Below are positions 1 through 64,000 of a stretch of 64,000 bases of DNA, in pieces. The position numbers were made by a program, and so were the translations under genes. The stretch's first letter is position 1, and every line of letters begins with the position of its first letter. Origin of the DNA: Elusimicrobia bacterium RIFOXYA12_FULL_51_18 (GTDB lineage: Bacteria; Elusimicrobiota; Elusimicrobia; Elusimicrobiales; UBA9959); assembly GCA_001800245.1 (NCBI GenBank), contig MGVA01000043.1, forward strand, positions 93,098 through 157,097, given 5' to 3'. The notes under the pieces were generated by a model, which saw only the letters and a list, made by a program, of their open reading frames with translations, ran no database searches and was not told the origin of the DNA.

Positions 1-36
1 GATAATCTGGTCGTTTCAAATGCCTATGCCGCGGAG

Positions 37-744
37 ATGATTGATAAGGATCAAAGCCGAGAGGGGATTCATTTCTCTATCAGCAGAACCACGATGGGAC
101 GGATCCTGTCTGTTATTCATAAACCTATTGGATCATTGCGCGTTTTGGAAATCGGTGCGGGTGCGGGTTGTTTGGCTTCACGATTTGTCGAAAGTGGCGT
201 TGAGTATACAGGTGTCGAACCATCAAAGGAGCTTTATAGGCAGATTATCGCCGGGAAGCCTTATTTGGAGAAAAGAGTGTTGAATGGCCATATCGATGCG
301 GTTCCGTTGCCGCAAAAAAAGTATGACTTATTAGTCATGATCGATACTCTTGAGCATATCCCCAATCCGGTGGAATATTTGAGGAAGTTGAAATCATTTT
401 TATCAAATGATGGGGTTATGTATATAGAAGTGCCGAACGAGGCATTGTTGAGCCTCAAAGGAGCAATGCGGCGCGTTTTGAATGTGTATTCGGGTTATAT
501 AACGCATCCGGGGCATGTGAATTTGTTTAATGCAAATACGCTGCATATGGCGTTATCCGGAGCCGGATACAGGGCAATTTCTGTTTCTCAATATAGCGTG
601 TTTGGCGATTATAACCGGATGCAAGTCGCCTTAAAGGGACGATGGGCTGCGGGATGTAAAATTGCCTGCACAATTTTCAAATATTCAAAGATAGATTTAC
701 TTATGCAGCAAGGGAATCTCAGCGCATGCGCAAAGTGCGGCTGA
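37..744 (+). CDS. class I SAM-dependent methyltransferase
   Basis: 235-aa ORF with SAM-binding motif I 'VLEIGAGAGCLA' and post-I 'DLLVMIDTLEHI', typical of Methyltransf_11/23-type enzymes. Confidence 0.7.
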   Translation: MIDKDQSREGIHFSISRTTMGRILSVIHKPIGSLRVLEIGAGAGCLASRFVESGVEYTGVEPSKELYRQIIAGKPYLEKRVLNGHIDAVPLPQKKYDLLVMIDTLEHIPNPVEYLRKLKSFLSNDGVMYIEVPNEALLSLKGAMRRVLNVYSGYITHPGHVNLFNANTLHMALSGAGYRAISVSQYSVFGDYNRMQVALKGRWAAGCKIACTIFKYSKIDLLMQQGNLSACAKCG

Positions 745-781
745 CCCCTTAAATTGTTAGGAGTGAAAGCGTTTAAAATAA

Positions 782-2302
782 ATGAAAAGAATCAGGTCAT
801 TCTTCAAAGACCACTGGGGGATGCTACTGATTGTCTATTGCATTTCCTGCCTGTTTAACTCGATTGTTAATTTTAAGACGATCATGAACCCGTATTATAT
901 TTACGGAGATATTTCATTTTATGCTGTTTTTCATCGTTTGTGTTCGGCGCAGCCTCTTTTTACCAATGATTTATTCCTGTCCGTTTTTGACATGAAGCAG
1001 GTCTTGTTGCGCGTAGACATCCCAATCGTAAAATGGCTGCTGCCGGTCACTATTTTATTAATGAAAGCGATGTCTTTATCGCAGGTTCTTGTTGTCCAAT
1101 CAATTATTTTTTGTGTAATAGCGTCTGTTTTAATGTACTTGATCGGTGCCAGTATGGGTTCTAAAAAAGAAGCCCTCTTGTTGGTTGTTCTTTTTCTAAT
1201 CTATACCGGTTCCATGGATTCGTTCTATGGAGGTGCGGCGCGAGGATCCGGTATGGCGATAACTTGCGCTGGGTTCTATTGTTTGCACAGAAAATTTACC
1301 TATGCGATAATTATGCTGATACCGGTCGCCTGGTTATCATATCCGCCGATATTACCGCTGGTCGCAGCCTTTGCCGGTTACTCTATAATCCATAGAGGGG
1401 GCAAGATCAGGGATAAAATGGTATTAATTGGCCTGACGGGGCTGATGTTGTGCTTTTTTGCAGTCTGGTTGTTCCAAGTTGAAAAACAGGCCCTCTGGAA
1501 ACTCAGTTCTTTAATGGAATGGAAAAACAGGGCTGGGATCTTCGACCTAAGGAATAACTTATTGTTGGTATATGTTTTAAATATTAATGAACACTCGGCC
1601 CTGTATGTGATATTTACCGGAATAATGATCGGCGCCAGTTTAGTTTATGCTTTGCATGCGCGGAGGAATTCCGGTTTTGTCGGCAGGGAATTTATTTTAA
1701 TTTCCGCCGGTGTTTTTATAGCGGTGTTTTTTGTTAAAAAAGAAGTCGCCTCTCGAGAGGTTATTTTCTCGATCCCTGTTTTTTTAACAATTGCCTTTTG
1801 GCGCATCTTGCTGTCGTTTAAGAGCGGCGTGGTGCGATACGGGGCTTGTATGATTTTCGCTTTATTATTTTTACTGGTGCCTCCTAATGACGGGGATATT
1901 GATTTCAGCCGTTACAGGGAACTTTTTACGGATTTATCACATACGCCTTCCGATTTGTTGATTGCCGGTCCTCTGAAATCTTTAGATTTTGTCCCTTTTT
2001 TTACGCGTCAATCGGTTTTTTTTGCGCCTTTTTGGGAAGAGGCTAAGCATTGTGTCCCCTCGATGCAAACTGAACTAAAAAATAGAAAGCAAGAATTGGA
2101 AAAGATATTATATTCGAAAAATGAGCAAGAGATTGTGCGGTTTGCGGGACGCAACCACATTACGCATTTTATTGTTGATGATTATCTATACGCCGGGTAT
2201 AACTCTAACGGCGGGAGGCCGTTCGCATTGCAGGAGTTGGCGCATCGGCATGGGGTGGCGTATGGCAATGGCCTTTATCTTATTAATGTAAACCAGTTCT
2301 GA
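782..2302 (+). CDS. polytopic membrane protein of unknown function, many TM helices plus a soluble C-terminal domain of about 130 aa (GT-C/polymerase-like by topology only)
   Basis: 506-aa ORF with long hydrophobic segments throughout; starts 38 nt after the methyltransferase; no motif I can name. Confidence 0.5.
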   Translation: MKRIRSFFKDHWGMLLIVYCISCLFNSIVNFKTIMNPYYIYGDISFYAVFHRLCSAQPLFTNDLFLSVFDMKQVLLRVDIPIVKWLLPVTILLMKAMSLSQVLVVQSIIFCVIASVLMYLIGASMGSKKEALLLVVLFLIYTGSMDSFYGGAARGSGMAITCAGFYCLHRKFTYAIIMLIPVAWLSYPPILPLVAAFAGYSIIHRGGKIRDKMVLIGLTGLMLCFFAVWLFQVEKQALWKLSSLMEWKNRAGIFDLRNNLLLVYVLNINEHSALYVIFTGIMIGASLVYALHARRNSGFVGREFILISAGVFIAVFFVKKEVASREVIFSIPVFLTIAFWRILLSFKSGVVRYGACMIFALLFLLVPPNDGDIDFSRYRELFTDLSHTPSDLLIAGPLKSLDFVPFFTRQSVFFAPFWEEAKHCVPSMQTELKNRKQELEKILYSKNEQEIVRFAGRNHITHFIVDDYLYAGYNSNGGRPFALQELAHRHGVAYGNGLYLINVNQF

Positions 2303-2392
2303 GGTTTTTATTGATTCCCGGACGCATCCCTCGGGGAATATTAAAAGAACCTGTCTCCTTCGTTAACCAGACAATCGTGATCGGAATAAACT

Positions 2393-3841
2393 TCATCCCT
2401 CTCGCCTAAGCTTTGCAACGATAAAATGCGGATAGAGACGCAGGAAGCGTCCGGTGTGGAAATCTCCGCTAGATCTGCTGAGTACTCTGGCCGCCACACG
2501 GAGGAAGATATCTCCGACCGGCAGCGAGAACAGTCCGGGCCTGTGCGCTAGAAAGCGCCTGAGACTGCGCGGCAGGCGCGGCAACAGCGTTAGCAGTGAG
2601 AAATATGCCGCCTGCCTTCGCCTGGGGAGCTGCGAGTAGCCTGCCGGGCGCATCAGGCCGCCAGGTACGTTATGTTTCCCCGGCCGGGCCGTGGCCAGCG
2701 GGGTGTTTGGATATATGCGCAGAAAAAAAATTTCGTTGTGGTCGGGAGTGTTTTCCGCGTAGAAAGAGGCTAAGGCTGAAAGTTCTTCCTCGCTTTCATC
2801 GGGCAGGTCAAGGATGTTGTCACAGGTGACGTATACTCCCTCCGATCGCAGCGCGTTTATGGCCGCCCCTATGTCGGCGTTCGCCGCGCGCCTGCCCAGC
2901 AGCGTGCGGCGCCGGGCCTCGTCGAAGCGCTGTACTCCAAGCTGAACTTTCATGCACCCGGCGGCAGCCAGCGCAGGCGCCGCTTCAGCCAGGTGGTGGT
3001 CCGGGAACACGTAGCAGGAAAAAGGCAGGCCTATTTTTTTTCGGTAAAGAGGCAGGAATGTGTTTAGCCAGGCATAGTCCGAGTTAAATACTTCGTCGGT
3101 GAAATGTATAAAGTGTGGGTTCCTCTTACTTAGTGTTTCCACAAGTTCGGCCAGCATGTTCTCCGGGGAGCGGCGGCGCAACGGAGGTGTTTTGGAGGCT
3201 GCGTAGAGTTCCCTGTAAACGCTGTTGCAGCAATAGGTGCAGGAGTGTGGGCAGCCGCGTGAAGAGGATGCGAGGTATCCTTCGGAAAAACAGGGGTACG
3301 CTCCGGCGAATAGGTTCTTGTCTGGGAACGGCAGGGAGTTTATATCAGCCGGCGGCGCCGCAGGAGGGCCTTTTAATATCTCACCGTCTTTTTTTCCCCA
3401 GATGCCGGCAGGCAGGCTGCCGCCTGATGCGATGACTTTGGCCAGGGCCGGTAGAGCCAGGTCTCCTTCTCCGAGACATACGAAATCCACGCAGTCCTCC
3501 GCCAGGACGGTTTCAGGCGTTGAGGAAGCGTGTATTCCGCCAAAAACTATTTTAGCCCCCGTTCTTTTTTTTATTTCTCGTGCCATCGAAATGGCCCAGG
3601 GGAAGGTGTCGGTGAACACCGAAAAAGCCACTATGTCCGGCCTGTGCTTTTCAGTCAGGCGCAGAGCCTGTTCCCGAAAACTCAAGAATCCGGCCAGTAT
3701 TGTGGAACGCCAGAATCCGGCCTCGTCGAAAAGGCAGGGGTCTATAACCAGAGCGGTCTCAAAACCTGCCGCTTTGAGCGAAGCTGAAAGGTATTCGATC
3801 CCGAGACTTTCATAACCGTTATGGAGAAAGAGTATCTTCAT
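2393..3841 (-). CDS. B12-binding-domain radical SAM protein
   Basis: N-terminal Rossmann-like 'MKILFLHNGYESLGIEYLSASLKAAGF' (B12-binding type) and radical-SAM cluster 'CPHSCTYCC'. Start chosen at MKILF because its ATG overlaps the upstream stop (ATGA); the ORF track begins 18 codons earlier. Confidence 0.8.
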   Translation of the reverse strand: MKILFLHNGYESLGIEYLSASLKAAGFETALVIDPCLFDEAGFWRSTILAGFLSFREQALRLTEKHRPDIVAFSVFTDTFPWAISMAREIKKRTGAKIVFGGIHASSTPETVLAEDCVDFVCLGEGDLALPALAKVIASGGSLPAGIWGKKDGEILKGPPAAPPADINSLPFPDKNLFAGAYPCFSEGYLASSSRGCPHSCTYCCNSVYRELYAASKTPPLRRRSPENMLAELVETLSKRNPHFIHFTDEVFNSDYAWLNTFLPLYRKKIGLPFSCYVFPDHHLAEAAPALAAAGCMKVQLGVQRFDEARRRTLLGRRAANADIGAAINALRSEGVYVTCDNILDLPDESEEELSALASFYAENTPDHNEIFFLRIYPNTPLATARPGKHNVPGGLMRPAGYSQLPRRRQAAYFSLLTLLPRLPRSLRRFLAHRPGLFSLPVGDIFLRVAARVLSRSSGDFHTGRFLRLYPHFIVAKLRREG

Positions 3842-5172
3842 CCCGCCGGTTTCCCGGCCGCTGAGGCGGCGGCTCTGTCGGCGTCCAGAAGGCATTCTTC
3901 CATGTCGTAGTATGAATGAGCCCCGCTTCTGCCGCAGAGTTCCAGGTTTGCGTAGCGGCCCAAAGCCCCGGTCACCGTGTTAAGAGATTTTTCATAGCCC
4001 AGATACAGGAGAGGGTAGGCGAAAGGCAGCCTTTCCACTTTAAAGTCCAAAAGCTCAGATCCCTTGAATATTTTTATGGCCGAAAGGGCGTTGAACGTTG
4101 CCGCCGCTATGTCCGCATCCGGCTTGCGCCAGGTTTTGTCGTCCTCTTGGCAGAATATTTCCAGGGTAACCGGAAAGAAACCTTCTGGAACCAGGCCGCG
4201 GCTCCAGTTGAGCAGCTCGGATGCCCTGGAAAAGGGGACATCCGGGTCCTGGAAATAGACCCAGTGGTCCTTCAAGGGCGTGCGATTTTTGAGAGCCAGG
4301 AACACTATTATCAGGGAGCGGTAGCGCAGGTCCCGAGCCGCGCAGGCCAATTCGGGGTTGTCCCGGATAAGCGCGGAAAATTCTTTTAACGGGATGGTGG
4401 AAATAAGCTGCCTGAACTTTAAGGTCCCGCGGCATCCGTTTTGTTCAAATTCGAGAGCGGTCAGGCGGCCGCCCTCGGCCGTAAGTTTTAAAGGTATTGC
4501 GCCGGTAAGTATTTCTCCCCGGTCAGTGAGTTTTTTTCGCAGGGCGCCTGTAAGGCTTCCTATGCCGTCCTTCGGGTATAGGAAATGCCCGGCATTTTCC
4601 TTGGCGCCAGAGATGGGCAGGAAGATGTCGAAGAAAAGTTTTTTTAAGTCCAGGCTGCCTATGCGCCTCTCGGCCCAGATGGAGGAGATCTCTTCCGTAG
4701 GAAGGCCCCAGGCTTTTAATGAGTAATCCTTGAAATAGGCGTCATGTATTCGGGGCCCGAAGTTGCGGCCCAGCCAATCCTTGAGCGAGGCCGATTTCTC
4801 GTCCGCTTTCCGGGTGCCGTGCGTTTTGAAGCGCAGGGTTGGGAGGGCGTAAAAGATCCCATTCAGCAGCGTGGGGGGATATTGAAGGAACCGGCCGCGG
4901 GTGTAGATGCTGCTTTTCCTTTTATGGTATAACGTTCGTCCGGCCCCCAGGAGTTTTTCCACACGGCCTTTCACGTCGGCATCCTTGAAATAAAGCCTGT
5001 GGCCGCCCAGGTCGAATTTGAAATTCTTATGGGAAACGGTGGCCGCCAGGCCGCCTTCGCGCTCCGCTTTCTCCAGGATGAAAATTTTTTTCCCGCCTTC
5101 TTTAAGCCGGTCGGCGGCCGCCAGGCCGCTTAATCCCGCGCCGAGAATGGCGATGTCCGTGTTGATTTCCAT
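3838..5172 (-). CDS. FAD/NAD(P)-binding oxidoreductase (amine-oxidase / protoporphyrinogen-oxidase-like fold)
   Basis: 444-aa ORF with N-terminal dinucleotide-binding motif 'DIAILGAGLSGLAAADRL...ILEK'; translationally coupled to the B12-rSAM gene. Confidence 0.75.
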   Translation of the reverse strand: MEINTDIAILGAGLSGLAAADRLKEGGKKIFILEKAEREGGLAATVSHKNFKFDLGGHRLYFKDADVKGRVEKLLGAGRTLYHKRKSSIYTRGRFLQYPPTLLNGIFYALPTLRFKTHGTRKADEKSASLKDWLGRNFGPRIHDAYFKDYSLKAWGLPTEEISSIWAERRIGSLDLKKLFFDIFLPISGAKENAGHFLYPKDGIGSLTGALRKKLTDRGEILTGAIPLKLTAEGGRLTALEFEQNGCRGTLKFRQLISTIPLKEFSALIRDNPELACAARDLRYRSLIIVFLALKNRTPLKDHWVYFQDPDVPFSRASELLNWSRGLVPEGFFPVTLEIFCQEDDKTWRKPDADIAAATFNALSAIKIFKGSELLDFKVERLPFAYPLLYLGYEKSLNTVTGALGRYANLELCGRSGAHSYYDMEECLLDADRAAASAAGKPAG

Positions 5173-5182
5173 TGTAAGGTCC

Positions 5183-5296
5183 GGCTTATGACCATGCCGT
5201 AACTGCCCTGTGGGAGTGCCGCAGCAAGAGCTGTGCTCATCAAGCGGCCCGGCGCTATACGCACCAAACGGTCAAGCGCTATACGTTCAGACGGCC
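5183..5296 (-). repeat. dispersed repeat core (copy A)
   Basis: Reverse complement aligns with 19839-19930 from GGCCGTCTGA to CATAGGTC, with an internal 'CGTATAGCGC' duplication. Confidence 0.75.
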
Positions 5297-5452
5297 TTTT
5301 TATTCTACATAATTTGACCGCAGGGGAAATCGTTCCCACGTTCCCGTTCCCATGTTCCCGCGTTTGCCTGTGGCTCTATCCGGCTGAAGGTGTGCCGCCG
5401 CGGATTTAATGAGAAAAGCGCGAAAAAAGTCCCATAATGCTAAAATTATGTC

Positions 5453-6352
5453 ATGCCGGATATACCGGTCTGGAATAAATGTGATAATCTCTGCGTGATG
5501 TGCGCCAACGAACCCGCGTTCGTACGCGCTCCATCAGGCCGGTATTTGCTGAAATCACAAATAAAAAGGTTTGAAAGTTATCTTTCAGGTTTTAAGGCGG
5601 CTTACGCCAAAAACGCGGATAACTGCGCGGCGCTTAATCTCACCGGCGGCGAACCTGCGCTCAACCCCGATTTTTTAAAGCTGCTGACCTATTTTAGGAA
5701 AAGAACTCCCGGAAGGGAGCTGACGCTTTTGTCCAATGGCCGTTGTTTCTCCGCCGCCGTCTTTGCCGCCGCCGCGCTTAAGGCCGGGAAAGCCCCGTTC
5801 GCCGTGGTTGTAGCCCTGCACGGCTCCACCGCCGCCAGGCATGACTCCATAAGTAGAGTTCCGGGGAGTTTCAGCGCTACGCTTGCCGGTCTGCGCAATA
5901 TTTGCATCCATAAAAGTCCGGGGCAGACGCTGGAGATACGCCTGGTCCTCCACCGGCGGAACGTAAAAGACTTTGAAAATATTCTTCTGCTCCTGTTGCG
6001 GGAGTTTTCCGGTTTTAAAGGATGGCGGGCGGTAGCGCTGCATTACGAACTGGAAGGCCGAGCGCTGAAAAATTTAAAAGCGCTGGCGCTTCGGCTTAAA
6101 ACTTCAGCCGGAGCCGTCAACTCCTGCGCGGCGCTTATACGCCGGTTCAAAGAGTTCCGGCTCTACCATTTTCCGCTTTGTCTTTTGAAGAAAGAGCTGC
6201 GGCCCCTGGCCTGGATTACTTTGCCTACGGAAGACCGGTTTTATGCCCGGAAGTGCGGCGGCTGCGTGCTGCGCGCGAGTTGTGTGGGGTTGATGGCACG
6301 CTACAGCATCCGTTTCGGCTCAGGAGAGCTCAGGCCGCTCAAAACAATATAA
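5453..6352 (+). CDS. radical SAM protein with C-terminal Cys cluster (SPASM-like?)
   Basis: 'CDNLCVMC' (CxxxCxxC) at residues 10-17, 'LNLTGGEPALNP' SAM-binding glycine motif, C-terminal 'CGGCVLRASC'. Confidence 0.7.
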   Translation: MPDIPVWNKCDNLCVMCANEPAFVRAPSGRYLLKSQIKRFESYLSGFKAAYAKNADNCAALNLTGGEPALNPDFLKLLTYFRKRTPGRELTLLSNGRCFSAAVFAAAALKAGKAPFAVVVALHGSTAARHDSISRVPGSFSATLAGLRNICIHKSPGQTLEIRLVLHRRNVKDFENILLLLLREFSGFKGWRAVALHYELEGRALKNLKALALRLKTSAGAVNSCAALIRRFKEFRLYHFPLCLLKKELRPLAWITLPTEDRFYARKCGGCVLRASCVGLMARYSIRFGSGELRPLKTI

Positions 6353-6534
6353 TGGCTCCGCTTTTAAACATCGGATCGGTTGAGCGCCTCTGTCAGGGTG
6401 GATGCGGCGGGCACGGGTTTTGTTGCGGCAGGTCTTAAGGGACGTGATCTGTAAGGCGGACGCTCTATGGCCGGCAGGAGCGGGAAAATGTGACGGAGCC
6501 TACTATAGTATTGTATTATTATCCTTAAATTAGC

Positions 6535-7224
6535 ATGAAAAATGCGTTAGTGGTGAAAAATATATTTACACTGTCGGCGCTGGCGTTAGCCTGCGCCTGT
6601 TCCAGTGATTACGCGGCCTTGAGGCTGGGGAAGGACGCCTATGCGGATTTTGCCGGTCTTAAGGCCGCTAACAAGGAGGGGCTGGATTATTCCATAGAGG
6701 CGTATGACAGGAATTATCCGGCTGTAATTTTCGCTATCCATGGAGGCGATATCGAGCCCGGTACGGCCAGGGTGGCAAGGCGGATAGCGGGTTCCGATTT
6801 CAACCTTTATGTCTTTCAAGATTGGACGGGGCCGATAAAAAGCAGCCTGCACCTTACCGCCACACATTTTGATGAGCCGGCGGCCGTCCGGCTGGCCACC
6901 TCCAGCGTGGTGGCGCTCTCGGTGCACGGCCAGTGGGATAAAGGGGATTGGGTGTGCGTGGGCGGGCGAAATAAGGAACTTGGCAGGGCGGTTTCGGATA
7001 ACCTGATTCTCGCCGGTTTTGCCGCGGTGATTCCCTGTTCCCGGCTGCCCGGGATCAAGGCAACGAACATCGTTAACCGGGCCAGGGACGGCGGAGTCCA
7101 GCTTGAAATAACCCTTCGGCTGCTGAGAAGACTTGAAAAGTCCCCCGAAGATTTATCAAAATTTAGCGTCGCTGTCCGGTCCGCTGTTTTGGAATATTTA
7201 CAAAAACAAGGAGCAGCCAGATGA
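6535..7224 (+). CDS. poly-gamma-glutamate hydrolase-like (PghP/UPF0714 family) lipoprotein
   Basis: Lipobox-like signal 'LSALALACACSS'; 'IFAIHGGDIEPGT' and 'ALSVHG' resemble the PghP zinc-hydrolase family (recalled motif, not searched). Confidence 0.55.
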   Translation: MKNALVVKNIFTLSALALACACSSDYAALRLGKDAYADFAGLKAANKEGLDYSIEAYDRNYPAVIFAIHGGDIEPGTARVARRIAGSDFNLYVFQDWTGPIKSSLHLTATHFDEPAAVRLATSSVVALSVHGQWDKGDWVCVGGRNKELGRAVSDNLILAGFAAVIPCSRLPGIKATNIVNRARDGGVQLEITLRLLRRLEKSPEDLSKFSVAVRSAVLEYLQKQGAAR

Positions 7225-8330
7225 AGAAAATAAGGATCTTCGCTTTCGGCGGGAATGAGGTATCTCCGGTGGGGATGAAGGACCCGAAGACCGGCAAGGG
7301 GATAAACCCCGATATCGCCATGCAGTGGCGCAAGACGGCCGAGACCGCTAAACTTGTGGCCGATATTTTTGAAAAATACCCGGACGATCTCTACGTCATG
7401 ACCCACGGCAACGGCCCGCAGGTGGGCAATGTGCTTATGCGCGCCGAGCTGTGCCGCGACACCCTGCCTCCGCTTCCTCTGGATGTCTGTGTGGCGGATA
7501 CGCAGGGCGCGATGGCTTATATGATAGCCCAGCTCAATAACGAGCTCAATATAAGGGGGATCGACAATATCGTCTCCGGTATAGTCACCCAGGTGGTGGT
7601 GGATAAGGACGATCCGGATTTTAAAAACCCCTCCAAGTACATAGGGCCCTCCTATTCCAAGGAGGAGGCGGATGACCGAACCGTCCATAACGGCTGGGTG
7701 ATGAAACTTTATAAGAAGGATGACAAAGGCGCCGAGATCTGGCGCCGCGTGGTGCCTTCCCCGGTTCCGTCCGATATAGTGGAAATTGACGCCATAGAGG
7801 CTATGCTTGCCCGGGGGATAGTGCCGGTGACCGTGGGCGGCGGCGGTATCCCGGTCCGCGAGGTCATGCCCGAGATCAAGGATGGCAAAGAAGTATACTC
7901 CTGTAATTACGGCGTACAATTCTCAAGGGCTCACAAGGCCGGCGCGAAACGGTTGAAAATGTACACCGGCGTGGAAGCCGTTATAGACAAGGATCTGGCC
8001 TCGGCGTTGCTGGGGAATATGCTTTTAAAGCGGGCGAAGGCGCGCGGCGAGGATGTGGAGGTCAGCCTTACCATTTTCACCGGCGAAGATGGGGCCAAGT
8101 TGAATTACCAGAAGCCCGATCAGGTGGACTTGCGCAAGCTGACATTGACTGAGCTGGAAGAAATATATAACCGCAAGCCCTGCCCGTTCCCGGCCGGAAG
8201 CATGGGGCCCAAGATCAAAGCTGTAATCGAGTTTCTCAAGGGAGGAGGCCAATCAGCCTTTATCACCAAAACCGACTTGTTCGATGAGACCCTGAAGGGC
8301 GGCGCCGGCACCACTGTGACCAGGGAATGA
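7221..8330 (+). CDS. arcC: carbamate kinase (with internal insertion)
   Basis: 'FGGNE', 'HGNGPQVGN', 'PLDVCVADTQGAM', 'WRRVVPSPVPSDIVE', 'GGGGIPV', 'GVEAVIDKDLAS', 'FPAGSMGPKI' line up with canonical carbamate kinases; ATGA overlap with the upstream gene. Confidence 0.8.
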   Translation: MKKIRIFAFGGNEVSPVGMKDPKTGKGINPDIAMQWRKTAETAKLVADIFEKYPDDLYVMTHGNGPQVGNVLMRAELCRDTLPPLPLDVCVADTQGAMAYMIAQLNNELNIRGIDNIVSGIVTQVVVDKDDPDFKNPSKYIGPSYSKEEADDRTVHNGWVMKLYKKDDKGAEIWRRVVPSPVPSDIVEIDAIEAMLARGIVPVTVGGGGIPVREVMPEIKDGKEVYSCNYGVQFSRAHKAGAKRLKMYTGVEAVIDKDLASALLGNMLLKRAKARGEDVEVSLTIFTGEDGAKLNYQKPDQVDLRKLTLTELEEIYNRKPCPFPAGSMGPKIKAVIEFLKGGGQSAFITKTDLFDETLKGGAGTTVTRE

Positions 8331-8409
8331 CAGCAAGGCGTGCCGGCTCCGGGGCAATAGGAATCTTCCGGCACGCTTCTACACCCGATACTCACCGACA
8401 CTTACAACT

Positions 8410-9648
8410 ATGAAAAAAATAAAGACTTTGCAGTGCATTAATTGCGGCCGCGATCATAAATTAGCTGAAGTGAAATATACCTGCGCTTCGTGCGGGGGGA
8501 ACCTTCAGGTCATCTACGACTACAATCTGATAAAAAAACGTCTTAACTACGAAGTCCTCAAGGATAATCACGACAGGACCCTCTGGCGGTACATGGATAT
8601 CCTGCCGCTGGCCGGTTTTAAGATGATCCCGCCGGTACAGGTGGGCTGGACGCCGCTTTACAAGGCCGAAAGGCTCGGCGCCGGAGCCGGAGTGCCGAAT
8701 CTTTACATAAAGGACGATGGCCGCAATCCCAGCGCGTCTTTCAAGGACCGGGCCAGCGCCGTGGTGATCGCGAGGGCGCGGGAGCTCAAGGAAAAAGTCA
8801 TAACATGCGCTTCCACCGGCAATGCGGCGTCATCCCTGGCCTGTCTGACCGGCAGTCTGGATATGAAGACGGTCATCTTTGTTCCGGAAACCGCGCCCGC
8901 GCCTAAAGTGGCGCAACTGCTGGTGTTCGGCGCCGTGGTTATTATGGTGAAGGGAACTTATGACGACGCTTTTGACCTTTGTCTCAAAGCCTCGGCGGAA
9001 TACGGCTGGTACAACCGCAGTACGGGTATAAATCCTTTTACCCGCGAAGGGAAAAAGACCTGCGCTTTTGAGATCTGCGAGCAGATGAAGTGGGAGACCC
9101 CGGACAAGGTGTTCGTGTCTGTGGGCGACGGTAATATTATAAGCGGCATGTGGAAAGGCTTCGTGGAATTCCACCGGCTTGGTATTATAGAAAAATTGCC
9201 CCAGCTTATAGCCGTTCAGGCCGAAAAATCGGACGCCGTAAAAAGGGCTTTTGAAGCCGGGGGAGACATACAGCCGGTGTCCGGGGAAACTATCGCCGAC
9301 AGTATATCGGTAAGCCTACCCAGAGACGGCATGGCCGCCGTAATGGCTATAAGGGATTCCCAGGGTTTCGCCGTTTCTGTTTCCGACACGGAGATCCTTT
9401 CCGCCATCCCGGAAATTGCCCGCGGGTCCAATGTTTTTGCCGAGCCGGCCGCGGCCGCCACATATGCCGGTTTAAGAAAAGCGGTTAAAGAAGGCAGGGT
9501 TAAAGATAATGAATCGGTGGTTCTTTTGATAAGCGGCAACGGGTTGAAAGATGTGCAGAGCGCCGTTAAGGCCTGCGGCCAGCCGTTCCATATTAATCCC
9601 AGAATGGAAGAGCTGAAAAAGCTGGTATTGGACAATAAACTGCCATAG
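8410..9648 (+). CDS. threonine synthase-like PLP-dependent (fold type II) enzyme with N-terminal zinc ribbon
   Basis: 'CINCG...CASCGG' four-Cys ribbon; PLP-lysine motif 'SFKDRAS'; 'CASTGNAA'; 412 aa. Confidence 0.7.
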   Translation: MKKIKTLQCINCGRDHKLAEVKYTCASCGGNLQVIYDYNLIKKRLNYEVLKDNHDRTLWRYMDILPLAGFKMIPPVQVGWTPLYKAERLGAGAGVPNLYIKDDGRNPSASFKDRASAVVIARARELKEKVITCASTGNAASSLACLTGSLDMKTVIFVPETAPAPKVAQLLVFGAVVIMVKGTYDDAFDLCLKASAEYGWYNRSTGINPFTREGKKTCAFEICEQMKWETPDKVFVSVGDGNIISGMWKGFVEFHRLGIIEKLPQLIAVQAEKSDAVKRAFEAGGDIQPVSGETIADSISVSLPRDGMAAVMAIRDSQGFAVSVSDTEILSAIPEIARGSNVFAEPAAAATYAGLRKAVKEGRVKDNESVVLLISGNGLKDVQSAVKACGQPFHINPRMEELKKLVLDNKLP

Positions 9649-9692
9649 GTTCATATCCTCCGGCCATAAAACTGATAGTGAATTTTTTTAAA

Positions 9693-9725
9693 AGCCCCGC
9701 AGAAGCGGTTTGCGGGGCTTTTTTA
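9693..9725. terminator. bidirectional intrinsic terminator between convergent genes
   Basis: Stem AGCCCCGCA (9693-9701) / TGCGGGGCT (9711-9719), flanked by an A-run upstream and a T-run downstream. Confidence 0.6.
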
Positions 9726-9785
9726 TCGCCTACGCGCGGGTTTTGGCGGTACTGGGAATATATGGTGACAGGCGGGGAATCAGGC

Positions 9786-11348
9786 TTAAAGCGGGAGGGC
9801 TATGGTGAACGCGGAGCCTTTTTGCAGTTGGGATTTGGCGTAGACCTGTCCGTTGTGTACTTCCGCCACTTTCTTGACCAGGGCCAGCCCTAGCCCCCAG
9901 CCTTCCACCTGGCCTGTGAACGAAGCTTCCACCTGATAGAATTTATTGAACACATTGGTCAACTCTTCGCCGGGGATACCGGGGCCGTTATCCCCCACGG
10001 ATAATAAGACTCTTCCGTCTTTTACCTGTGCGGAGAGTATTATAAGCTTGTTTTTGGCCGGATTGAACTTCACCGCGTTATCCAGCAGGCTCTTTAGGGC
10101 GTTCTTGACGAGCGTTTTGTCGGCCTTGAGCGTTATCGGTTCGGGGGCGACCACTTTAAAAGTCAGGCCGTCCATTTCCTTGAATTTATTCTTCACCAGT
10201 TCAACGGTTTCGTTGAAAACAGCGGAAACTTCGAACTCGGTTTTATTGATGGTGGTCTCGTCCAGGCTGTCTATAGTGACGAAATCCAGCAGGCTCCCCA
10301 CCAGATGGGTGAGCTTGCCGCCCTGCGAGAATATGGTTTCGGCCGATTTCTGCACGATCTCCGGCATGTTTTTGGCGGCGGCTTCTTCCTTTAATATTTG
10401 GGCAAAGCCGTTTATTGAGGCCAGCGGCGTTTTGAACTTGTGAGAGATCAGGGACAGGAAATTCCTGGCCATGTACTCTTCCAGCCTCTGGGCCGTTACG
10501 TCCGCGAGGATCCAAAGCCAGCCTTCCACTGTGGAATTGCCCGCCTTGTCTTCCTTGTAAAGTTTTATGGCGGAGCCGTCCAGATAGAATTTCTTGGGTT
10601 TCTCGCGCATGATCTCGAAACGGACGATGGGCGATTCTGACTTGATGATCTGTTCGAAAGGCGGTTTAACTGAAAAATTGCTCAGGGCCTGGCTGATGCC
10701 GGTGAATTTGTACTTCTCGTATTCAAGGTAAAGTTTGGCGGAATGATTGAGGATAATTATCTCCCCGTCGGGAGTTGTGAGTACGGCGCCCTCGTTGACG
10801 CGTTTGAAAACGATCTCGAGTTTTCGTTTTTCTTCTTTTACGGAGGAAAAGAGCCGGGAATTTTCTATGGCGATGGCGGCCTGAGAGGCGAACGCCTCAA
10901 AATTGTTTTTGTCTGACTCCACGAAATCGGAGTCCGTTTTGTTGATGGCCTGGACTACGCCGATCACCTTGCCCTTGATTATCATTGGGCAGGTCAGGAG
11001 CGACTGTGTCACAAAACCGCTTTTATTATCCACTTTTCTGGCGTGGCGCGGATCATTCGCCACGTTGTTGATTATGAGGGAGCGGCCTTCCTTTGCGCAG
11101 GCGCCGGCGATGCCTTCGCCAAGTTTGAAACGCATTTTCTGCACGTCCTCCGGAAGGCCCAGCGCCACGTCGAAATATAGTTCCTGAGTCTTTTCGTCCA
11201 GGAGGTAAAGCGAAGCCCTTTCGGCGCCGACTACGCGTGAAGCGAGACGCATGATGGTGGTCAAAAGTTCGCCGATATCCAGTTTGGAGGATAAGAGGCG
11301 GGAAACCATTACCAGCATCTCAAGGCTTTCCTGCGACTGCATTATCAT
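9786..11348 (-). CDS. GAF-domain sensor histidine kinase
   Basis: N-terminal GAF-like region; H-box 'LSLISHKFKTPL'; N/G boxes 'DNAVKF', 'DNGPGI', 'GWGLGL'. Confidence 0.8.
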   Translation of the reverse strand: MIMQSQESLEMLVMVSRLLSSKLDIGELLTTIMRLASRVVGAERASLYLLDEKTQELYFDVALGLPEDVQKMRFKLGEGIAGACAKEGRSLIINNVANDPRHARKVDNKSGFVTQSLLTCPMIIKGKVIGVVQAINKTDSDFVESDKNNFEAFASQAAIAIENSRLFSSVKEEKRKLEIVFKRVNEGAVLTTPDGEIIILNHSAKLYLEYEKYKFTGISQALSNFSVKPPFEQIIKSESPIVRFEIMREKPKKFYLDGSAIKLYKEDKAGNSTVEGWLWILADVTAQRLEEYMARNFLSLISHKFKTPLASINGFAQILKEEAAAKNMPEIVQKSAETIFSQGGKLTHLVGSLLDFVTIDSLDETTINKTEFEVSAVFNETVELVKNKFKEMDGLTFKVVAPEPITLKADKTLVKNALKSLLDNAVKFNPAKNKLIILSAQVKDGRVLLSVGDNGPGIPGEELTNVFNKFYQVEASFTGQVEGWGLGLALVKKVAEVHNGQVYAKSQLQKGSAFTIALPL

Positions 11349-11370
11349 ATATGTCCGGGTCCCTTAGCGC

Positions 11371-12255
11371 TCAAAAATATACCTGAATCAGAAGTTTATA
11401 ATAGTTTTTACCTGGTTCGCCATTGAATTTATAAAAATTGTAGGCGAAATCCAGTGTTGACTTTTCGTAGAGTTTCATCTTTATGCCGCCTAAAAGGGAA
11501 CTGGCGTCATTAGTACCCCTGAAAGATATTCTACTAAATCCGGCGTATAGATAACTATCGAAGTCCGGCGCCATGTTGCGTGCTAACTGCGCGGCTACCA
11601 CCCACTCCGGGAGGGCGGTCACGTGGCGGAAGGTGCCCAGGTAGGCCAGTTCGCCGTGATCCAGGACAGGGCTGACAAGGTTGGAGTTAAAGGCTTTTCC
11701 GGGTTTCTGGAACCCCGCGGCCGAGGCCAGGAAAAAGAACTGGTTGAAGTAGCTTTTTTCCACCTGGACTTCGAACGCGGACTCGGAGAAGGCCGTATCG
11801 GTCAGAACCGTCGCTGACGGGGAGTATGGCTGGCCGGTAAGGTTCAGCGGCGTTTTCTGCCGGGCCGCCGCCGCTGAAAGCATCAGGTGAATATAACTTT
11901 CGTCGCTGCTCTCGCTGACCGGAAACAGGGCGTAAGCCTTGGCGCCGCGCGCGCTAGATCCCGTTCCGGAAGCCTCAGGGTACAGAAATGGCTTAAATGA
12001 GAGGGCGAGATTGTTCACGGAGTACATAACCGGCGTGCGGAAGGCGTATACCTTGCCGCCATAAAAGCCGTTGTCCTTATAGAAAGACGCGTTTACGCCG
12101 CCAACTATACGGGGTGACAATTTGGAAAAAAGCGTCAGTGATTCCTTCTGAAACTTATTGGAGCCTATGGAGTAATCGTTCTCCATCCACCAGTCCGCCT
12201 GGGACGCGGCCGGCAGCCAGAGCAACACCGCAAGCGCGAGAATAATCTTCGCCAT
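11371..12255 (-). CDS. outer-membrane beta-barrel protein (hypothetical)
   Basis: Signal peptide 'MAKIILALAVLLWLPAASQA'; alternating-polarity strands; C-terminal aromatic 'LIQVYF'. Confidence 0.5.
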   Translation of the reverse strand: MAKIILALAVLLWLPAASQADWWMENDYSIGSNKFQKESLTLFSKLSPRIVGGVNASFYKDNGFYGGKVYAFRTPVMYSVNNLALSFKPFLYPEASGTGSSARGAKAYALFPVSESSDESYIHLMLSAAAARQKTPLNLTGQPYSPSATVLTDTAFSESAFEVQVEKSYFNQFFFLASAAGFQKPGKAFNSNLVSPVLDHGELAYLGTFRHVTALPEWVVAAQLARNMAPDFDSYLYAGFSRISFRGTNDASSLLGGIKMKLYEKSTLDFAYNFYKFNGEPGKNYYKLLIQVYF

Positions 12256-12510
12256 ATATTTCAGATTATATTATATATCTTCCGCCTTTGTGTATGGAAG
12301 GATCGGGAGAGGCGTGGATAAAAAACATCCGCCGCGCAATAGAGGGTTTGACCGGCCCTGGTTCACTTCTAACAAACGTGGTTGAAAATCTGATCGGAAT
12401 AGAAGCGCGTTCAAAGTGCTGAAGGGCCCAGTAAATAAGAGGCCTTATGGCCTTGAAGTTGACGGGCGAGTCGTATACACTGTCTTAAGGCAAAGTTTAC
12501 AGGAGGTACG

Positions 12511-13890
12511 ATGAAAGTATTATCCGCAGTGATAACCGCGGCTTTTGCCGCGACAATGTGGGCCGGCAATGCCCTGGCGCAGTTCGATTTTAATACGGGA
12601 GGCTCTATCTACGACATGATGTCCGCTGGCGCAGTGCCGCTTCCCGCAGGCCCTGCCGTTGCCGCCGCTAAGGACGGGACGGGCGCGGCCGCCGTAAAAA
12701 AATGGACCGTTATGGTTTTTATAAACGGCAAGAACAATCTGGAAATAGCCGGGTTATACAATGTCAATCAGATGGAAAAGGTCGGTTCCACCAAAAACAT
12801 GAACGTGGTGGTGGAAATGGGCCGCATGGCCGGGCAGACCGCGGCTGGCATGGACGGAGGCTGGACCGGATCGAAGAGGTTTTTTATCCAGAAAGACACG
12901 GATACCGAGAAGATAAATTCCCCGGTGGTGATGACCACCGAGAACGTGGACATGGGAGATTATAAGAGGGTGGTTGATTTCGTTGCCTGGGCGAAAACAA
13001 ATTATCCCGCCAAGCGCTATATGCTTATAATCTGGAACCATGGTTCCGGCTGGATGGATCCCAAGGGTTCTCCGAAGGGGATTTCTTTCGATGATGAAAC
13101 CGGCAACTATATAAGGACTCCCCAGATCGGTCTTATCCTTAAAGAAGCCGGCAAGGTGGACATCCTGGCGTTTGATGCCTGCCTCATGCAGATGGGCGAA
13201 GTGGCCTATGAGGTTAAGGACAACGCGGAGGTAGTGGTCGGTTCCGAAGAAACCGTCCCCGGCATGGGCTATCCTTACAACCTGTTCCTCGGCGCCATGG
13301 CCAGGAAGCCGAACCTGACCACTGAAGAAACGGGGGCCGTGATGGTGGAATCTTTTAAAAAGTTCTACGACGCGGTCAAACGGGGCGCACAGCTGTCCGC
13401 TATCCGCACCTCCAAGCTGGACGGCCTGGCGGTCCGCATCTCCGAATTCGCCAAGCTGGCTGAAGTCGTGGCCGATACCGAGTCCCTCAAAGCCGCTCGT
13501 GACGGGGTAATACGCTACGACTGCGTCGGGGCGGAATCCGACCCGAACATGACCATTTCTTTTTACGGCGACCTTTCTCAGTTCTCCCGGCTGGTTGCCT
13601 CAAACCTGAAGAAAGACGGTGAGAAGGCCGATGCCCTAAAGGCCGCCGCCGCCGCCTTGCAGGACTATATAGATAAGGAGCTGGTCATAGACAACAAAGC
13701 CTCGCTTAAGAACCGCGTCGGCCGCGAACTCTCCGAAAGCAAGGGCTTTTCAGTCTATCTGCCTCCAGTGGAGACCCGCATCGCGCAGGAAAGACTGGAG
13801 AATATTTTTGAGGGTAAATACACCGACTTCGTCTTCGACAAGGTCTCGGGCTGGCATGACTTCGTTACCTTCTTATACGGTGTGAAATAA
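12511..13890 (+). CDS. clostripain-family (peptidase C11) cysteine protease, secreted
   Basis: Signal peptide; 'WTVMVFINGKNNLE', catalytic-His region 'IIWNHGSGW', catalytic-Cys region 'FDACLMQ'. Confidence 0.75.
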   Translation: MKVLSAVITAAFAATMWAGNALAQFDFNTGGSIYDMMSAGAVPLPAGPAVAAAKDGTGAAAVKKWTVMVFINGKNNLEIAGLYNVNQMEKVGSTKNMNVVVEMGRMAGQTAAGMDGGWTGSKRFFIQKDTDTEKINSPVVMTTENVDMGDYKRVVDFVAWAKTNYPAKRYMLIIWNHGSGWMDPKGSPKGISFDDETGNYIRTPQIGLILKEAGKVDILAFDACLMQMGEVAYEVKDNAEVVVGSEETVPGMGYPYNLFLGAMARKPNLTTEETGAVMVESFKKFYDAVKRGAQLSAIRTSKLDGLAVRISEFAKLAEVVADTESLKAARDGVIRYDCVGAESDPNMTISFYGDLSQFSRLVASNLKKDGEKADALKAAAAALQDYIDKELVIDNKASLKNRVGRELSESKGFSVYLPPVETRIAQERLENIFEGKYTDFVFDKVSGWHDFVTFLYGVK

Positions 13891-13916
13891 ATATTGAAAC
13901 GAGGGGTTTATATAAA

Positions 13917-13950
13917 AGTCCCCCGGTCCTAAGCCGGGGGGCTTTGTTTT
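13917..13950 (+). terminator. intrinsic terminator after the C11 peptidase gene
   Basis: Stem CCCCCGG (13920-13926) / CCGGGGG (13934-13940) followed by TTTGTTTT. Confidence 0.6.
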
Positions 13951-14146
13951 ATGGCGCGCCGGCTGCGGGTACAAGCTGTGCCGCATTCCCCGTTCCCTGT
14001 TCCGTTCCAAAACCGGCCCGGGGCAGGCGCGGGCAGTATTTAAGGGGGTTTCGGGAGGCCTTTTGCGCCTATTATGATACAATTTAAAAATCGCGGCTTC
14101 GTGTCAAAGGCCGATGGGCCATGAATGGTTATTGTGCGGGAACCTT

Positions 14147-15193
14147 ATGAAGATACTCCTCGCTAATTTCGCCGAATGTCCGGAAAACCTGCACTTTGAA
14201 CAGGCTTTAATCCGTGCGTTTAACGGAGAAAAAGGCGCAAGCCTGGACATCGTCCACGATTTCCAGTTCCCTTATTCCTTTATAGAAAAACTGCCCCCTT
14301 CAGGAGGGGGGCGGCGTATAAAGTACTCAGGCTTGCCGGGCTTAAAGCGGGAATTGCGGAGTGGTTACGATATACTGCTGCTCCTGGACTTTCCGAAGAG
14401 AAAAGCCTGCGCCGCGCCCTTTTTATGGCTGCTTAAGGACGCCGCCTGCGTGAAAAAAATTTTCATAGCCAACCACCTGCTGCCGATGCCGGGCCATAAC
14501 CCCACCGCGGATATAGTAAGCAAGCTGGGTCTTTTGAGCGTTCTGGACCTTGCCTGTATATTTGAATTTGACGATCGGAGTTTGTGGTCTGAATTGGGGC
14601 TTCGGTACGGCAGGGCTGTTACGCGAGGCTATGCGGTGGATTGCTTGTATTATACACCTGTAGATGCTCCGTCCGGGGATTACATTTTCACCGCCGGCTC
14701 CGCCGGCCGGGATTTCGCTGGACTTGCCCGGGTCGTTGAAAAAGCGGGGCTAATGCTTAAGATCTTCACGGATCAGCAGGTCGCTTTCAAAGGAGACTTC
14801 CGGACCTCGGTCTCCGTGTTCCCGTTCGCGAAGAATCTGCACAATCTCCGGGAGGCCGTGCGGGAAGCTAAAGCCGTAGTCCTTCCCATAGCCGATAAAC
14901 ACATCAATGAAGCCGCCGGTAATTCCATCGCTTTTATCGCCATGGCCTGCGGCCGGCCCGTGATAACAAGATGGACTCGTTACATGGGCCGCTTTATAGA
15001 GTCCGGCGGCAATGGGTTCTTTTATAAAAGTCTTTCGCAGCTTAGCCTGGCGCGCCAGCTTAAAAGGGCGCTTTCGCTTAACGCCGCGGCTTCGCGCCGC
15101 CTGGCCAAGGCGGCCAGGGCCGTGGTCCTGAAAAAAGCTTCGCTGGACGTATTTGCGGCGCGGTTCGTACGTAAATTTATTTTTAGACGTTAA
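14147..15193 (+). CDS. glycosyltransferase (GT-B, GT1/GT4-like)
   Basis: C-terminal 'NEAAGNSIAFIAMACGRPVI...GGNGFFY' resembles the GT4 nucleotide-sugar-binding region. Start at MKILLANF chosen; an upstream ATG at 14114 is possible. Confidence 0.55.
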   Translation: MKILLANFAECPENLHFEQALIRAFNGEKGASLDIVHDFQFPYSFIEKLPPSGGGRRIKYSGLPGLKRELRSGYDILLLLDFPKRKACAAPFLWLLKDAACVKKIFIANHLLPMPGHNPTADIVSKLGLLSVLDLACIFEFDDRSLWSELGLRYGRAVTRGYAVDCLYYTPVDAPSGDYIFTAGSAGRDFAGLARVVEKAGLMLKIFTDQQVAFKGDFRTSVSVFPFAKNLHNLREAVREAKAVVLPIADKHINEAAGNSIAFIAMACGRPVITRWTRYMGRFIESGGNGFFYKSLSQLSLARQLKRALSLNAAASRRLAKAARAVVLKKASLDVFAARFVRKFIFRR

Positions 15194-15271
15194 TTTGTTA
15201 AAATTACACCGGTGCTTGTGATTCCCTCAGTTCAGCAAACGCTCACCTTGAGATTGATCCGGAGGCAGCTA

Positions 15272-16438
15272 ATGTCTTATTTTATCGGCCGCAATAGAGA
15301 AGCGAGGCAGACCTATGGTTTCGACGAAGTGGCCCTTGTTCCGGGCAACATCGGAGTGGACCCCGACGATACGGATATTTCCTTCAATATCGGCGACATA
15401 CAATTCAAAATGCCCTTCCTCGCCTCCGCCATGGACGGGGTGGTGAACACCAGGTTCGCCGCGGCTATGAATAAACTCGGCGGCCTGGCCGTGTTGAACC
15501 TTGACGGGATCAATACCCGCTACGAAAATCCGGAAGAAGCCGTGGAGATGATAGTTAACTGCGAGCCGGGCAAGACCACGGAAGTTTTTCAGAAGATCTA
15601 CAAAGAACCCGTAAAAACAAAGCTTATCGCCAGGCGTGTTGAGGAAATTAAAAAATCCAAGGTGCCCTGCGCCGTGTCCTGTATTCCGCAAAACGCCGGC
15701 GAGTTCGGTCCTATAGCCAAGGAAGCGGGCGCGGATATTTTCGTGGTTCAGGCCACCGTCATTACCATAAAGTTCGAATCCACCCGGCAGAAGACTCTTG
15801 ATATAGCCAAATTCGTCAAAGAGATGAAGATCCCGGTGGTGGTCGGCAACTGCGTGACCTACCGGGTGGCTCTTGAGCTTATAGATACTGGAGTGTCCGG
15901 CCTGTTGGTGGGGGTCGGCCCTGGAGCCGCCTGCACTACCCGCGGCGTCATCGGCATCGGAGTGCCGCAGGTCACCGCCACCGTGGATTGCGCGGCGGCC
16001 AGGGATTTTCACTACAAAAAGACCGGCAAGTACGTGCCCATCATAACCGACGGCGGCATGCACAACGGCGGCGACGTTTGCAAATCCATCGCTTCCGGCG
16101 CGGACGCGGTTATGATCGGTTCTCCTTTCGCCAAAGCCTCCGAGGCCCCGGGCAAGGGCTATCACTGGGGTATGGCCACGCCGCACGCCAATCTGCCGCG
16201 CGGCACCCGCGTGCATGTGGGCGTGACCGGCTCTATAGAGGAGATACTTTTCGGCCCGGCGCGCGTGGACGACGGCAGTCAGAATCTGGTGGGGGCCCTG
16301 CGCACCTCGATGGGAGCTTTGGGCTGCCACAATATCCGCGAGATGCAGCTGGCCCAGATCATCATCGCCCCATCCATCAAAAGCGAGGGTAAGCTTCTGC
16401 AGAGGGCGCAGACGGTCGGTATGGGGAAAACCAAGTAA
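15272..16438 (+). CDS. IMP dehydrogenase-family protein lacking the CBS (Bateman) insert
   Basis: GGAGG 7 nt upstream of the ATG; 'FDEVALVPG', catalytic loop '[23 protein letters not shown]', '[23 protein letters not shown]'; only 388 aa; directly upstream of guaA. Confidence 0.75.
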
Positions 16439-16561
16439 GCCGGATGCCGGCGCGTGCCGGTTTATAAGCGTTTGCGTAATGGAATCAGAGGCTTTCTGCT
16501 TACGCGCTAACAGTCTGCTGATTTCCGTTCGCTACGCGCAAGTTGTTTTAATTCCAACACT

Positions 16562-18094
16562 ATGAACCAAATCCTGATCTTGGATTTCGGCAGCCAGTAC
16601 ACACAACTTATAGCCAGGCGTCTGCGGAGCCTGCGCGTTTATTGCGAGATACTGCCTTTCCATGCGCCGGTGGAGAATATTCTTTCGCGGAATCCTAAAG
16701 GTATAATCCTTTCCGGCGGTCCCTCCAGTGTTTATGATAAAAGCGCCCCTGTTCCCGACCCGGCGATACTCAGCCTGGGAGTTCCGGTTCTGGGGATATG
16801 CTATGGGATGCAGTTTATGGCGCATCTGATGGGCGGGAAAGTCCGCAAGGCGTTGAAACGCGAATATGGGTTTTCCAAGTTGACCGTACGCGGCTCTTCC
16901 GACCTGTTCAGGGGCGTGCCTAAACATATCCGGGTCTGGATGAGCCATGGGGATGAAGTCAAAACCGCGCCTCGCGCCTTCAGGGTTACGGCGGGCACAC
17001 AGGATGTGCCCGTGTCTGCGATGGAGTGCCTGGATCGCGGTCTTTACGCAGTGCAGTTCCATCCGGAGGTGCACCACACGGATCACGGGGTGAAAATACT
17101 GGAGAATTTCGCGCGCCGCATCTGCGGCTACAAAGAATGCTGGACCCCTGCTTCGTTCCTGGATGAGACAATAGCCGGCATAAAAAAGCGGACGGGTAAA
17201 GCGGCGGTTATCTGCGCGCTGTCCGGAGGAGTGGATTCTTCCGTGGCGGCCGTTCTGGCGCACCGGGCCATAGGTAAAAAACTTTACTGTATCTTCGTGG
17301 ACACGGGGCTTCTGCGGATAGGCGATCGCGCCGGTATGAAAGAGACCTTTCAGAAGAAATTTCGCTTTAACCTGAAGATAGTGGATGCCTCAAAAATCTT
17401 CCTGTCCCGGCTGAAGGGAGTTGCTTCTCCCGAAAGGAAAAGGAAGATCATAGGGCATACCTTTATCGAGGTTTTTGAAAGAGAGGCAAAAAAAATAAAC
17501 GGCGCTAAATTTCTTGTTCAGGGTACGCTCTACCCGGACGTGATAGAATCCGTTTCCGTTAAAGGCCCTTCCGCCGTTATCAAAAGCCATCATAATGTGG
17601 GCGGTCTGCCGAAGAAGATGGGGCTGGCGCTGGTGGAGCCGCTGCGCTTTCTTTTTAAGGACGAGGTCCGTGAGCTGGGCCGGGCTTTGAAGATCCCGGA
17701 AGCGGTGCTGATGCGGCACCCTTTCCCCGGCCCCGGCCTGGCCATCAGGGTTCTGGGTGAAGTTACGGACGCGCGGCTGGCTGTTCTAGGCAGGGCCGAT
17801 CTCATCATGCGCGAAGAGATCCTGGCATACGGCTGGTACTCGAAGATCTGGCAGGCTTTTTGCGTGCTGTTGCCTATAAAGACAGTGGGAGTCATGGGCG
17901 ACGAACGTTCCTACGAGAACGTGATCGCGGTGCGGTGTGTGGGCTCGGTGGACGGCATGACCGCCGACTGGTCCAGGCTGCCTTATGAATTGATGCAGAA
18001 GATCTCTTCCCGCATAGTCGGCGAGGTTAAAGGCGTGAACAGGGTTGTGTACGATATTACCTCCAAGCCGCCCGCGACCATAGAGTGGGAGTAA
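16562..18094 (+). CDS. guaA: GMP synthase (glutamine-hydrolysing)
   Basis: GATase 'GICYGMQ', ATP-PPase 'SGGVDSS', C-terminal 'ATIEWE'. Confidence 0.95.
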   Translation: MNQILILDFGSQYTQLIARRLRSLRVYCEILPFHAPVENILSRNPKGIILSGGPSSVYDKSAPVPDPAILSLGVPVLGICYGMQFMAHLMGGKVRKALKREYGFSKLTVRGSSDLFRGVPKHIRVWMSHGDEVKTAPRAFRVTAGTQDVPVSAMECLDRGLYAVQFHPEVHHTDHGVKILENFARRICGYKECWTPASFLDETIAGIKKRTGKAAVICALSGGVDSSVAAVLAHRAIGKKLYCIFVDTGLLRIGDRAGMKETFQKKFRFNLKIVDASKIFLSRLKGVASPERKRKIIGHTFIEVFEREAKKINGAKFLVQGTLYPDVIESVSVKGPSAVIKSHHNVGGLPKKMGLALVEPLRFLFKDEVRELGRALKIPEAVLMRHPFPGPGLAIRVLGEVTDARLAVLGRADLIMREEILAYGWYSKIWQAFCVLLPIKTVGVMGDERSYENVIAVRCVGSVDGMTADWSRLPYELMQKISSRIVGEVKGVNRVVYDITSKPPATIEWE

Positions 18095-18267
18095 TATATG
18101 GGGGGCGGATTTGCTTCTAAGAGGGGCTTTCTCCTCTCGGGAGCGCCCGGCGGGGTAAATAAGCGAAGCGCATGGGCGCAACACGCGAAAGCGTGTGTCG
18201 CATAAATCAGTAATCAAGTTGAGCACGGTATGCGATAAGTGGTTGTGCGACAGAGAAGGAGAAAATA

Positions 18268-18720
18268 ATGATAGACGCTATTATCGGGTTGATAAAGAGA
18301 GCTGTGGAAAAAGACGAAAAAAGCAGGAAGTTCACCGTGAACCTCGCCGATAGTTACCTGCGGCGGATAAGCCGTTTTCAGGACCAGCTGGTGCTTATGG
18401 GGATAGCCATGAATTTTTTAGCAGTCGGGTACCTTTTAGGAGCCCCTACGGATTATGTGTATGAATTACGGCCTCTTTTTGCCGCGTCCGTAGTGGTTTT
18501 TCTGGCTAATATGCTTCTGGCGAAGCTTTATTCAAATGAGCATTTAACCACCAAGCTGCTATTCGCCAGGTATCCCGAACTTGAGTTGATAATGGCGGGT
18601 GATAAGAGCTGGAGTAATTTCAGGGTCCTGTCCGGCGCGTACAAGCTGATCCAGGCCGGCTGGATGCTCTATTCCGCCGTACTGTCTGGATTTTTGATAA
18701 ATTATTATTTGAACCGATAA
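18268..18720 (+). CDS. hypothetical membrane protein
   Basis: 150-aa ORF with AAGGAG RBS and 3-4 hydrophobic helices. Confidence 0.5.
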   Translation: MIDAIIGLIKRAVEKDEKSRKFTVNLADSYLRRISRFQDQLVLMGIAMNFLAVGYLLGAPTDYVYELRPLFAASVVVFLANMLLAKLYSNEHLTTKLLFARYPELELIMAGDKSWSNFRVLSGAYKLIQAGWMLYSAVLSGFLINYYLNR

Positions 18721-18786
18721 GATATCGGTATAGCGCTAAAGCTTGTTATGCCGCGTCCCCAAAGCTGCCGGCTATCCGGCACTACA

Positions 18787-19539
18787 CTAGGGTTTGTTCG
18801 TTCCGAACGTTGTTGGATTCCAGTCGTCGCTGATAAGATAATCGAAAAGAGCGTCCGAGGTGGTGGTGCCGGTCCAGTGGGTTATCCTGGTCCCGGCGGG
18901 AAAGCTGTATTTATTCACCATGACGTTGCTGTGGCACGCGCTTACTACTATCTGTTTTAAATTCGATCCGGCCCTTTCCGCGAACACACCTGTGGGTACG
19001 GCATTTTCGCCGGCGTCGTAGATATACCCGTCTTTGCTGCCGTGACTTGACCAGATTATCGCCTTGGTTTTCTGGTCCTGCACCGTGGCTTTGATATCGG
19101 TTATCATGGCTACCGGGTTTATGACGACCCTGAACCCTTTATTGACAAGCCATTTTGCCACTTCGTAATACCGGGTCCACTCGTCTTTTGTCCAGTCATT
19201 ATCAAGATTGCCTATAAGGAACGCCACATCTCCATATTTATAGGCGTCGGAATAGGCGTCTTTGAGGACGCTTTCTATGATTATGGTGCTGCCCGAGCGG
19301 CTTACGTTTATGCTGGCTGGCGTCTTCCGGTTTAAAGAGGAAAGGTGGCCGAAGATATCCGAAATGGAAACGCCGATTTCCCCGTCCGCACGCTGCGGAG
19401 CTGGCGCCGCGGCGATCGGCCCGGATTGCGGCTCATACGCTGAAATGGAATAATATCCGATCCGGGAACGCAGGTCTTCCGGCGTTTGGGCAAAATTAAG
19501 TCCGGGTAAACACAATAAGAAAACGAATAGTCTTTTCAT
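18787..19539 (-). CDS. secreted hypothetical protein with clan-CD (caspase-like) His/Cys dyad pattern
   Basis: Start taken at 'MKRLFVFLLCLPGLNFA' (signal peptide); 'AIIWSSHGSKDG' and, about 40 residues later, 'QIVVSACHS'. Confidence 0.5.
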   Translation of the reverse strand: MKRLFVFLLCLPGLNFAQTPEDLRSRIGYYSISAYEPQSGPIAAAPAPQRADGEIGVSISDIFGHLSSLNRKTPASINVSRSGSTIIIESVLKDAYSDAYKYGDVAFLIGNLDNDWTKDEWTRYYEVAKWLVNKGFRVVINPVAMITDIKATVQDQKTKAIIWSSHGSKDGYIYDAGENAVPTGVFAERAGSNLKQIVVSACHSNVMVNKYSFPAGTRITHWTGTTTSDALFDYLISDDWNPTTFGTNKP

Positions 19540-19572
19540 GCGCCTCTCCAATATTTTTAGCGTCCCGTATAT

Positions 19573-19601
19573 AATATAACACGCGTGGGTTGACATGTCA
19601 A
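19573..19601 (-). promoter_or_regulatory. sigma70-type promoter for the 18787-19539 gene
   Basis: Minus strand reads TTGACA-17 nt-TATATT; the -35 lies within the palindrome TTGACATGTCAA (19590-19601). Confidence 0.45.
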
Positions 19602-19838
19602 TGGGCTTGAGTCCCACCCGGTCTCTTCAATTGGCCCCGGAGTTATTGGGTCCAAAGACCCAGGACGATTTTTTCTTGGTGCGAAGTCGTTCCACGAGGG
19701 GTTCAAAATGATGTTTAACCTGAAAAATTCAGTTGAATTTTTCCCTTCGCGGAGTTCAGGTGCGCTTCGTGCGGCATACACCCCGAAAACCTGGCGCGCA
19801 TTGCGCTTGGTTTTCGACCCGCTGCTGCGGGGAATCCC

Positions 19839-19955
19839 GGCCGTCTGATGCGCATAGCGCTGGGCCGCGTTGATGAGCATAGCTCTTGATGCGGCACGCC
19901 CATAGGTCAGTTACGGCATGACCATAGGTCTAATACGGCACCTACGCAGGTATTG
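19839..19955 (+). repeat. dispersed repeat core (copy B) ending in three tandem 22-nt units
   Basis: Units at 19887-19908, 19909-19930 and 19931-19952, each 'nnAT/TACGGCAYnnCCATAGGTC'-like. Confidence 0.75.
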
Positions 19956-20114
19956 CTTTTTTGTTCACAGGATCTTCCAATGGAAACCAAGTTGAACTGC
20001 AGGATTAGGGTTAAGGCATGGGCTTGCCAATGGACACAACATTTGATAAAAGTTAAGTAAGGTTCAAGGCAGCAATTTATAATTATCTATACATCATTGC
20101 ACGAGGGGATATTA

Positions 20115-20756
20115 ATGGACAGCAATAAAAAATCGCGTTTCATTCTGGGGATCGCCGGCGGCTCCGGTTCCGGCAAGACGACGCTCGCCAGAAAACTTAT
20201 CGAGGAATGCCGCAAAATAAACATAGACGGACAGCTGTTTTCTCTGGATAATTATTACCAGCCGCTGGACCATCTGCCTTTTGAAGAAAGAAAGGCCTAT
20301 AATTTCGACCATCCCGATGCCCTCGATTCCTCCCTGGCCGTCAGGCATTTGATGGAGCTTTGCGCCGGAAAAACGATCCAGCAGCCAGTTTATGACTTCA
20401 AGATCCATACGCGCGAAAAAGAAACCGTTCCGTGCAAGCCCACGCAGCTGATAGTGATCGAAGGGCTTTATACGCTTTACTTCCCGAAACTGCTGGCTTT
20501 GTGCGATTACAAAATATTCGTTTCCACGGGAATGGTCACAGCCGTGCTGCGCCGCGTTCAGCGCGACATTACGGAGAGAGGCCGCGATATAGAGGGGACA
20601 AAGCATCAGATACTCGCCACCGTGCTGCCTATGTACGAAACTTATGTCAAGCCTACCCAGCGGAACGCCCACTTTTCTATAAACTGGGAGGGAGAGGAAA
20701 TTCCCGGCAAAGCCACCGAAGGCCTTGTGAGGATGATGCGGGACCATTTCCGATAA
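20115..20756 (+). CDS. udk: uridine kinase
   Basis: P-loop 'GIAGGSGSGKTT'; GAGGGG RBS before the ATG at 20115; about 213 aa. Confidence 0.85.
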   Translation: MDSNKKSRFILGIAGGSGSGKTTLARKLIEECRKINIDGQLFSLDNYYQPLDHLPFEERKAYNFDHPDALDSSLAVRHLMELCAGKTIQQPVYDFKIHTREKETVPCKPTQLIVIEGLYTLYFPKLLALCDYKIFVSTGMVTAVLRRVQRDITERGRDIEGTKHQILATVLPMYETYVKPTQRNAHFSINWEGEEIPGKATEGLVRMMRDHFR

Positions 20757-20888
20757 CCCATAAATTGCCTTTGCAATCGTTCGCCTCAAGCGGATATTTA
20801 TGGTAAGTATCCGAGCTATAAAGGACGAAAATAATTTCGCGTTTTCCCGGCTCCGTTCCCTAACTTCTTATCCTTCAGCCCTGTATTT

Positions 20889-23432
20889 ATGCCCCAGCTG
20901 CCTATCCTCCAGTGCGCGGAACAAATACTGCGCGCGGCGGCGCTCAGCCGCCGGCTTATAATTTCCTCTCCGCCAGGTTCCGGCAAATCCACAAAAGTTC
21001 CGCAGTTGCTGCTTGACAGCGGCGCGCTGAAAGGCCGGATCGCCGTGCTGGAGCCCCGCCGCCTGGCCGCCAGGATGCTCGCCGGGCGTGTCGCCGCTGA
21101 GCGGGGAGGCGTAGCGGGAGGAGAAATCGGCTACCGCGTACGTTTTGAGGACAGGACCGGGCCAAAGACGCGGATAGTTTTCGAGACCGAGGGGATCATG
21201 CTGCGCGAACTGGTGTCTGATCCCGGTCTGCGCAACTATTCCGCCGTCATCCTGGACGAATTTCACGAGCGCCATATCTACGGCGACCTGACCCTGGCCG
21301 CTTGTCTGGCGCTTCAGCGCGGGCCACGGCCCGATCTGCTTGTGGCGGTAATGTCTGCCACTCTGGAGGAAAAGGCGCTTGCGGCCTACCTGGCGCCCTG
21401 CAAAACAGTTTCAGCCGACGGAAGGTCCTATCCGGTGCGGGTCGCCTACTGCGGCGACGCCCTTATGAAACTCCCGCCGTGGGAGGCTGCGGCAAAAACC
21501 TGCGCCGGCTTGCTGCCCGCCATAAAAGAGGGACACGCCCTGGTGTTCATGCCGGGGGTGTTTGAAATCCACAGGACCGCCGCCGCGTTGTGCGCTATCC
21601 CCGCCCTTTCGGAATTCGCCGTTATGCCGTTGCATGGCGAGCTTGGCCCGCGCGAACAGGACGCGGCGCTCGCGCCCTCGGCCCGGCGCAAAATAATAGT
21701 CACAACGAATATCGCCGAAACCTCCCTGACCATAGATGGGGTTACCGCGGTTATAGACAGCGGTCTGGCCAAAATAGCGCGCTTCGACGGCGCGCGCGGC
21801 ATTAACACCCTGTTTACGGAGAACATCTCCGCCGCCTCGGCCGAACAAAGAGCCGGCCGCGCCGGCAGGACCCGGCCCGGCATCTGCGCGCGTCTGTGGA
21901 CGGAAAGGGAAAATCAGGGCCGCACGCGGTCGCTGGCGCCGGAGATCCTCCGCCTGGATGTCAGCGAGGCTTTGCTCACGCTAAAGGCCTGCGGCTTTGT
22001 TAATTTTGACGCCCTGGATTGGCTCGATCTTCCGGACCAGCGGGAGGCGGAGCGGGCGGAGCGGTTGCTGCGCGAACTCGGCGCTACTGACGCGCAGGGC
22101 GCGCTGACCCCGGAAGGCCGGGCCATGGCGCAGTACCCGTTGCATCCGCGCTATTCCCGTATGCTGGTCGAAGCCGGGCGCCTTGGCTGCGTCTATGAGT
22201 GCGCCATCATAGCGGCCGCGGCCCAGGGGCGGGGCTTGTGGCTGGCGGAGAGGAAAATGGAGATATCGCGTGAGACGGACCTGGGCTCCGACCTGGCCGC
22301 GGTGATAGCTGTGCTGGAATCATGCGCCGCGGAAGACTTTGAGTCCTATGCCTGTCTGCGCGCGGGTCTTAAGCATGCGGTGGCCAGGGAAACATGGAGG
22401 ACCGCCAAACGTCTGGCGGCGCCGCGTCCGGGGGATCGGGCCGCAGGTGAATACCGCCGGAGCGGTTTTCCCTGCGGCAACGCGGCGCCCGGCGGGACTG
22501 CGGCGTTTGAGCTTGCGTCAAAATGTTTTCTGCGCGCTTTCCCCGACCGCGTGGCGGCTCTCATCTCCGCGCAAAGCGGACGCTACCGGCTGCCGGGCGG
22601 TAAGAGCGCGAAGCTGGATCCCAAGAGCGCGGCCGCGGGAGCCGGGCTGATATGCGCGGGGGAAGCGCTTGAAAGCCCGGGGCGCAAGGGCGCGGATATA
22701 ACCCTTTCGTTCGCCGCAGGCATCCGGGAAGAGTGGCTTAAGGAGGCTTTTCCCGGAGACGTTAAAATCATTGCCCGGCCGGCGCTGGATAAAGATATGC
22801 GCAGCCCGGTCACAGAAACACTGACATTGTACCGCGATATCGTTATCCATAGTGAAATATCTTCGGCGGCGCCGGGTAAATCTTCCTCCGATCTTATAGC
22901 CGGGGAATTCATCAGCGGCCGGCAGAAATTTACCGCCTGGAACGAAGAGGTGGAGGAGTGGCTGGCGCGCGTGGATTTTCTGGCAAAAGCCTGCCCCGAT
23001 CTGGGACTTGAGCCGCTGAGCGAAGAGGATATTAAGCTGGTTATGGCCGATATCTGCACCGGGGCTAAAAGCGTGGCCTGGGCCAAGGCCCGGCCGGTGC
23101 TGCCGGCTTTACAGGACTGGTTCGGCTGGGAGAAGAACCGCAGAATAGAACAGTATGCCCCTACAAGACTTGCAATGCCTGGGGGGCGCAAAGCCAGGAT
23201 AAACTATCCCCGCGGTCGGGAACCTTATCTTGAAGCAAAGATACAGGATCTGTTCTCACTTGCGGAGACGCCTCGCATCGCCGCCGGGCGCGTGCCGTTG
23301 GTTGTTCATATACTGGCGCCCTCCATGCGGCCTGTGCAGGTTACAAAAGACCTTAAAAATTTCTGGGCTGAGATCTATCCCAAATTGAAACCCCAGCTTG
23401 CCCGCCGCTATCCAAAGCACAAGTGGCCCTAA
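20889..23432 (+). CDS. hrpB: ATP-dependent RNA helicase HrpB
   Basis: 847 aa; motif I 'SPPGSGKST', motif II 'DEFHER', 'TNIAETSLTIDG', 'QRAGRAGR', HrpB-type C-terminal domain. Confidence 0.9.
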   Translation: MPQLPILQCAEQILRAAALSRRLIISSPPGSGKSTKVPQLLLDSGALKGRIAVLEPRRLAARMLAGRVAAERGGVAGGEIGYRVRFEDRTGPKTRIVFETEGIMLRELVSDPGLRNYSAVILDEFHERHIYGDLTLAACLALQRGPRPDLLVAVMSATLEEKALAAYLAPCKTVSADGRSYPVRVAYCGDALMKLPPWEAAAKTCAGLLPAIKEGHALVFMPGVFEIHRTAAALCAIPALSEFAVMPLHGELGPREQDAALAPSARRKIIVTTNIAETSLTIDGVTAVIDSGLAKIARFDGARGINTLFTENISAASAEQRAGRAGRTRPGICARLWTERENQGRTRSLAPEILRLDVSEALLTLKACGFVNFDALDWLDLPDQREAERAERLLRELGATDAQGALTPEGRAMAQYPLHPRYSRMLVEAGRLGCVYECAIIAAAAQGRGLWLAERKMEISRETDLGSDLAAVIAVLESCAAEDFESYACLRAGLKHAVARETWRTAKRLAAPRPGDRAAGEYRRSGFPCGNAAPGGTAAFELASKCFLRAFPDRVAALISAQSGRYRLPGGKSAKLDPKSAAAGAGLICAGEALESPGRKGADITLSFAAGIREEWLKEAFPGDVKIIARPALDKDMRSPVTETLTLYRDIVIHSEISSAAPGKSSSDLIAGEFISGRQKFTAWNEEVEEWLARVDFLAKACPDLGLEPLSEEDIKLVMADICTGAKSVAWAKARPVLPALQDWFGWEKNRRIEQYAPTRLAMPGGRKARINYPRGREPYLEAKIQDLFSLAETPRIAAGRVPLVVHILAPSMRPVQVTKDLKNFWAEIYPKLKPQLARRYPKHKWP

Positions 23433-23530
23433 ACAAAAAAATAGCCCGCTTAAAGCGGACGATTTTTCAGGTGGCCGCCGGACAACCAGGCGTTAATTGC
23501 TGAACGCCTGACAATCTGATTCCCTTCGGT

Positions 23531-24310
23531 CTATTCCCCTCTGAAATTCGGTTTTCTCTTTTCAAAGAAAGCTTTGATGCCTTCCTCGTAGTCGTGGCTG
23601 TTGTAAACCTTCCGCCGCAATCCCTGGATGCGTTCGAAGGCGTCGGCCGTGAGCGGGTGGGCTTCCGACAACAGCCGGAACTGCTCTTTTATGACCGCGA
23701 CGGCCAAAGGCGAATTGGCGGCTATGGTCCCGGCCAGCGCCAGCGTGAACTGCTCTATTTCCCTGGAGGAGACCAGGTGGTTCAGGATGCCGAAATGGTA
23801 GGCCCGCTCGGCTTTGACCGGTTCCGCAGTGAAGAACATTTCTTTGGCGATACTTAGCCCCACACGGTTGATGAAATGCACGATCCCGGCGGCGTTGTAA
23901 GGCAGGCCTATTTTGACCGGGGTGATGGCGAAGGTTGAGGTTTCGTCTCCTATGGCCAGATCGCAGGTGACGATGATGTCGGAGGCGCCGCCCCATACCC
24001 CGCCCTGCACCATGGCGATGACCGCGCCCGGATATTCCTGGATGGAGCGCAGGACGCGCTCCATGGGGCTGTCATAGGCCAGGGGCTCATGCGAGACCTG
24101 CGGCAGCTGCCTGATATCGTGCCCCGCCGACCAGACTTTAACGTCCCGCTGCGCCCGGATGATCACCGCCGGCACCTTCCGGCTTTTGAAATCATCCAGC
24201 GCTTCGCGAAGTTCGTCGCAAAGTTCCAGGCTGAGGGCATTGCGCCTTTCGGGATTGTTTAAAGTGAGTATCCCCACCTTATCTTTCAGTTCGCTCAATA
24301 TAAGCGCCAT
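23531..24310 (-). CDS. scpB: crotonase-family enzyme, methylmalonyl-CoA decarboxylase-like
   Basis: 259 aa; aligns by eye along its length with my recollection of E. coli YgfG/ScpB ('VWSAGHDI', 'VQGGVWGGA', 'LAVAVIKEQ', 'FFEKRKPNF'). Subfamily call is from memory. Confidence 0.7.
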   Translation of the reverse strand: MALILSELKDKVGILTLNNPERRNALSLELCDELREALDDFKSRKVPAVIIRAQRDVKVWSAGHDIRQLPQVSHEPLAYDSPMERVLRSIQEYPGAVIAMVQGGVWGGASDIIVTCDLAIGDETSTFAITPVKIGLPYNAAGIVHFINRVGLSIAKEMFFTAEPVKAERAYHFGILNHLVSSREIEQFTLALAGTIAANSPLAVAVIKEQFRLLSEAHPLTADAFERIQGLRRKVYNSHDYEEGIKAFFEKRKPNFRGE

Positions 24311-24488
24311 AAAATCTCCTTAAATCGGATAGCTGGAAAGTATCACCGTGTGTCTTCAGCCCGCATAACCGACCATTGATACTGTTCCTACGCAGGTATT
24401 GTATAATTTTAACAGTATCGTATTAAAAAACTGTTAAATAATTAAAAATTTCCGATATATAGCGTGGGGTGCGACAGGTGGGGGAACC

Positions 24489-25832
24489 ATGCCGGTCTCT
24501 ATTATCAAGTTTGTAAACCTTAACACTAACCCCGTGAGATTCAAGATTTTCATCAGCCTTCTTTTCGCGTTTGCCGCCGGTTCTTTTGAACCGAAAGCCG
24601 CTTACTCAGGAGAGAATGAGGCCCCGGCGGTTACCCCCGCCGATAAAGAGAAACTACTGCATACGGCCGAACAGCTGGCCGCTCAGATAGGCGAGGATCC
24701 GCAGGTCAAGGATCTTTTCGACAGGTCTTTCTTTAAACAGCTCTCCCGTGAAAAATTAGAAGATCTCCTGCGTCAGAGCTACCGGACTAACGGCAAGGTC
24801 TCGGCGGTGAAGCTGGCTTACGCGGATTCCTCTTGCTCCGCCCGGTTCACTTTCGAGACCGAAAAAGATTTAGTGCTGCCGGCAGCTTTCACGGTCAACA
24901 GAGAGACGGGGCGGATTACGGCCCTGTTCTTTCAATCCGCATACCCTAAGAACTTGTCTCTGGAGGCGGTTAGGAGGCGGTTAGCGGCCCTGCCCGGCCG
25001 GACCGGCTTCCTTGCGATCAAGTTGAACGCTCCCAGACGCACGCTTGAGGCGCTTAACGAAGACGCCTATTTCGCCATCGGTTCCGCTTCCAAGCTTTAC
25101 CTGCTGGGGACCGTGGTGGAAGAAGGCTTCTCCTGGAAAAAAATATTCACCCTGAGGGAAGAGTCAAAGTCTCTGCCAACCGGCCGTCTGCGGAACTGGC
25201 CTGACGGTTCGTCCATGACCTTGCATACCCTGGCGGCGGCCATGATTTCCGAGAGCGACAACACGGCCTCCGACATACTGGCGGACGGCCTGGGGCGTGA
25301 AACTATTGAAGGCGCATTGCCCGCGCTGGGGCATTCCAACCCCGAACTTTTGAAGCCTTTCCTGAAGACTGCCGAGATGTTCCGCCTCAAAAGCGATACG
25401 GAGGAAAGCGTTAAATATCTGAACGCCCCATTGAATGAAAAATATAGAATGCTCTACGCTCTGGCGCGCAGGCCGCTTAATGCGGCCGAGCTCAAGCCCG
25501 CGCCGTTCGGAGTGGATAAGATAGAATGGCCGGCATCGCCCGCGGACCTTTGCCGACTGATGGAGTATTTTTACAGGAAAGGGGATAAAACCGCCAGGGC
25601 TATTATGGCCATCGAACCCGGTTTGGATATCCCGAGAAATAAGTTCCTTTACGCCGGCTACAAGGGCGGCGCCGAGGCGGGTGTTCTGAACATGACCTGG
25701 CTTCTGAAGACTTCCGGCGCGGACTGGTACTGCCTAACAGGTTCCTGGAACAACGACAGCGATAAGGAGAACCTGGCGGAAAATAAATTTTTTGAGCTGA
25801 TGCGGACGGCTATCAATGTGATCGGGCAATAA
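24489..25832 (+). CDS. class-A-beta-lactamase-like serine hydrolase with extra N-terminal domain
   Basis: 'GSASK' (SxxK), 'SESDN' (SDN), 'YKGGAEAG' (KTG-like) in canonical order; signal/anchor at the N-terminus. Confidence 0.6.
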   Translation: MPVSIIKFVNLNTNPVRFKIFISLLFAFAAGSFEPKAAYSGENEAPAVTPADKEKLLHTAEQLAAQIGEDPQVKDLFDRSFFKQLSREKLEDLLRQSYRTNGKVSAVKLAYADSSCSARFTFETEKDLVLPAAFTVNRETGRITALFFQSAYPKNLSLEAVRRRLAALPGRTGFLAIKLNAPRRTLEALNEDAYFAIGSASKLYLLGTVVEEGFSWKKIFTLREESKSLPTGRLRNWPDGSSMTLHTLAAAMISESDNTASDILADGLGRETIEGALPALGHSNPELLKPFLKTAEMFRLKSDTEESVKYLNAPLNEKYRMLYALARRPLNAAELKPAPFGVDKIEWPASPADLCRLMEYFYRKGDKTARAIMAIEPGLDIPRNKFLYAGYKGGAEAGVLNMTWLLKTSGADWYCLTGSWNNDSDKENLAENKFFELMRTAINVIGQ

Positions 25833-25961
25833 AGGCGGCGGGTCACCGCATAGCGATGGCGATGCCCGGAGTAAGCCATTTCAGGCATTGACCGTCATAT
25901 TGTTATAATAGTGAATTACCAATGAGCTTTGTGAAAAACAGCATATTTAAAGGAACGAACT

Positions 25962-27443
25962 ATGCCGGCTAAAAAAGCGGAACTTCAGGCGCCTGAGACG
26001 GCGGCGATATCGGAAGATAATCTTAAGGCTTTATTTAAAAAGACTTTCAGCGAGGAGATCGCGGACTTTACACCGCTCAAGGGCGACGCTTCCGCCCGGC
26101 GGCTGTTCAGGATAAAAAGCGCCGGGCGTTCCGTTATCGGCGCCGTGGGGCCGGATAGGCTGGAAAATACGGCCTTTGTGGAGTTCTCAAGGCATTTTAA
26201 GAAGGAAGGGCTGCCGGTGCCGGCGATCTACTCCGCGGACCTTTCAAAGAACATCTATCTGGAAGAGGACCTGGGCGACATGACCCTGTTCCAGTTCATG
26301 CTCAAGGAGCGCACCGGCCCCGATATCCCGGAATCCGTGCTGGCGGCCTATAAAAAGACCATCGACTGGCTGCCCGCTTTCCAGATGAGAGCCGGCAAGA
26401 CCCTGGATTATAAGTACTGCCATCCCCGCGACAGTTTCGATCGGCAGTCTATAATGTGGGACCTGAACTATTTCAAGTATTATTTTCTGCGCCTCTCTAA
26501 GATCCCGTTCAGCGAGCAGAAGCTGGAGGACGATTTCAACGCCCTTACCGCCTTTCTGCTGGAAGCCGACACCTCTTATTTCATTTACCGGGATTTTCAG
26601 TCCAGAAATATCATGCTCCGCGATGGTGAGCCCTCTTTTATAGATTACCAGGGAGGTCGTAAAGGGGCCTTACAGTATGACGTCGCCTCCCTGCTTTATG
26701 ACGCGAAAGCAGACTTGCCGCCGGAGACGCGGCGCGAGCTGCTGGCGCATTACCTGAAGGGCGCGGGCGCATCCGGCGTGGATAAAGCCGTTTTTATGAA
26801 GTATTTCCACGCTTACGTTTATATAAGGATAATGCAGGCGCTGGGCGCCTACGGCTTGCGCGGCTTCTATGAGGGCAAGGCGCATTTCCTTCAGAGCGTG
26901 CCTTACGCCGTCAGGAACATCGAATGGCTGCTCAGGCGGGGCGACGTGCCGGTGAAGATGCCGGAACTGACCAGGATATTTAAAAGCATGGCCGCGTCCT
27001 CTTATCTGCGTCAGTTCGGTTCCACCAAACTGGGGCTGACGGCGCGCTTGACAAGTTTTTCCTACCGCAACGGCCTACCGTCCGACGATAAAGGCCACGG
27101 CGGCGGTTTTATTTTCGACTGCCGCTTTCTCCCCAATCCCGGCCGGGAGGAAAAGTATGCCCCCTTGACCGGCAGGGACGCCGAAGTTATTTCATATCTG
27201 GCCGCCGCGCCGCAGGTCGGAGCGTTTTTGGAGAACGTGTTCAGCATCGTGGATCCGGCGGTGGAGAATTATATGTCGCGGAACTTTACGGACCTGATGA
27301 TTTCGTTCGGCTGCACCGGCGGCAGGCACCGCTCGGTTTACTGCGCCGAGCAGCTTAAAAAACATCTCGCTGAAAAATACAAAATGAGAGTGGAGCTCCA
27401 GCACCGGGAGCTTGAACCCCTCGCCAAAGAAACCCGCTTATGA
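25962..27443 (+). CDS. fusion protein: AmgK-like (APH-fold) sugar kinase + RapZ C-terminal domain
   Basis: N-terminal 'FIYRDFQSRNIML...FIDYQGG...YDVASLLYDA'; C-terminal 'FIFDCRFLPNPGRE...GCTGGRHRSVYCAEQL' matches the RapZ C-terminal domain. Confidence 0.7.
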   Translation: MPAKKAELQAPETAAISEDNLKALFKKTFSEEIADFTPLKGDASARRLFRIKSAGRSVIGAVGPDRLENTAFVEFSRHFKKEGLPVPAIYSADLSKNIYLEEDLGDMTLFQFMLKERTGPDIPESVLAAYKKTIDWLPAFQMRAGKTLDYKYCHPRDSFDRQSIMWDLNYFKYYFLRLSKIPFSEQKLEDDFNALTAFLLEADTSYFIYRDFQSRNIMLRDGEPSFIDYQGGRKGALQYDVASLLYDAKADLPPETRRELLAHYLKGAGASGVDKAVFMKYFHAYVYIRIMQALGAYGLRGFYEGKAHFLQSVPYAVRNIEWLLRRGDVPVKMPELTRIFKSMAASSYLRQFGSTKLGLTARLTSFSYRNGLPSDDKGHGGGFIFDCRFLPNPGREEKYAPLTGRDAEVISYLAAAPQVGAFLENVFSIVDPAVENYMSRNFTDLMISFGCTGGRHRSVYCAEQLKKHLAEKYKMRVELQHRELEPLAKETRL

Positions 27444-28180
27444 AAGCTATGATCCTGGCCGCCGGCCTCGGCAAACGGCTGCGGCCCCTGACCGACGCTA
27501 CGCCAAAAGCGCTGGCGGATATAGGCGGCGTGACCTTGCTTGAAGTCATCCTGCAGCGGCTTGCAAAAGCCGGCGTCACGGAAGCCATAATAAACACCCA
27601 TCATCTGGCCGAAAAATTAACCGATTTCCTGGAGAACAAACAGCGCTTAGGGCTGAAAGTCGAAATTTCCCGAGAAACGTTTTTCCCGTTGGAAACCGGC
27701 GGCGGCTTAAAAAAGGCCGCCTGGTTCTTCGGCGATGGGAAACCGTTCTTCCTGCATAATTGCGATATTTTCACCGAGCTGGACCTTTCGGCGCTGTACC
27801 AAGCCCATCTGAACGGCTGCGCCCTGGCCACTTTGGCGGTAAAGGAGCGTCCTTCAAAAAGGCAGTTGCTGTTCGCCCCGGAACTTGATCTTAAAGGCCG
27901 GTTCCTGGCGGATGGGAATATGACGGAGTGGTGCGGCGAACCAGTAAAGGACCCGCTGAAACTCGCGTTCAGCGGAGTGCAGGTCGTTTCCCCGGAAATT
28001 TTCCCGCTCATGACGGAGACCGGCGTGTTCTCTATAATGGATGTTTATCTGCGGTTGGCCGGGGCCGGTTCTAAAATAAAAGGTTTCCGCATGGACGAAT
28101 CCTACTGGCAGGACATAGGTAGCCTTGCGAAGCTGGAAGTCCTGCGCAAGTATGTCGCGGAAAAAGGAATAAGGATTTAG
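27440..28180 (+). CDS. sugar-1-phosphate nucleotidyltransferase (MurU-like)
   Basis: 'MKAMILAAGLGKRLRPLTD'; ATGA overlap with the upstream kinase fusion. Confidence 0.7.
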   Translation: MKAMILAAGLGKRLRPLTDATPKALADIGGVTLLEVILQRLAKAGVTEAIINTHHLAEKLTDFLENKQRLGLKVEISRETFFPLETGGGLKKAAWFFGDGKPFFLHNCDIFTELDLSALYQAHLNGCALATLAVKERPSKRQLLFAPELDLKGRFLADGNMTEWCGEPVKDPLKLAFSGVQVVSPEIFPLMTETGVFSIMDVYLRLAGAGSKIKGFRMDESYWQDIGSLAKLEVLRKYVAEKGIRI

Positions 28181-28288
28181 TTTGAGTGGAGGACCCCTAC
28201 CCGGTTGCGCTTTTGGGTATCTTTTGTGACAAAAGGGTCAGGTCATGAAATTTATTAAAATACAATGGGATGGTTTTTGAGAGGTAAT

Positions 28289-28672
28289 ATGGTTAAACAA
28301 TTGTTTATTTTGATCTTGATCGGGATTTCGATATGCCTTTCAGGCGGCACTTATGGTTTAGGGCCTTTCCTGCACGCTGAAGCAGTGTTGCTGGTGTTCG
28401 GCGGAACTTTTCTGCTTACGTGGGCGGCTTATCCGCTCAAAGAGATTCTACATCCATCCGGCCCTGCCCCGCTCGTATATGCCGGCGGATCTGCTATAGG
28501 CCTGGGGGTACTGGTCACACTGCTGGATTTGATGGTTGAGTTTTGGGTCGGCCCTGGAACCGCAGAACTTACGCGTCGTTTCGCGGCAGCGCTGGCCGGT
28601 CTGTTCTACGGGTTCCTGCTCTCAAAAGTCATCATAGCTCCTATTGCCGCGCGCCTTGCCGTAAGGGAGTAG
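28289..28672 (+). CDS. small membrane protein with MotA/ExbB-like C-terminal helices
   Basis: 'LAGLFYGFLLSKVIIAPIAARL' resembles the last TM pair of MotA/TolQ/ExbB channels; no MotB/ExbD partner nearby. Confidence 0.4.
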   Translation: MVKQLFILILIGISICLSGGTYGLGPFLHAEAVLLVFGGTFLLTWAAYPLKEILHPSGPAPLVYAGGSAIGLGVLVTLLDLMVEFWVGPGTAELTRRFAAALAGLFYGFLLSKVIIAPIAARLAVRE

Positions 28673-28818
28673 GGGGAGGAGAAAAGGTAACAGGAACCTT
28701 TTGTGCCCAGTAGCGGAGAGCAAGCTCCACCGTCATTCTATAGTGGAGGAGGTACACGGGGCTGGGGCGGAGGGCAAATCCCGGACAGGCCATGGCGGGG
28801 CTTCTCGCGGCGCTACCC

Positions 28819-28843
28819 CCAAAGCCAACCAGTTGCCGTTACA
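28819..28843 (+). repeat. copy of module 'CCAAAGCCAACCAGYYGCC-GTTAC'
   Basis: 17/19 identical to 35490-35508 and to the reverse complement of 33618-33636. Confidence 0.7.
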
Positions 28844-28992
28844 TAATAACTCTAAATCTGTATTTCTTTTTCTGCCATCTTTCTTTCTTCCGAATAATCC
28901 ATATTGCCGATGCTTCCCGCCAGGGAGGTCGAAAGCTGGGTTGCAAAACGGGGGTTGGCACTTTTAGGGGGGGATTTTGTAAACTTACGCTA

Positions 28993-30399
28993 ATGACTCA
29001 GCCTCGCAAAACACTCAATAAACTGCTGAAACCTTCACAGGCTATTCATGCGCTTCATCCGGAGGTTCCGAAGAACGAGGTTATCCACGCGTTGCGTGAG
29101 CGCGTCAAGGAATTGACGGCGCTTCACTCCACGGTATGCGTGCTGCAGGATGACAATCTTTCGACAAAAGAGGTGCTTGACCGCATAGTCAAGCTTATCC
29201 CGCCGGCATGGCAGTACCCGGAAATTACCTCGGGGCGCATAATCGTCGGAGACTGTGAAGGCCGGAACCGCGGCTTCAGGCGCACGCGCTGGCTGCAGGC
29301 TTGCGATTTCCGGATAAGTCCGTCCCTCTCCGGCCGTATCGAGGTTTACTACCTTAAAAAAATGCCGAAAGAGGCGGAGGGCCCGTTCCTCGCAGAGGAA
29401 CGCAATCTTATTAATTCCCTGGCCGATATGCTTCGGGTTTATTTTGAGCGCAAGTCGGCTTCGAAGGAATTGCTGGACGCGCACAACGACCTGGAACGGC
29501 GTGTGAAAGACCGCACGGCCGAACTGGAGAAGCTTAACTCCGCCCTGAAAGCCGAGATCAGAGAACGTGAGCTGCGCCAGAAGGAAATACTCTCTTATCA
29601 GGAAAAACTGCGGGGCCTCTCGGCGGAGCTCATTCTGACGGAGGAGCGCGAACGCAGGGAGATAGCCACGGACCTGCACGATATAATAGGCCAGACGCTG
29701 GCCATGGCTAAAATGAAGGCCGGCGCCCTTCGCGGCTACTGCTCCGTCCCTGAAGCGTCTTCCGAACTGAAGAATCTTTCGGGTTTTATAGACGAAGCGA
29801 TACTCGCGAGCCGTAACCTGACTTTCCAGCTGGCTTCTCCCATACTTTACGAGTTGGGCCTTGAGAGCGCGCTTGAACGCCTGGCTGCGGATACGCGCAA
29901 ACGTCAGGGTCTTGCGGTGGATTTTCACGGCGACGGCAGACGCACTTCTTTGCCTACTGAGACCAGTGTTCTGATCTTCAAGGCGGTGCGCGAACTTCTG
30001 ATGAATGCCGTGAAACACTCGAAGGCCTCGGAAGTAAAGGTGAGGATGCGCAGCGGCGGTGGCAAGATAGCTGTAACTGTGCGTGATAACGGCTGCGGTT
30101 TTAACGCCGCGGCGGCTTCGGTCTATGACGGCGATAAGGGGGGCTTCGGGCTTTTCTCCATCAGGGAAAAAGTTTCCCGCCTGGGCGGGGCCTTCCGGCT
30201 GAGTTCGCGCCGGGGTTCGGGCACGCTGGCGGTAATAACGGCGCCTCTGGAGCCTGTCCGACATAAGGCGTTCATGGCGAAACTGCCGATTTTGAAGCCG
30301 AGCCGACGCGACGCGAAACTAGCATCCTCGACTAGAGGATGTAAGTTGAGCGGCGCTAAGGCGCAGGCAAAAAGCGGCAGTTGCAGACGAAATCGCTAA
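28993..30399 (+). CDS. cytoplasmic sensor histidine kinase (HisKA_3 / NarL-partner type)
   Basis: Start at 'MTQPRK'; coiled coil; H-box 'DLHDIIGQTLA'; 'LLMNAVKHS', 'DNGCGF', 'GGFGLFS'. The last 40 or so codons are encoded by a dispersed repeat. Confidence 0.8.
   Translation: MTQPRKTLNKLLKPSQAIHALHPEVPKNEVIHALRERVKELTALHSTVCVLQDDNLSTKEVLDRIVKLIPPAWQYPEITSGRIIVGDCEGRNRGFRRTRWLQACDFRISPSLSGRIEVYYLKKMPKEAEGPFLAEERNLINSLADMLRVYFERKSASKELLDAHNDLERRVKDRTAELEKLNSALKAEIRERELRQKEILSYQEKLRGLSAELILTEERERREIATDLHDIIGQTLAMAKMKAGALRGYCSVPEASSELKNLSGFIDEAILASRNLTFQLASPILYELGLESALERLAADTRKRQGLAVDFHGDGRRTSLPTETSVLIFKAVRELLMNAVKHSKASEVKVRMRSGGGKIAVTVRDNGCGFNAAAASVYDGDKGGFGLFSIREKVSRLGGAFRLSSRRGSGTLAVITAPLEPVRHKAFMAKLPILKPSRRDAKLASSTRGCKLSGAKAQAKSGSCRRNR
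30290..30368 (+). repeat. dispersed repeat copy (modules M1-hairpin-M2) at the HK/RR junction
   Basis: 28-nt block 26/28 identical to the reverse complement of 33870-33897; central hairpin CATCCTC/GAGGATG (30323-30341). Confidence 0.7.
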
Positions 30400-30432
30400 T
30401 GTCGGACATGCTCCCAAGCAAGGATAAACGAA

Positions 30433-31080
30433 ATGGAAAAAAAGATACTGATCTGCGACGATCATAAGATATTCCGTGAAGGCCTGCGCGCCCTGCTTGA
30501 AAAACAGCCCGGCATTAAAGTGATCGGCGAGGCCAGGGACGGCATAGAGTCGGTGCGTCTGGCCAAAGAACTTTCTCCGGACATCGTCATAATGGATATT
30601 TCAATGCCCGGCCTGAACGGCATAGAGGCTTCCCGCAAACTCGCCAAAACGCGGAAAGCGGCGCGTATAATCGCTCTCTCAATGCACAACGACCGTAAGT
30701 ACGTGACGGAGATTTTCAAGGCCGGCGCGCGCGCCTACCTGTTAAAAGATTCGGCTTTTGAAGAGCTTTTGGACGCTATCAAGGCGGTGAATTGCGGCCG
30801 GTTCTTTCTGAGCGCCGGCATCACAAGCCTGGTGCTGAGCGATTATATAAAGGGGCCCGCCGGAGACCCCCGCAGTCCGTTCACTATACTTTCCGCGCGC
30901 GAAAGGGAAGTGCTGCAACTCCTGGCCGAGGGGCTGCGTACCAAGGAGATATCTCACAAATTGGACTTAAGCGTCAAGACGGTGGAAACCCACCGCAAAA
31001 AAATAATGGAAAAAATAGGGATTACTAGCATTGCCGGCCTCACCCGTTACGCGGTAAAGGAGGGTCTGGTAAGTCTGTAA
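30433..31080 (+). CDS. NarL/LuxR-family response regulator
   Basis: Receiver domain 'ILICDDH...DIVIMDISMPGLNG'; LuxR HTH 'LSAREREVLQLLAEGLRTKEISHKLDLSVKTVETHR'. Confidence 0.9.
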   Translation: MEKKILICDDHKIFREGLRALLEKQPGIKVIGEARDGIESVRLAKELSPDIVIMDISMPGLNGIEASRKLAKTRKAARIIALSMHNDRKYVTEIFKAGARAYLLKDSAFEELLDAIKAVNCGRFFLSAGITSLVLSDYIKGPAGDPRSPFTILSAREREVLQLLAEGLRTKEISHKLDLSVKTVETHRKKIMEKIGITSIAGLTRYAVKEGLVSL

Positions 31081-31160
31081 GCATAGCGTCTTTGTCCTTA
31101 TTTCTCAGGGTTCTTTGTTTTGGCCCTGTAGTCGTTCGTAAGGTTTTTCCACCATGCCGC

Positions 31161-31204
31161 TCAGGGAATCCCTGATACCCGCCATCCTCCGCAATCCCTA
31201 TAAT
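31161..31204 (+). promoter_or_regulatory. 15-bp perfect palindrome plus TATAAT box upstream of amt
   Basis: TCAGGGAATCCCTGA at 31161-31175; TATAAT at 31199-31204; no good -35, suggesting activator dependence. Confidence 0.3.
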
Positions 31205-31256
31205 TGATTAAGCGCAAAGTTGCAGCGTCAATAATCAATACGGAGGGAAATCATAT

Positions 31257-32468
31257 ATGTTCGATACCGGAAATACGGGTTTCATGCTCGTTTCGACCAG
31301 CCTCGTTATGCTCATGACCCCGGGACTTGCTTTTTTCTACGGCGGGCTTGTGGGCCGCAAGAACGTGCTGGCGATAATGATACAGAGCTTCGTTTCCATG
31401 GGCGTCACCACGGTGCTTTGGTACGCTTTCGGCTACTCACTGTGCTTCAGCGGCGGGGAGGGTGCTGTGATAGGCAACCTGGACATGGCTTTTATGCACG
31501 GCATCACGCCTACAACGGCCTTCGCCGGCTCCACCAGCATCCCGTTGCTGGTGTTCTTCGGCTACCAGATGATGTTCGCCCAAATCACCCCGGCGCTCAT
31601 CACCGGCGCGTTTACCAACCGAATTAACTTTAAGGCCTACCTGATCTTTCTGGTAGCCTGGCTGATCTTCGTTTACTTCCCCCTCTGCCACATGGTCTGG
31701 GGCGGCGGCCTTATGGCCGCGCACGGCGTGCTTGACTTCGCCGGTGGCATAGTGGTACACGCGACGGCGGGCTTCGCAGCCCTGGCCTCGGTGTTCTTCG
31801 TAGGTAAACGCAAGGTGAAAGACCAGGGCGCGCACAGCATACCGCTGGTGGCGCTTGGCACCGGCCTGCTCTGGTTCGGGTGGTACGGCTTCAATGCCGG
31901 CAGTGAATTGAAGGTGGATTCGGTGACTGCGCTCGCGTTCATCAACACCGACGTGGCGGCTTCCTTCGCCGCCATCACCTGGCTGGCCATCGCCTGGGTG
32001 CTTGAGAAGAAGCCCAAGTTCGTCGGCTTGCTGACCGGCTCCATCGCCGGTCTCGCCACCATTACCCCGGCGGCCGGCTACGTTACCACCAAGTCCGCGG
32101 TGTTCATCGGCATTCTCTCCAGCGTGGTTTGCTATATGGCGGTAAACATGAAGAACAAGATGGGCTGGGATGACGCTCTTGATGTATGGGGCGTGCACGG
32201 AGTGGGTGGAGTCCTGGGCGTGGTAATGCTCGGCGTCCTCGGCACTACAGCGGTCAACGCCGCCGGCGCCAACGGCCTGTACCATGGCGACGCCGCGTTC
32301 TTCGGCAAGCAGGTGGCGGCGGTGTTCTGCACCGCGCTTTACGCATTCCTGTTCTCTTACGCCGCTCTCTACGTCATCAATATCTTTACTCCGGTAAAGA
32401 CCGCGGAGAAGGAAGAAGAGACCGGTCTCGACGAGGCGCAGCATGGGGAAACCGCCTACCTTGCATGA
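31257..32468 (+). CDS. amt: ammonium transporter
   Basis: 'AFFYGGLV', 'DFAGGIVVHATAG', 'GWYGFNAGS', 'WGVHGVGG'. Confidence 0.9.
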   Translation: MFDTGNTGFMLVSTSLVMLMTPGLAFFYGGLVGRKNVLAIMIQSFVSMGVTTVLWYAFGYSLCFSGGEGAVIGNLDMAFMHGITPTTAFAGSTSIPLLVFFGYQMMFAQITPALITGAFTNRINFKAYLIFLVAWLIFVYFPLCHMVWGGGLMAAHGVLDFAGGIVVHATAGFAALASVFFVGKRKVKDQGAHSIPLVALGTGLLWFGWYGFNAGSELKVDSVTALAFINTDVAASFAAITWLAIAWVLEKKPKFVGLLTGSIAGLATITPAAGYVTTKSAVFIGILSSVVCYMAVNMKNKMGWDDALDVWGVHGVGGVLGVVMLGVLGTTAVNAAGANGLYHGDAAFFGKQVAAVFCTALYAFLFSYAALYVINIFTPVKTAEKEEETGLDEAQHGETAYLA

Positions 32469-32541
32469 CTAGGAGAGTCTCTAAAAGCCCGCCCGTGGGC
32501 AACTGGCGGGCTTTTGTCGGCTATTATTGAGGAGAAATATA

Positions 32542-33282
32542 ATGAAAAAATTACATATGCTGGCGTTAGTTCTTATATTCCTGGCCCCGCTGACGGCGAA
32601 TGCCACTCCTTCCACGCAGATCTGGATACCATCTACCGACATACAAAAGTATAAAACTCCGCACCTGAATGTTGATAATTACGCGGCGGTCAAAAAAGAA
32701 CCGGGTGGCCTGTGGAAAGCTCCTGTTTTTATGGCGGGACCCACCATTGGAGTGCTGCCTTACGAAAAAGTTCAGGCGGAGGCCGGGTTTGATGTGATGA
32801 GGGCGGGTTTAGCTTCGGACAGCTATCCGTTCTATTTACATGCCAAGGTCGGCACTCCGGAAAGGACTATGTTTGCCGGCTCTCCGGCGCTGGCTGTCGG
32901 CGGCTATAATTTCGGCATGAAACAAGGGGTTACCAACCAGAATATTGTTTATGGCTTGGCGGCGAAGAATCTGGCTAAGATCGGAAGGCTGTCCGCGGGT
33001 TATTACTCCGGTAACGACAATGTGCTTCTGGATGATAACGGCGACAAAGCCAACACCGGCGTGCTGCTTTCCTGGGACAGGAGCATTAGTGAAGTTTCCG
33101 ATAAGCTTTGGGCGGCGCTTGATTATCAGGGAGGGGATTCAGCTATGGGCGCCCTCAGTTTCGGCGTTTCCTGGGCATTTGCTTCCAACACGAGCGTGGT
33201 ACTCGGCTACGACGTGTATAATAACCACAAAATGTCCGGAGCCGATACTTTCACGGTTCAGTTCGATATCAATCTCTGGTAA
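32542..33282 (+). CDS. porin-like outer-membrane beta-barrel protein
   Basis: Signal peptide 'MKKLHMLALVLIFLAPLTANA'; beta-strand periodicity; C-terminal 'QFDINLW'. Confidence 0.5.
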   Translation: MKKLHMLALVLIFLAPLTANATPSTQIWIPSTDIQKYKTPHLNVDNYAAVKKEPGGLWKAPVFMAGPTIGVLPYEKVQAEAGFDVMRAGLASDSYPFYLHAKVGTPERTMFAGSPALAVGGYNFGMKQGVTNQNIVYGLAAKNLAKIGRLSAGYYSGNDNVLLDDNGDKANTGVLLSWDRSISEVSDKLWAALDYQGGDSAMGALSFGVSWAFASNTSVVLGYDVYNNHKMSGADTFTVQFDINLW

Positions 33283-33352
33283 GAAAAATATTGCCAGCGG
33301 AATGTTTGAATGAAGAATGCGGTTAAAAGTTGACGACACAAAGGAGAATGCG

Positions 33353-33538
33353 ATGAATACCAATAACACAAACAACAACCGGAATAAGAACAAGCAACAG
33401 AATCGGAACAATCAGCAGCCCCAGAACCAACAGCAGAATCAAAACCAGCGGCAGAATCCTAACCAGCAACAGGATCAGGCCCGGCAGCAAAATCAGCCGC
33501 AGCCCCAGCAGCCGAAGAAAAAGTCCTGCTGTTGCTAA
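33353..33538 (+). CDS. Gln/Asn-rich micro-protein ending in SCCC
   Basis: AAAGGAG RBS 6 nt before the ATG; 61 codons dominated by N/Q/R/K; terminator immediately downstream. Confidence 0.45.
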   Translation: MNTNNTNNNRNKNKQQNRNNQQPQNQQQNQNQRQNPNQQQDQARQQNQPQPQQPKKKSCCC

Positions 33539-33560
33539 GCTGCCAAGTTGTTTTAAATTC

Positions 33561-33592
33561 AAAAGGCCCCGCCTATAAAGCGGGGCCTTTTT
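33561..33592. terminator. bidirectional intrinsic terminator
   Basis: GGCCCCGC (33565-33572) / GCGGGGCC (33580-33587), A-run before and T-run after. Confidence 0.7.
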
Positions 33593-33599
33593 CACTTCC

Positions 33600-33930
33600 A
33601 AGTAAACAAAATATAGTGGCGGCTGGTTGGCTTTGGCGCGAGAGCCGCATGATCGCGCAGTCGGGCCGCCGGCGGGTTTTCTGCGCGCTTCGGGACCGGG
33701 TTTATGGGAATGAAAACCGGAGTCTCCCGCCGGCTTCGCAACTCGGGCAAAAGACAAGCCTATGGCAGTGCCGTATCAGGGACTGTGTCTATCAGACGGC
33801 CACCGCACTGCGGTTTCCCCTGCTGCGCCATCGCGCTGCTCAACTTACAGGTTCATTGGAGCCTGTTCGTTTCGCATCGCTTCGGCTCGGCTTCAAAAAA
33901 TAAATTCAGTTTTGGGGTATGTTGACAACC
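33600..33930 (-). ncRNA. longest copy of the modular intergenic repeat family; candidate structured RNA
   Basis: No credible ORF; contains all repeat modules in one array, nested helices (33668-33676 pairs with 33726-33734), and runs into the 33561-33592 terminator on the minus strand. Confidence 0.35.
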
Positions 33931-34394
33931 AGAACAATGGAGGCAAAACTGAAGGTTTTAAAGCAAAACACCAACCCGAAGTGAGTTGGTGAATTGCCTG
34001 TAAATTGGCGCGGTCAATGGGGGCCCCAACATAACTTTTTTGTGTTCGGCCTTCATTGGGGAAACCAGTTTTATCCCATCCTTTTCTCTTACTTTGGATC
34101 TATTTCAAATAATTGGATTTGAGCAAGGGCGAAAGGTTCCTGTCAGCCGTACCTGAAGCCGTATAAACCCATAAATTTAGAATCCGTTTAACTTAAGGGG
34201 CAAGGGGATTCGGACTGCGCGCAAAATTTATAAAACAGCCACTCTTTTTGTATCATACCGGTAAGGGGATATTTCTGCTACTTTCCGCGAAAAAATTGGG
34301 ATAAAGAAACGACTGCGCTGAAACTCCACAAAAAATATCAAAACGTACATCCAGTTGTTCTGGTAAGCTGTTGGTGAGGATTCAGGATAAGAAT

Positions 34395-35279
34395 ATGGAT
34401 TATCTAGAGCGTATTCAAAGATCGTTGGATTGGATGGAGGCCAATCTCCATGAAGATATCGGTTCGCACGAAGGAGCCCGGGAGGCATTCATGTCCCCTT
34501 GGCATTTCCACTGGGTGTTTAAGGCCATGGTGGGGGAAACTCCTGGCGATTATCTTCGCAAGCGACGATTAACAAACGCCGCGCAGGAACTCGCACACGG
34601 TGATAAAAGGATAATTGAGATAGCTATGGATCACCAGTTCGAATCCCAGGAATCCTTCAGCCGGGCTTTCAAAAAGCATGTTGGAGCGACACCTGGTCAA
34701 TACCGTATAAGCAGGCCGCTCCTTACGGTATTGTCCAAACGAATGCGTCTGACCGAACGGGAGCTCAGACACCGTACAGGAGGAATGACAATGAAACCAA
34801 AAATAGTTTCAAAAGAAGAATTCAATGTGGTCGGCATGGTGATAAAAACCACTGTAAAGGAGAATGCTGAAGGCAAGACTATCCCGAGATTGTGGGCCAG
34901 GTTCAATCCACGCGTGAAAGAGATATCTAATGTGTCCGAACGCATTTCTTACGGTATATGTCTCAACGAAAAAGGTTTTGACCCCAAAACCTTTGATGAT
35001 GTTGCGAAGTTCAATTATATGGCCGCCGTACCGGTGAAGAAACTTGCCGGGATTCCTAAAGGCATGGCACTGCGTACGATCCCGGCTCAGAAATATGCCG
35101 TATTTACCCACAAAGGTTCGCTTGATAACTTGCGGTTTACGCTGGAGTATATTTACGGAACCTGGGTAGCGAAGTGCGGATATGAACTGGCGCAGGGACC
35201 CGATTTAGAGTTGTACGACCATAGATTTAAATTCGGACAGCAGGATAGTGAGTTGGATATTTATGTCCCGGTAAAATAA
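34395..35279 (+). CDS. AraC-family transcriptional regulator with GyrI-like effector-binding domain
   Basis: AraC HTH 'FMSPWHFHWVFKAMVGETPGDYLRKRRL...SQESFSRAFKKHVGATPGQYR'; C-terminal GyrI-like half; ATG at 34395 preceded by AGGA. Confidence 0.85.
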   Translation: MDYLERIQRSLDWMEANLHEDIGSHEGAREAFMSPWHFHWVFKAMVGETPGDYLRKRRLTNAAQELAHGDKRIIEIAMDHQFESQESFSRAFKKHVGATPGQYRISRPLLTVLSKRMRLTERELRHRTGGMTMKPKIVSKEEFNVVGMVIKTTVKENAEGKTIPRLWARFNPRVKEISNVSERISYGICLNEKGFDPKTFDDVAKFNYMAAVPVKKLAGIPKGMALRTIPAQKYAVFTHKGSLDNLRFTLEYIYGTWVAKCGYELAQGPDLELYDHRFKFGQQDSELDIYVPVK

Positions 35280-35489
35280 CCCCGGCCCCGGAAGAGATCA
35301 CCCGGCGGACCCCGCGAGCCTCACAAGTAAAACGTCAGACTTCTATCGAAAGATAGATGTGTCTTAAATATGGGCGGGATTGTTGTTAACAATTTAAGGA
35401 AGTGGCGAGTAACGGGCTAAAGGACCATCAAGTGCGTAAGTTTTACGCGGGGTGACAGGCCCTCGCTTTGCTATCCTGCGATGCTCAAG

Positions 35490-35513
35490 CCAAAGCCAAC
35501 CAGCCGCCGTTAC
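35490..35513 (+). repeat. copy of module 'CCAAAGCCAACCAGCCGCC-GTTAC'
   Basis: Exact reverse complement of 33618-33636; overlaps the stop codon of the minus-strand TPR gene. Confidence 0.75.
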
Positions 35514-37252
35514 TTATTTTTTTTCTGCAGGGTTTCTAATCTTTCAAGGTTTAGGGCGGCGTTGCGGGAATCTGGGGATAGCTTTAGTGCCCTTTCAAAT
35601 AATCCTTTAGCCTCGGGGTAGCGGCCGTTATTGGCATAAATAATGCCGGTGTCGTTCATGGCTTGCGGATTATAAGGGTCTAGGCGCAGCAAAGTTTCAT
35701 ATACGGCCAGCGCTTCGATTTCTTTTTTCTGCCGCAGATAAAGCCCGGCCAGCGTAGTGTGGGCCGGCTCATTGCCAGGCGCGGACTCAATGGCGCGCTT
35801 CAGATCGCGTTCCGCCCCGGTAAGATCGCCCCCTTCTATAAGGAAGCACGCCTTGTTCACCAGAGCCTCGGAATTATCAGGATGCCGGGTAAGCAGGCGG
35901 TCCAATACCGCCTCTGCCCCGGTCTTGTCTCCGGTCTTCCAGAGGCTCAGCGCCAGGCCGTTCAGGTAAAGCGGGTTGTCGGGGTCCAGGCTTGAGACGC
36001 GCGTCAGGATGGCCCGGCTCTTTTCAAACTGCCCGGCCAGATAATACTCCCGCGCCAGATTGTAGAGCATGGGCTTTGAGCTGGAATAGCGTGCGGCGTG
36101 TTCGTAGATCCTGAGGTCCGTTGAGCGCAAACGGATGTTCGCATTGGCGGCCGCCAGCCAGAAAACAACCAGTCCCCCGGCGCAAACACCGGCCGCCGCT
36201 TTTTTGAGGTTGCCGCCTTCAAACAGGCGCGCGGCTATAACCGCCGCGGCCGCGTAAAGCCCTAGGTTTGAGAGATATGTCCAGTGTTCCAGCATCAGGT
36301 CGCCTCCGGCCAGGAGCGGAAACTTCGGCGCGAGGCTGAGAACATACCAGCCGAAAGCGAGAATTATAGCGCGCGGATTGTATTTCAGCAGGCCGAACAG
36401 GAAGGCGGCCCAAAGGGCATAGACCGCGTAAAACCATGGCGCGAAATCGGGCTGCATACGGTGGGAGTGCATATTGAGCGGGAGAAAAGCGTTCTTAATA
36501 TAGACGATTATTGCAGGCGGGATTTTTTTGCCGGCCTGGAACAAAAATGCCGCCGCGCCGGTATCAAAAGGCCCCGCGCCGGTCGCGGCGTGCCTGAGCC
36601 AGAGATAAAAAGGAATGGGTAAAAGAAAAGGCAGCAGTTTCAGATATTCCCGTTTGTCCTTCCCAAGGAACCAGAGTGAGAGCGCCGTCAGCAACGGCGT
36701 AATGATCCCGTTCTCCTTGAAACCCAAAGCCATCAGGAACGTCGTAAACGAAAGCGCGTAGCTCCGCCTTAAAAAAAACAGCACGGAAGCCAGCGTGAAA
36801 GCGGAAGAAGCCAGTTCCGCCCTGCCCGCCACTATTATCAGCTGCTCTATGCCTGTCGGGTTGACGGCGAAGAATAGCGCCGTCAGCGAAGCGGCGGCCG
36901 AGCCCAGTCCCAATTCCGCCATAAGCAGGAACGCCAGCAGCGTTGCGGCGGAGTGGAATAGCAGATTGGTCAGGTGATAGCCGAAAGGGTTCAGCCGCCA
37001 GACGGAAAAATCCGCCATATTGCTCAAGGTCTGGAAGGGGCGGTAATAATTAAGGGCCTGGTTGAACGGGTCGGAAAAAAAAGCGTGCCGGAGGTTGGCA
37101 AGGGTCCAGGCTTTTACATAAGGATTAGCTTCTATGAACTGGTGGTCGTCCCAGATGAAGCCCAGTCCCAGAGTGGCGCCGTACGCCGCCGCGGCGGTCA
37201 GTGCGAGGCACGCCGCCAGGATCTTTTTTTTATGCTTGGCCGGTATTTCCAT
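35510..37252 (-). CDS. polytopic membrane protein with C-terminal TPR repeats (PMT/GT-C-like + TPR)
   Basis: N-terminal 'FIWDDHQFIEANPYV' and about 10 TM helices; C-terminal TPR units ('YLAGQFEKSRAIL...', 'ALKLSPDSRNA'). Confidence 0.7.
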   Translation of the reverse strand: MEIPAKHKKKILAACLALTAAAAYGATLGLGFIWDDHQFIEANPYVKAWTLANLRHAFFSDPFNQALNYYRPFQTLSNMADFSVWRLNPFGYHLTNLLFHSAATLLAFLLMAELGLGSAAASLTALFFAVNPTGIEQLIIVAGRAELASSAFTLASVLFFLRRSYALSFTTFLMALGFKENGIITPLLTALSLWFLGKDKREYLKLLPFLLPIPFYLWLRHAATGAGPFDTGAAAFLFQAGKKIPPAIIVYIKNAFLPLNMHSHRMQPDFAPWFYAVYALWAAFLFGLLKYNPRAIILAFGWYVLSLAPKFPLLAGGDLMLEHWTYLSNLGLYAAAAVIAARLFEGGNLKKAAAGVCAGGLVVFWLAAANANIRLRSTDLRIYEHAARYSSSKPMLYNLAREYYLAGQFEKSRAILTRVSSLDPDNPLYLNGLALSLWKTGDKTGAEAVLDRLLTRHPDNSEALVNKACFLIEGGDLTGAERDLKRAIESAPGNEPAHTTLAGLYLRQKKEIEALAVYETLLRLDPYNPQAMNDTGIIYANNGRYPEAKGLFERALKLSPDSRNAALNLERLETLQKKNK

Positions 37253-37383
37253 AAAGAGTTTCCCGCGTACGCTGTGCCTTGGCCTGGTGTTTGAAGCGCG
37301 GGATAATAATCAAGTATACTTTAAGGATAGCCGTATTATCAATAAAACCATTTATTGGTTGCCGGGCGAGGCCGCTTGATCCC

Positions 37384-38151
37384 ATGAATAATTATAAGAT
37401 CCCCGATGGCACCGAAGTTTATTGGGACGCTGTTCTTTACGATGCGGAAGACAAGCAATCGCAGAACGATCTGTCATTTTATCTTGCCGCGGCTAAAAAA
37501 GCCCGCGGCCCGGTACTGGAACTTGCCTGCGGCACCGGCCGGCTGACCCTTGCGCTTGCCCGCGCCGGTATAAATATTGCCGGCCTTGATGTTTCCCAAG
37601 CCATGCTTGAGCAGGCCCGCAAAAAGGCCGTTAAAGAGGGTCTTAAGGCGGATCTTATCCGTGGGGACGCCAGATCATTCCGCTTGAAAAGAAAATTTAA
37701 GCTCATTTTTATACCTTTCAATTCCATGCAGCACCTCTCCGATCTGAGTTCGCTGGAACGTTTCTTCGCCTCGGTCCGCGCGCATCTGGCGCCGGGCGGG
37801 CGGTTTATGCTGGACGTATTCAATCCCCATCCGCATTATCTTGTGCGGGATAGCGAAGAGCGCCTGCCGGTGTCCTGCTATAAAGATCCCCGCGGCAAGG
37901 AACAGATACTGGTGGAAGAACAATATTCCTATGACAGAGCCGCTCAGGTTTCGCGCATTACCTGGCATTATATCCGCGGCCGGAAGCGGTTCGCTTCCAA
38001 AAGACTCAATATGCGGTGTTTCTTCCCGCAGGAATTGGACGCTCTCCTGCGTTACAACGGTTTTAAAATCCTCAAAAAGTACGGCGATTTTAATCTTGAG
38101 CCATTTACGGGCGCCAGCTCTAAACAGATAGTGATCTGCCGGAAAACCTGA
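37384..38151 (+). CDS. class I SAM-dependent methyltransferase
   Basis: Start at 'MNNYKIPDG'; motif I 'VLELACGTGRLT'; 'FIPFNSMQHL'. Confidence 0.7.
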   Translation: MNNYKIPDGTEVYWDAVLYDAEDKQSQNDLSFYLAAAKKARGPVLELACGTGRLTLALARAGINIAGLDVSQAMLEQARKKAVKEGLKADLIRGDARSFRLKRKFKLIFIPFNSMQHLSDLSSLERFFASVRAHLAPGGRFMLDVFNPHPHYLVRDSEERLPVSCYKDPRGKEQILVEEQYSYDRAAQVSRITWHYIRGRKRFASKRLNMRCFFPQELDALLRYNGFKILKKYGDFNLEPFTGASSKQIVICRKT

Positions 38152-38194
38152 AATTATTGAAAAAAGGCCCACAATTTGGTATCCTTAACCTACT

Positions 38195-38500
38195 ATGATC
38201 ACATATGAATTAATGCTTATTATAAATCCACAGGTTTCCGATGCTGAAGCCGCTGAGATTGTGGAAAAGGCCAAGAAGATCTTGACCGATGAAAAAGCCG
38301 AGATACTCAATGAAGACAGGCTCGGCAGGAAAAAGTTTTCCCATCCGATCGGCAAGAACAGGGACGGCTTTTATGTCTATATGAAAGTCAAGGCCGCGCC
38401 CGGGTCTGTGAAGAATATCAATCATAATCTCAAACTGCAGGAATCCATCCTTAGAGCTATGATGCTCAAGACGGTTCTTGAACCCGTTAAAAAAGCCTGA
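38195..38500 (+). CDS. rpsF: 30S ribosomal protein S6
   Basis: 'YELMLIINP...' and position before ssb-rpsR. Confidence 0.9.
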   Translation: MITYELMLIINPQVSDAEAAEIVEKAKKILTDEKAEILNEDRLGRKKFSHPIGKNRDGFYVYMKVKAAPGSVKNINHNLKLQESILRAMMLKTVLEPVKKA

Positions 38501-38523
38501 TAGGGGGCTGAAGCGGGGGACTT

Positions 38524-38967
38524 ATGAATATCAGGATTCCTGAACAGAATTATGTTCTGATCGCCGGGCGTCTTACCCGCGATCCGGAACTGCGGTTCAC
38601 CCAGAAAGGGCTGCCCGTATGCAGCTTTGACGTAGCCGTCAACCGGCGCTATAAAGACCAAGCCACCGGCGAATGGAAGGATGACACGACTTATGTGCCG
38701 GTCACCGTCTGGGGCCCGATGGGTGAGAAATGCAAGGAAAGAGTAAAAAAAGGCAGCCCTGTCCATGTGGAAGGGAGATTGTCCAGTTCCGATTACGTGG
38801 ATAAGACCGGCCAGAAACGCAAGGTGATCCGTCTCGTGGCCAAAAGGGTGCAGTTCCTGGCCGTCGCAACGCCCGGAGAAACTTCCGGCGCGCCGGAAAC
38901 CGCCGAGACCGAAGCCGCAACCGACAAGGCCTCGGATTCGTCCGGCATAGAAGAAGTGCCGTTTTAG
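38524..38967 (+). CDS. ssb: single-stranded DNA-binding protein
   Basis: OB-fold 'NYVLIAGRLTRDPELRFT', acidic tail ending 'IEEVPF'. Confidence 0.9.
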   Translation: MNIRIPEQNYVLIAGRLTRDPELRFTQKGLPVCSFDVAVNRRYKDQATGEWKDDTTYVPVTVWGPMGEKCKERVKKGSPVHVEGRLSSSDYVDKTGQKRKVIRLVAKRVQFLAVATPGETSGAPETAETEAATDKASDSSGIEEVPF

Positions 38968-39054
38968 AGAACACACTGAATATCACAGATAGTGCCCGGG
39001 TTGATCTTGCGATTCTCGCTCCGCTCAAATCTGTGTTTTAAAGAGGAATAAATT

Positions 39055-39369
39055 ATGATCAATGAACCTAAGAAGGAATTTAACAGCCCGGATTCTTCCG
39101 CCCAGCGGCCTGCCGCAAGGGAAGACGGGCCGCGGCGCCCATTCGGCCCCCGGAAGCATTTCGCCCCCAGGAGGAAGTCCTGCCGGCTCTGCGCCGAGAA
39201 GATCCCTCATGTGGATTATAAGCAGCTTCAGATAGTGAAGAGTTTCTGCACCGATGGCGGAAAGATCCTTTCCAGAAGGATAACCGGCGCGTGCTGCAAG
39301 CATCAGCGCCAGTTGGCCAAGGCGGTTAAAGTCAACAGGAATCTTGCCATACTGCCTTATTCCGGCTGA
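39055..39369 (+). CDS. rpsR: 30S ribosomal protein S18
   Basis: 'CRLCAEKIPHVDYKQLQIVKSF...KILSRRITGACCKHQRQLAKAVK'. Confidence 0.9.
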   Translation: MINEPKKEFNSPDSSAQRPAAREDGPRRPFGPRKHFAPRRKSCRLCAEKIPHVDYKQLQIVKSFCTDGGKILSRRITGACCKHQRQLAKAVKVNRNLAILPYSG

Positions 39370-39455
39370 TAAGGGGCGGTCACGGGTCGAAGGAAACGGT
39401 TTGCGGACTTGAAATACCGTGACTTGCGATCTATCTAATATCATTATGGAATCCG

Positions 39456-39491
39456 CCCGCCGGTCCGGCGGACGCCCGTTGAAATAGCGGG
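39456..39491 (+). repeat. 36-nt twin-hairpin repeat (copy 1)
   Basis: 35/36 identical to 61607-61642; CCGCC-GGTCC-GGCGG and CGCCCG-TTGAAATAG-CGGG hairpins. Confidence 0.8.
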
Positions 39492-39517
39492 AGAATTCCA
39501 GTTAAGGGAGCCCTCAA

Positions 39518-39967
39518 ATGAAAGTAATTCTCAAAAAAGACATCGCCAGCCTCGGTAAAACCGGCGAGATCAAAACAGTGCGCGACGGCTATGGGCGGAA
39601 CTTCCTGATGCCGCGCGGCCTGGCCGAAACCGCCACTCCCGGAGCCATGAAAGCCTGGAAGAACAGCGAAACCAGAAGAAACAAGAGGATCTCGGTGGAG
39701 AACTCCGGCCTTCAGGCCCTTGCCGTAAAGATCTCCGCTATCACGCTTTCCTTCTCCAGGCCCGTTTCCGAAGAGGGCGCTATGTTCGGGTCGGTCGCCA
39801 AGAGCGATATCATAAAGAACCTGGCCGCCGCCGACATAAAGGTGCACAAGGACATGATCAAACTGCCGGCTTCCATAAAAGCCGTGGGCAGTTTTGAAGT
39901 GGATATCGCGCTAAAGCCGGAGATCCTGGCTAAAGTCAAGATTTCCGTCACCGCCCAGAAGAAATAG
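39518..39967 (+). CDS. rplI: 50S ribosomal protein L9
   Basis: '[30 protein letters not shown]'. Confidence 0.9.
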
Positions 39968-40068
39968 CGGTAAAGGGAAATAGCGAAATAGTGATCGGGG
40001 TAAGAGTTCCAAGCTTGATAACCTGATTCGGATTGCGTGGTTTCGCGCCGCTGTTCTTTTTCAAGCCT

Positions 40069-41463
40069 ATGACCTATACAAAGGTTCCGCCGCATTCTAT
40101 TGAGGCTGAAATGGCCGTTTTGGGGGCCATGCTTATAGAGAAAGAAGTCATAAGCACGGTCACCGAGATCATCCAGCCCAAACATTTCTACAGCGAGATA
40201 CATCGCAGGATCTACGAAGCCATCACCGACCTGTACAACCGCAACCAGCCGGTTGATATCGTCACGCTTTCCGACGAACTTAAAAAGAACAATAAGCTTG
40301 AGGAACTGGGCGGCCAAAAATATCTTTCCGACCTCATGGAAAAAGTTTCCACCGCGGCCCATACTCAGGCCTACGCCCAGTTGGTCAAAGAGAAGGCCCT
40401 GCTCCGTGAGCTTATCCGCGTCTCCACCACCGTCATAGAAAAATCTTTCGAGAATGTGGACGAGGTGGAGAACATCCTGGACTATGCCCAGGAGCAGATC
40501 ATAGACGTCGCCCAGACAAATACAGACCACGGCTTCTACTCGGCGCACGATCTGGCCCACGAGGTGCTTGAGCGGCTTGAAAAAGCGCACGGCGAGCACA
40601 ATAACGTGACCGGCGTGCCTACCGGCTTTCACAAGTTTGATGATATGACCGCCGGCCTGCAGAAATCCGACCTGGTCATACTGGCGGCCCGTCCCAGTCA
40701 GGGCAAGACCGCTATGGCCCTTAACATGGCCTATCACGCGGCCGTGGACGATACGAACAAGCCGCAGATCCCGGTGGCTGTTTTTTCGCTTGAAATGGAC
40801 AAACACGCCATTTTCCAGCGCATGCTCTGCTCGGCGGCCGGGGCGGACCTTGGTAAGATACGCAAGGGGTATTTTGCCAGGGAAGTATGGAGCGATCTGA
40901 CCAGATTCTCAGGCAAGATCGCCGGCGCTCCGCTTTGGATAGACGATACGCCCGGCCTGAATATCCTGGATATCCGTTCCCGGACCAGGAAACTGCAGAG
41001 CCTGCTTAAAAATCAGAACAAAACACTGGGCCTGATCATAATAGACTACATACAGCTGATACGCGGCACAGGCCGGCTGGAGAGCCGCCAGCAGGAAGTT
41101 TCGGAGATATCCCGGCTTTTAAAAGATCTGGCCAGATCGCTTCATGTCCCCGTGCTGGCGCTTTCCCAGCTTAACCGCCGCAGTGAAGATAAGGGGCGCG
41201 AAGGCAACCGGCCGCAGCTCTCCGATCTGCGCGAGTCGGGCTCGCTTGAACAGGACGCCGATGTTGTGGCTTTGATACATCGGCCTGAATATTATAACCG
41301 GGAAGATCCGACCCTCAAGAACCAGGCTTCTTTGATCATAGCCAAACAGCGCAACGGCCCCGTCGGTGACGTGCCGCTCTATTTCAGGCCGGAATTGACC
41401 AGATTTGAAAATCCGCAAATGCCCGGTACCGAGATCGTAGCGGAAGAAGAAGCTATTCTTTAA
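40069..41463 (+). CDS. dnaB: replicative DNA helicase
   Basis: 'PPHSIEAEMAVLGAML', Walker A 'ARPSQGKTA', 'IIIDYIQL', 'LSQLNR'. Confidence 0.95.
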   Translation: MTYTKVPPHSIEAEMAVLGAMLIEKEVISTVTEIIQPKHFYSEIHRRIYEAITDLYNRNQPVDIVTLSDELKKNNKLEELGGQKYLSDLMEKVSTAAHTQAYAQLVKEKALLRELIRVSTTVIEKSFENVDEVENILDYAQEQIIDVAQTNTDHGFYSAHDLAHEVLERLEKAHGEHNNVTGVPTGFHKFDDMTAGLQKSDLVILAARPSQGKTAMALNMAYHAAVDDTNKPQIPVAVFSLEMDKHAIFQRMLCSAAGADLGKIRKGYFAREVWSDLTRFSGKIAGAPLWIDDTPGLNILDIRSRTRKLQSLLKNQNKTLGLIIIDYIQLIRGTGRLESRQQEVSEISRLLKDLARSLHVPVLALSQLNRRSEDKGREGNRPQLSDLRESGSLEQDADVVALIHRPEYYNREDPTLKNQASLIIAKQRNGPVGDVPLYFRPELTRFENPQMPGTEIVAEEEAIL

Positions 41464-41612
41464 ACCCCGCTCCGGAGCGCTGGGGTTAAAGTGCTTAGCA
41501 AAAGCGGTGTTCGCTCCTTTTGCTGTCACAAGTCACAGTCACCAGTAACTGGAAATATCAAGAAAACTTCTTAAGAATTTGTGACTTGTGACCGGTGTCT
41601 TGTGACTTTCTT

Positions 41613-42719
41613 ATGCCGAACAAGAATTTCCTTCGTCCGACCTGGGCGGAGATCAAACTCCCCGCGCTTAGAAGTAATCTCCTTAAAATACAGGATATCA
41701 TAGGCCCCCGCGCGAAATTGATGTTCGTGGTAAAGGCCGACGCCTACGGCCATGGGGCGGTGAAAGCCGCCGGCTTTGCGGAACGCGAGAAGCTGGCGTG
41801 GGGTTTCGGCGTCTCCTCCGTGGAGGAAGGGGCGGTCCTGCGCGGTGCCGGAATTGTTTCCCCGATCCTGATCCTTGGCGGTCTTTACCCCTTTAATAGT
41901 TTCGTGGAAGCCATAAATCTGGACCTGATGGTGACTATTTCCAGCCTTGACGCCGCGCGGCAGGTCATAGAGGCCTCGCGCTCGCTGGGGAAAAAAGCCG
42001 CCTGTCATATAAAGCTTGAAACCGGAATGGGCCGCATAGGCGCCAGGAAACCTTCGGTAATAAAAATATTCGAAGAGTTGTCCGGCTCCCGGAATGTGGT
42101 GATAGGCGGCCTTTATACCCATCTGGCATGCGCGGACAGCGACCCGGAATTCACCGCCAAACAGCTGGGGTATTTCGCGGAAACGGCGGGCGAACTCGCC
42201 AAGTATGGCGTCAACGGTGTGATCAGGCATGCCGCCAATTCGGCCGGTCTGGTGGCCTACCCCGGCAGCCGCTGGGAGATGGTCCGCGCGGGGCTGGCCG
42301 CCTACGGCTTGATGGAGGGCTTTGAACCGGTGCTGTCCTGGAAGACCAAAATAATATTTATAAAGACAGTGCGCGAAGGCGCCTATGTAAGTTACGGCAA
42401 ATCTTTTAAAGCGCCCCGCCCCATGAAGGTCGCCACCATTCCTGTCGGTTATGGCGACGGTTATGTGCGGAGGTTATCCAATAAAGCCTCCGTGCTGGTC
42501 GCGGGGCGGAAATGCCCGGTGATAGGCAATGTGACCATGGATATGACCATGATAGACGTCACCGACATCGGCGACGCCGGGGTCGGGTCCGATGTCGTTC
42601 TTATCGGGCGCCAGGGCGGCGATGAGGTCGGCGCCCGCGAATTGGCGGAGCTGGCCGGCACCATTCCTTACGAGGTTGTGACCCTTATAACCTCCAGGGT
42701 GCCCAGGATCCACATATGA
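41613..42719 (+). CDS. alr: alanine racemase
   Basis: PLP-lysine 'VVKADAYGHG', 'PVGYGDGY', C-terminal 'RVPR'. Confidence 0.9.
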   Translation: MPNKNFLRPTWAEIKLPALRSNLLKIQDIIGPRAKLMFVVKADAYGHGAVKAAGFAEREKLAWGFGVSSVEEGAVLRGAGIVSPILILGGLYPFNSFVEAINLDLMVTISSLDAARQVIEASRSLGKKAACHIKLETGMGRIGARKPSVIKIFEELSGSRNVVIGGLYTHLACADSDPEFTAKQLGYFAETAGELAKYGVNGVIRHAANSAGLVAYPGSRWEMVRAGLAAYGLMEGFEPVLSWKTKIIFIKTVREGAYVSYGKSFKAPRPMKVATIPVGYGDGYVRRLSNKASVLVAGRKCPVIGNVTMDMTMIDVTDIGDAGVGSDVVLIGRQGGDEVGARELAELAGTIPYEVVTLITSRVPRIHI

Positions 42720-43507
42720 GACATTATATTTCAGAAGGCGTAGGCCGCCGCATGATGTCGCTGGCCCAGAAGATGGGCGCCGTCTCTCTGATGATAAAAT
42801 CGCTTATTGTCTGGTCTTTCAGGGCGAAACCGGAAACCCGAGAGATCGTGAAACAATCCGTGCGCATAGGCGTGGACTCGCTTTCCGTTACGATCCTGAC
42901 CAGTTTTTTCACCGGCATGGTGCTTGCTCTTCAGATGGGTTACACTTCAAAATATCTGTTCAATGAGCCGCTCTACATCGGTACCATGGTCGCGTTTTCT
43001 CTGGTCAAGGAGCTGGCCCCGGTTTTGACGTCCATCGTGGTGGCGGGCCGCGTGGGCGCGTCCGTTACGGCCGAGATAGGCACCATGAAGGTAACCGAGC
43101 AGATAGACGCCCTCTACACTTTAGGGACCAACCCCACCCGGTATCTCCTTATCCCCAGGTATGCCGCCTTCCTGATAACCATCCCTCTTTTGACGGTCTT
43201 CGCCGATTTTATGGGTATTTTCGGCGGCTTTCTGGTGAGTAATATAAAATTCAGCGTTCCCAGCTCGGTGTATTGGAACGATATCTTCACCTTTATGGAA
43301 ATAAAAAATTTCATGCACGGGTTCGTTAAAACTTTCGCGTTCGCTTTTATGATAGTCACCGTTTCCTGTTATAAGGGCCTTACCTGCGAAGAGGGGGCTG
43401 AAGGAGTGGGCAAAGCCACCACGGAATCCGTGGTTACGAGCATGGTGTTGGTGATGGTGCTGGACTATTTTATAAGCGCCGCGCTGGTCGCGGTCGGGCT
43501 GATATGA
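42716..43507 (+). CDS. mlaE: phospholipid ABC transporter permease MlaE
   Basis: 263 aa, MlaE-type TM pattern; ATGA overlap with alr and with mlaF. Confidence 0.85.
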   Translation: MRHYISEGVGRRMMSLAQKMGAVSLMIKSLIVWSFRAKPETREIVKQSVRIGVDSLSVTILTSFFTGMVLALQMGYTSKYLFNEPLYIGTMVAFSLVKELAPVLTSIVVAGRVGASVTAEIGTMKVTEQIDALYTLGTNPTRYLLIPRYAAFLITIPLLTVFADFMGIFGGFLVSNIKFSVPSSVYWNDIFTFMEIKNFMHGFVKTFAFAFMIVTVSCYKGLTCEEGAEGVGKATTESVVTSMVLVMVLDYFISAALVAVGLI

Positions 43508-44286
43508 TAGAAATTAAAAATCTAACCAAGATCTATTCCGGGAGGAAGGTGCTGGATGATGCCTGCATCTCCATAAACAGCGGAGAGATCTTCAGCGTCA
43601 TCGGCCCTTCTGGCTGCGGCAAAAGCACGCTTTTAAAATGCATCGTGAGGCTCATAAAACCGGAGTCGGGGCGGATCCTGGTGGACGGCAAAAACGTCGT
43701 GGATATAGACGACGAGTTCGAACTGGCAAAAATACGCAAGGATTTCGGCTACCTGTTCCAGGGCGGGGCGCTTTTTGACTCGCTTACGGTAATGGAGAAT
43801 ATAACTTTTGGGTTGAAATATCTGACCGATATCCCCAAAAGCGAATATCCCCGCATAGCCAGGGAAAAACTCGCCCTTGTGGGGCTTGAGAAAGCGGAGA
43901 ATATCAAACCCGCCGAACTTTCCGGCGGCATGAAAAAACGGGCCGCGCTGGCCCGCGCCATAGCGGCGGAACCTAAATACATCTTATATGATGAACCGAC
44001 CACGGGTCTGGACCCCATAACCTCCGACATGATCCTGGGCCTTATCAGCGACATGGCCGCCAAGCTTAAGATAACCTCTATCATAGTCACGCACGACATA
44101 AAGCTGGCGTTCACCATTTCAAACAGGATCGCCATGCTGGATAAAGGAAATTTTGAGATCTCCGGAACCCCGGAAGAACTGCGGAGATCTTCAAGTCCGG
44201 TTTTTAAAAAATTCACGGATGACGCGCTCTCTTCGGATGTCCAGGGGCGCCGGCACGATCTTGAGGTAAAACACAAGCAGTATTAA
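43504..44286 (+). CDS. mlaF: phospholipid ABC transporter ATPase MlaF
   Basis: Walker A 'GPSGCGKST', signature 'LSGGMKKR', Walker B 'ILYDEP'. Confidence 0.85.
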   Translation: MIEIKNLTKIYSGRKVLDDACISINSGEIFSVIGPSGCGKSTLLKCIVRLIKPESGRILVDGKNVVDIDDEFELAKIRKDFGYLFQGGALFDSLTVMENITFGLKYLTDIPKSEYPRIAREKLALVGLEKAENIKPAELSGGMKKRAALARAIAAEPKYILYDEPTTGLDPITSDMILGLISDMAAKLKITSIIVTHDIKLAFTISNRIAMLDKGNFEISGTPEELRRSSSPVFKKFTDDALSSDVQGRRHDLEVKHKQY

Positions 44287-44328
44287 TGACTGCTCTTTAT
44301 TATTTATAATATTAAGGCGAGCATATAT

Positions 44329-45639
44329 ATGAACGACGAGGCGAAAGTTGGGGTATTCGTTTTAATAGGATTGGCCCTGTTCGGGACGGCCATATTCCTC
44401 CTGGGGGATTATTCCTTCCGGACCTATTATACGCTGTATGTCGAATTTAAGGACGTCGCAGGCCTGCCGGATAAATCCGTGGTCAAGCTTTCCGGAGTGG
44501 CGGTGGGAAAGATCAAAAAGATCTATCTTAAAGACGATCATGTCCGTGTTCAGATAGACGTGCAGGACGGAGTAAGGATCTACAGGGATTCAAGATTTCT
44601 GATCGGTTCAACCAGTCTTATAGGTTCCAAATTTCTGGAGATAGATCAGGGCGGTTCGGCCTCCGGAGTCATAGAGCCGGGCGATGTGGTAAAAGGTTCG
44701 GACGTCCTCCCCATAGACCGGGCTATGGCCAAAGCGGTGGAGGAGGTACAGGGGCTTATCAGGGACCTCAGAGGCGACGGCAGCATGACAAAGGACCTGA
44801 AAAGCATCCTCTCAAATCTTAGGGAAGTGACCGACGGCCTGAGTAAGGTGGTTACCACTTCGCAGCCGCATGCCGAGAAGGCTATGGCGCGTCTGGACGG
44901 CATCACCGAGAAGCTCGACAGCATCCTGGCCAAAGCCGATACGCTGATGATTAAACTAAACAACGAAGAAGGCGTGGCCGGCGCGCTGGTGTCGGATAAA
45001 CAGATGAAGGAGAATGTTGCCGCCACCCTGAATAATCTCAAGGACGCCACCGCCTCCGCAAAGGACGTTCTGGGGCACATCAACGGCTTTAAAACTTACT
45101 GGAACATTCAGACCAAATACGAACCGCTCGCGCACGGCTCCAAGAGCGACCTGGGAGTGAAGATCTATCCCCGCGAAGGCCGCTATTACTATTTAGGCGG
45201 GTCCAATATCATGAATACGAAGGATCAGTCGCGGGGCGTCAGCTACGAAACCCCCAACACTATCGACGCCCATCTGGGCTGGGATGTGAAGGGTTTTGAG
45301 TTCTATGGCGGCGCTTTGCGCGGTACCGGCGGCGTCGGAGTTAAGTACCGGCCTTTTCATTACGATCCGAAATGGGACAAGGTCCGGTTTCTCCTGGAAG
45401 CTTCGGATTTTTCGCGGCGCCGCGACGTCAGGGGGCGTTTCTTCGACGAACCCCGTTATGATCTGGGCGTGGAATTTATCCTCAACCGCTATGTCGCCGC
45501 CGGCATGCGCGTGAACGACCTGCGGGAAGTAAAGCGGGTGAACTATACCGCTCATGTAATGTTCGAGGATAAGGATATCTCTTATCTTTTGGGCCTGGCG
45601 TCATTAAGTTCGGTCGGCTCCAAGGGCTCGTCTAAGTAA
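44329..45639 (+). CDS. mlaD: extended MlaD (MCE domain + helical region + beta-rich C-terminal domain)
   Basis: N-terminal TM + MCE 'VKLSGVAVGKIKKIYL'; coiled-coil-like middle; C-terminal 190 or so aa of alternating-pattern strands. Confidence 0.7.
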   Translation: MNDEAKVGVFVLIGLALFGTAIFLLGDYSFRTYYTLYVEFKDVAGLPDKSVVKLSGVAVGKIKKIYLKDDHVRVQIDVQDGVRIYRDSRFLIGSTSLIGSKFLEIDQGGSASGVIEPGDVVKGSDVLPIDRAMAKAVEEVQGLIRDLRGDGSMTKDLKSILSNLREVTDGLSKVVTTSQPHAEKAMARLDGITEKLDSILAKADTLMIKLNNEEGVAGALVSDKQMKENVAATLNNLKDATASAKDVLGHINGFKTYWNIQTKYEPLAHGSKSDLGVKIYPREGRYYYLGGSNIMNTKDQSRGVSYETPNTIDAHLGWDVKGFEFYGGALRGTGGVGVKYRPFHYDPKWDKVRFLLEASDFSRRRDVRGRFFDEPRYDLGVEFILNRYVAAGMRVNDLREVKRVNYTAHVMFEDKDISYLLGLASLSSVGSKGSSK

Positions 45640-45724
45640 GAATGCGAAGAGATGTGAAGTAATAGAGCAGGCAACCCGGTATATTTTTATCGTCTAAACT
45701 CCTGATATCCGAGCCGCGCGCATT

Positions 45725-47128
45725 ATGCCCAGATTGAAAACAATTTACCGGTGCCAGGAATGCGGGCAAGCTTCGTCTAAATGGATAGGGCAATGTCCGG
45801 CCTGCGGCCAATGGAACACTTTTGTGGAGGAAGCTGAAGAAGCGTCGTCCAGGGCGTCTTCCAAGTCCAAGGCTCTCACCGAATTTACCTCGGAGCCCGT
45901 ACGGCTCTCGGATTCGGAGAGTATCGAGCCCCGCTATATTTCCACCGGCATCGAGGAATTCGACCGGGCGCTGGGAGGCGGGATCATAGAGGGGCAGGTG
46001 CTGCTGCTGGCGGGCCCGCCCGGCATAGGCAAGTCCACCATTATGATGGAAGTGTCCAAGGCCATGGCCTCTGCGGCGCTGAAAGATTCCAAAGTGCTTT
46101 ATGTTTCCGGAGAGGAATCTCTGGCGCAGGTGGGCTCCAGGGCCCGCAGGCTGGGCGCCAGAGACGCCAATATTTATTTGCTTTCGGAGAACAACCTGGC
46201 TAAAGTCATAGACGCGTTCAATAAGATAAAGCCGGGACTGCTGGTTATAGACTCCATCCAGACCGCTTATCATCCCGAGTTCATGGGCAGCCCCGGTTCG
46301 GTGGGACAGATCCGGGAGTGCGCTTCTGAGCTGCTTAAGATCGCCAAGTCAAAAGGCGTGCCGCTGTTCCTGCTGGGGCATATTACCAAGGACGGCGCGC
46401 TTGCCGGCCCCAAGGTGCTGGAACATATCGTGGATACGGTGCTCTATTTCGACGCCGAGAAGAACAATATTTACCGGATCCTCCGGCCGCACAAGAACAG
46501 GTTCGGGCCTGTCAGCGAGATCGGGATCTTTGAGATGACGGAAAAAGGACTTGTCTCGGTAAAGGATTCAAGCGAGATCATGGCCAATACCGACCGCGGG
46601 CGCGCGCTGGCCGGCAGGGCTTTCTCCATAGCTTTCGAGGGATCCCGTCCGATGCTGGCCGAGATCCAGGTCCTGGTGTCCAGGTCTTATTATCCTTACC
46701 CCCGCCGCACGGTGACCGGGCTGGACCTGAACCGCACCCAGGTATTGATAGCCGCCGTGGAAAAGAACGCCGGTCTGCGGCTGGACACCATGGACGTTTT
46801 CGCCAGCCTTCAGGGCGGCATAAAGTTAAAGGATCCGGCGCTGGACCTGGCGTTCTGCGCGGCGCTCATCAGTTCCGCCAAAGACCTGGAACTCGCGCCG
46901 GATACGATCTTTCTGGGAGAGGTCGGGATCCTGGCCCAAACTTCGTCCACCGCTTTTATGGCGCGCCGGCTTTTGGAAGCCGAACGTCTTGGATTCAGGA
47001 GGGCTTATACTCCGCGCGCGGCTGTCAAGAAAGAACCGCTTAAGCTCAAAGAACTGGAAGTTGTGCCGGTGGCGGATATAGCCGAACTGTGTTCCGCCCT
47101 GGTTAAAACAAAAATGGCGAAAAAATAA
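45725..47128 (+). CDS. radA: DNA repair protein RadA
   Basis: Zinc finger 'CQECGQ...CPACGQW', Walker A 'GPPGIGKST', 'KNRFGPV', Lon-like C-terminus. Confidence 0.95.
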   Translation: MPRLKTIYRCQECGQASSKWIGQCPACGQWNTFVEEAEEASSRASSKSKALTEFTSEPVRLSDSESIEPRYISTGIEEFDRALGGGIIEGQVLLLAGPPGIGKSTIMMEVSKAMASAALKDSKVLYVSGEESLAQVGSRARRLGARDANIYLLSENNLAKVIDAFNKIKPGLLVIDSIQTAYHPEFMGSPGSVGQIRECASELLKIAKSKGVPLFLLGHITKDGALAGPKVLEHIVDTVLYFDAEKNNIYRILRPHKNRFGPVSEIGIFEMTEKGLVSVKDSSEIMANTDRGRALAGRAFSIAFEGSRPMLAEIQVLVSRSYYPYPRRTVTGLDLNRTQVLIAAVEKNAGLRLDTMDVFASLQGGIKLKDPALDLAFCAALISSAKDLELAPDTIFLGEVGILAQTSSTAFMARRLLEAERLGFRRAYTPRAAVKKEPLKLKELEVVPVADIAELCSALVKTKMAKK

Positions 47129-47192
47129 AATTGCGATGCGGAAATCCGCCCAGCGCATTCAGCGCTGGGTGCGACAAAGAAGGAGAAATACA

Positions 47193-48185
47193 ATGATAGG
47201 ATGGATCTTCAGAACTATAGCCGTGCTGGGTACTCCGGCGCTTACTTACTACACCGTCTCAAGAGATATGAAAGGTCTGGCGCTCGGGTTTATAATCGGG
47301 TTGGTCATAATAGGAGTGGAATACGTGCTTGAAAGCGTGAGCCTGTTTTCGCTCATAGTGGGCATTATAGGCGCGGTGGTCGGCATCATAGTTTCCAAGC
47401 TCCTGGATTATACCGTCTTTCAGGTGGGGGACGCTAACTTCAGCGACATGTGGCTTAAATACAATATCATCATCCGCTATGCCCTGGCGCTTTTGGGCGT
47501 GATGATAAGCGTCAAGAAGATTCCGGAGCTGGACGATCTGGATAAAAATATACTGTCGGTCGGCAAGCGGCAGGGCAGGAACATGAAGGTGCTGGACCTC
47601 TCGGTCATAGTTGACGGCCGCATTATGGATATCTGCGAGACCCACTTCATAAACGGCAGCGTGGTCACGCCCCGTTTCATCGTCCAGGAACTTCATAATC
47701 TTGCCGAGTCTCCGGAGCATATCCAGCGCGCCAAAGGGCGCAGAGGGCTGGATATCCTGGCCCGCCTGCAGGAATCAAAAGTCGTATCTTTCAAGGTTCT
47801 GGACCGCGATATCGCGGATATTAAAGAGAACACCGCCAAACTGGTCCGTATCGCCAAGGAACTGGGCGCCTGTATCGTCACTACGGATTTTAATATCAAC
47901 AAACTGGCCGCGCTTGAGAACGTCACGGCCCTTAACATCCATGACCTGTCGATAGCGCTCAAACCCGTGGTGCTGCCCGGCGAGGATATGCCTATTTTTA
48001 TTATGAAGGACGGCAAGGAAAAGGAGCAGGGGGTCGGGTATCTGGACGACGGAACCATGATCGTTGTGGAGGATGGGCGCGAATTTATCGGGAAAAAAGT
48101 GGACGCAGTGGTCCAATCAATTCTGCAAACTTCGCAGGGCCGGATCATTTTCACGCGCGTAAAGAATGTAAAACCGGTTCAGTAA
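47193..48185 (+). CDS. PIN/TRAM-domain membrane-anchored protein (YacL-like)
   Basis: N-terminal TM helices, PIN core 'VLDLSVIVDGRI', C-terminal TRAM 'GKKVDAVVQSILQTSQGRIIF'. Confidence 0.8.
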   Translation: MIGWIFRTIAVLGTPALTYYTVSRDMKGLALGFIIGLVIIGVEYVLESVSLFSLIVGIIGAVVGIIVSKLLDYTVFQVGDANFSDMWLKYNIIIRYALALLGVMISVKKIPELDDLDKNILSVGKRQGRNMKVLDLSVIVDGRIMDICETHFINGSVVTPRFIVQELHNLAESPEHIQRAKGRRGLDILARLQESKVVSFKVLDRDIADIKENTAKLVRIAKELGACIVTTDFNINKLAALENVTALNIHDLSIALKPVVLPGEDMPIFIMKDGKEKEQGVGYLDDGTMIVVEDGREFIGKKVDAVVQSILQTSQGRIIFTRVKNVKPVQ

Positions 48186-48198
48186 CACGGCAACTCCT

Positions 48199-49386
48199 AT
48201 GGGTGTTAAAGAGATCGGGATCCCGAAACACAGCGCCGCAATTATCCTGGCCGGAGGGCGGGGTAAGAGAATGGGGCGGGAAAAACAATATCTGGAGCTG
48301 GCCGGAAGGCCGATGCTGGAATGGGCCGCCGAAGCTTTTTCCGGCCCGGGCGGGTTCGAGGAGCTGGTCGTGGTCCTGAACCCGGAAAATCTGGCCCGGC
48401 ACGGCCGCGAGTGGAAAGCCCGCGGCTTTAAAACCGCGCCGGCGGGCCCGACCAGGATGGCTTCTTTGAGGAACGGTTTTAAGACCCTGTCCCGCGCGAT
48501 AGAGCTGGTGGCGGTTCATGACGGGGCCAGGCCCCTGGTCAGCGCGCGCGTGGTGGCCGGGACCTTGAGGAGGGCGGGGGTGTCCGGAGCCGCCGTGCCC
48601 GCCGTACCCCTTAAGGATACGATTAAACGGGTCTCGGCGGACGGCGCTTTTTTTGAAGAGACGCTGGACCGCTCCCGCCTGATGGCGGCGCAGACTCCCC
48701 AGTGCTACAGAAAGGAAACCCTCGCGCGTGTTCTGCGTACGGCCCGCGCCGGGACGGATTACAGCGATGAGTCGCAGGTGCTTGAGAAACTCGGGATCAG
48801 GCCCGCGGTGGTGTTGTCGGACTATCGGAACATAAAGGTTACCACTCCCGAAGACCTTGTTATAGCAGAGGCGTTTATGAAAGAAAATAAAAACAATAAA
48901 GCGGCCGTGCCGAAGATACGGTTCGGTTTCGGGTACGACATTCACCGGCTGGTGGAAGGGCGGCCCCTGATACTTGGGGGGATAAAGATAGAACATCCCA
49001 AAGGGCTGCTGGGGCATTCCGACGGCGACGTTGTACTGCACGCTATCTGTGACGCCCTGCTGGGTTCGGTGGCCGCCGGTGAAATAGGCATATATTTCCC
49101 GCCCACAGACCTTACCATCATGGGGCTTTCAAGCTCCACCATCGCCGAAAAAGTTTTGGACATACTGAAGCAGAAAAAAGCCTCCATAGTGAATCTGGAC
49201 GCCACCATTGTGGCGGAAGAGCCGAAGCTTAAACCCCATTACGAGAACATCCGCAGATCCGTGGCCCGCATCTTGAATTTGGACCTCGATACCGTGAGCG
49301 TCAAGGCTAAAAGCCGCGAGGGGTTGGGCGAAGTCGGCCGCGGCGACGCCATAGTCTGCTATGCCGTGGTCGGCGTGGCGCAGTAA
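48199..49386 (+). CDS. ispDF: bifunctional IspD/IspF (MEP cytidylyltransferase / MEcPP synthase)
   Basis: 'AIILAGGRGKRMG' (IspD) and 'GYDIHRL...HSDGDVVLHA' (IspF). Confidence 0.9.
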   Translation: MGVKEIGIPKHSAAIILAGGRGKRMGREKQYLELAGRPMLEWAAEAFSGPGGFEELVVVLNPENLARHGREWKARGFKTAPAGPTRMASLRNGFKTLSRAIELVAVHDGARPLVSARVVAGTLRRAGVSGAAVPAVPLKDTIKRVSADGAFFEETLDRSRLMAAQTPQCYRKETLARVLRTARAGTDYSDESQVLEKLGIRPAVVLSDYRNIKVTTPEDLVIAEAFMKENKNNKAAVPKIRFGFGYDIHRLVEGRPLILGGIKIEHPKGLLGHSDGDVVLHAICDALLGSVAAGEIGIYFPPTDLTIMGLSSSTIAEKVLDILKQKKASIVNLDATIVAEEPKLKPHYENIRRSVARILNLDLDTVSVKAKSREGLGEVGRGDAIVCYAVVGVAQ

Positions 49387-49397
49387 ATAAACCTTTA

Positions 49398-49790
49398 ATG
49401 AAAAAAATATTTTTTACCGCCGCCGCGCTTATCTTTCTTTGGGGCTGCGCCGGTCCGAAAGGCCCCGGCGCGCCTTCCACGCGCCGTGGGGCGGTGGTGT
49501 ATTCCAGCCGGACTTACGCTCTGGGTAAGATCCCGGACCAGGAGCGCGAGCAGGCTTTTCAGGACCTCCTGGCTGCGGCCCAGGCGGTGGCACTCAGTAA
49601 ACACGGCGGCGCTTCGGAGATAGGCTTTTCCTATTCTCTGGCGCCCAAAGGCGCGGTCTATCCTTTTTCGGAAGTGGAAGTTTCCTGCCTGATGCAGAAG
49701 GCCGACGCTTCACAGGGCGAAAAACTCTGCTCTGATTTTTTTAACGCGGTAAGTTCGGGACTTAAGAGCGTTATCACCGAGTCTAAATAA
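49398..49790 (+). CDS. small lipoprotein, unknown function
   Basis: Lipobox 'LIFLWGCAG'. Confidence 0.5.
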   Translation: MKKIFFTAAALIFLWGCAGPKGPGAPSTRRGAVVYSSRTYALGKIPDQEREQAFQDLLAAAQAVALSKHGGASEIGFSYSLAPKGAVYPFSEVEVSCLMQKADASQGEKLCSDFFNAVSSGLKSVITESK

Positions 49791-49805
49791 TTAAGGACGA
49801 TTGAA

Positions 49806-51215
49806 ATGCGACTCCAGCTTTATAACACTCTAGGTGGAAAAAAAGAAGAATTTCATCCGCTTGAAGCCGGCAAGGCGGGCGTTTATACCTGCGGCCCCAC
49901 GGTTTATCATTACGCGCATATCGGCAATATGCGCACCTATATCGTAGAGGACGGACTGGTCCGCGCCTTGAAATTTTTCGGTTTCAGCGTAAAACGCGTC
50001 ATGAATATTACCGATGTCGGGCACCTTACTTCCGACGCCGACACCGGCGAGGACAAGATGGAGATCGGGGCCAGGCGCGAAGGCAAATCCGCATGGGATA
50101 TAGCCAGGTTTTACACCGAGGCTTTTTTTAAGGATTATAAGGCGCTTAACTGCCTGATGCCGGATGTCCTGTGCCCCGCAACCGGATATATAAAAGAAAT
50201 GATAGACCTGGTGCTGGTGCTTGATAAAAAAGGCTTCACCTACCGCATAGGCGACGGAATATATTTCGACACCGCCAAATTTCCGGAGTATGGTAAGCTG
50301 GCCGGCAAAAGCCATGTGGAGGGGCTGAGGGAAGGCGCGCGCGTTGAGGCCAATCCCGAAAAGCGCAACCCGGCCGACTTCGCGCTATGGAAATTATCCG
50401 CGTCCGGAGAGAAACGTCAGATGGAATGGGATTCCCCCTGGGGCGTCGGTTTCCCGGGCTGGCATCTGGAATGCTCGGCTATGGCGATGAAACATTTGGG
50501 CGAGACGATAGACATCCACTGCGGAGGGGAAGACCATGTGGCCATCCATCATACCAACGAGATAGCACAGTCGGAAGGCGCCACCGGCAAACCATTCGCC
50601 AATTATTGGCTGCACGCCAGGTTCCTTGTGATGGGCGACGCCGGTAAAATGTCCAAGTCCGCCGGCGGATTTATAACCACCTCCACTCTGCCGGAGAAAG
50701 GGTACGATCCGCTGGCCTACCGCTATTACTGCCTGCTCACGCATTACCGTAAACAACTGGAATTCACCTGGGATGGTGTTGCCGCCGCGGCCCGCGGGTT
50801 GGACGGATTGCGTTCCATGATCGCCCGGCTTTTGGAAGAGTCGGCTCTTAAGAAGGCGCACCGGCCGGATAAGAACGCGGCCTATTACCTCAAGTTCTCG
50901 GAAGCGCTGGCGGATGACCTTAATATGCCCCAGGCTCTGGCGACTATCTGGGAAGTCCTGCGCGATACCGCGCTCCCTTCTGAAGAGAAACTTGGTTTCG
51001 TTCTGGCCGCCGACGAGGTGCTGGGGCTGGATCTTAAACGGGCCCCGGCCGAGGACGTTCTGCCGCCGGAACTGATGTCCATGGTGGAGGAGCGCCAGCA
51101 GGCGCGGACGAACAGGGATTTTAAAAAATCCGACGAACTGCGCAAGGCCCTTCTTGAAAAAGGGGTATCGGTGGAAGATACGCCTAAAGGCGTACGCTGG
51201 AAACTTGTAAAGTGA
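49806..51215 (+). CDS. cysS: cysteine--tRNA ligase
   Basis: 'HIGNMRTY' (HIGH), 'GKMSKSAGG' (KMSKS), 'GWHLECS'. Confidence 0.95.
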
Positions 51216-51247
51216 AATTTTTGTAAATATCTCGAAAGGAGATCCCT

Positions 51248-52312
51248 ATGAAAAGGACACTGGAGATGACCAGGGTGAACGCGAATTGGGGGGAGTTTTA
51301 CAAAAAAGATATTTCGGAAAAGCTGCCGTTCTTCACCAAAGAGGGCCGCCTTTACGATTGCCTGTTCGCGCAGCAGTTCAACCGGCGGCTCCTGACTCAT
51401 CTTTTTAAGACCGCCGACGCCTTGAGAGACATCACACAGAACAAAGAGGGCATGGATTATGCCGGCGGCCTGCTGTCCCATATAAGGGCCATGCTTTATT
51501 TCGTTCAGCCGTCCACCAGAACCTTCCTTTCCTTTCTGAACGCCTGTCACATCCTTGGCATCAGGACTTCCGAGATCCGCGACACCTCCACCTCTTCAGA
51601 AGTTAAAGGAGAAAGTCCGGAAGACACCGTGCGCACTTTCTCAAGCTATGTGGACATGATCATCATGCGCCACCCGACCCCCGGTTTCGTTGAAAAAACA
51701 GCCTGGCTTATGAACCGCACCGACCGCCCAGTCCCCATTATAAACGGCGGTTCGGGCAAGGACCAGCATCCCACCCAGGCGCTGCTGGACACTTATACGC
51801 TTTACCGCAGTTTCAACGGAGACATGGATAATAAAAAAATAGTAATGGTGGGGGATCTGAAACGGGGCAGGACCGTGCGTTCGCTGACCTATCTGATGAG
51901 AAATTTTAAGAACATCTCGCTGGTTTTTGTTTCGCCCGAACAGTTCCGCATGGAACCGGACATCCTGGAATTTTTGAAACGCCACAACATGCCTTTCATG
52001 GAAACCGCGGATTTTATGTCCGTTATGGGCGAGGCCGACGCCATCTATATGACCCGCATCCAGGACGAACACGACAATGCCGGTGAGTCGAAAAAAGTGG
52101 ATTATTCGCCTTTTCACTTCAAGGCGGAGCACCTGAAACTGATAAAGAAGACCTGCGTGATCATGCATCCCCTGCCGCGGCGGCACGAAATAGAAGTTAC
52201 AGTTGACGAAGATCCGCGCGCCGTCTTCTGGCGCCAGGAGCGCAACGGCATGTGGGCCAGGGCCGCGCTCATGGCCTATATATTCGACGTGGATAAGAAG
52301 ATAAAATATTGA
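51248..52312 (+). CDS. aspartate carbamoyltransferase-like protein with N-terminal extension
   Basis: 'PSTRTFLSF', 'IIMRHP', 'HPTQALLD', 'VGDLKRGRTVRS', 'MHPLPRRHEI'. Confidence 0.65.
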   Translation: MKRTLEMTRVNANWGEFYKKDISEKLPFFTKEGRLYDCLFAQQFNRRLLTHLFKTADALRDITQNKEGMDYAGGLLSHIRAMLYFVQPSTRTFLSFLNACHILGIRTSEIRDTSTSSEVKGESPEDTVRTFSSYVDMIIMRHPTPGFVEKTAWLMNRTDRPVPIINGGSGKDQHPTQALLDTYTLYRSFNGDMDNKKIVMVGDLKRGRTVRSLTYLMRNFKNISLVFVSPEQFRMEPDILEFLKRHNMPFMETADFMSVMGEADAIYMTRIQDEHDNAGESKKVDYSPFHFKAEHLKLIKKTCVIMHPLPRRHEIEVTVDEDPRAVFWRQERNGMWARAALMAYIFDVDKKIKY

Positions 52313-52428
52313 AGTTAAATCTCCTTTCACGCAGCAGGTTTAGGAATTTTGCGGAGGGGACAGGTCCCTTGACAACTAGTGGTTGGGGGGATATACTTTC
52401 ATTAGAAGGGAAACGGTAAGGGGGAGTT

Positions 52429-53175
52429 ATGGCCAACTCTAAAAAATATATGCTCGCCGCCGTAATAGTAACAGCGGTGGGATTTGCTTATACCACGAGT
52501 TCGCGCCGGAATATTCCTTCGGATTTTAGGGATTCGGTATTTGGCGAACTTGGGGGCACTTCGGATGCCCAGGTACCTATACCGTCACCGTCTCCGGTTC
52601 CCGAACGCTCGGTATCGGCGCGTGTGTCAAAAACTGAGTATGCCAATGCATCCTCTATAGCCCTTAAGATGGCAAATTATGTGCGCGGGGTATATCTCTC
52701 CAAAGGTGAAGATGTTTTGAGAAAGGGGAAGGTGGTCCACCAAAAGGCTATCTTTGACGATTATGATGCGGCCCGGGATTTTGCACAGGGGCATTCCGAA
52801 TTGATTCAATGGGCTCTTGACGCCAATTGGGAAAAAGGGATCTTTACTAAAGAAGATACTGTGACGGATGCGATGTCGTTAGTGGGTCTGACATATGATC
52901 CGCAAAAAAGAGGCGTGCGTGCGGCGGGAGCTGCTACAGAACGGGAACGTGCCTGTACCATAGCATTAAAACTTGCAAACTATGCCAAAGGTGTATATGT
53001 GGAGAAATTCTTTGATAATTATGATCAAGCCGGAAAATTCACATTTGGAACCACAAATGAAAATTACAGCCTTGTACGGGACAGGTTATTCCAATATTTG
53101 AAGCAGGATCAAATAGCTGTTGACCGAGCTCTTAAATATCTTGAGGGGCGGTCAAAGTCAGGCAATCGGTTCTAA
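52429..53175 (+). CDS. membrane-anchored hypothetical protein with two internal repeats
   Basis: N-terminal TM 'YMLAAVIVTAVGFAY'; repeated 'IALK[ML]ANY[VA][RK]GVY...F[DF]D[NY]YD[AQ]A' blocks. Confidence 0.5.
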   Translation: MANSKKYMLAAVIVTAVGFAYTTSSRRNIPSDFRDSVFGELGGTSDAQVPIPSPSPVPERSVSARVSKTEYANASSIALKMANYVRGVYLSKGEDVLRKGKVVHQKAIFDDYDAARDFAQGHSELIQWALDANWEKGIFTKEDTVTDAMSLVGLTYDPQKRGVRAAGAATERERACTIALKLANYAKGVYVEKFFDNYDQAGKFTFGTTNENYSLVRDRLFQYLKQDQIAVDRALKYLEGRSKSGNRF

Positions 53176-53494
53176 AGATTATCCGTTTCCGCCAAGACCC
53201 TCTGGACTCTCTTGTTATGTGGGGGAAACAGAATCCTGTACTTTATTATCCGCCGATTTCCCAATAAAAATCGGCTTTAACCATAGGACTTAGACTAATT
53301 TTCACTATAATTCCAGACAAGCAAATCCTCTCCCGGCGCTAACCGCCCTCGCTCCCACCGCCCAAGGAATAAAAAGCCGGCCTTTTCAGCCGGTTTTTAA
53401 CTCTGGAGCGGGCGACGTAAGAGCATAAGGAGTAATTCCCATCGCCCGCATAAATATAAAATGGCTATCCTTTTGGATAGCCTTAAATTTAAAA

Positions 53495-53565
53495 AGCGGG
53501 CGATGGGAATCGAACCCACATCTCAACCTTGGCAAGGTCGTGTACTACCACTGTACGACGCCCGC
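53495..53565 (-). tRNA. tRNA-Gly (anticodon GCC)
   Basis: Minus strand GCGGGCG...CTTGCCAAG...GGTTCGATTCCCAT-CGCCCGC-T; cloverleaf arms present, CCA not encoded. Confidence 0.9.
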
Positions 53566-53724
53566 ATTATTGCCTATGAACCCTTATACTTTATATTTTA
53601 GCAAAGAAATCCGGATTTTTCCAATACATAGGTTTTAATTTTATAAAATTAAAATCGTAATCCGAAAAACTCGCCTGTCAGTTAAGCGTAATTTCGCCGG
53701 ACGGGCTAAGGATAAAAATTTGAA

Positions 53725-54969
53725 ATGAAGCTCACGTCCGACAGACTGAAAAACCATCCGCTGGCCCTTTTTTCCGATTTTAGGAGGCTTTTTGCCGGTC
53801 GTCTGATTTCAGCCGTGGGGGATAAGTTTTTCTCCATTGCCATCGCCTGGTGGGTTATAAGCAAAAGCGGTGGAGACTCCAAGTTCCAGCTGGGATTGGT
53901 GATGGCCGTGACCGTCATTCCGGTGGTTCTGTTCGGGCCCGTGCTGGGCACTTTAGTGGACCGTTCCGATAAACGCCGGGTAATGCTGCTGGCCGATGCC
54001 GCTCGGGCCTTATGCGTATTCATCCTGGCCTGGCTGCTTTACGCGGACAGGCTGAGTCTGCCCGCGCTCTATGCGCTGTGTTTTCTTATTTCGGCTTTCG
54101 GCCCGCTTTTCGAATCCGCAGTTTCAAGCTCCATAGTCCGCCTGACCTCCCCGGAAAAGCTGGCCGGCGCCACCGCCACCGACGCCTCCGTCATGCAGCT
54201 TTCGAGCGTGGCCGGCTCGGCCCTCGGCAGCGTGCTGATGGCCGTGGTGGGTGTTGCCGGCGCTTTCTTGTTCAACGCGCTCTCATACCTGGCGTCTTTT
54301 TTTGCCGTTTTACTCATCCGTACCGATCTGCGGCCGGCCGGGCGCGACGCCCCTTCGGCCTACATGACGGAGCTTCGCGACGGCCTGAACTATGTGTTAA
54401 AGAGCCCTCCGCTCCTGGCGCTGCTGTCCGTCTTCGCCGCATTTAATTTTTTTATCGGCCCGTTGCTGATCCTCATTCCCATGATCGTGCAGTTTACGCT
54501 GAAGGAATCGGTAACCTGGCTGGCGGTATTCGAGACTTTTTTCGCTCTGGGATCCGCGGTAACTTCGGTCGCGGCCAGTTTTAGGAAAACTTATGTCAGC
54601 GTATATGGTACATTTTTTAGGTCGGTGCTGTTCCTGGGGCTTTCTTTCGGCGGGCTTTATTTTACCTCGGATAAATACGTGGTCTGCGCCCTGCTTTTCG
54701 CCGCCGGCGCGGCTCTAGGAACCGGGAACACCGCCGCGCTTACCCTTTTTCAGCACGCCGTGCCCGAGGAGATGAAGGGGCGGTTCTTCGCCGTTCTGAC
54801 CACCATCTGTTACGCCGTTCTGCCGCTGACCTTTATGATCAACGGGATCCTGGCAGAGAAATTTTCGGTGGGATTCTGCATCGCGTTCAATTCCGCGGCC
54901 GTGCTTGCCATCTCATGCGTAATACTTCTCATTCCGAGGCTTGAGGTCCGGTTCGGCGCGGGAAATTAA
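53725..54969 (+). CDS. MFS transporter
   Basis: 12 predicted TM helices; 'GTLVDRSDKRRVM' loop 2-3 motif. Confidence 0.8.
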   Translation: MKLTSDRLKNHPLALFSDFRRLFAGRLISAVGDKFFSIAIAWWVISKSGGDSKFQLGLVMAVTVIPVVLFGPVLGTLVDRSDKRRVMLLADAARALCVFILAWLLYADRLSLPALYALCFLISAFGPLFESAVSSSIVRLTSPEKLAGATATDASVMQLSSVAGSALGSVLMAVVGVAGAFLFNALSYLASFFAVLLIRTDLRPAGRDAPSAYMTELRDGLNYVLKSPPLLALLSVFAAFNFFIGPLLILIPMIVQFTLKESVTWLAVFETFFALGSAVTSVAASFRKTYVSVYGTFFRSVLFLGLSFGGLYFTSDKYVVCALLFAAGAALGTGNTAALTLFQHAVPEEMKGRFFAVLTTICYAVLPLTFMINGILAEKFSVGFCIAFNSAAVLAISCVILLIPRLEVRFGAGN

Positions 54970-55002
54970 ACGGTTTGATCTTACATGTTTTTGGCCTGGG
55001 GG

Positions 55003-56211
55003 TCAGATCTTTATCACGCGCGTCTGGGCTATGATGTCATGCCACGTGCGTCCTTCTTTTTCCCATAATGCCCAGGCGTAACCGAGCAGGCCCGTGAGGG
55101 ACACGAGCGAGAAAAATGCCCGGAGGAAAGCTTTGTCCGCCGCCGTATTTACTCCGGTGGCCGCGTCCACCACTTTTAACTTTAGGATCATTTTGCCGGG
55201 AGTGGCGCCAAAACGCCAGACCATGACCGCGCCGTAAAGCGCCCATAGGAGCATGGTAACCGGGAGGCTCTTGCCGTGTTCTTTGGCCTCGCCGAGCCCG
55301 GTCTTGAACCCGATATCAAGCTTTTTGGTCCGTTCCAATTTGCCGCCGGGCTGAGCAGGCCTGGTGATTTTAACCCCGTCCTTCCGGTTGTAGGAGATAG
55401 TTTCGCCGTTATCGCCTTTAATGTTCAAACCGTCGGGACCGATGTGGACCTTCTCGGCCCGGATTTCCTGGCGGCCATATTTATCCTTTCTTTCAATCTT
55501 CGCATCCGGCCCGCAGGCGCGCAGACCGAGCGCGTTGAGAACCACCAGAAAAACAGTTACATCCACTAAAAGAGCGCCCAGTCTGCGCCAGAAACCGGCC
55601 CGGACTCCGGTTGCCGCAACTACCGGTCCGGGAACTGTTCCGGTTGCCTGGCTTTCAGCGGCGCCGGCGGAGGCTAGCTGCTCGGGCCGGCCTATGGGCG
55701 TCTCCCGCAGTACGCGGTAAACCTTGATCTTTTCCGGCACGTTCTTGAACTGGCGGTAGCCGATCTCGCTGGACGGAACCTCTTTTTTGTTCATGGCCAG
55801 GTACACGGCTTCCGTAAAGAACACCTGGCCGGCTTCGGCTATGCCGCCTATGCGCGCGGTGATATTAACGGCGTCCCCGTAAATATCATTATCCGCCAGG
55901 GTCACTTCGCCCGAATTGATGGCGATGCGGATCTCTATTTTATCGTCGGTGCCCCTGTCGGTGTTGTGCGCTTTGAGCACGTTCTGTATTTCCACGCCGC
56001 AAAGGACGGCGTCGGTAGGGCTGTCGAAGGTGACCAGGAACGCGTCGCCTATTGTCTTGACCAGTTTGCCTTCGAATTTTTGAATAACCGGCAGGACCAG
56101 CTCTTCATGTTTCTTGATCATTTCCAGCACCTGGGTCCGCGAAAAGCTGGCGGTTTTGGATGTGAACCCTTTTATATCGGTAAGCATTATGGTCAAATGT
56201 TTTGTCTGCAT
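55003..56211 (-). CDS. class III adenylate/guanylate cyclase fused to a C-terminal RDD membrane domain
   Basis: 'IMLTDIKGFTS', 'KTIGDAFLVTF', 'YGDAVNITARI'; C-terminal 'AGFWRRLGALLVDVTVFLVV' RDD-type region. Confidence 0.8.
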   Translation of the reverse strand: MQTKHLTIMLTDIKGFTSKTASFSRTQVLEMIKKHEELVLPVIQKFEGKLVKTIGDAFLVTFDSPTDAVLCGVEIQNVLKAHNTDRGTDDKIEIRIAINSGEVTLADNDIYGDAVNITARIGGIAEAGQVFFTEAVYLAMNKKEVPSSEIGYRQFKNVPEKIKVYRVLRETPIGRPEQLASAGAAESQATGTVPGPVVAATGVRAGFWRRLGALLVDVTVFLVVLNALGLRACGPDAKIERKDKYGRQEIRAEKVHIGPDGLNIKGDNGETISYNRKDGVKITRPAQPGGKLERTKKLDIGFKTGLGEAKEHGKSLPVTMLLWALYGAVMVWRFGATPGKMILKLKVVDAATGVNTAADKAFLRAFFSLVSLTGLLGYAWALWEKEGRTWHDIIAQTRVIKI

Positions 56212-56305
56212 TGAGCCTCTCTTCCGGTTTTCGATTACTTCAATTCTAATAAACTGCCGCCGGTCCGGAGTAACTGTGGTTCGGTCGGGGTGCGGTGCGA
56301 TGATC

Positions 56306-57058
56306 TCAGACCGGGTTGGGAACGTCTATGAATTCCGTTTTTATTCCGAACTTGGAACGTAACAGCCGCTCCAGCGCCCAGACGCCGGCTTTTTCGGTAT
56401 TATAATGCCCGGCCGATAAAAAATTAGCCTTATTCTCTCTCGCGGTTTCCTGTACGAACTCCGATATCTCCCCGGTGATATAAAGGTCCAGTCCGGCCGC
56501 TATCGCCTGGTCGAACATCCGCTGTCCGCCTCCAGATACTACGCCCAGGGTCCGGATCTTCTTCGGGCCGAAATTCAGCGGGCGGATTTCCGCGGAAAGC
56601 TTGTGCTTCAGGATTGTCGCTATTTCGGAGAGGGGCCGGGGCCGGCGGAAAACCCCTTTAAATCCGATAGTCTCTCCGTCATAAGTTCCGAAGGGTTTCA
56701 GGTGCCCCGCTCCAAGGAATTTAAGGATCTGGGCGTTGTTGCCTGCGACCGGATGTTTATCCAGCGGCAGATGCCACGCGGCGAGGGTGATGCCGTTGTT
56801 TAAGAGCATTTCAAGTTTTCTGCGAAAAGAGCCCTGTATCGGGAAAGAACGGCCCCAAAGCAGGCCGTGATGAACCACTATCATGTCGGCGCTGGATGAT
56901 ACCGCGCGCCGGAAGAGCTCAAGCGAAGCGGAAACTCCGAAAACCACTTTTTTTATTTCAGCCCGGCCTTCCACTTGAAGGCCGTTCTGCGAAGCATCTT
57001 TTATGTTTTTACCGTCCAGATATTCATTTATGAAATTTATTATCTTGTCCCTGTCCAT
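56306..57058 (-). CDS. Nif3-family dinuclear metal centre protein
   Basis: Start at 'MDRDKIINFINEYL'; 'NGLQVEG', 'MIVVHHGLLW', 'AWHLPLD', 'SAGHYNTE'. The ORF-track N-terminal 100 aa overlaps the upstream gene and is discounted. Confidence 0.85.
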   Translation of the reverse strand: MDRDKIINFINEYLDGKNIKDASQNGLQVEGRAEIKKVVFGVSASLELFRRAVSSSADMIVVHHGLLWGRSFPIQGSFRRKLEMLLNNGITLAAWHLPLDKHPVAGNNAQILKFLGAGHLKPFGTYDGETIGFKGVFRRPRPLSEIATILKHKLSAEIRPLNFGPKKIRTLGVVSGGGQRMFDQAIAAGLDLYITGEISEFVQETARENKANFLSAGHYNTEKAGVWALERLLRSKFGIKTEFIDVPNPV

Positions 57059-57083
57059 TTTTATTCCCCTCCGGGGCTCAATA

Positions 57084-58859
57084 TTAACGGCCCCGTGCGG
57101 CATAATAATATCCGTTTGAGAAGTCCTCCGCCAGGAAGTCGGTGATCTCAAAAGTTTTGTCATCCGTCGTGTACAGCATGAAAGCGGTGTAACTCCAGAG
57201 CCCGGGATTGCCAGGGAGGGAGGTTCTGGGAACGCGCACGGTGAATGAGCCGTTCTCGAAACCGGGTTTGAAGGTTCCAATTTCCCGGGGGCCCTTGGTG
57301 GTGGCGGTGTAGAGCGAGGCTTTTTTAGCGGACGTCCCCAGCGCATATTCCCAGGCATTATCGGGGAAGATCCTTCCCGCGCGGTAATCCAATAGCTTGG
57401 TGGACCCCGCCCGCGGGCGGTTGTTTATATCTATGTAAAGGTCAAACCTAGCGCCGGAAAAGGTTCCGTCCAAGACGGTTTCGGGGGGGGCCGATGGAGA
57501 GAAAACGAAAATGATGTCGTTGTCCGTCCAGGAAATATCCATTTTTGCAAGCTTCCAGATTTTTTGCGGGTTCTGGTTTTTAGGGTATGCCTTAACCCCG
57601 GCGGGAGGCAGCGGCGCGCGTGTGGCATTGATGAAAATTAAACCGTCAGAGCTTTTTGTTACGGTCAGCTTATCCGAGTCTTCCGTTTCTTCTTTCATGT
57701 CGGCGAGAGTGGAGAACAGCCAGCCCGGCGGAGTCTTATCCATGAGCCTATAGGTATTGGCTAAAGCGTTCTGCAGCTCTATTTCGGTTTCCTTTGCCGC
57801 TTCGGGGTCTGGATCGGAAAGTTTAAGGAGCTTGGGTCCAGATTCCACGGAAAAATACTCCGTAAAAGCGGCTTTGGCGGCTTTGTAATCTCCCTGTTTA
57901 GAGTTCAGGTGGGCCATAAGTTCACTTCGGGTCCGGGTAAAGGCGGTCAGAGCTCCTGACTGCATAGGAGCGCCGGCCCACGACGAATAATCCCCGCTCC
58001 AGGGCGCGGTGATCTGCGTTGCCAGTGACGGGGGAAGGGCGGTTGAAACGGCGATTTTAATCGCTTCGGAGACCGTCATGTAAGGAGAAGAATGTTCGGT
58101 TGAGAGGAATGACAGGAGTGCGGCTCTTGAATCGTATCCGGGCCCGTCGGAGGTCTCGTCAAAGACCAGGAAATACGGCTGGGCGGCGGGATAGCCGGGC
58201 AGCTGGGAGGCCGGACAGTCGGGTAACCGGGTAACGGCGGTTTCGCCGTAGGCGGGGGGGAGGGAAAAGGGGACAATGCTGACGCCTTCGGCGTTAATAA
58301 AACTGAAAGGCCCTGTTGAGGTGAGCGGGCCGGCCGCCAGCCATTTGAACCCCAGCGCTTTGGCCAGGGGGATATACTCCGATATGGTTCCGCCCGGCGC
58401 GCTGACTAAACCGTCCGGCGGATGTGTGAAGTTCCTGGTGTGCGCGTCGCGCGCGTCGCTCATTCTGAGCGCGATAAAAAAAGGGTCGTTAGTGAAAGCG
58501 GCGCTGGAGGGCTTGTTCCTCCATTGCACGGCGTCCTCGCGCGGGTAGTAGAAAAGCGGGATAATGGGATCGCCGTCCGGCCTTGCGGCTAATTCTATGC
58601 GGCCCTCGGCGGCCAGGCCTTTTATCTTTTCCATCGATTGCGATGGGATCTCGCCCGGCGCCGCGCTTAATTTCAGACTTTTGTCTTTTTCAAGACGCGC
58701 GATAACGTCGTCCAGAGGGGCGTGTTCGCGAGGGATCCATAAAATCGCCGTGCCGGCGCTCAGCGGCGCGGTGGAAATGAAAAAATATAGTATTGACAAA
58801 GTTGAGGTTTTCAATAATATCGCCATTCTTCGCATCCCGTAACTTTTTCTGAATTCCAA
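57084..58859 (-). CDS. large secreted protein, unknown function (possible glycan-active; glucodextranase-C-like tail)
   Basis: Signal peptide; C-terminal 'FDLYIDINNRPRAGS...DNAWEYAL' resembles carbohydrate-binding tail domains (weak, from memory). Confidence 0.45.
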   Translation of the reverse strand: MEFRKSYGMRRMAILLKTSTLSILYFFISTAPLSAGTAILWIPREHAPLDDVIARLEKDKSLKLSAAPGEIPSQSMEKIKGLAAEGRIELAARPDGDPIIPLFYYPREDAVQWRNKPSSAAFTNDPFFIALRMSDARDAHTRNFTHPPDGLVSAPGGTISEYIPLAKALGFKWLAAGPLTSTGPFSFINAEGVSIVPFSLPPAYGETAVTRLPDCPASQLPGYPAAQPYFLVFDETSDGPGYDSRAALLSFLSTEHSSPYMTVSEAIKIAVSTALPPSLATQITAPWSGDYSSWAGAPMQSGALTAFTRTRSELMAHLNSKQGDYKAAKAAFTEYFSVESGPKLLKLSDPDPEAAKETEIELQNALANTYRLMDKTPPGWLFSTLADMKEETEDSDKLTVTKSSDGLIFINATRAPLPPAGVKAYPKNQNPQKIWKLAKMDISWTDNDIIFVFSPSAPPETVLDGTFSGARFDLYIDINNRPRAGSTKLLDYRAGRIFPDNAWEYALGTSAKKASLYTATTKGPREIGTFKPGFENGSFTVRVPRTSLPGNPGLWSYTAFMLYTTDDKTFEITDFLAEDFSNGYYYAARGR

Positions 58860-58876
58860 CTTTTAAACGCGCCGGC

Positions 58877-59344
58877 TTACTTCACCGTCATTACCGAGAC
58901 TTTTTTTTCACCAGCCATGGCCGTTTCAGGGTTAAGAGGGTCCAGCATAAGCTGTCCGTCTATGCTGTAAAGGTACTGATATGCTCCCGGCGGCAGTGGA
59001 ATGACTGTCCCCCAGGTGTTTTTTCCGTGTTTAACAAGCGTAAGAGAATCCTGGTTCCATTTATTAAAATCACCCGCGAGCTTTACCGTTTTGGCGTTGG
59101 CGATCTTTATTGTAAATTTAACGAAGCGTATTTCCGGCTGTGCCAGATCCGCCCGCTGATCGGCCGGCCTGGGATGCATGGGTGGGAGCTGGGCGAAGCG
59201 CGACGGCTTTGTGCTGGCCACGCTCCAGTGGCCCATGAAGCTGAAATATTTCTTCAGGGCATTATGGAAGAGCACGCTGGGCACGCTGACGAACGCCAGT
59301 GCGAAGACCGCTATAAACAGCAGCATGGATTTTCTTTCCAGCAT
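58877..59344 (-). CDS. membrane-anchored glycogen-binding (CBM48/AMPK-beta-like) domain protein
   Basis: N-terminal TM; 'VKLAGDFNKWNQDSLTLVKHGKNTWGTVIPLPPGAYQYLYSIDGQLMLDP'. Confidence 0.65.
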   Translation of the reverse strand: MLERKSMLLFIAVFALAFVSVPSVLFHNALKKYFSFMGHWSVASTKPSRFAQLPPMHPRPADQRADLAQPEIRFVKFTIKIANAKTVKLAGDFNKWNQDSLTLVKHGKNTWGTVIPLPPGAYQYLYSIDGQLMLDPLNPETAMAGEKKVSVMTVK

Positions 59345-59415
59345 GATTATTGCTCTCTACCCGTAGTATGCGTCTTAGGCGGACGGATACCCTTGCGGGC
59401 TTTCACCGTTAGTTC

Positions 59416-60060
59416 TCATTCTTCCAGCCTGGCCCGTATCCTGGGCCTGGCGCCAAGTTCTTTAACCAGAGCGGTAAATTTTTCAAGGTCCACTCCGTTG
59501 TCTTTTATGGCCGTGGCCACGGTTTCGGGAATGACCCGGGCTGCGTCGCGTATAAAGTCAAGCACGCATTTAAAACCTGTTTGCGCATATTCCGGCCTTG
59601 GCCGCATAAGGGTAAGCCATTGCGCGGGATCCGCGGTGTTAAGGCTGACGTGCACGGAGTCTACAAGGTCTTTGAGTTTTGGGACGATGTTTCCCCCGTT
59701 CACGAGCCCGCCCAGGCCGTTGGTATTCAGGCGTACGCGCAGTCCCGCCGGTACAGGGGCCAATGCGCCGCTCTTGACGGCGCCTGCGGCGGCCAGGAGT
59801 ACGTCCAGGCGCATGGTCGGTTCTCCATAGCCGCAAAAAACAAGTTCATCAAAAGGGGCTTGCGTCCACTCCGCCTTTATCAGCGCAAAAAGAGTTTTAG
59901 TGTCCGGCTCCGCGCCGCCCAAATCCAAGTTGCTGCCGCGATAATCCATCTTCCACTTGTTTTTGATGCAGAAAACGCAGGTCGTGGGGCAGCGGTTGGT
60001 AATATTCAAATAAAGGCCCGTGTGATACCTGTAAGCGGCCGCCGGCTTGGTAGCGTTCAT
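59416..60060 (-). CDS. small radical SAM protein (TatD-associated type)
   Basis: 'LYLNITNRCPTTCVFC', 'CGYGEPT'. Start chosen at MNATK (60060); the longer track ORF (to 60159) would read into an inverted-repeat element. Confidence 0.65.
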   Translation of the reverse strand: MNATKPAAAYRYHTGLYLNITNRCPTTCVFCIKNKWKMDYRGSNLDLGGAEPDTKTLFALIKAEWTQAPFDELVFCGYGEPTMRLDVLLAAAGAVKSGALAPVPAGLRVRLNTNGLGGLVNGGNIVPKLKDLVDSVHVSLNTADPAQWLTLMRPRPEYAQTGFKCVLDFIRDAARVIPETVATAIKDNGVDLEKFTALVKELGARPRIRARLEE

Positions 60061-60115
60061 TAAGTTTATTCTATCATTTATGCCCAGTTCGTAAAATGCC
60101 GTCGCCCCGCCAGTA

Positions 60116-60295
60116 CCTCTCCACCCATACCCGCCGGCAAAAAAGAAAAACAGCGGCATATTCTACCGTGCAAGTCTGCTACGGATTTAATAGAATTAAC
60201 CAAAGGGTGTTGTAAGCTGACAGAAGCTGACCAAGTGAAGCCCACTACCGTCCAAAAGTTAATCAGGTGGTTGCCGGCGGGTATCAGTGGAGGGG
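60116..60295. repeat. 25-bp imperfect (14-bp perfect core) inverted repeats flanking 130 nt
   Basis: ATACCCGCCGGCAA (60127-60140) is the exact reverse complement of TTGCCGGCGGGTAT (60271-60284); the arms extend to 22/25 matches. Confidence 0.7.
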
Positions 60296-60462
60296 TGACG
60301 GGTGTCAGGCTTTTTCGACCCCGAAGGTGAGGACTGGCTTTAGAGCGGAACATAATTATGTTCCGCGCCCGGTCCGCAAGGAGGGAACGCGAAAAAGACT
60401 GACCCCGGCAGGACCCCGAACTGGCAGCCGCCGGAGCAAGGAACTCAATAATTCGGATTTAC

Positions 60463-61638
60463 ATGAAAATTTTAATAGCTCCTAATGCGTTTAAAGGCAC
60501 TCTTGGCCCGCTGGCGGCGGGGCGGGCCATAGCGCGCGCGCTTAAGAAGCTCGCGCCAGGCGCGAAGCTTGAGTTATTGCCGGTTTCGGACGGCGGGGAT
60601 GGGCTGTTGGAAACGTTCCTGTTCGAATACAAAGGCCGGGGCCGCAGGGTGCTTTCTGTGCCCGGTCCGCTGTCCAAGCCTGTGCGCGCCCGCTGGGTCA
60701 TGGCCGGGGACACGGCCGTTATAGAGATGGCCGAGGCCGCGGGCTTGAAATACCTTTTAAAAAAAGAGCTTGCGCCTCTTGACGCCACCACTTTCGGCGT
60801 CGGGAAGCTGATCGGGGCCGCGGTTGCGGCCGGAGCGCGTTTGGTGATAGTGGGGCTGGGGGGCAGCGCCTCAAATGACGGTGGGGCGGGTTGCGCTGCG
60901 GGTTTCGGCTTCAGGCTGCTGGATAAGCGCGGCCGCCCGGTGCCTCCCGGCGCCCGAGGACTGCTTAGGCTTGAAAGGATACTTCCGCCGGCTTCTGCGG
61001 CCAGTTTGCCGCGTATCAGGATCATAGCTCTTACCGATGTTGATAATCCGCTGACTGGCCCGCGCGGTTCGGCCCGGGTCTATGGTCCTCAGAAGGGAGC
61101 GGATCCGGCGGATGTCGTAGTTATGGAAAAAGCGTTGCTTCATTACGCCCGCGTAATTAAACGCGAACTTGGCATAGATATAAAGGATCTGAAGGGCGGG
61201 GCGGCGGCGGGAGGACTTGGAGCCGGTCTTTACGCTTTTTTCGGAGCCAGGCTGACCGGAGGTTCTGATTTTGTGCTCAAGCGGATGAATTTTGAGGCCG
61301 CAGTGAAGAGATGCGACCTTGTTATCACCGGCGAAGGCCGTTTCGACGAGCAAAGTTTCAGCGGGAAGGCGCCGTTTATGGTCGCGCGGCTCGCCCGTAG
61401 TTATAAAAAACCGGCGCTTATGGTTTGCGGCTCCTGCGCAGTGGAAGATCTTAGCAGCCTCAAAGGCTGCGGCATAAGCGGGGTAATTGCTTTGGACACG
61501 GTTCTCCCGCTTTCCGAACTTCTCGGTAGCCCCGCTTCGGCTATGACCAAAGGGATTCTGCTTTCCAGTGATATCGTGGCCCGGTTTCTCCAACCCATAA
61601 AACTCCCCCGCCGGTCCGGCGGGCGCCCGTTGAAATAG
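60463..61638 (+). CDS. glxK: glycerate kinase
   Basis: 'MKILIAPNAFKGTL', 'LPVSDGGDG', 'VITGEGRFDEQS'. Confidence 0.9.
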   Translation: MKILIAPNAFKGTLGPLAAGRAIARALKKLAPGAKLELLPVSDGGDGLLETFLFEYKGRGRRVLSVPGPLSKPVRARWVMAGDTAVIEMAEAAGLKYLLKKELAPLDATTFGVGKLIGAAVAAGARLVIVGLGGSASNDGGAGCAAGFGFRLLDKRGRPVPPGARGLLRLERILPPASAASLPRIRIIALTDVDNPLTGPRGSARVYGPQKGADPADVVVMEKALLHYARVIKRELGIDIKDLKGGAAAGGLGAGLYAFFGARLTGGSDFVLKRMNFEAAVKRCDLVITGEGRFDEQSFSGKAPFMVARLARSYKKPALMVCGSCAVEDLSSLKGCGISGVIALDTVLPLSELLGSPASAMTKGILLSSDIVARFLQPIKLPRRSGGRPLK

Positions 61639-61642
61639 CGGG
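61607..61642 (+). repeat. 36-nt twin-hairpin repeat (copy 2)
   Basis: 35/36 identical to 39456-39491; supplies the last codons and the TAG stop of glycerate kinase. Confidence 0.8.
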
Positions 61643-61835
61643 CGGTTGTTTAGGGTTGATGTCCCGACTCGCTTGATATACTATCCCCGGATTGCCCGTC
61701 ATTGGACTAAATGGTTTATTTTTAATAATATATACCTTCGTTAAAAATTGCGCCTTGTCTTGGCGCTAAGTTGTGTTTACATTTTTCACAAGGATATTGA
61801 ATGTCCATATCATACCGCCTGGTTGGTTTTAGCCT

Positions 61836-63248
61836 ATGAGTCCCCATCCGAACCAGATAACTTTCGGCACGGACGGGTTTCGCGGCGTTATCGCCAGGGA
61901 CTTTACTTATGAGGCCGTGCGTAAGATAGCCCAGGGCCTGGCCGATTATATCGCGTATAAAAATATGCGCGTCGCGGAGAAGCCCAGCGTGTTCATCGGC
62001 TATGACAGGCGCTTCATGTCGGACCGCTTCGCGGCCGCGGTAGCCGATGTCCTTACGGCCAATGGGGTTGTGTGCGTGGTTTCCGAAGGCCCGTTGCCCA
62101 CGCAGGCCGTGAGTTATCTCACGGTGTCAAAATTCGGGTTGGGCGTCATGATCACCGCGAGCCATAATCCGTATTGCTATAACGGCGTCAAAATAAAGCA
62201 GAACGGCCGCTCCGCCCCGCCTTCGGTCACGGCGGAACTTGAAAATTATATCTCTAAAGCGGTGCCTATGCGCAATGCCGTCGCCCCCGCGCCCAGAAAG
62301 TCTTTCAAGAAGGACTATATTGACTATCTGGGCTCCAAGATCAATATCAGCCAGATCCTTTCCAAACTGCCGGGGCCTGTGGTGGTGGATTTTATGTATG
62401 GCGCCGGAGCAGAGGTCGCCGACGAGGTGTTCGACTCAAAGAATATCATAAAACTCCGCGCGATTCCCGATCCGTTGTTCGGCGGCATCACTCCGGAGCC
62501 GGTGGAGAAAAACCTGGCTGAACTCATAGACACGGTAAAGAAGAAAAAGGCCGTCATGGGGATAGCGCTGGACGGAGACGCTGACCGCTTCGCGCTGGTC
62601 AGCGACAAAGGGGTCTATATGACTCCCTGCCAGATAGCGCCTATGCTGCTGGATTATCTCCTGAAGCGCAACAGCCTCAGAGGAAAGGTGGCCCAGGCTG
62701 TTTCCATGGGCTATCTTACCAAGCGCATAGCCAAAACGGCGGGCCTTCAGTTTGAAGAGACTCCCGTGGGTTTTAAGTACATAGCGGAGAAAATGATCTC
62801 GGAGGATGTTTCCTTCGGCGTGGAAGAATCCGGCGGCTACGCCTGGAAGGGCAATATCCCGGAACGCGACGGCGTGCTTACCGCGCTGATGTTCCTGGAG
62901 ATGGCGGTTAAAACCAAAAAAACCGTTTCCGAAAACTATAAGGACATCGAAACGCGTTACGGCAGGTCCGTATTGATCCGCCGGGATGTGAAGCTTGAAA
63001 AAACGATCCCCAATAAACACTCTTTCGCGGTAAAGCTCAAAAAGAAGCTGCCCAAGACGATCCTTGGCAGGAAGGTGCTGGATACGAATACCATAGACGG
63101 CCTCAAGATAATTCTTGAGGATGACTGCTGGCTGCTTATACGTCCTTCCGGCACCGAACCTTTATTGAGGACTTACGCCGAAACCGAATCCCAGGAAAAC
63201 ACAAAGAAGTTCCTTGAATTCGCGGCCAGGATTATGGAGCAGAAGTAG
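61836..63248 (+). CDS. phosphoglucomutase/phosphomannomutase-family phosphohexomutase
   Basis: 'FGTDGFRG', phosphoserine loop '[13 protein letters not shown]', Mg loop 'DGDADR', 'EESGG'. Confidence 0.85.
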
Positions 63249-63327
63249 ACGGGAAACCGGTGTGGGGTATCAACCTGTGGCTAGACCCCCGGCAACGGGC
63301 GTAGCCAAATTAAATGGAGGAAATGTT

Positions 63328-64000
63328 ATGAACTTTACGGGTAAGAGATTCGTATCTTCGGAGTCGGTGACCGAGGGGCACCCCGACAAGGTTTGCGATC
63401 AGATTTCGGACGCGGTGCTTGACGAGATCATGAGAAAAGATCCCACCGGCCGCGTGGCCTGTGAGACTTTCATCACCCGCGGCATGGTGGTCGTGGGCGG
63501 AGAGATCACCACCAAGACCTACGTGGATATCGACACGCTGGCCCGCCAGGTGATAAAGGATATCGGCTACACCCACACCAAATACGGTTTTAACTACGAG
63601 ACTTGCGCGGTCATCAACGTTATAGGCCGCCAGTCCCCCGATATCGCCCAGGGAGTGGATACCGGCGGCGCCGGAGATCAGGGGCTGATGGTCGGATACG
63701 CTTCCGACGAAACCCCGGAGCTTATGCCCCTCCCCCTGATGCTTGCGCAGAAACTGTCCATGCGGCTTGCGGAAGTTCGCAAGAAGAATATTCTCCCCTA
63801 TCTTGGCCCCGACGGCAAATCGCAGGTCACCGTGGAATATCACGACGGCCGGCCCGTGCGCATCGAGACCATAGTTATCTCCTCCCAGCATACCGAGGAG
63901 ATCCTTGATAAAACCGGCCACCAGATCACCGAGAAGTCCAGAAAAGAGATCATAGAGGCGGTCATCATGCCCGTTATAGACAAGAGGATGATAGACAAAA
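63328..64000 (+). CDS. metK: S-adenosylmethionine synthase (3'-truncated by window end)
   Basis: Not in the ORF track because no stop is reached. My translation reads '[22 protein letters not shown]', '[12 protein letters not shown]'; GGAGG RBS at 63317. Confidence 0.95.

What the first reader, a model, noticed from the sequence alone, without database searches (positions are those of the whole stretch)
60061..60462. 400-nt gene-free region with MITE-like inverted repeats, a 22-bp perfect palindrome and an extended helix set: unidentified structured element upstream of glycerate kinase
Several features are visible directly.
- A 14-bp perfect inverted repeat, ATACCCGCCGGCAA (60127-60140) with TTGCCGGCGGGTAT (60271-60284). 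It extends to 22/25 matches (60116-60140 with 60271-60295) and encloses 130 nt that contain direct repeats AAGCTGAC x2 and CTACCGT x2.
- A 22-bp perfect palindrome, GCGGAACATAATTATGTTCCGC (60345-60366).
- A long-range helix GGGGT/CGGG/GTCAG (60292-60308) with CTGAC/CCCG/ACCCC (60399-60417).
- A GNRA-capped hairpin, TCC-GCAA-GGA (60373-60382).
- GCCGGCGG (60273-60280) complementary to CCGCCGG (60430-60436).

The GCCGGCGGG...CCCGGTCC...CCGCCGG order mirrors the 3' half of the 33.6-kb element, so this may be another diverged family member. It could equally be a riboswitch-like leader, a MITE, or an operator (the palindrome) for the glycerate kinase gene.
Basis: seen in the sequence. Interest (0 to 1): 0.55.

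Follow-up and report, generated by a model that had tools for sequence, protein, structure and literature searches.

The report
Interspersed hairpin repeat bracketing empty slot
The gene-free stretch upstream of glycerate kinase holds one intact and one broken copy of an uncatalogued, tightly folded 115-173-base repeat that is scattered through the genomes of a small group of groundwater Elusimicrobia and often brackets strain-specific accessory genes; here the bracket is empty, so this is repeat-element DNA rather than a switch dedicated to glycerate kinase.

Summary
The region is truly gene-free, because the radical SAM gene starts at 60060.

The helices belong to a repeat I call M:
- Window 60273-60435 (+) is an intact copy of M, a discrete hairpin element (covariance model 110 bits, E 1e-20).
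- 60097-60138 (-) is the first ~42 nt of a second, inverted and truncated copy. This explains the 26-bp inverted repeat.
- The 22-bp palindrome is the tip of a 53-nt strain-specific insertion in M's apical loop.

M occurs in at least 25 other intergenic places in contigs of related Elusimicrobia, next to unrelated housekeeping genes. It comes in three size types. Its fold is supported by compensatory changes (20 of 39 pairs). Its ends are sharp, with no target-site duplication. No Rfam, plasmid or phage match was found.

In close relatives the same locus holds two inverted M copies around different cargo genes. The window has the empty version. M is absent upstream of glycerate kinase in more distant relatives.

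Best reading: a new family of non-autonomous, hairpin-forming interspersed repeats that works like REPIN, Correia or MITE/MIC elements. M may also be transcribed. It is not a riboswitch, an operator or kin of the 33.6-kb element.

The parts
59416..60060 (-). Radical SAM gene (214 aa). Its true start is the ATG at 60060, which makes this the left border of the gene-free region.
   Evidence: Pfam Radical_SAM. Homologues are 214-215 aa. NCBI annotation of the same genome gives 214 aa.
60066..60095 (-). Conserved sigma-70-like promoter of the radical SAM gene (TTTACG-16-TGATAGAAT). Its -10 box ends about 7 nt before the ATG, so the mRNA may be leaderless. It is not part of the repeat.
   Evidence: Promoter scan. 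The motif TTATTCTATCATTTA is invariant in L001, L002, L003, L084, L085 and L163.
60097..60138 (-). Truncated, inverted M copy. On the - strand it holds only the first ~42 nt of M (GCCGGCGGGTATGGGTGGAGAGGTACTGGCGGGGCGACGGC). The outer left arm present in relatives has been deleted.
   Evidence: win_-60138. Alignment A2 with the full left copies of L084 and L085. It most resembles the L085-/L097 subtype.
60141..60264 (.). Interior segment between the two M copies. It is shared with L084, L085 and an unrelated locus, L148. It holds two opposed TAGAAT boxes (60160-60165 on the - strand, 60191-60196 on the + strand) and the short direct repeats. In relatives the cargo gene follows it; here no cargo is present.
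   Evidence: BLAST map, alignment A2, L148 match. Promoter function is inferred only.
60273..60435 (+). Intact M element (type A with an apical insertion). P1 is 60274-60280 / 60428-60434 (60273 G faces 60435 A). A short helix is 60286-60288 / 60420-60422. P2 is 60292-60296 / 60413-60417. P3 is 60299-60317 / 60390-60407.
   Evidence: Covariance model R1: 110.1 bits, E 1.1e-20, full length. MFE -90.3 kcal/mol, z -7.3. Family covariation.
60328..60380 (+). 53-nt strain-specific insertion in the apical loop of P3, replacing the family's CGGCC. It forms its own hairpin (GGACTGG 60331-60337 with CCGGTCC 60369-60375), tipped by the perfect 22-bp palindrome at 60345-60366.
   Evidence: Alignment A3 against L084. 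Model alignment shows 55 inserted nt where the model has 7. Found only in assemblies of this strain. MFE.
60436..60449 (+). Conserved 3' tail of the repeat. The window reads (A)GCAAGGAACTCAAT; the family consensus is RTMAGGAACTCAAT. About half of the copies carry it. The glycerate kinase ATG at 60463 lies 13 nt after its end.
   Evidence: Downstream flanks of 28 copies.
60463..61638 (+). Glycerate kinase gene, the right border. It is not functionally tied to the repeat.
   Evidence: Pfam Gly_kinase 2.4e-114. Relatives lack M upstream of this gene.

Best explanation
**What the region is.** The gene-free region is built from a lineage-restricted, multi-copy, hairpin-forming interspersed repeat that I call M.

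**Anatomy of M.** M is a discrete unit with sharp ends:
- An 8-bp closing helix, GCCGGCGG / CCGCCGGC.
- An internal loop with invariant sequence on both strands and two hypervariable dinucleotides: GUAUnnGUGGAG on one side, GAACnnGCAG on the other.
- A 5-bp helix, GGGGU / ACCCC.
- A 3-nt bulge.
- A long, freely varying hairpin, which gives three size types of about 115, 135 and 171-173 nt.
- A purine-rich CCGAGG(A)GGAAC motif in the apical region.

**What the window holds.** It holds one intact M on the + strand and the first ~42 nt of a second, inverted copy.

**The same locus in relatives.** Two complete inverted M copies, with their 5' sides facing inward, bracket a promoter-like segment plus a different accessory gene in each strain. 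The window holds the empty, partly deleted version of that bracket.

**Steps that are shown:**
- Membership of the family.
- Multi-copy dispersal next to unrelated genes.
- Presence or absence at the orthologous locus.
- Sharp ends.
- A fold maintained by compensatory change.
- The bracket arrangement.

**Steps that are inferred:**
- M is a non-autonomous element, copied or moved in trans by an unidentified enzyme that recognises the folded single strand. This would resemble REPINs moved by RAYT transposases.
- Copies are homogenised by gene conversion.
- Paired copies act as recombination substrates that let accessory genes be swapped or lost.
- M probably has side effects as an RNA hairpin in neighbouring transcripts. 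Here it would sit in the glycerate kinase leader.
For: **Family and dispersal**
- An exact-pattern scan of metagenomes with 18 specified bases of the arm gave 75 loci. About 25 of them share the whole module.
- The covariance model R1 finds these copies at 50-143 bits.
- Several copies lie on one contig: three in 11 kb of L151, and types A and C together in L094.
- Neighbouring genes are unrelated housekeeping genes.

**Restricted lineage and polymorphism**
- No hit was found in 80 glycerate-kinase loci of GTDB genomes, nor in L163 and L164, whose glycerate kinase is 72% identical.
- L165 (79% identical) carries a collapsed remnant.

**Discrete unit**
- Between L085 and L088, which are different loci, the cargo ORF is 81% identical and the spacer is unrelated.
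- M itself is 98.3% identical over exactly 173 nt, from GCCGGCGG to CCGCCGGCAT.

**Fold**
- 95.9% of cells are paired and 20 of 39 pairs show changes on both sides. None of 500 shuffles reaches this, and slid controls give 31-53% paired.
- An unfitted MAFFT alignment of type A already shows 3 compensatory pairs.
- Single-sequence folds of types A, B and C give the same architecture, with z between -5.5 and -6.4.

**Bracket arrangement**
- Inward-facing inverted pairs occur at the window locus (window, L084, L085) and in L088, L094, L111, L151 and L152. Against these there is one direct pair and one outward-facing pair.
- Cargo differs between pairs: a weak HEPN-like match, DUF5677-like (twice), a hydrolase, DUF429, a PAS histidine kinase and a TPR lipoprotein.
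- At the window locus the left and right copies are of different subtypes in three related strains, which suggests exchange among copies.

**Not already catalogued**
- No Rfam match in the window or in 8 loci.
- No match in plasmids or phages.
Against: - No transposase or recombinase was found among about 40 flanking or cargo ORFs scanned. The only recurring cargo is the DUF5677-like gene.
- There is no target-site duplication: 0 of 25 copies have a flanking direct repeat of 3 nt or more.
- Only one copy lies in about 84 kb of the window's own genome.
- Three features look more like a functional RNA than like junk. Unpaired loop sequences are invariant. The M strand consistently folds better than its complement. 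A conserved upstream promoter-like module exists (see the first rival).
- The compensatory-change counts come mostly from an alignment fitted to the model.
Confidence: 0.7

Rival explanations
1. M is primarily a small structured RNA gene or cis-acting RNA module that has been duplicated. It would be transcribed from its own promoter in the M orientation (the + strand in the window). It would work through its invariant loops, for example by binding a protein. It carries three AGGA/GGA-type motifs: in the apical loop, in the 3' bulge region and in the tail.
For: - The M strand folds 7-10 kcal/mol better than its complement in all four cases tested: -72.8 vs -64.6, -92.1 vs -85.0, -105.9 vs -97.1, and -90.3 vs -80.6.
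- G-U pairs outnumber A-C cells 31 to 12 in the M orientation.
- Long unpaired stretches are invariant across the three types.
- A conserved module of about 90 nt lies 5' of at least 11 copies (alignment A7).
- In L151 that module scores as a sigma-70-like promoter, TGAACA-17-TATATT, pointing into M on both sides of the bracket.
Against: - The window copy lacks that upstream module.
- No terminator follows M consistently.
- Copy number, presence/absence polymorphism and 98% identity between non-orthologous copies with a freely varying P3 point to DNA-level spread.
- No expression data are available.
- The strand bias is modest and the copies are not independent.
- This reading does not exclude mobility.
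Confidence: 0.25
2. The 26-bp inverted repeat marks an invertible promoter switch (an inverton). A site-specific recombinase would flip the 130-nt interior, which carries opposed TAGAAT boxes, and so toggle expression of glycerate kinase or the radical SAM gene.
For: - 26-bp inverted repeats flank 130 nt.
- The interior holds two opposed -10-like TAGAAT boxes.
Against: - Five independent assemblies from several samples carry the identical orientation.
- The arms are simply the ends of two copies of a dispersed repeat, and in relatives they enclose 0.9-1.3 kb with a gene.
- No recombinase gene lies nearby.
Confidence: 0.04
3. The 22-bp perfect palindrome is an operator for a dimeric transcription factor that controls glycerate kinase. 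A second site would lie at the start of ssb.
For: - The 22-bp palindrome is perfect.
- One 18-mer with 3 mismatches lies at 38541-38558, inside the first codons of ssb. No such match appeared in 100 shuffles, and my estimate of the chance expectation is about 0.02-0.04.
Against: - The palindrome lies in a 53-nt insertion that is absent from the orthologous M copy of the relative with 94% identical glycerate kinase, and from all other loci fetched.
- It sits at the tip of a hairpin nested in M's apical loop. Other copies carry unrelated hairpin insertions at that position, as in L145 and L152.
- It lies about 100 nt upstream of the ATG, inside a repeat element.
Confidence: 0.04
4. The region is a riboswitch or other dedicated structured 5' leader of the glycerate kinase mRNA.
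For: - The element lies directly upstream of glycerate kinase on the coding strand and folds strongly.
Against: - It is absent upstream of glycerate kinase in 80 genome loci and in relatives at 64-72% identity.
- The same element lies next to many unrelated genes, in both orientations.
- No Rfam match was found.
Confidence: 0.02

Closest known systems
REPINs / REP sequences mobilised by RAYT transposases (PMC3337134, PMC3116915)
   Same: Both are extragenic, multi-copy and lineage-restricted. Both form hairpins and have no coding capacity and no target-site duplication. In both, inverted copies can flank a gene. The proposed mode of movement, a folded single strand handled by an enzyme supplied in trans, is the same.
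   Different: - M is 115-173 nt with a complex fold (three helices and conserved asymmetric loops). A REPIN is a doublet of 20-40-bp REPs.
- M has no GTAG or CGTC end tag (PMC3733652).
- No RAYT or Y1 transposase was found in any sequence fetched.
- The genes bracketed by M are ordinary accessory genes, not a RAYT.
Correia repeat-enclosed elements of Neisseria (PMC2649163)
   Same: Both are intergenic elements of about 100-160 bp with terminal inverted repeats, present in many copies and variable between strains. According to that paper's abstract, Correia elements can supply promoters at their ends and form RNA structures acted on by RNase III, so they alter expression of neighbouring genes.
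   Different: - The sequence and host phylum are unrelated.
- Correia elements have 26-bp terminal repeats and a TA duplication (from my own knowledge). M shows no duplication.
- M is a nearly complete hairpin with a modular variable stem.
MITEs and mobile insertion cassettes (elements with IS-type ends but no transposase; PMC10969869, PMC2229807; the cassette concept is from my own knowledge)
   Same: Both are small, non-coding and dispersed, with terminal inverted repeats and no transposase of their own. The M'-cargo-M arrangement resembles a mobile insertion cassette, and the window's cargo-less version resembles a MITE.
   Different: - No target-site duplication is present.
- No parent insertion sequence with the same ends was found.
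- The 'terminal repeat' of the bracket is a whole 115-173-nt structured element, and that element also occurs singly.
ERIC/IRU and similar imperfect palindromes of enterobacteria (from my own knowledge)
   Same: Both are imperfect palindromes of about 120 nt in transcribed intergenic regions, with variable presence and internal insertions at fixed sites.
   Different: The sequence is unrelated. M has several subtypes, a bracket arrangement and a possible promoter module of its own.
Integron attC sites
   Same: Both are structured recombination-site-like repeats with a conserved base and a variable centre, found next to variable accessory genes.
   Different: - M pairs are inverted around the cargo, not in direct arrays.
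- The RYYYAAC / GTTRRRY core is absent on inspection.
- No integrase lies nearby.

Membership tests
MITE | Small (under about 500 bp) and non-coding | tested here: met
   Copies are 115-173 nt.
MITE | Multi-copy and dispersed | tested here: met
   At least 25 places, nearly all intergenic, next to unrelated genes.
MITE | Terminal inverted repeats | tested here: met
   The ends GCCGGCGG / CCGCCGGC are invariant.
MITE | Target-site duplication flanking each copy | tested here: not met
   0 of 25 copies have a direct repeat of 3 nt or more at the core ends. 3 of 25 have 2 nt, which is about chance.
MITE | A parent insertion sequence with the same ends and a transposase | tested here: inconclusive
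   None was found among about 40 ORFs near copies. Whole genomes and ISfinder could not be searched.
REPIN / REP-RAYT | REP units of 20-40 bp with a GTAG or CGTC tag, arranged as inverted doublets | tested here: not met
   M is one long composite hairpin and no such tag lies at its ends. The tag definition comes from the abstract of PMC3733652.
REPIN / REP-RAYT | A cognate single-copy RAYT (Y1 transposase) gene flanked by the repeats | tested here: inconclusive
   The bracketed genes are not transposases. The complete genomes were not available.
Rfam RNA families (riboswitches, ribozymes, 6S, omega-RNA/HEARO and others) | A score at or near a family's gathering threshold | tested here: not met
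   Nothing was found in the window beyond one tRNA elsewhere. In the region itself only E > 2 noise appears. Nothing relevant was found in 8 loci with canonical copies.
Cis-regulatory leader or riboswitch of glycerate kinase | Conserved association with the regulated gene across relatives | tested here: not met
   Absent upstream of glycerate kinase in 80 genome loci and in L001, L003, L163 and L164. Present next to unrelated genes.
Integron attC / cassette array | Direct arrays of sites with the RYYYAAC...GTTRRRY core, next to an integrase | tested here: not met
   Pairs are inverted. The core motifs are absent on inspection of the consensus. No integrase was found in the loci scanned.
IS200/IS605-type palindrome-associated elements | Left- and right-end hairpins on the same strand, with tnpA or tnpB nearby | tested here: not met
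   The brackets are inverted copies. No TnpA or TnpB domains were found among the ORFs scanned.
Mobile insertion cassette | Inverted element ends bracketing passenger genes, with no transposase | tested here: met
   Six independent loci carry inward-facing pairs around accessory genes. Movement of a whole bracket as a unit has not been shown. Only M and the DUF5677-like ORF recur, and they recur separately.

The most novel reading that the evidence does not exclude
M, together with its conserved upstream promoter-like module, is the nucleic-acid component of an unrecognised cassette system. Structured RNAs, or folded single-stranded DNA ends, would be transcribed or exposed outward from both ends of small accessory-gene islets. 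A recombinase encoded elsewhere would recognise the invariant loops, with the two hypervariable dinucleotides acting as specificity positions, and would insert, excise or swap the bracketed genes. This would be a third kind of structured-site gene-cassette mechanism beside integron attC sites and the hairpin ends of IS200/IS605 and REP elements.
Probability: 0.08. Interest if true: 0.8.

Novelty: new member of a known kind. Interest (0 to 1): 0.4.

Why it matters
- **Annotation.** The result explains an odd 400-nt structured gap and stops it being annotated as a riboswitch or operator.
- **A new repeat family.** It defines, with a working covariance model and clear boundaries, an interspersed structured repeat in uncultivated groundwater Elusimicrobia. 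I found no description of interspersed repeats in this phylum in Rfam or in one full-text literature search.
- **Possible uses of the family:**
  - a marker for strain typing and for assembly breaks in these MAGs;
  - a pointer to small strain-variable gene slots, including HEPN-like and DUF5677-like genes;
  - a candidate for a transcribed, protein-binding RNA.
- **If a partner enzyme is found.** It would show how a repeat with no target-site duplication and no recognisable transposase spreads.
- **As it stands.** This is an ordinary kind of bacterial genome feature, in a new family and a new phylum.

Tried and rejected
- **Rfam.** Gathering and E-value modes on the window and on 8 loci with canonical copies found nothing.
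- **Kinship with the 33.6-kb element.** BLAST found nothing, and the family model gave 14.7 bits, E = 1.
- **Orthologous conservation.** BLAST and nhmmer of the region against 80 glycerate-kinase loci found no homology.
- **Coding potential.** The ORFs in the region (91 aa on the - strand, 72 aa on the + strand) overlap a repeat whose variation is compensatory in helices. I did not pursue them.
- **Replication origin.** GC skew is monotonic across the window, so this was rejected.
- **Plasmid and phage collections, and IMG/VR.** No true match; the single viral hit was chance.
- **Target-site duplications.** None found.
- **Origin of the palindrome insertion.** Its similarity to the type-C inner stem (GCGGAAC...GTTCCGC) was reached by 21 of 500 shuffles, so it is not convincing.
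- **Inverted isoform of the interior.** Not present in 5 assemblies.
- **Hypervariable dinucleotides.** By eye they show no link to each other or to the flanking bases.
- **M as an intrinsic terminator.** No U-tract follows it on either strand.

Full report
**Observation.** The region 60061-60462 lies between a radical SAM gene on the - strand and glycerate kinase on the + strand.

The radical SAM gene starts at 60060, not 60159:
- Homologues are 214-215 aa.
- NCBI's annotation of this same genome (GCA_001800375.1) aa.
- A conserved promoter-like motif, TTATTCTATCATTTA, sits right next to the ATG in six relatives.

So the 402 nt are truly gene-free.

Only the CCGCCGG coordinates are 2 nt off; the true position is 60428-60434. 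The region folds far better than shuffles on both strands, with z about -5.4. Rfam finds nothing. No second copy exists in the 64-kb window.

**Comparison with relatives.** The organism is an uncultivated Elusimicrobia bacterium.
- In relatives whose glycerate kinase is 64-72% identical, the same two genes are 77-200 nt apart and nothing resembles the element.
- Closer relatives were reached through the protein database. They enclose a shared promoter-like segment plus a gene.
- That gene differs between the strains: a 313-aa ORF with a weak HEPN match in L084, and a 217-aa ORF with a weak DUF5677 match in L085.
- Both relatives also have an outer left arm, CGCCGGCGGCTGCC.GTTCGG, that pairs with window 60413-60434. 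The window has lost it.
- L084 lacks the 53 nt that carry the 22-bp palindrome.

**A repeat family.** I scanned metagenome contigs for CTCCACNNATACCCGCCGGC. This returned 75 loci, and about 25 share the whole module rather than just the pattern.

The module, which I call M, runs exactly from GCCGGCGG to CCGCCGGC. It comes in three size types: about 115 nt, about 135 nt and 171-173 nt.

A covariance model built from 11 type-A copies, none of them from the window, gave these results:
- Window 60273-60435 (+) scores 110.1 bits, E 1.1e-20.
- The other copies score 50-143 bits.
- Nothing was found in 80 glycerate-kinase loci of other Elusimicrobia and other phyla.
- Nothing else was found in about 84 kb of the window's own genome.

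Several copies can lie on one contig, and types A and C co-occur. Their neighbours are unrelated genes: PolA, PBP1A, an ABC-F ATPase, a polyamine operon and threonine synthase.

L165 carries a collapsed remnant, GTCGGCGGGAT|CCCGAACTGGCAGCCGCCGGC.

**Structure.** RNAalifold on an unfitted alignment of type A, and single-sequence folds of types A, B, C and the window copy, all give the same architecture:
- P1: GCCGGCGG / CCGCCGGC.
- A conserved internal loop: GUAUnnGUGGAG opposite GAACnnGCAG.
- P2: GGGGU / ACCCC.
- A 3-nt bulge.
- A long variable P3.

On 23 copies, 95.9% of cells pair and 20 of 39 pairs show changes on both sides. None of 500 shuffles reaches this, and slid controls give 31-53% paired. 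One caveat applies: that alignment was fitted to the model.

P2 also covaries between types: GGGGU/ACCCC in one, CGGGU/ACCCG in another.

- The long-range helix is P2 plus P3.
- The GCCGGCGG/CCGCCGG pair is P1.
- The 26-bp inverted repeat is the 5' end of M paired with the same segment of a truncated inverted copy at 60097-60138.
- The palindrome is the tip of a nested hairpin in a 53-nt apical insertion (60328-60380), found only in this strain.
- The GCAA hairpin lies inside that insertion and is out-competed by the GGACUGG/CCGGUCC pairing.

**Evidence for spread at the DNA level.** L085 and L088 are different loci in different samples.
- The DUF5677-like ORF is 81% identical between them.
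- The spacer after it is unrelated.
- M is 98.3% identical over exactly 173 nt.

Because P3 is otherwise free to vary, this points to recent copying or gene conversion of a discrete unit.

No target-site duplication flanks the core. No transposase or recombinase appears among about 40 neighbouring ORFs, and no recurrent unknown protein either. Plasmid, phage and viral collections hold no copy.

**Bracket arrangement.** Inverted pairs with the 5' sides facing inward occur at six independent loci: the window locus, L088, L094, L111, L151 and L152. Against these there is one direct pair and one outward-facing pair. If orientation were random, that excess would be unlikely (my estimate, about 4e-3).

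The enclosed genes are accessory-type and differ between close strains. At the window locus, the left and right copies belong to different subtypes in the three strains. This fits exchange among copies. Single copies also occur, in either orientation relative to the flanking genes.

**Hints of an RNA role.**
- The M strand folds 7-10 kcal/mol better than its complement in all four cases tested.
- G-U pairs outnumber A-C cells 31 to 12.
- Long unpaired stretches are invariant.
- At least 11 copies carry a conserved module of about 90 nt on their 5' side. In L151 this module scores as TGAACA-17-TATATT pointing into M on both sides of the bracket.

The window copy lacks that module. If it is transcribed at all, it would be transcribed as part of the glycerate kinase leader.

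**Verdict.** It is explained by a new family of hairpin-forming interspersed repeats that brackets a strain-variable gene slot, which is empty in this genome.

M works like REPINs, Correia elements and MITEs or mobile insertion cassettes (PMC3337134, PMC3116915, PMC2649163, PMC10969869). It cannot be filed as a member of any of them:
- It has no target-site duplication.
- It has no REP tag.
- It has no known partner transposase.

How it moves, and whether the RNA has a function, remain inferences. The riboswitch and operator readings and the proposed kinship with the 33.6-kb element are not supported; the inverton reading was only weakly tested, and nothing favours it.

Noticed in passing
window 33354-33538 (+), with a hairpin at 33565-33592: A 61-aa ORF that is extremely rich in Q and N (MNTNNTNNNRNKNKQQNRNNQQ...KKKSCCC). 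It ends in three cysteines and is followed by a terminator-like hairpin.
   Followed up: no
window 30290-30329 and 33859-33898; also L109 6985-7149: A 40-nt inverted repeat (85% complementary) brackets about 3.5 kb. A longer stretch overlapping its right arm, window 33823-33898, is 96% identical to a sequence in the unrelated contig L109. This points to a second repeated sequence in this lineage, distinct from M.
   Followed up: partly
window 33668-33734: The hairpin GCCGGCGGG...CCCGCCGGC shares only the closing helix with M (14.7 bits, E = 1). It is not a family member at this sensitivity.
   Followed up: partly
window 38541-38558: TGAACAGAATTATGTTCT differs by 3 mismatches from the core of the 22-bp palindrome. 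It lies within the first codons of the ssb gene. No such match appeared in 100 shuffles, and my estimate of the chance expectation is about 0.02-0.04.
   Followed up: partly
window 60061-60095, with the same place in L002, L003, L084, L085 and L163: The radical SAM gene has a conserved extended -10 box (TGATAGAAT) ending only about 7 nt before its ATG. This suggests a leaderless or nearly leaderless mRNA.
   Followed up: partly
L170 781-9089 (the 10 kb upstream of the window start) and window 2393-3895: A run of paralogous B12-binding radical SAM genes, with a methyltransferase, lies just outside and at the start of the window.
   Followed up: no
L084 1394-1587 and 2755-2959; L151 4273-4497, 5090-5315 and 8353-8576; and others: A conserved module of about 90 nt lies on the 5' side of at least 11 M copies. 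Its consensus is TGGC.GCGACC..GGG.GGGT.ATTA.GC.GTATCATGAA.AGGGCGGGG..TATTTATATTTTA. It is a possible promoter or protein-binding module, and the window copy lacks it.
   Followed up: partly
L085 2088-2741 and L088 6520-7200: A DUF5677-like gene (81% identical at protein level) recurs at two unrelated loci. Each copy is followed by a type-C M element, and the two M elements are 98% identical to each other.
   Followed up: partly
L002 1712-2695 (-): In the relative with 68% identical glycerate kinase, the same radical SAM-glycerate kinase gap holds a trypsin-like peptidase gene and no M element. The gap is therefore a variable slot even outside the clade that carries M.
   Followed up: partly
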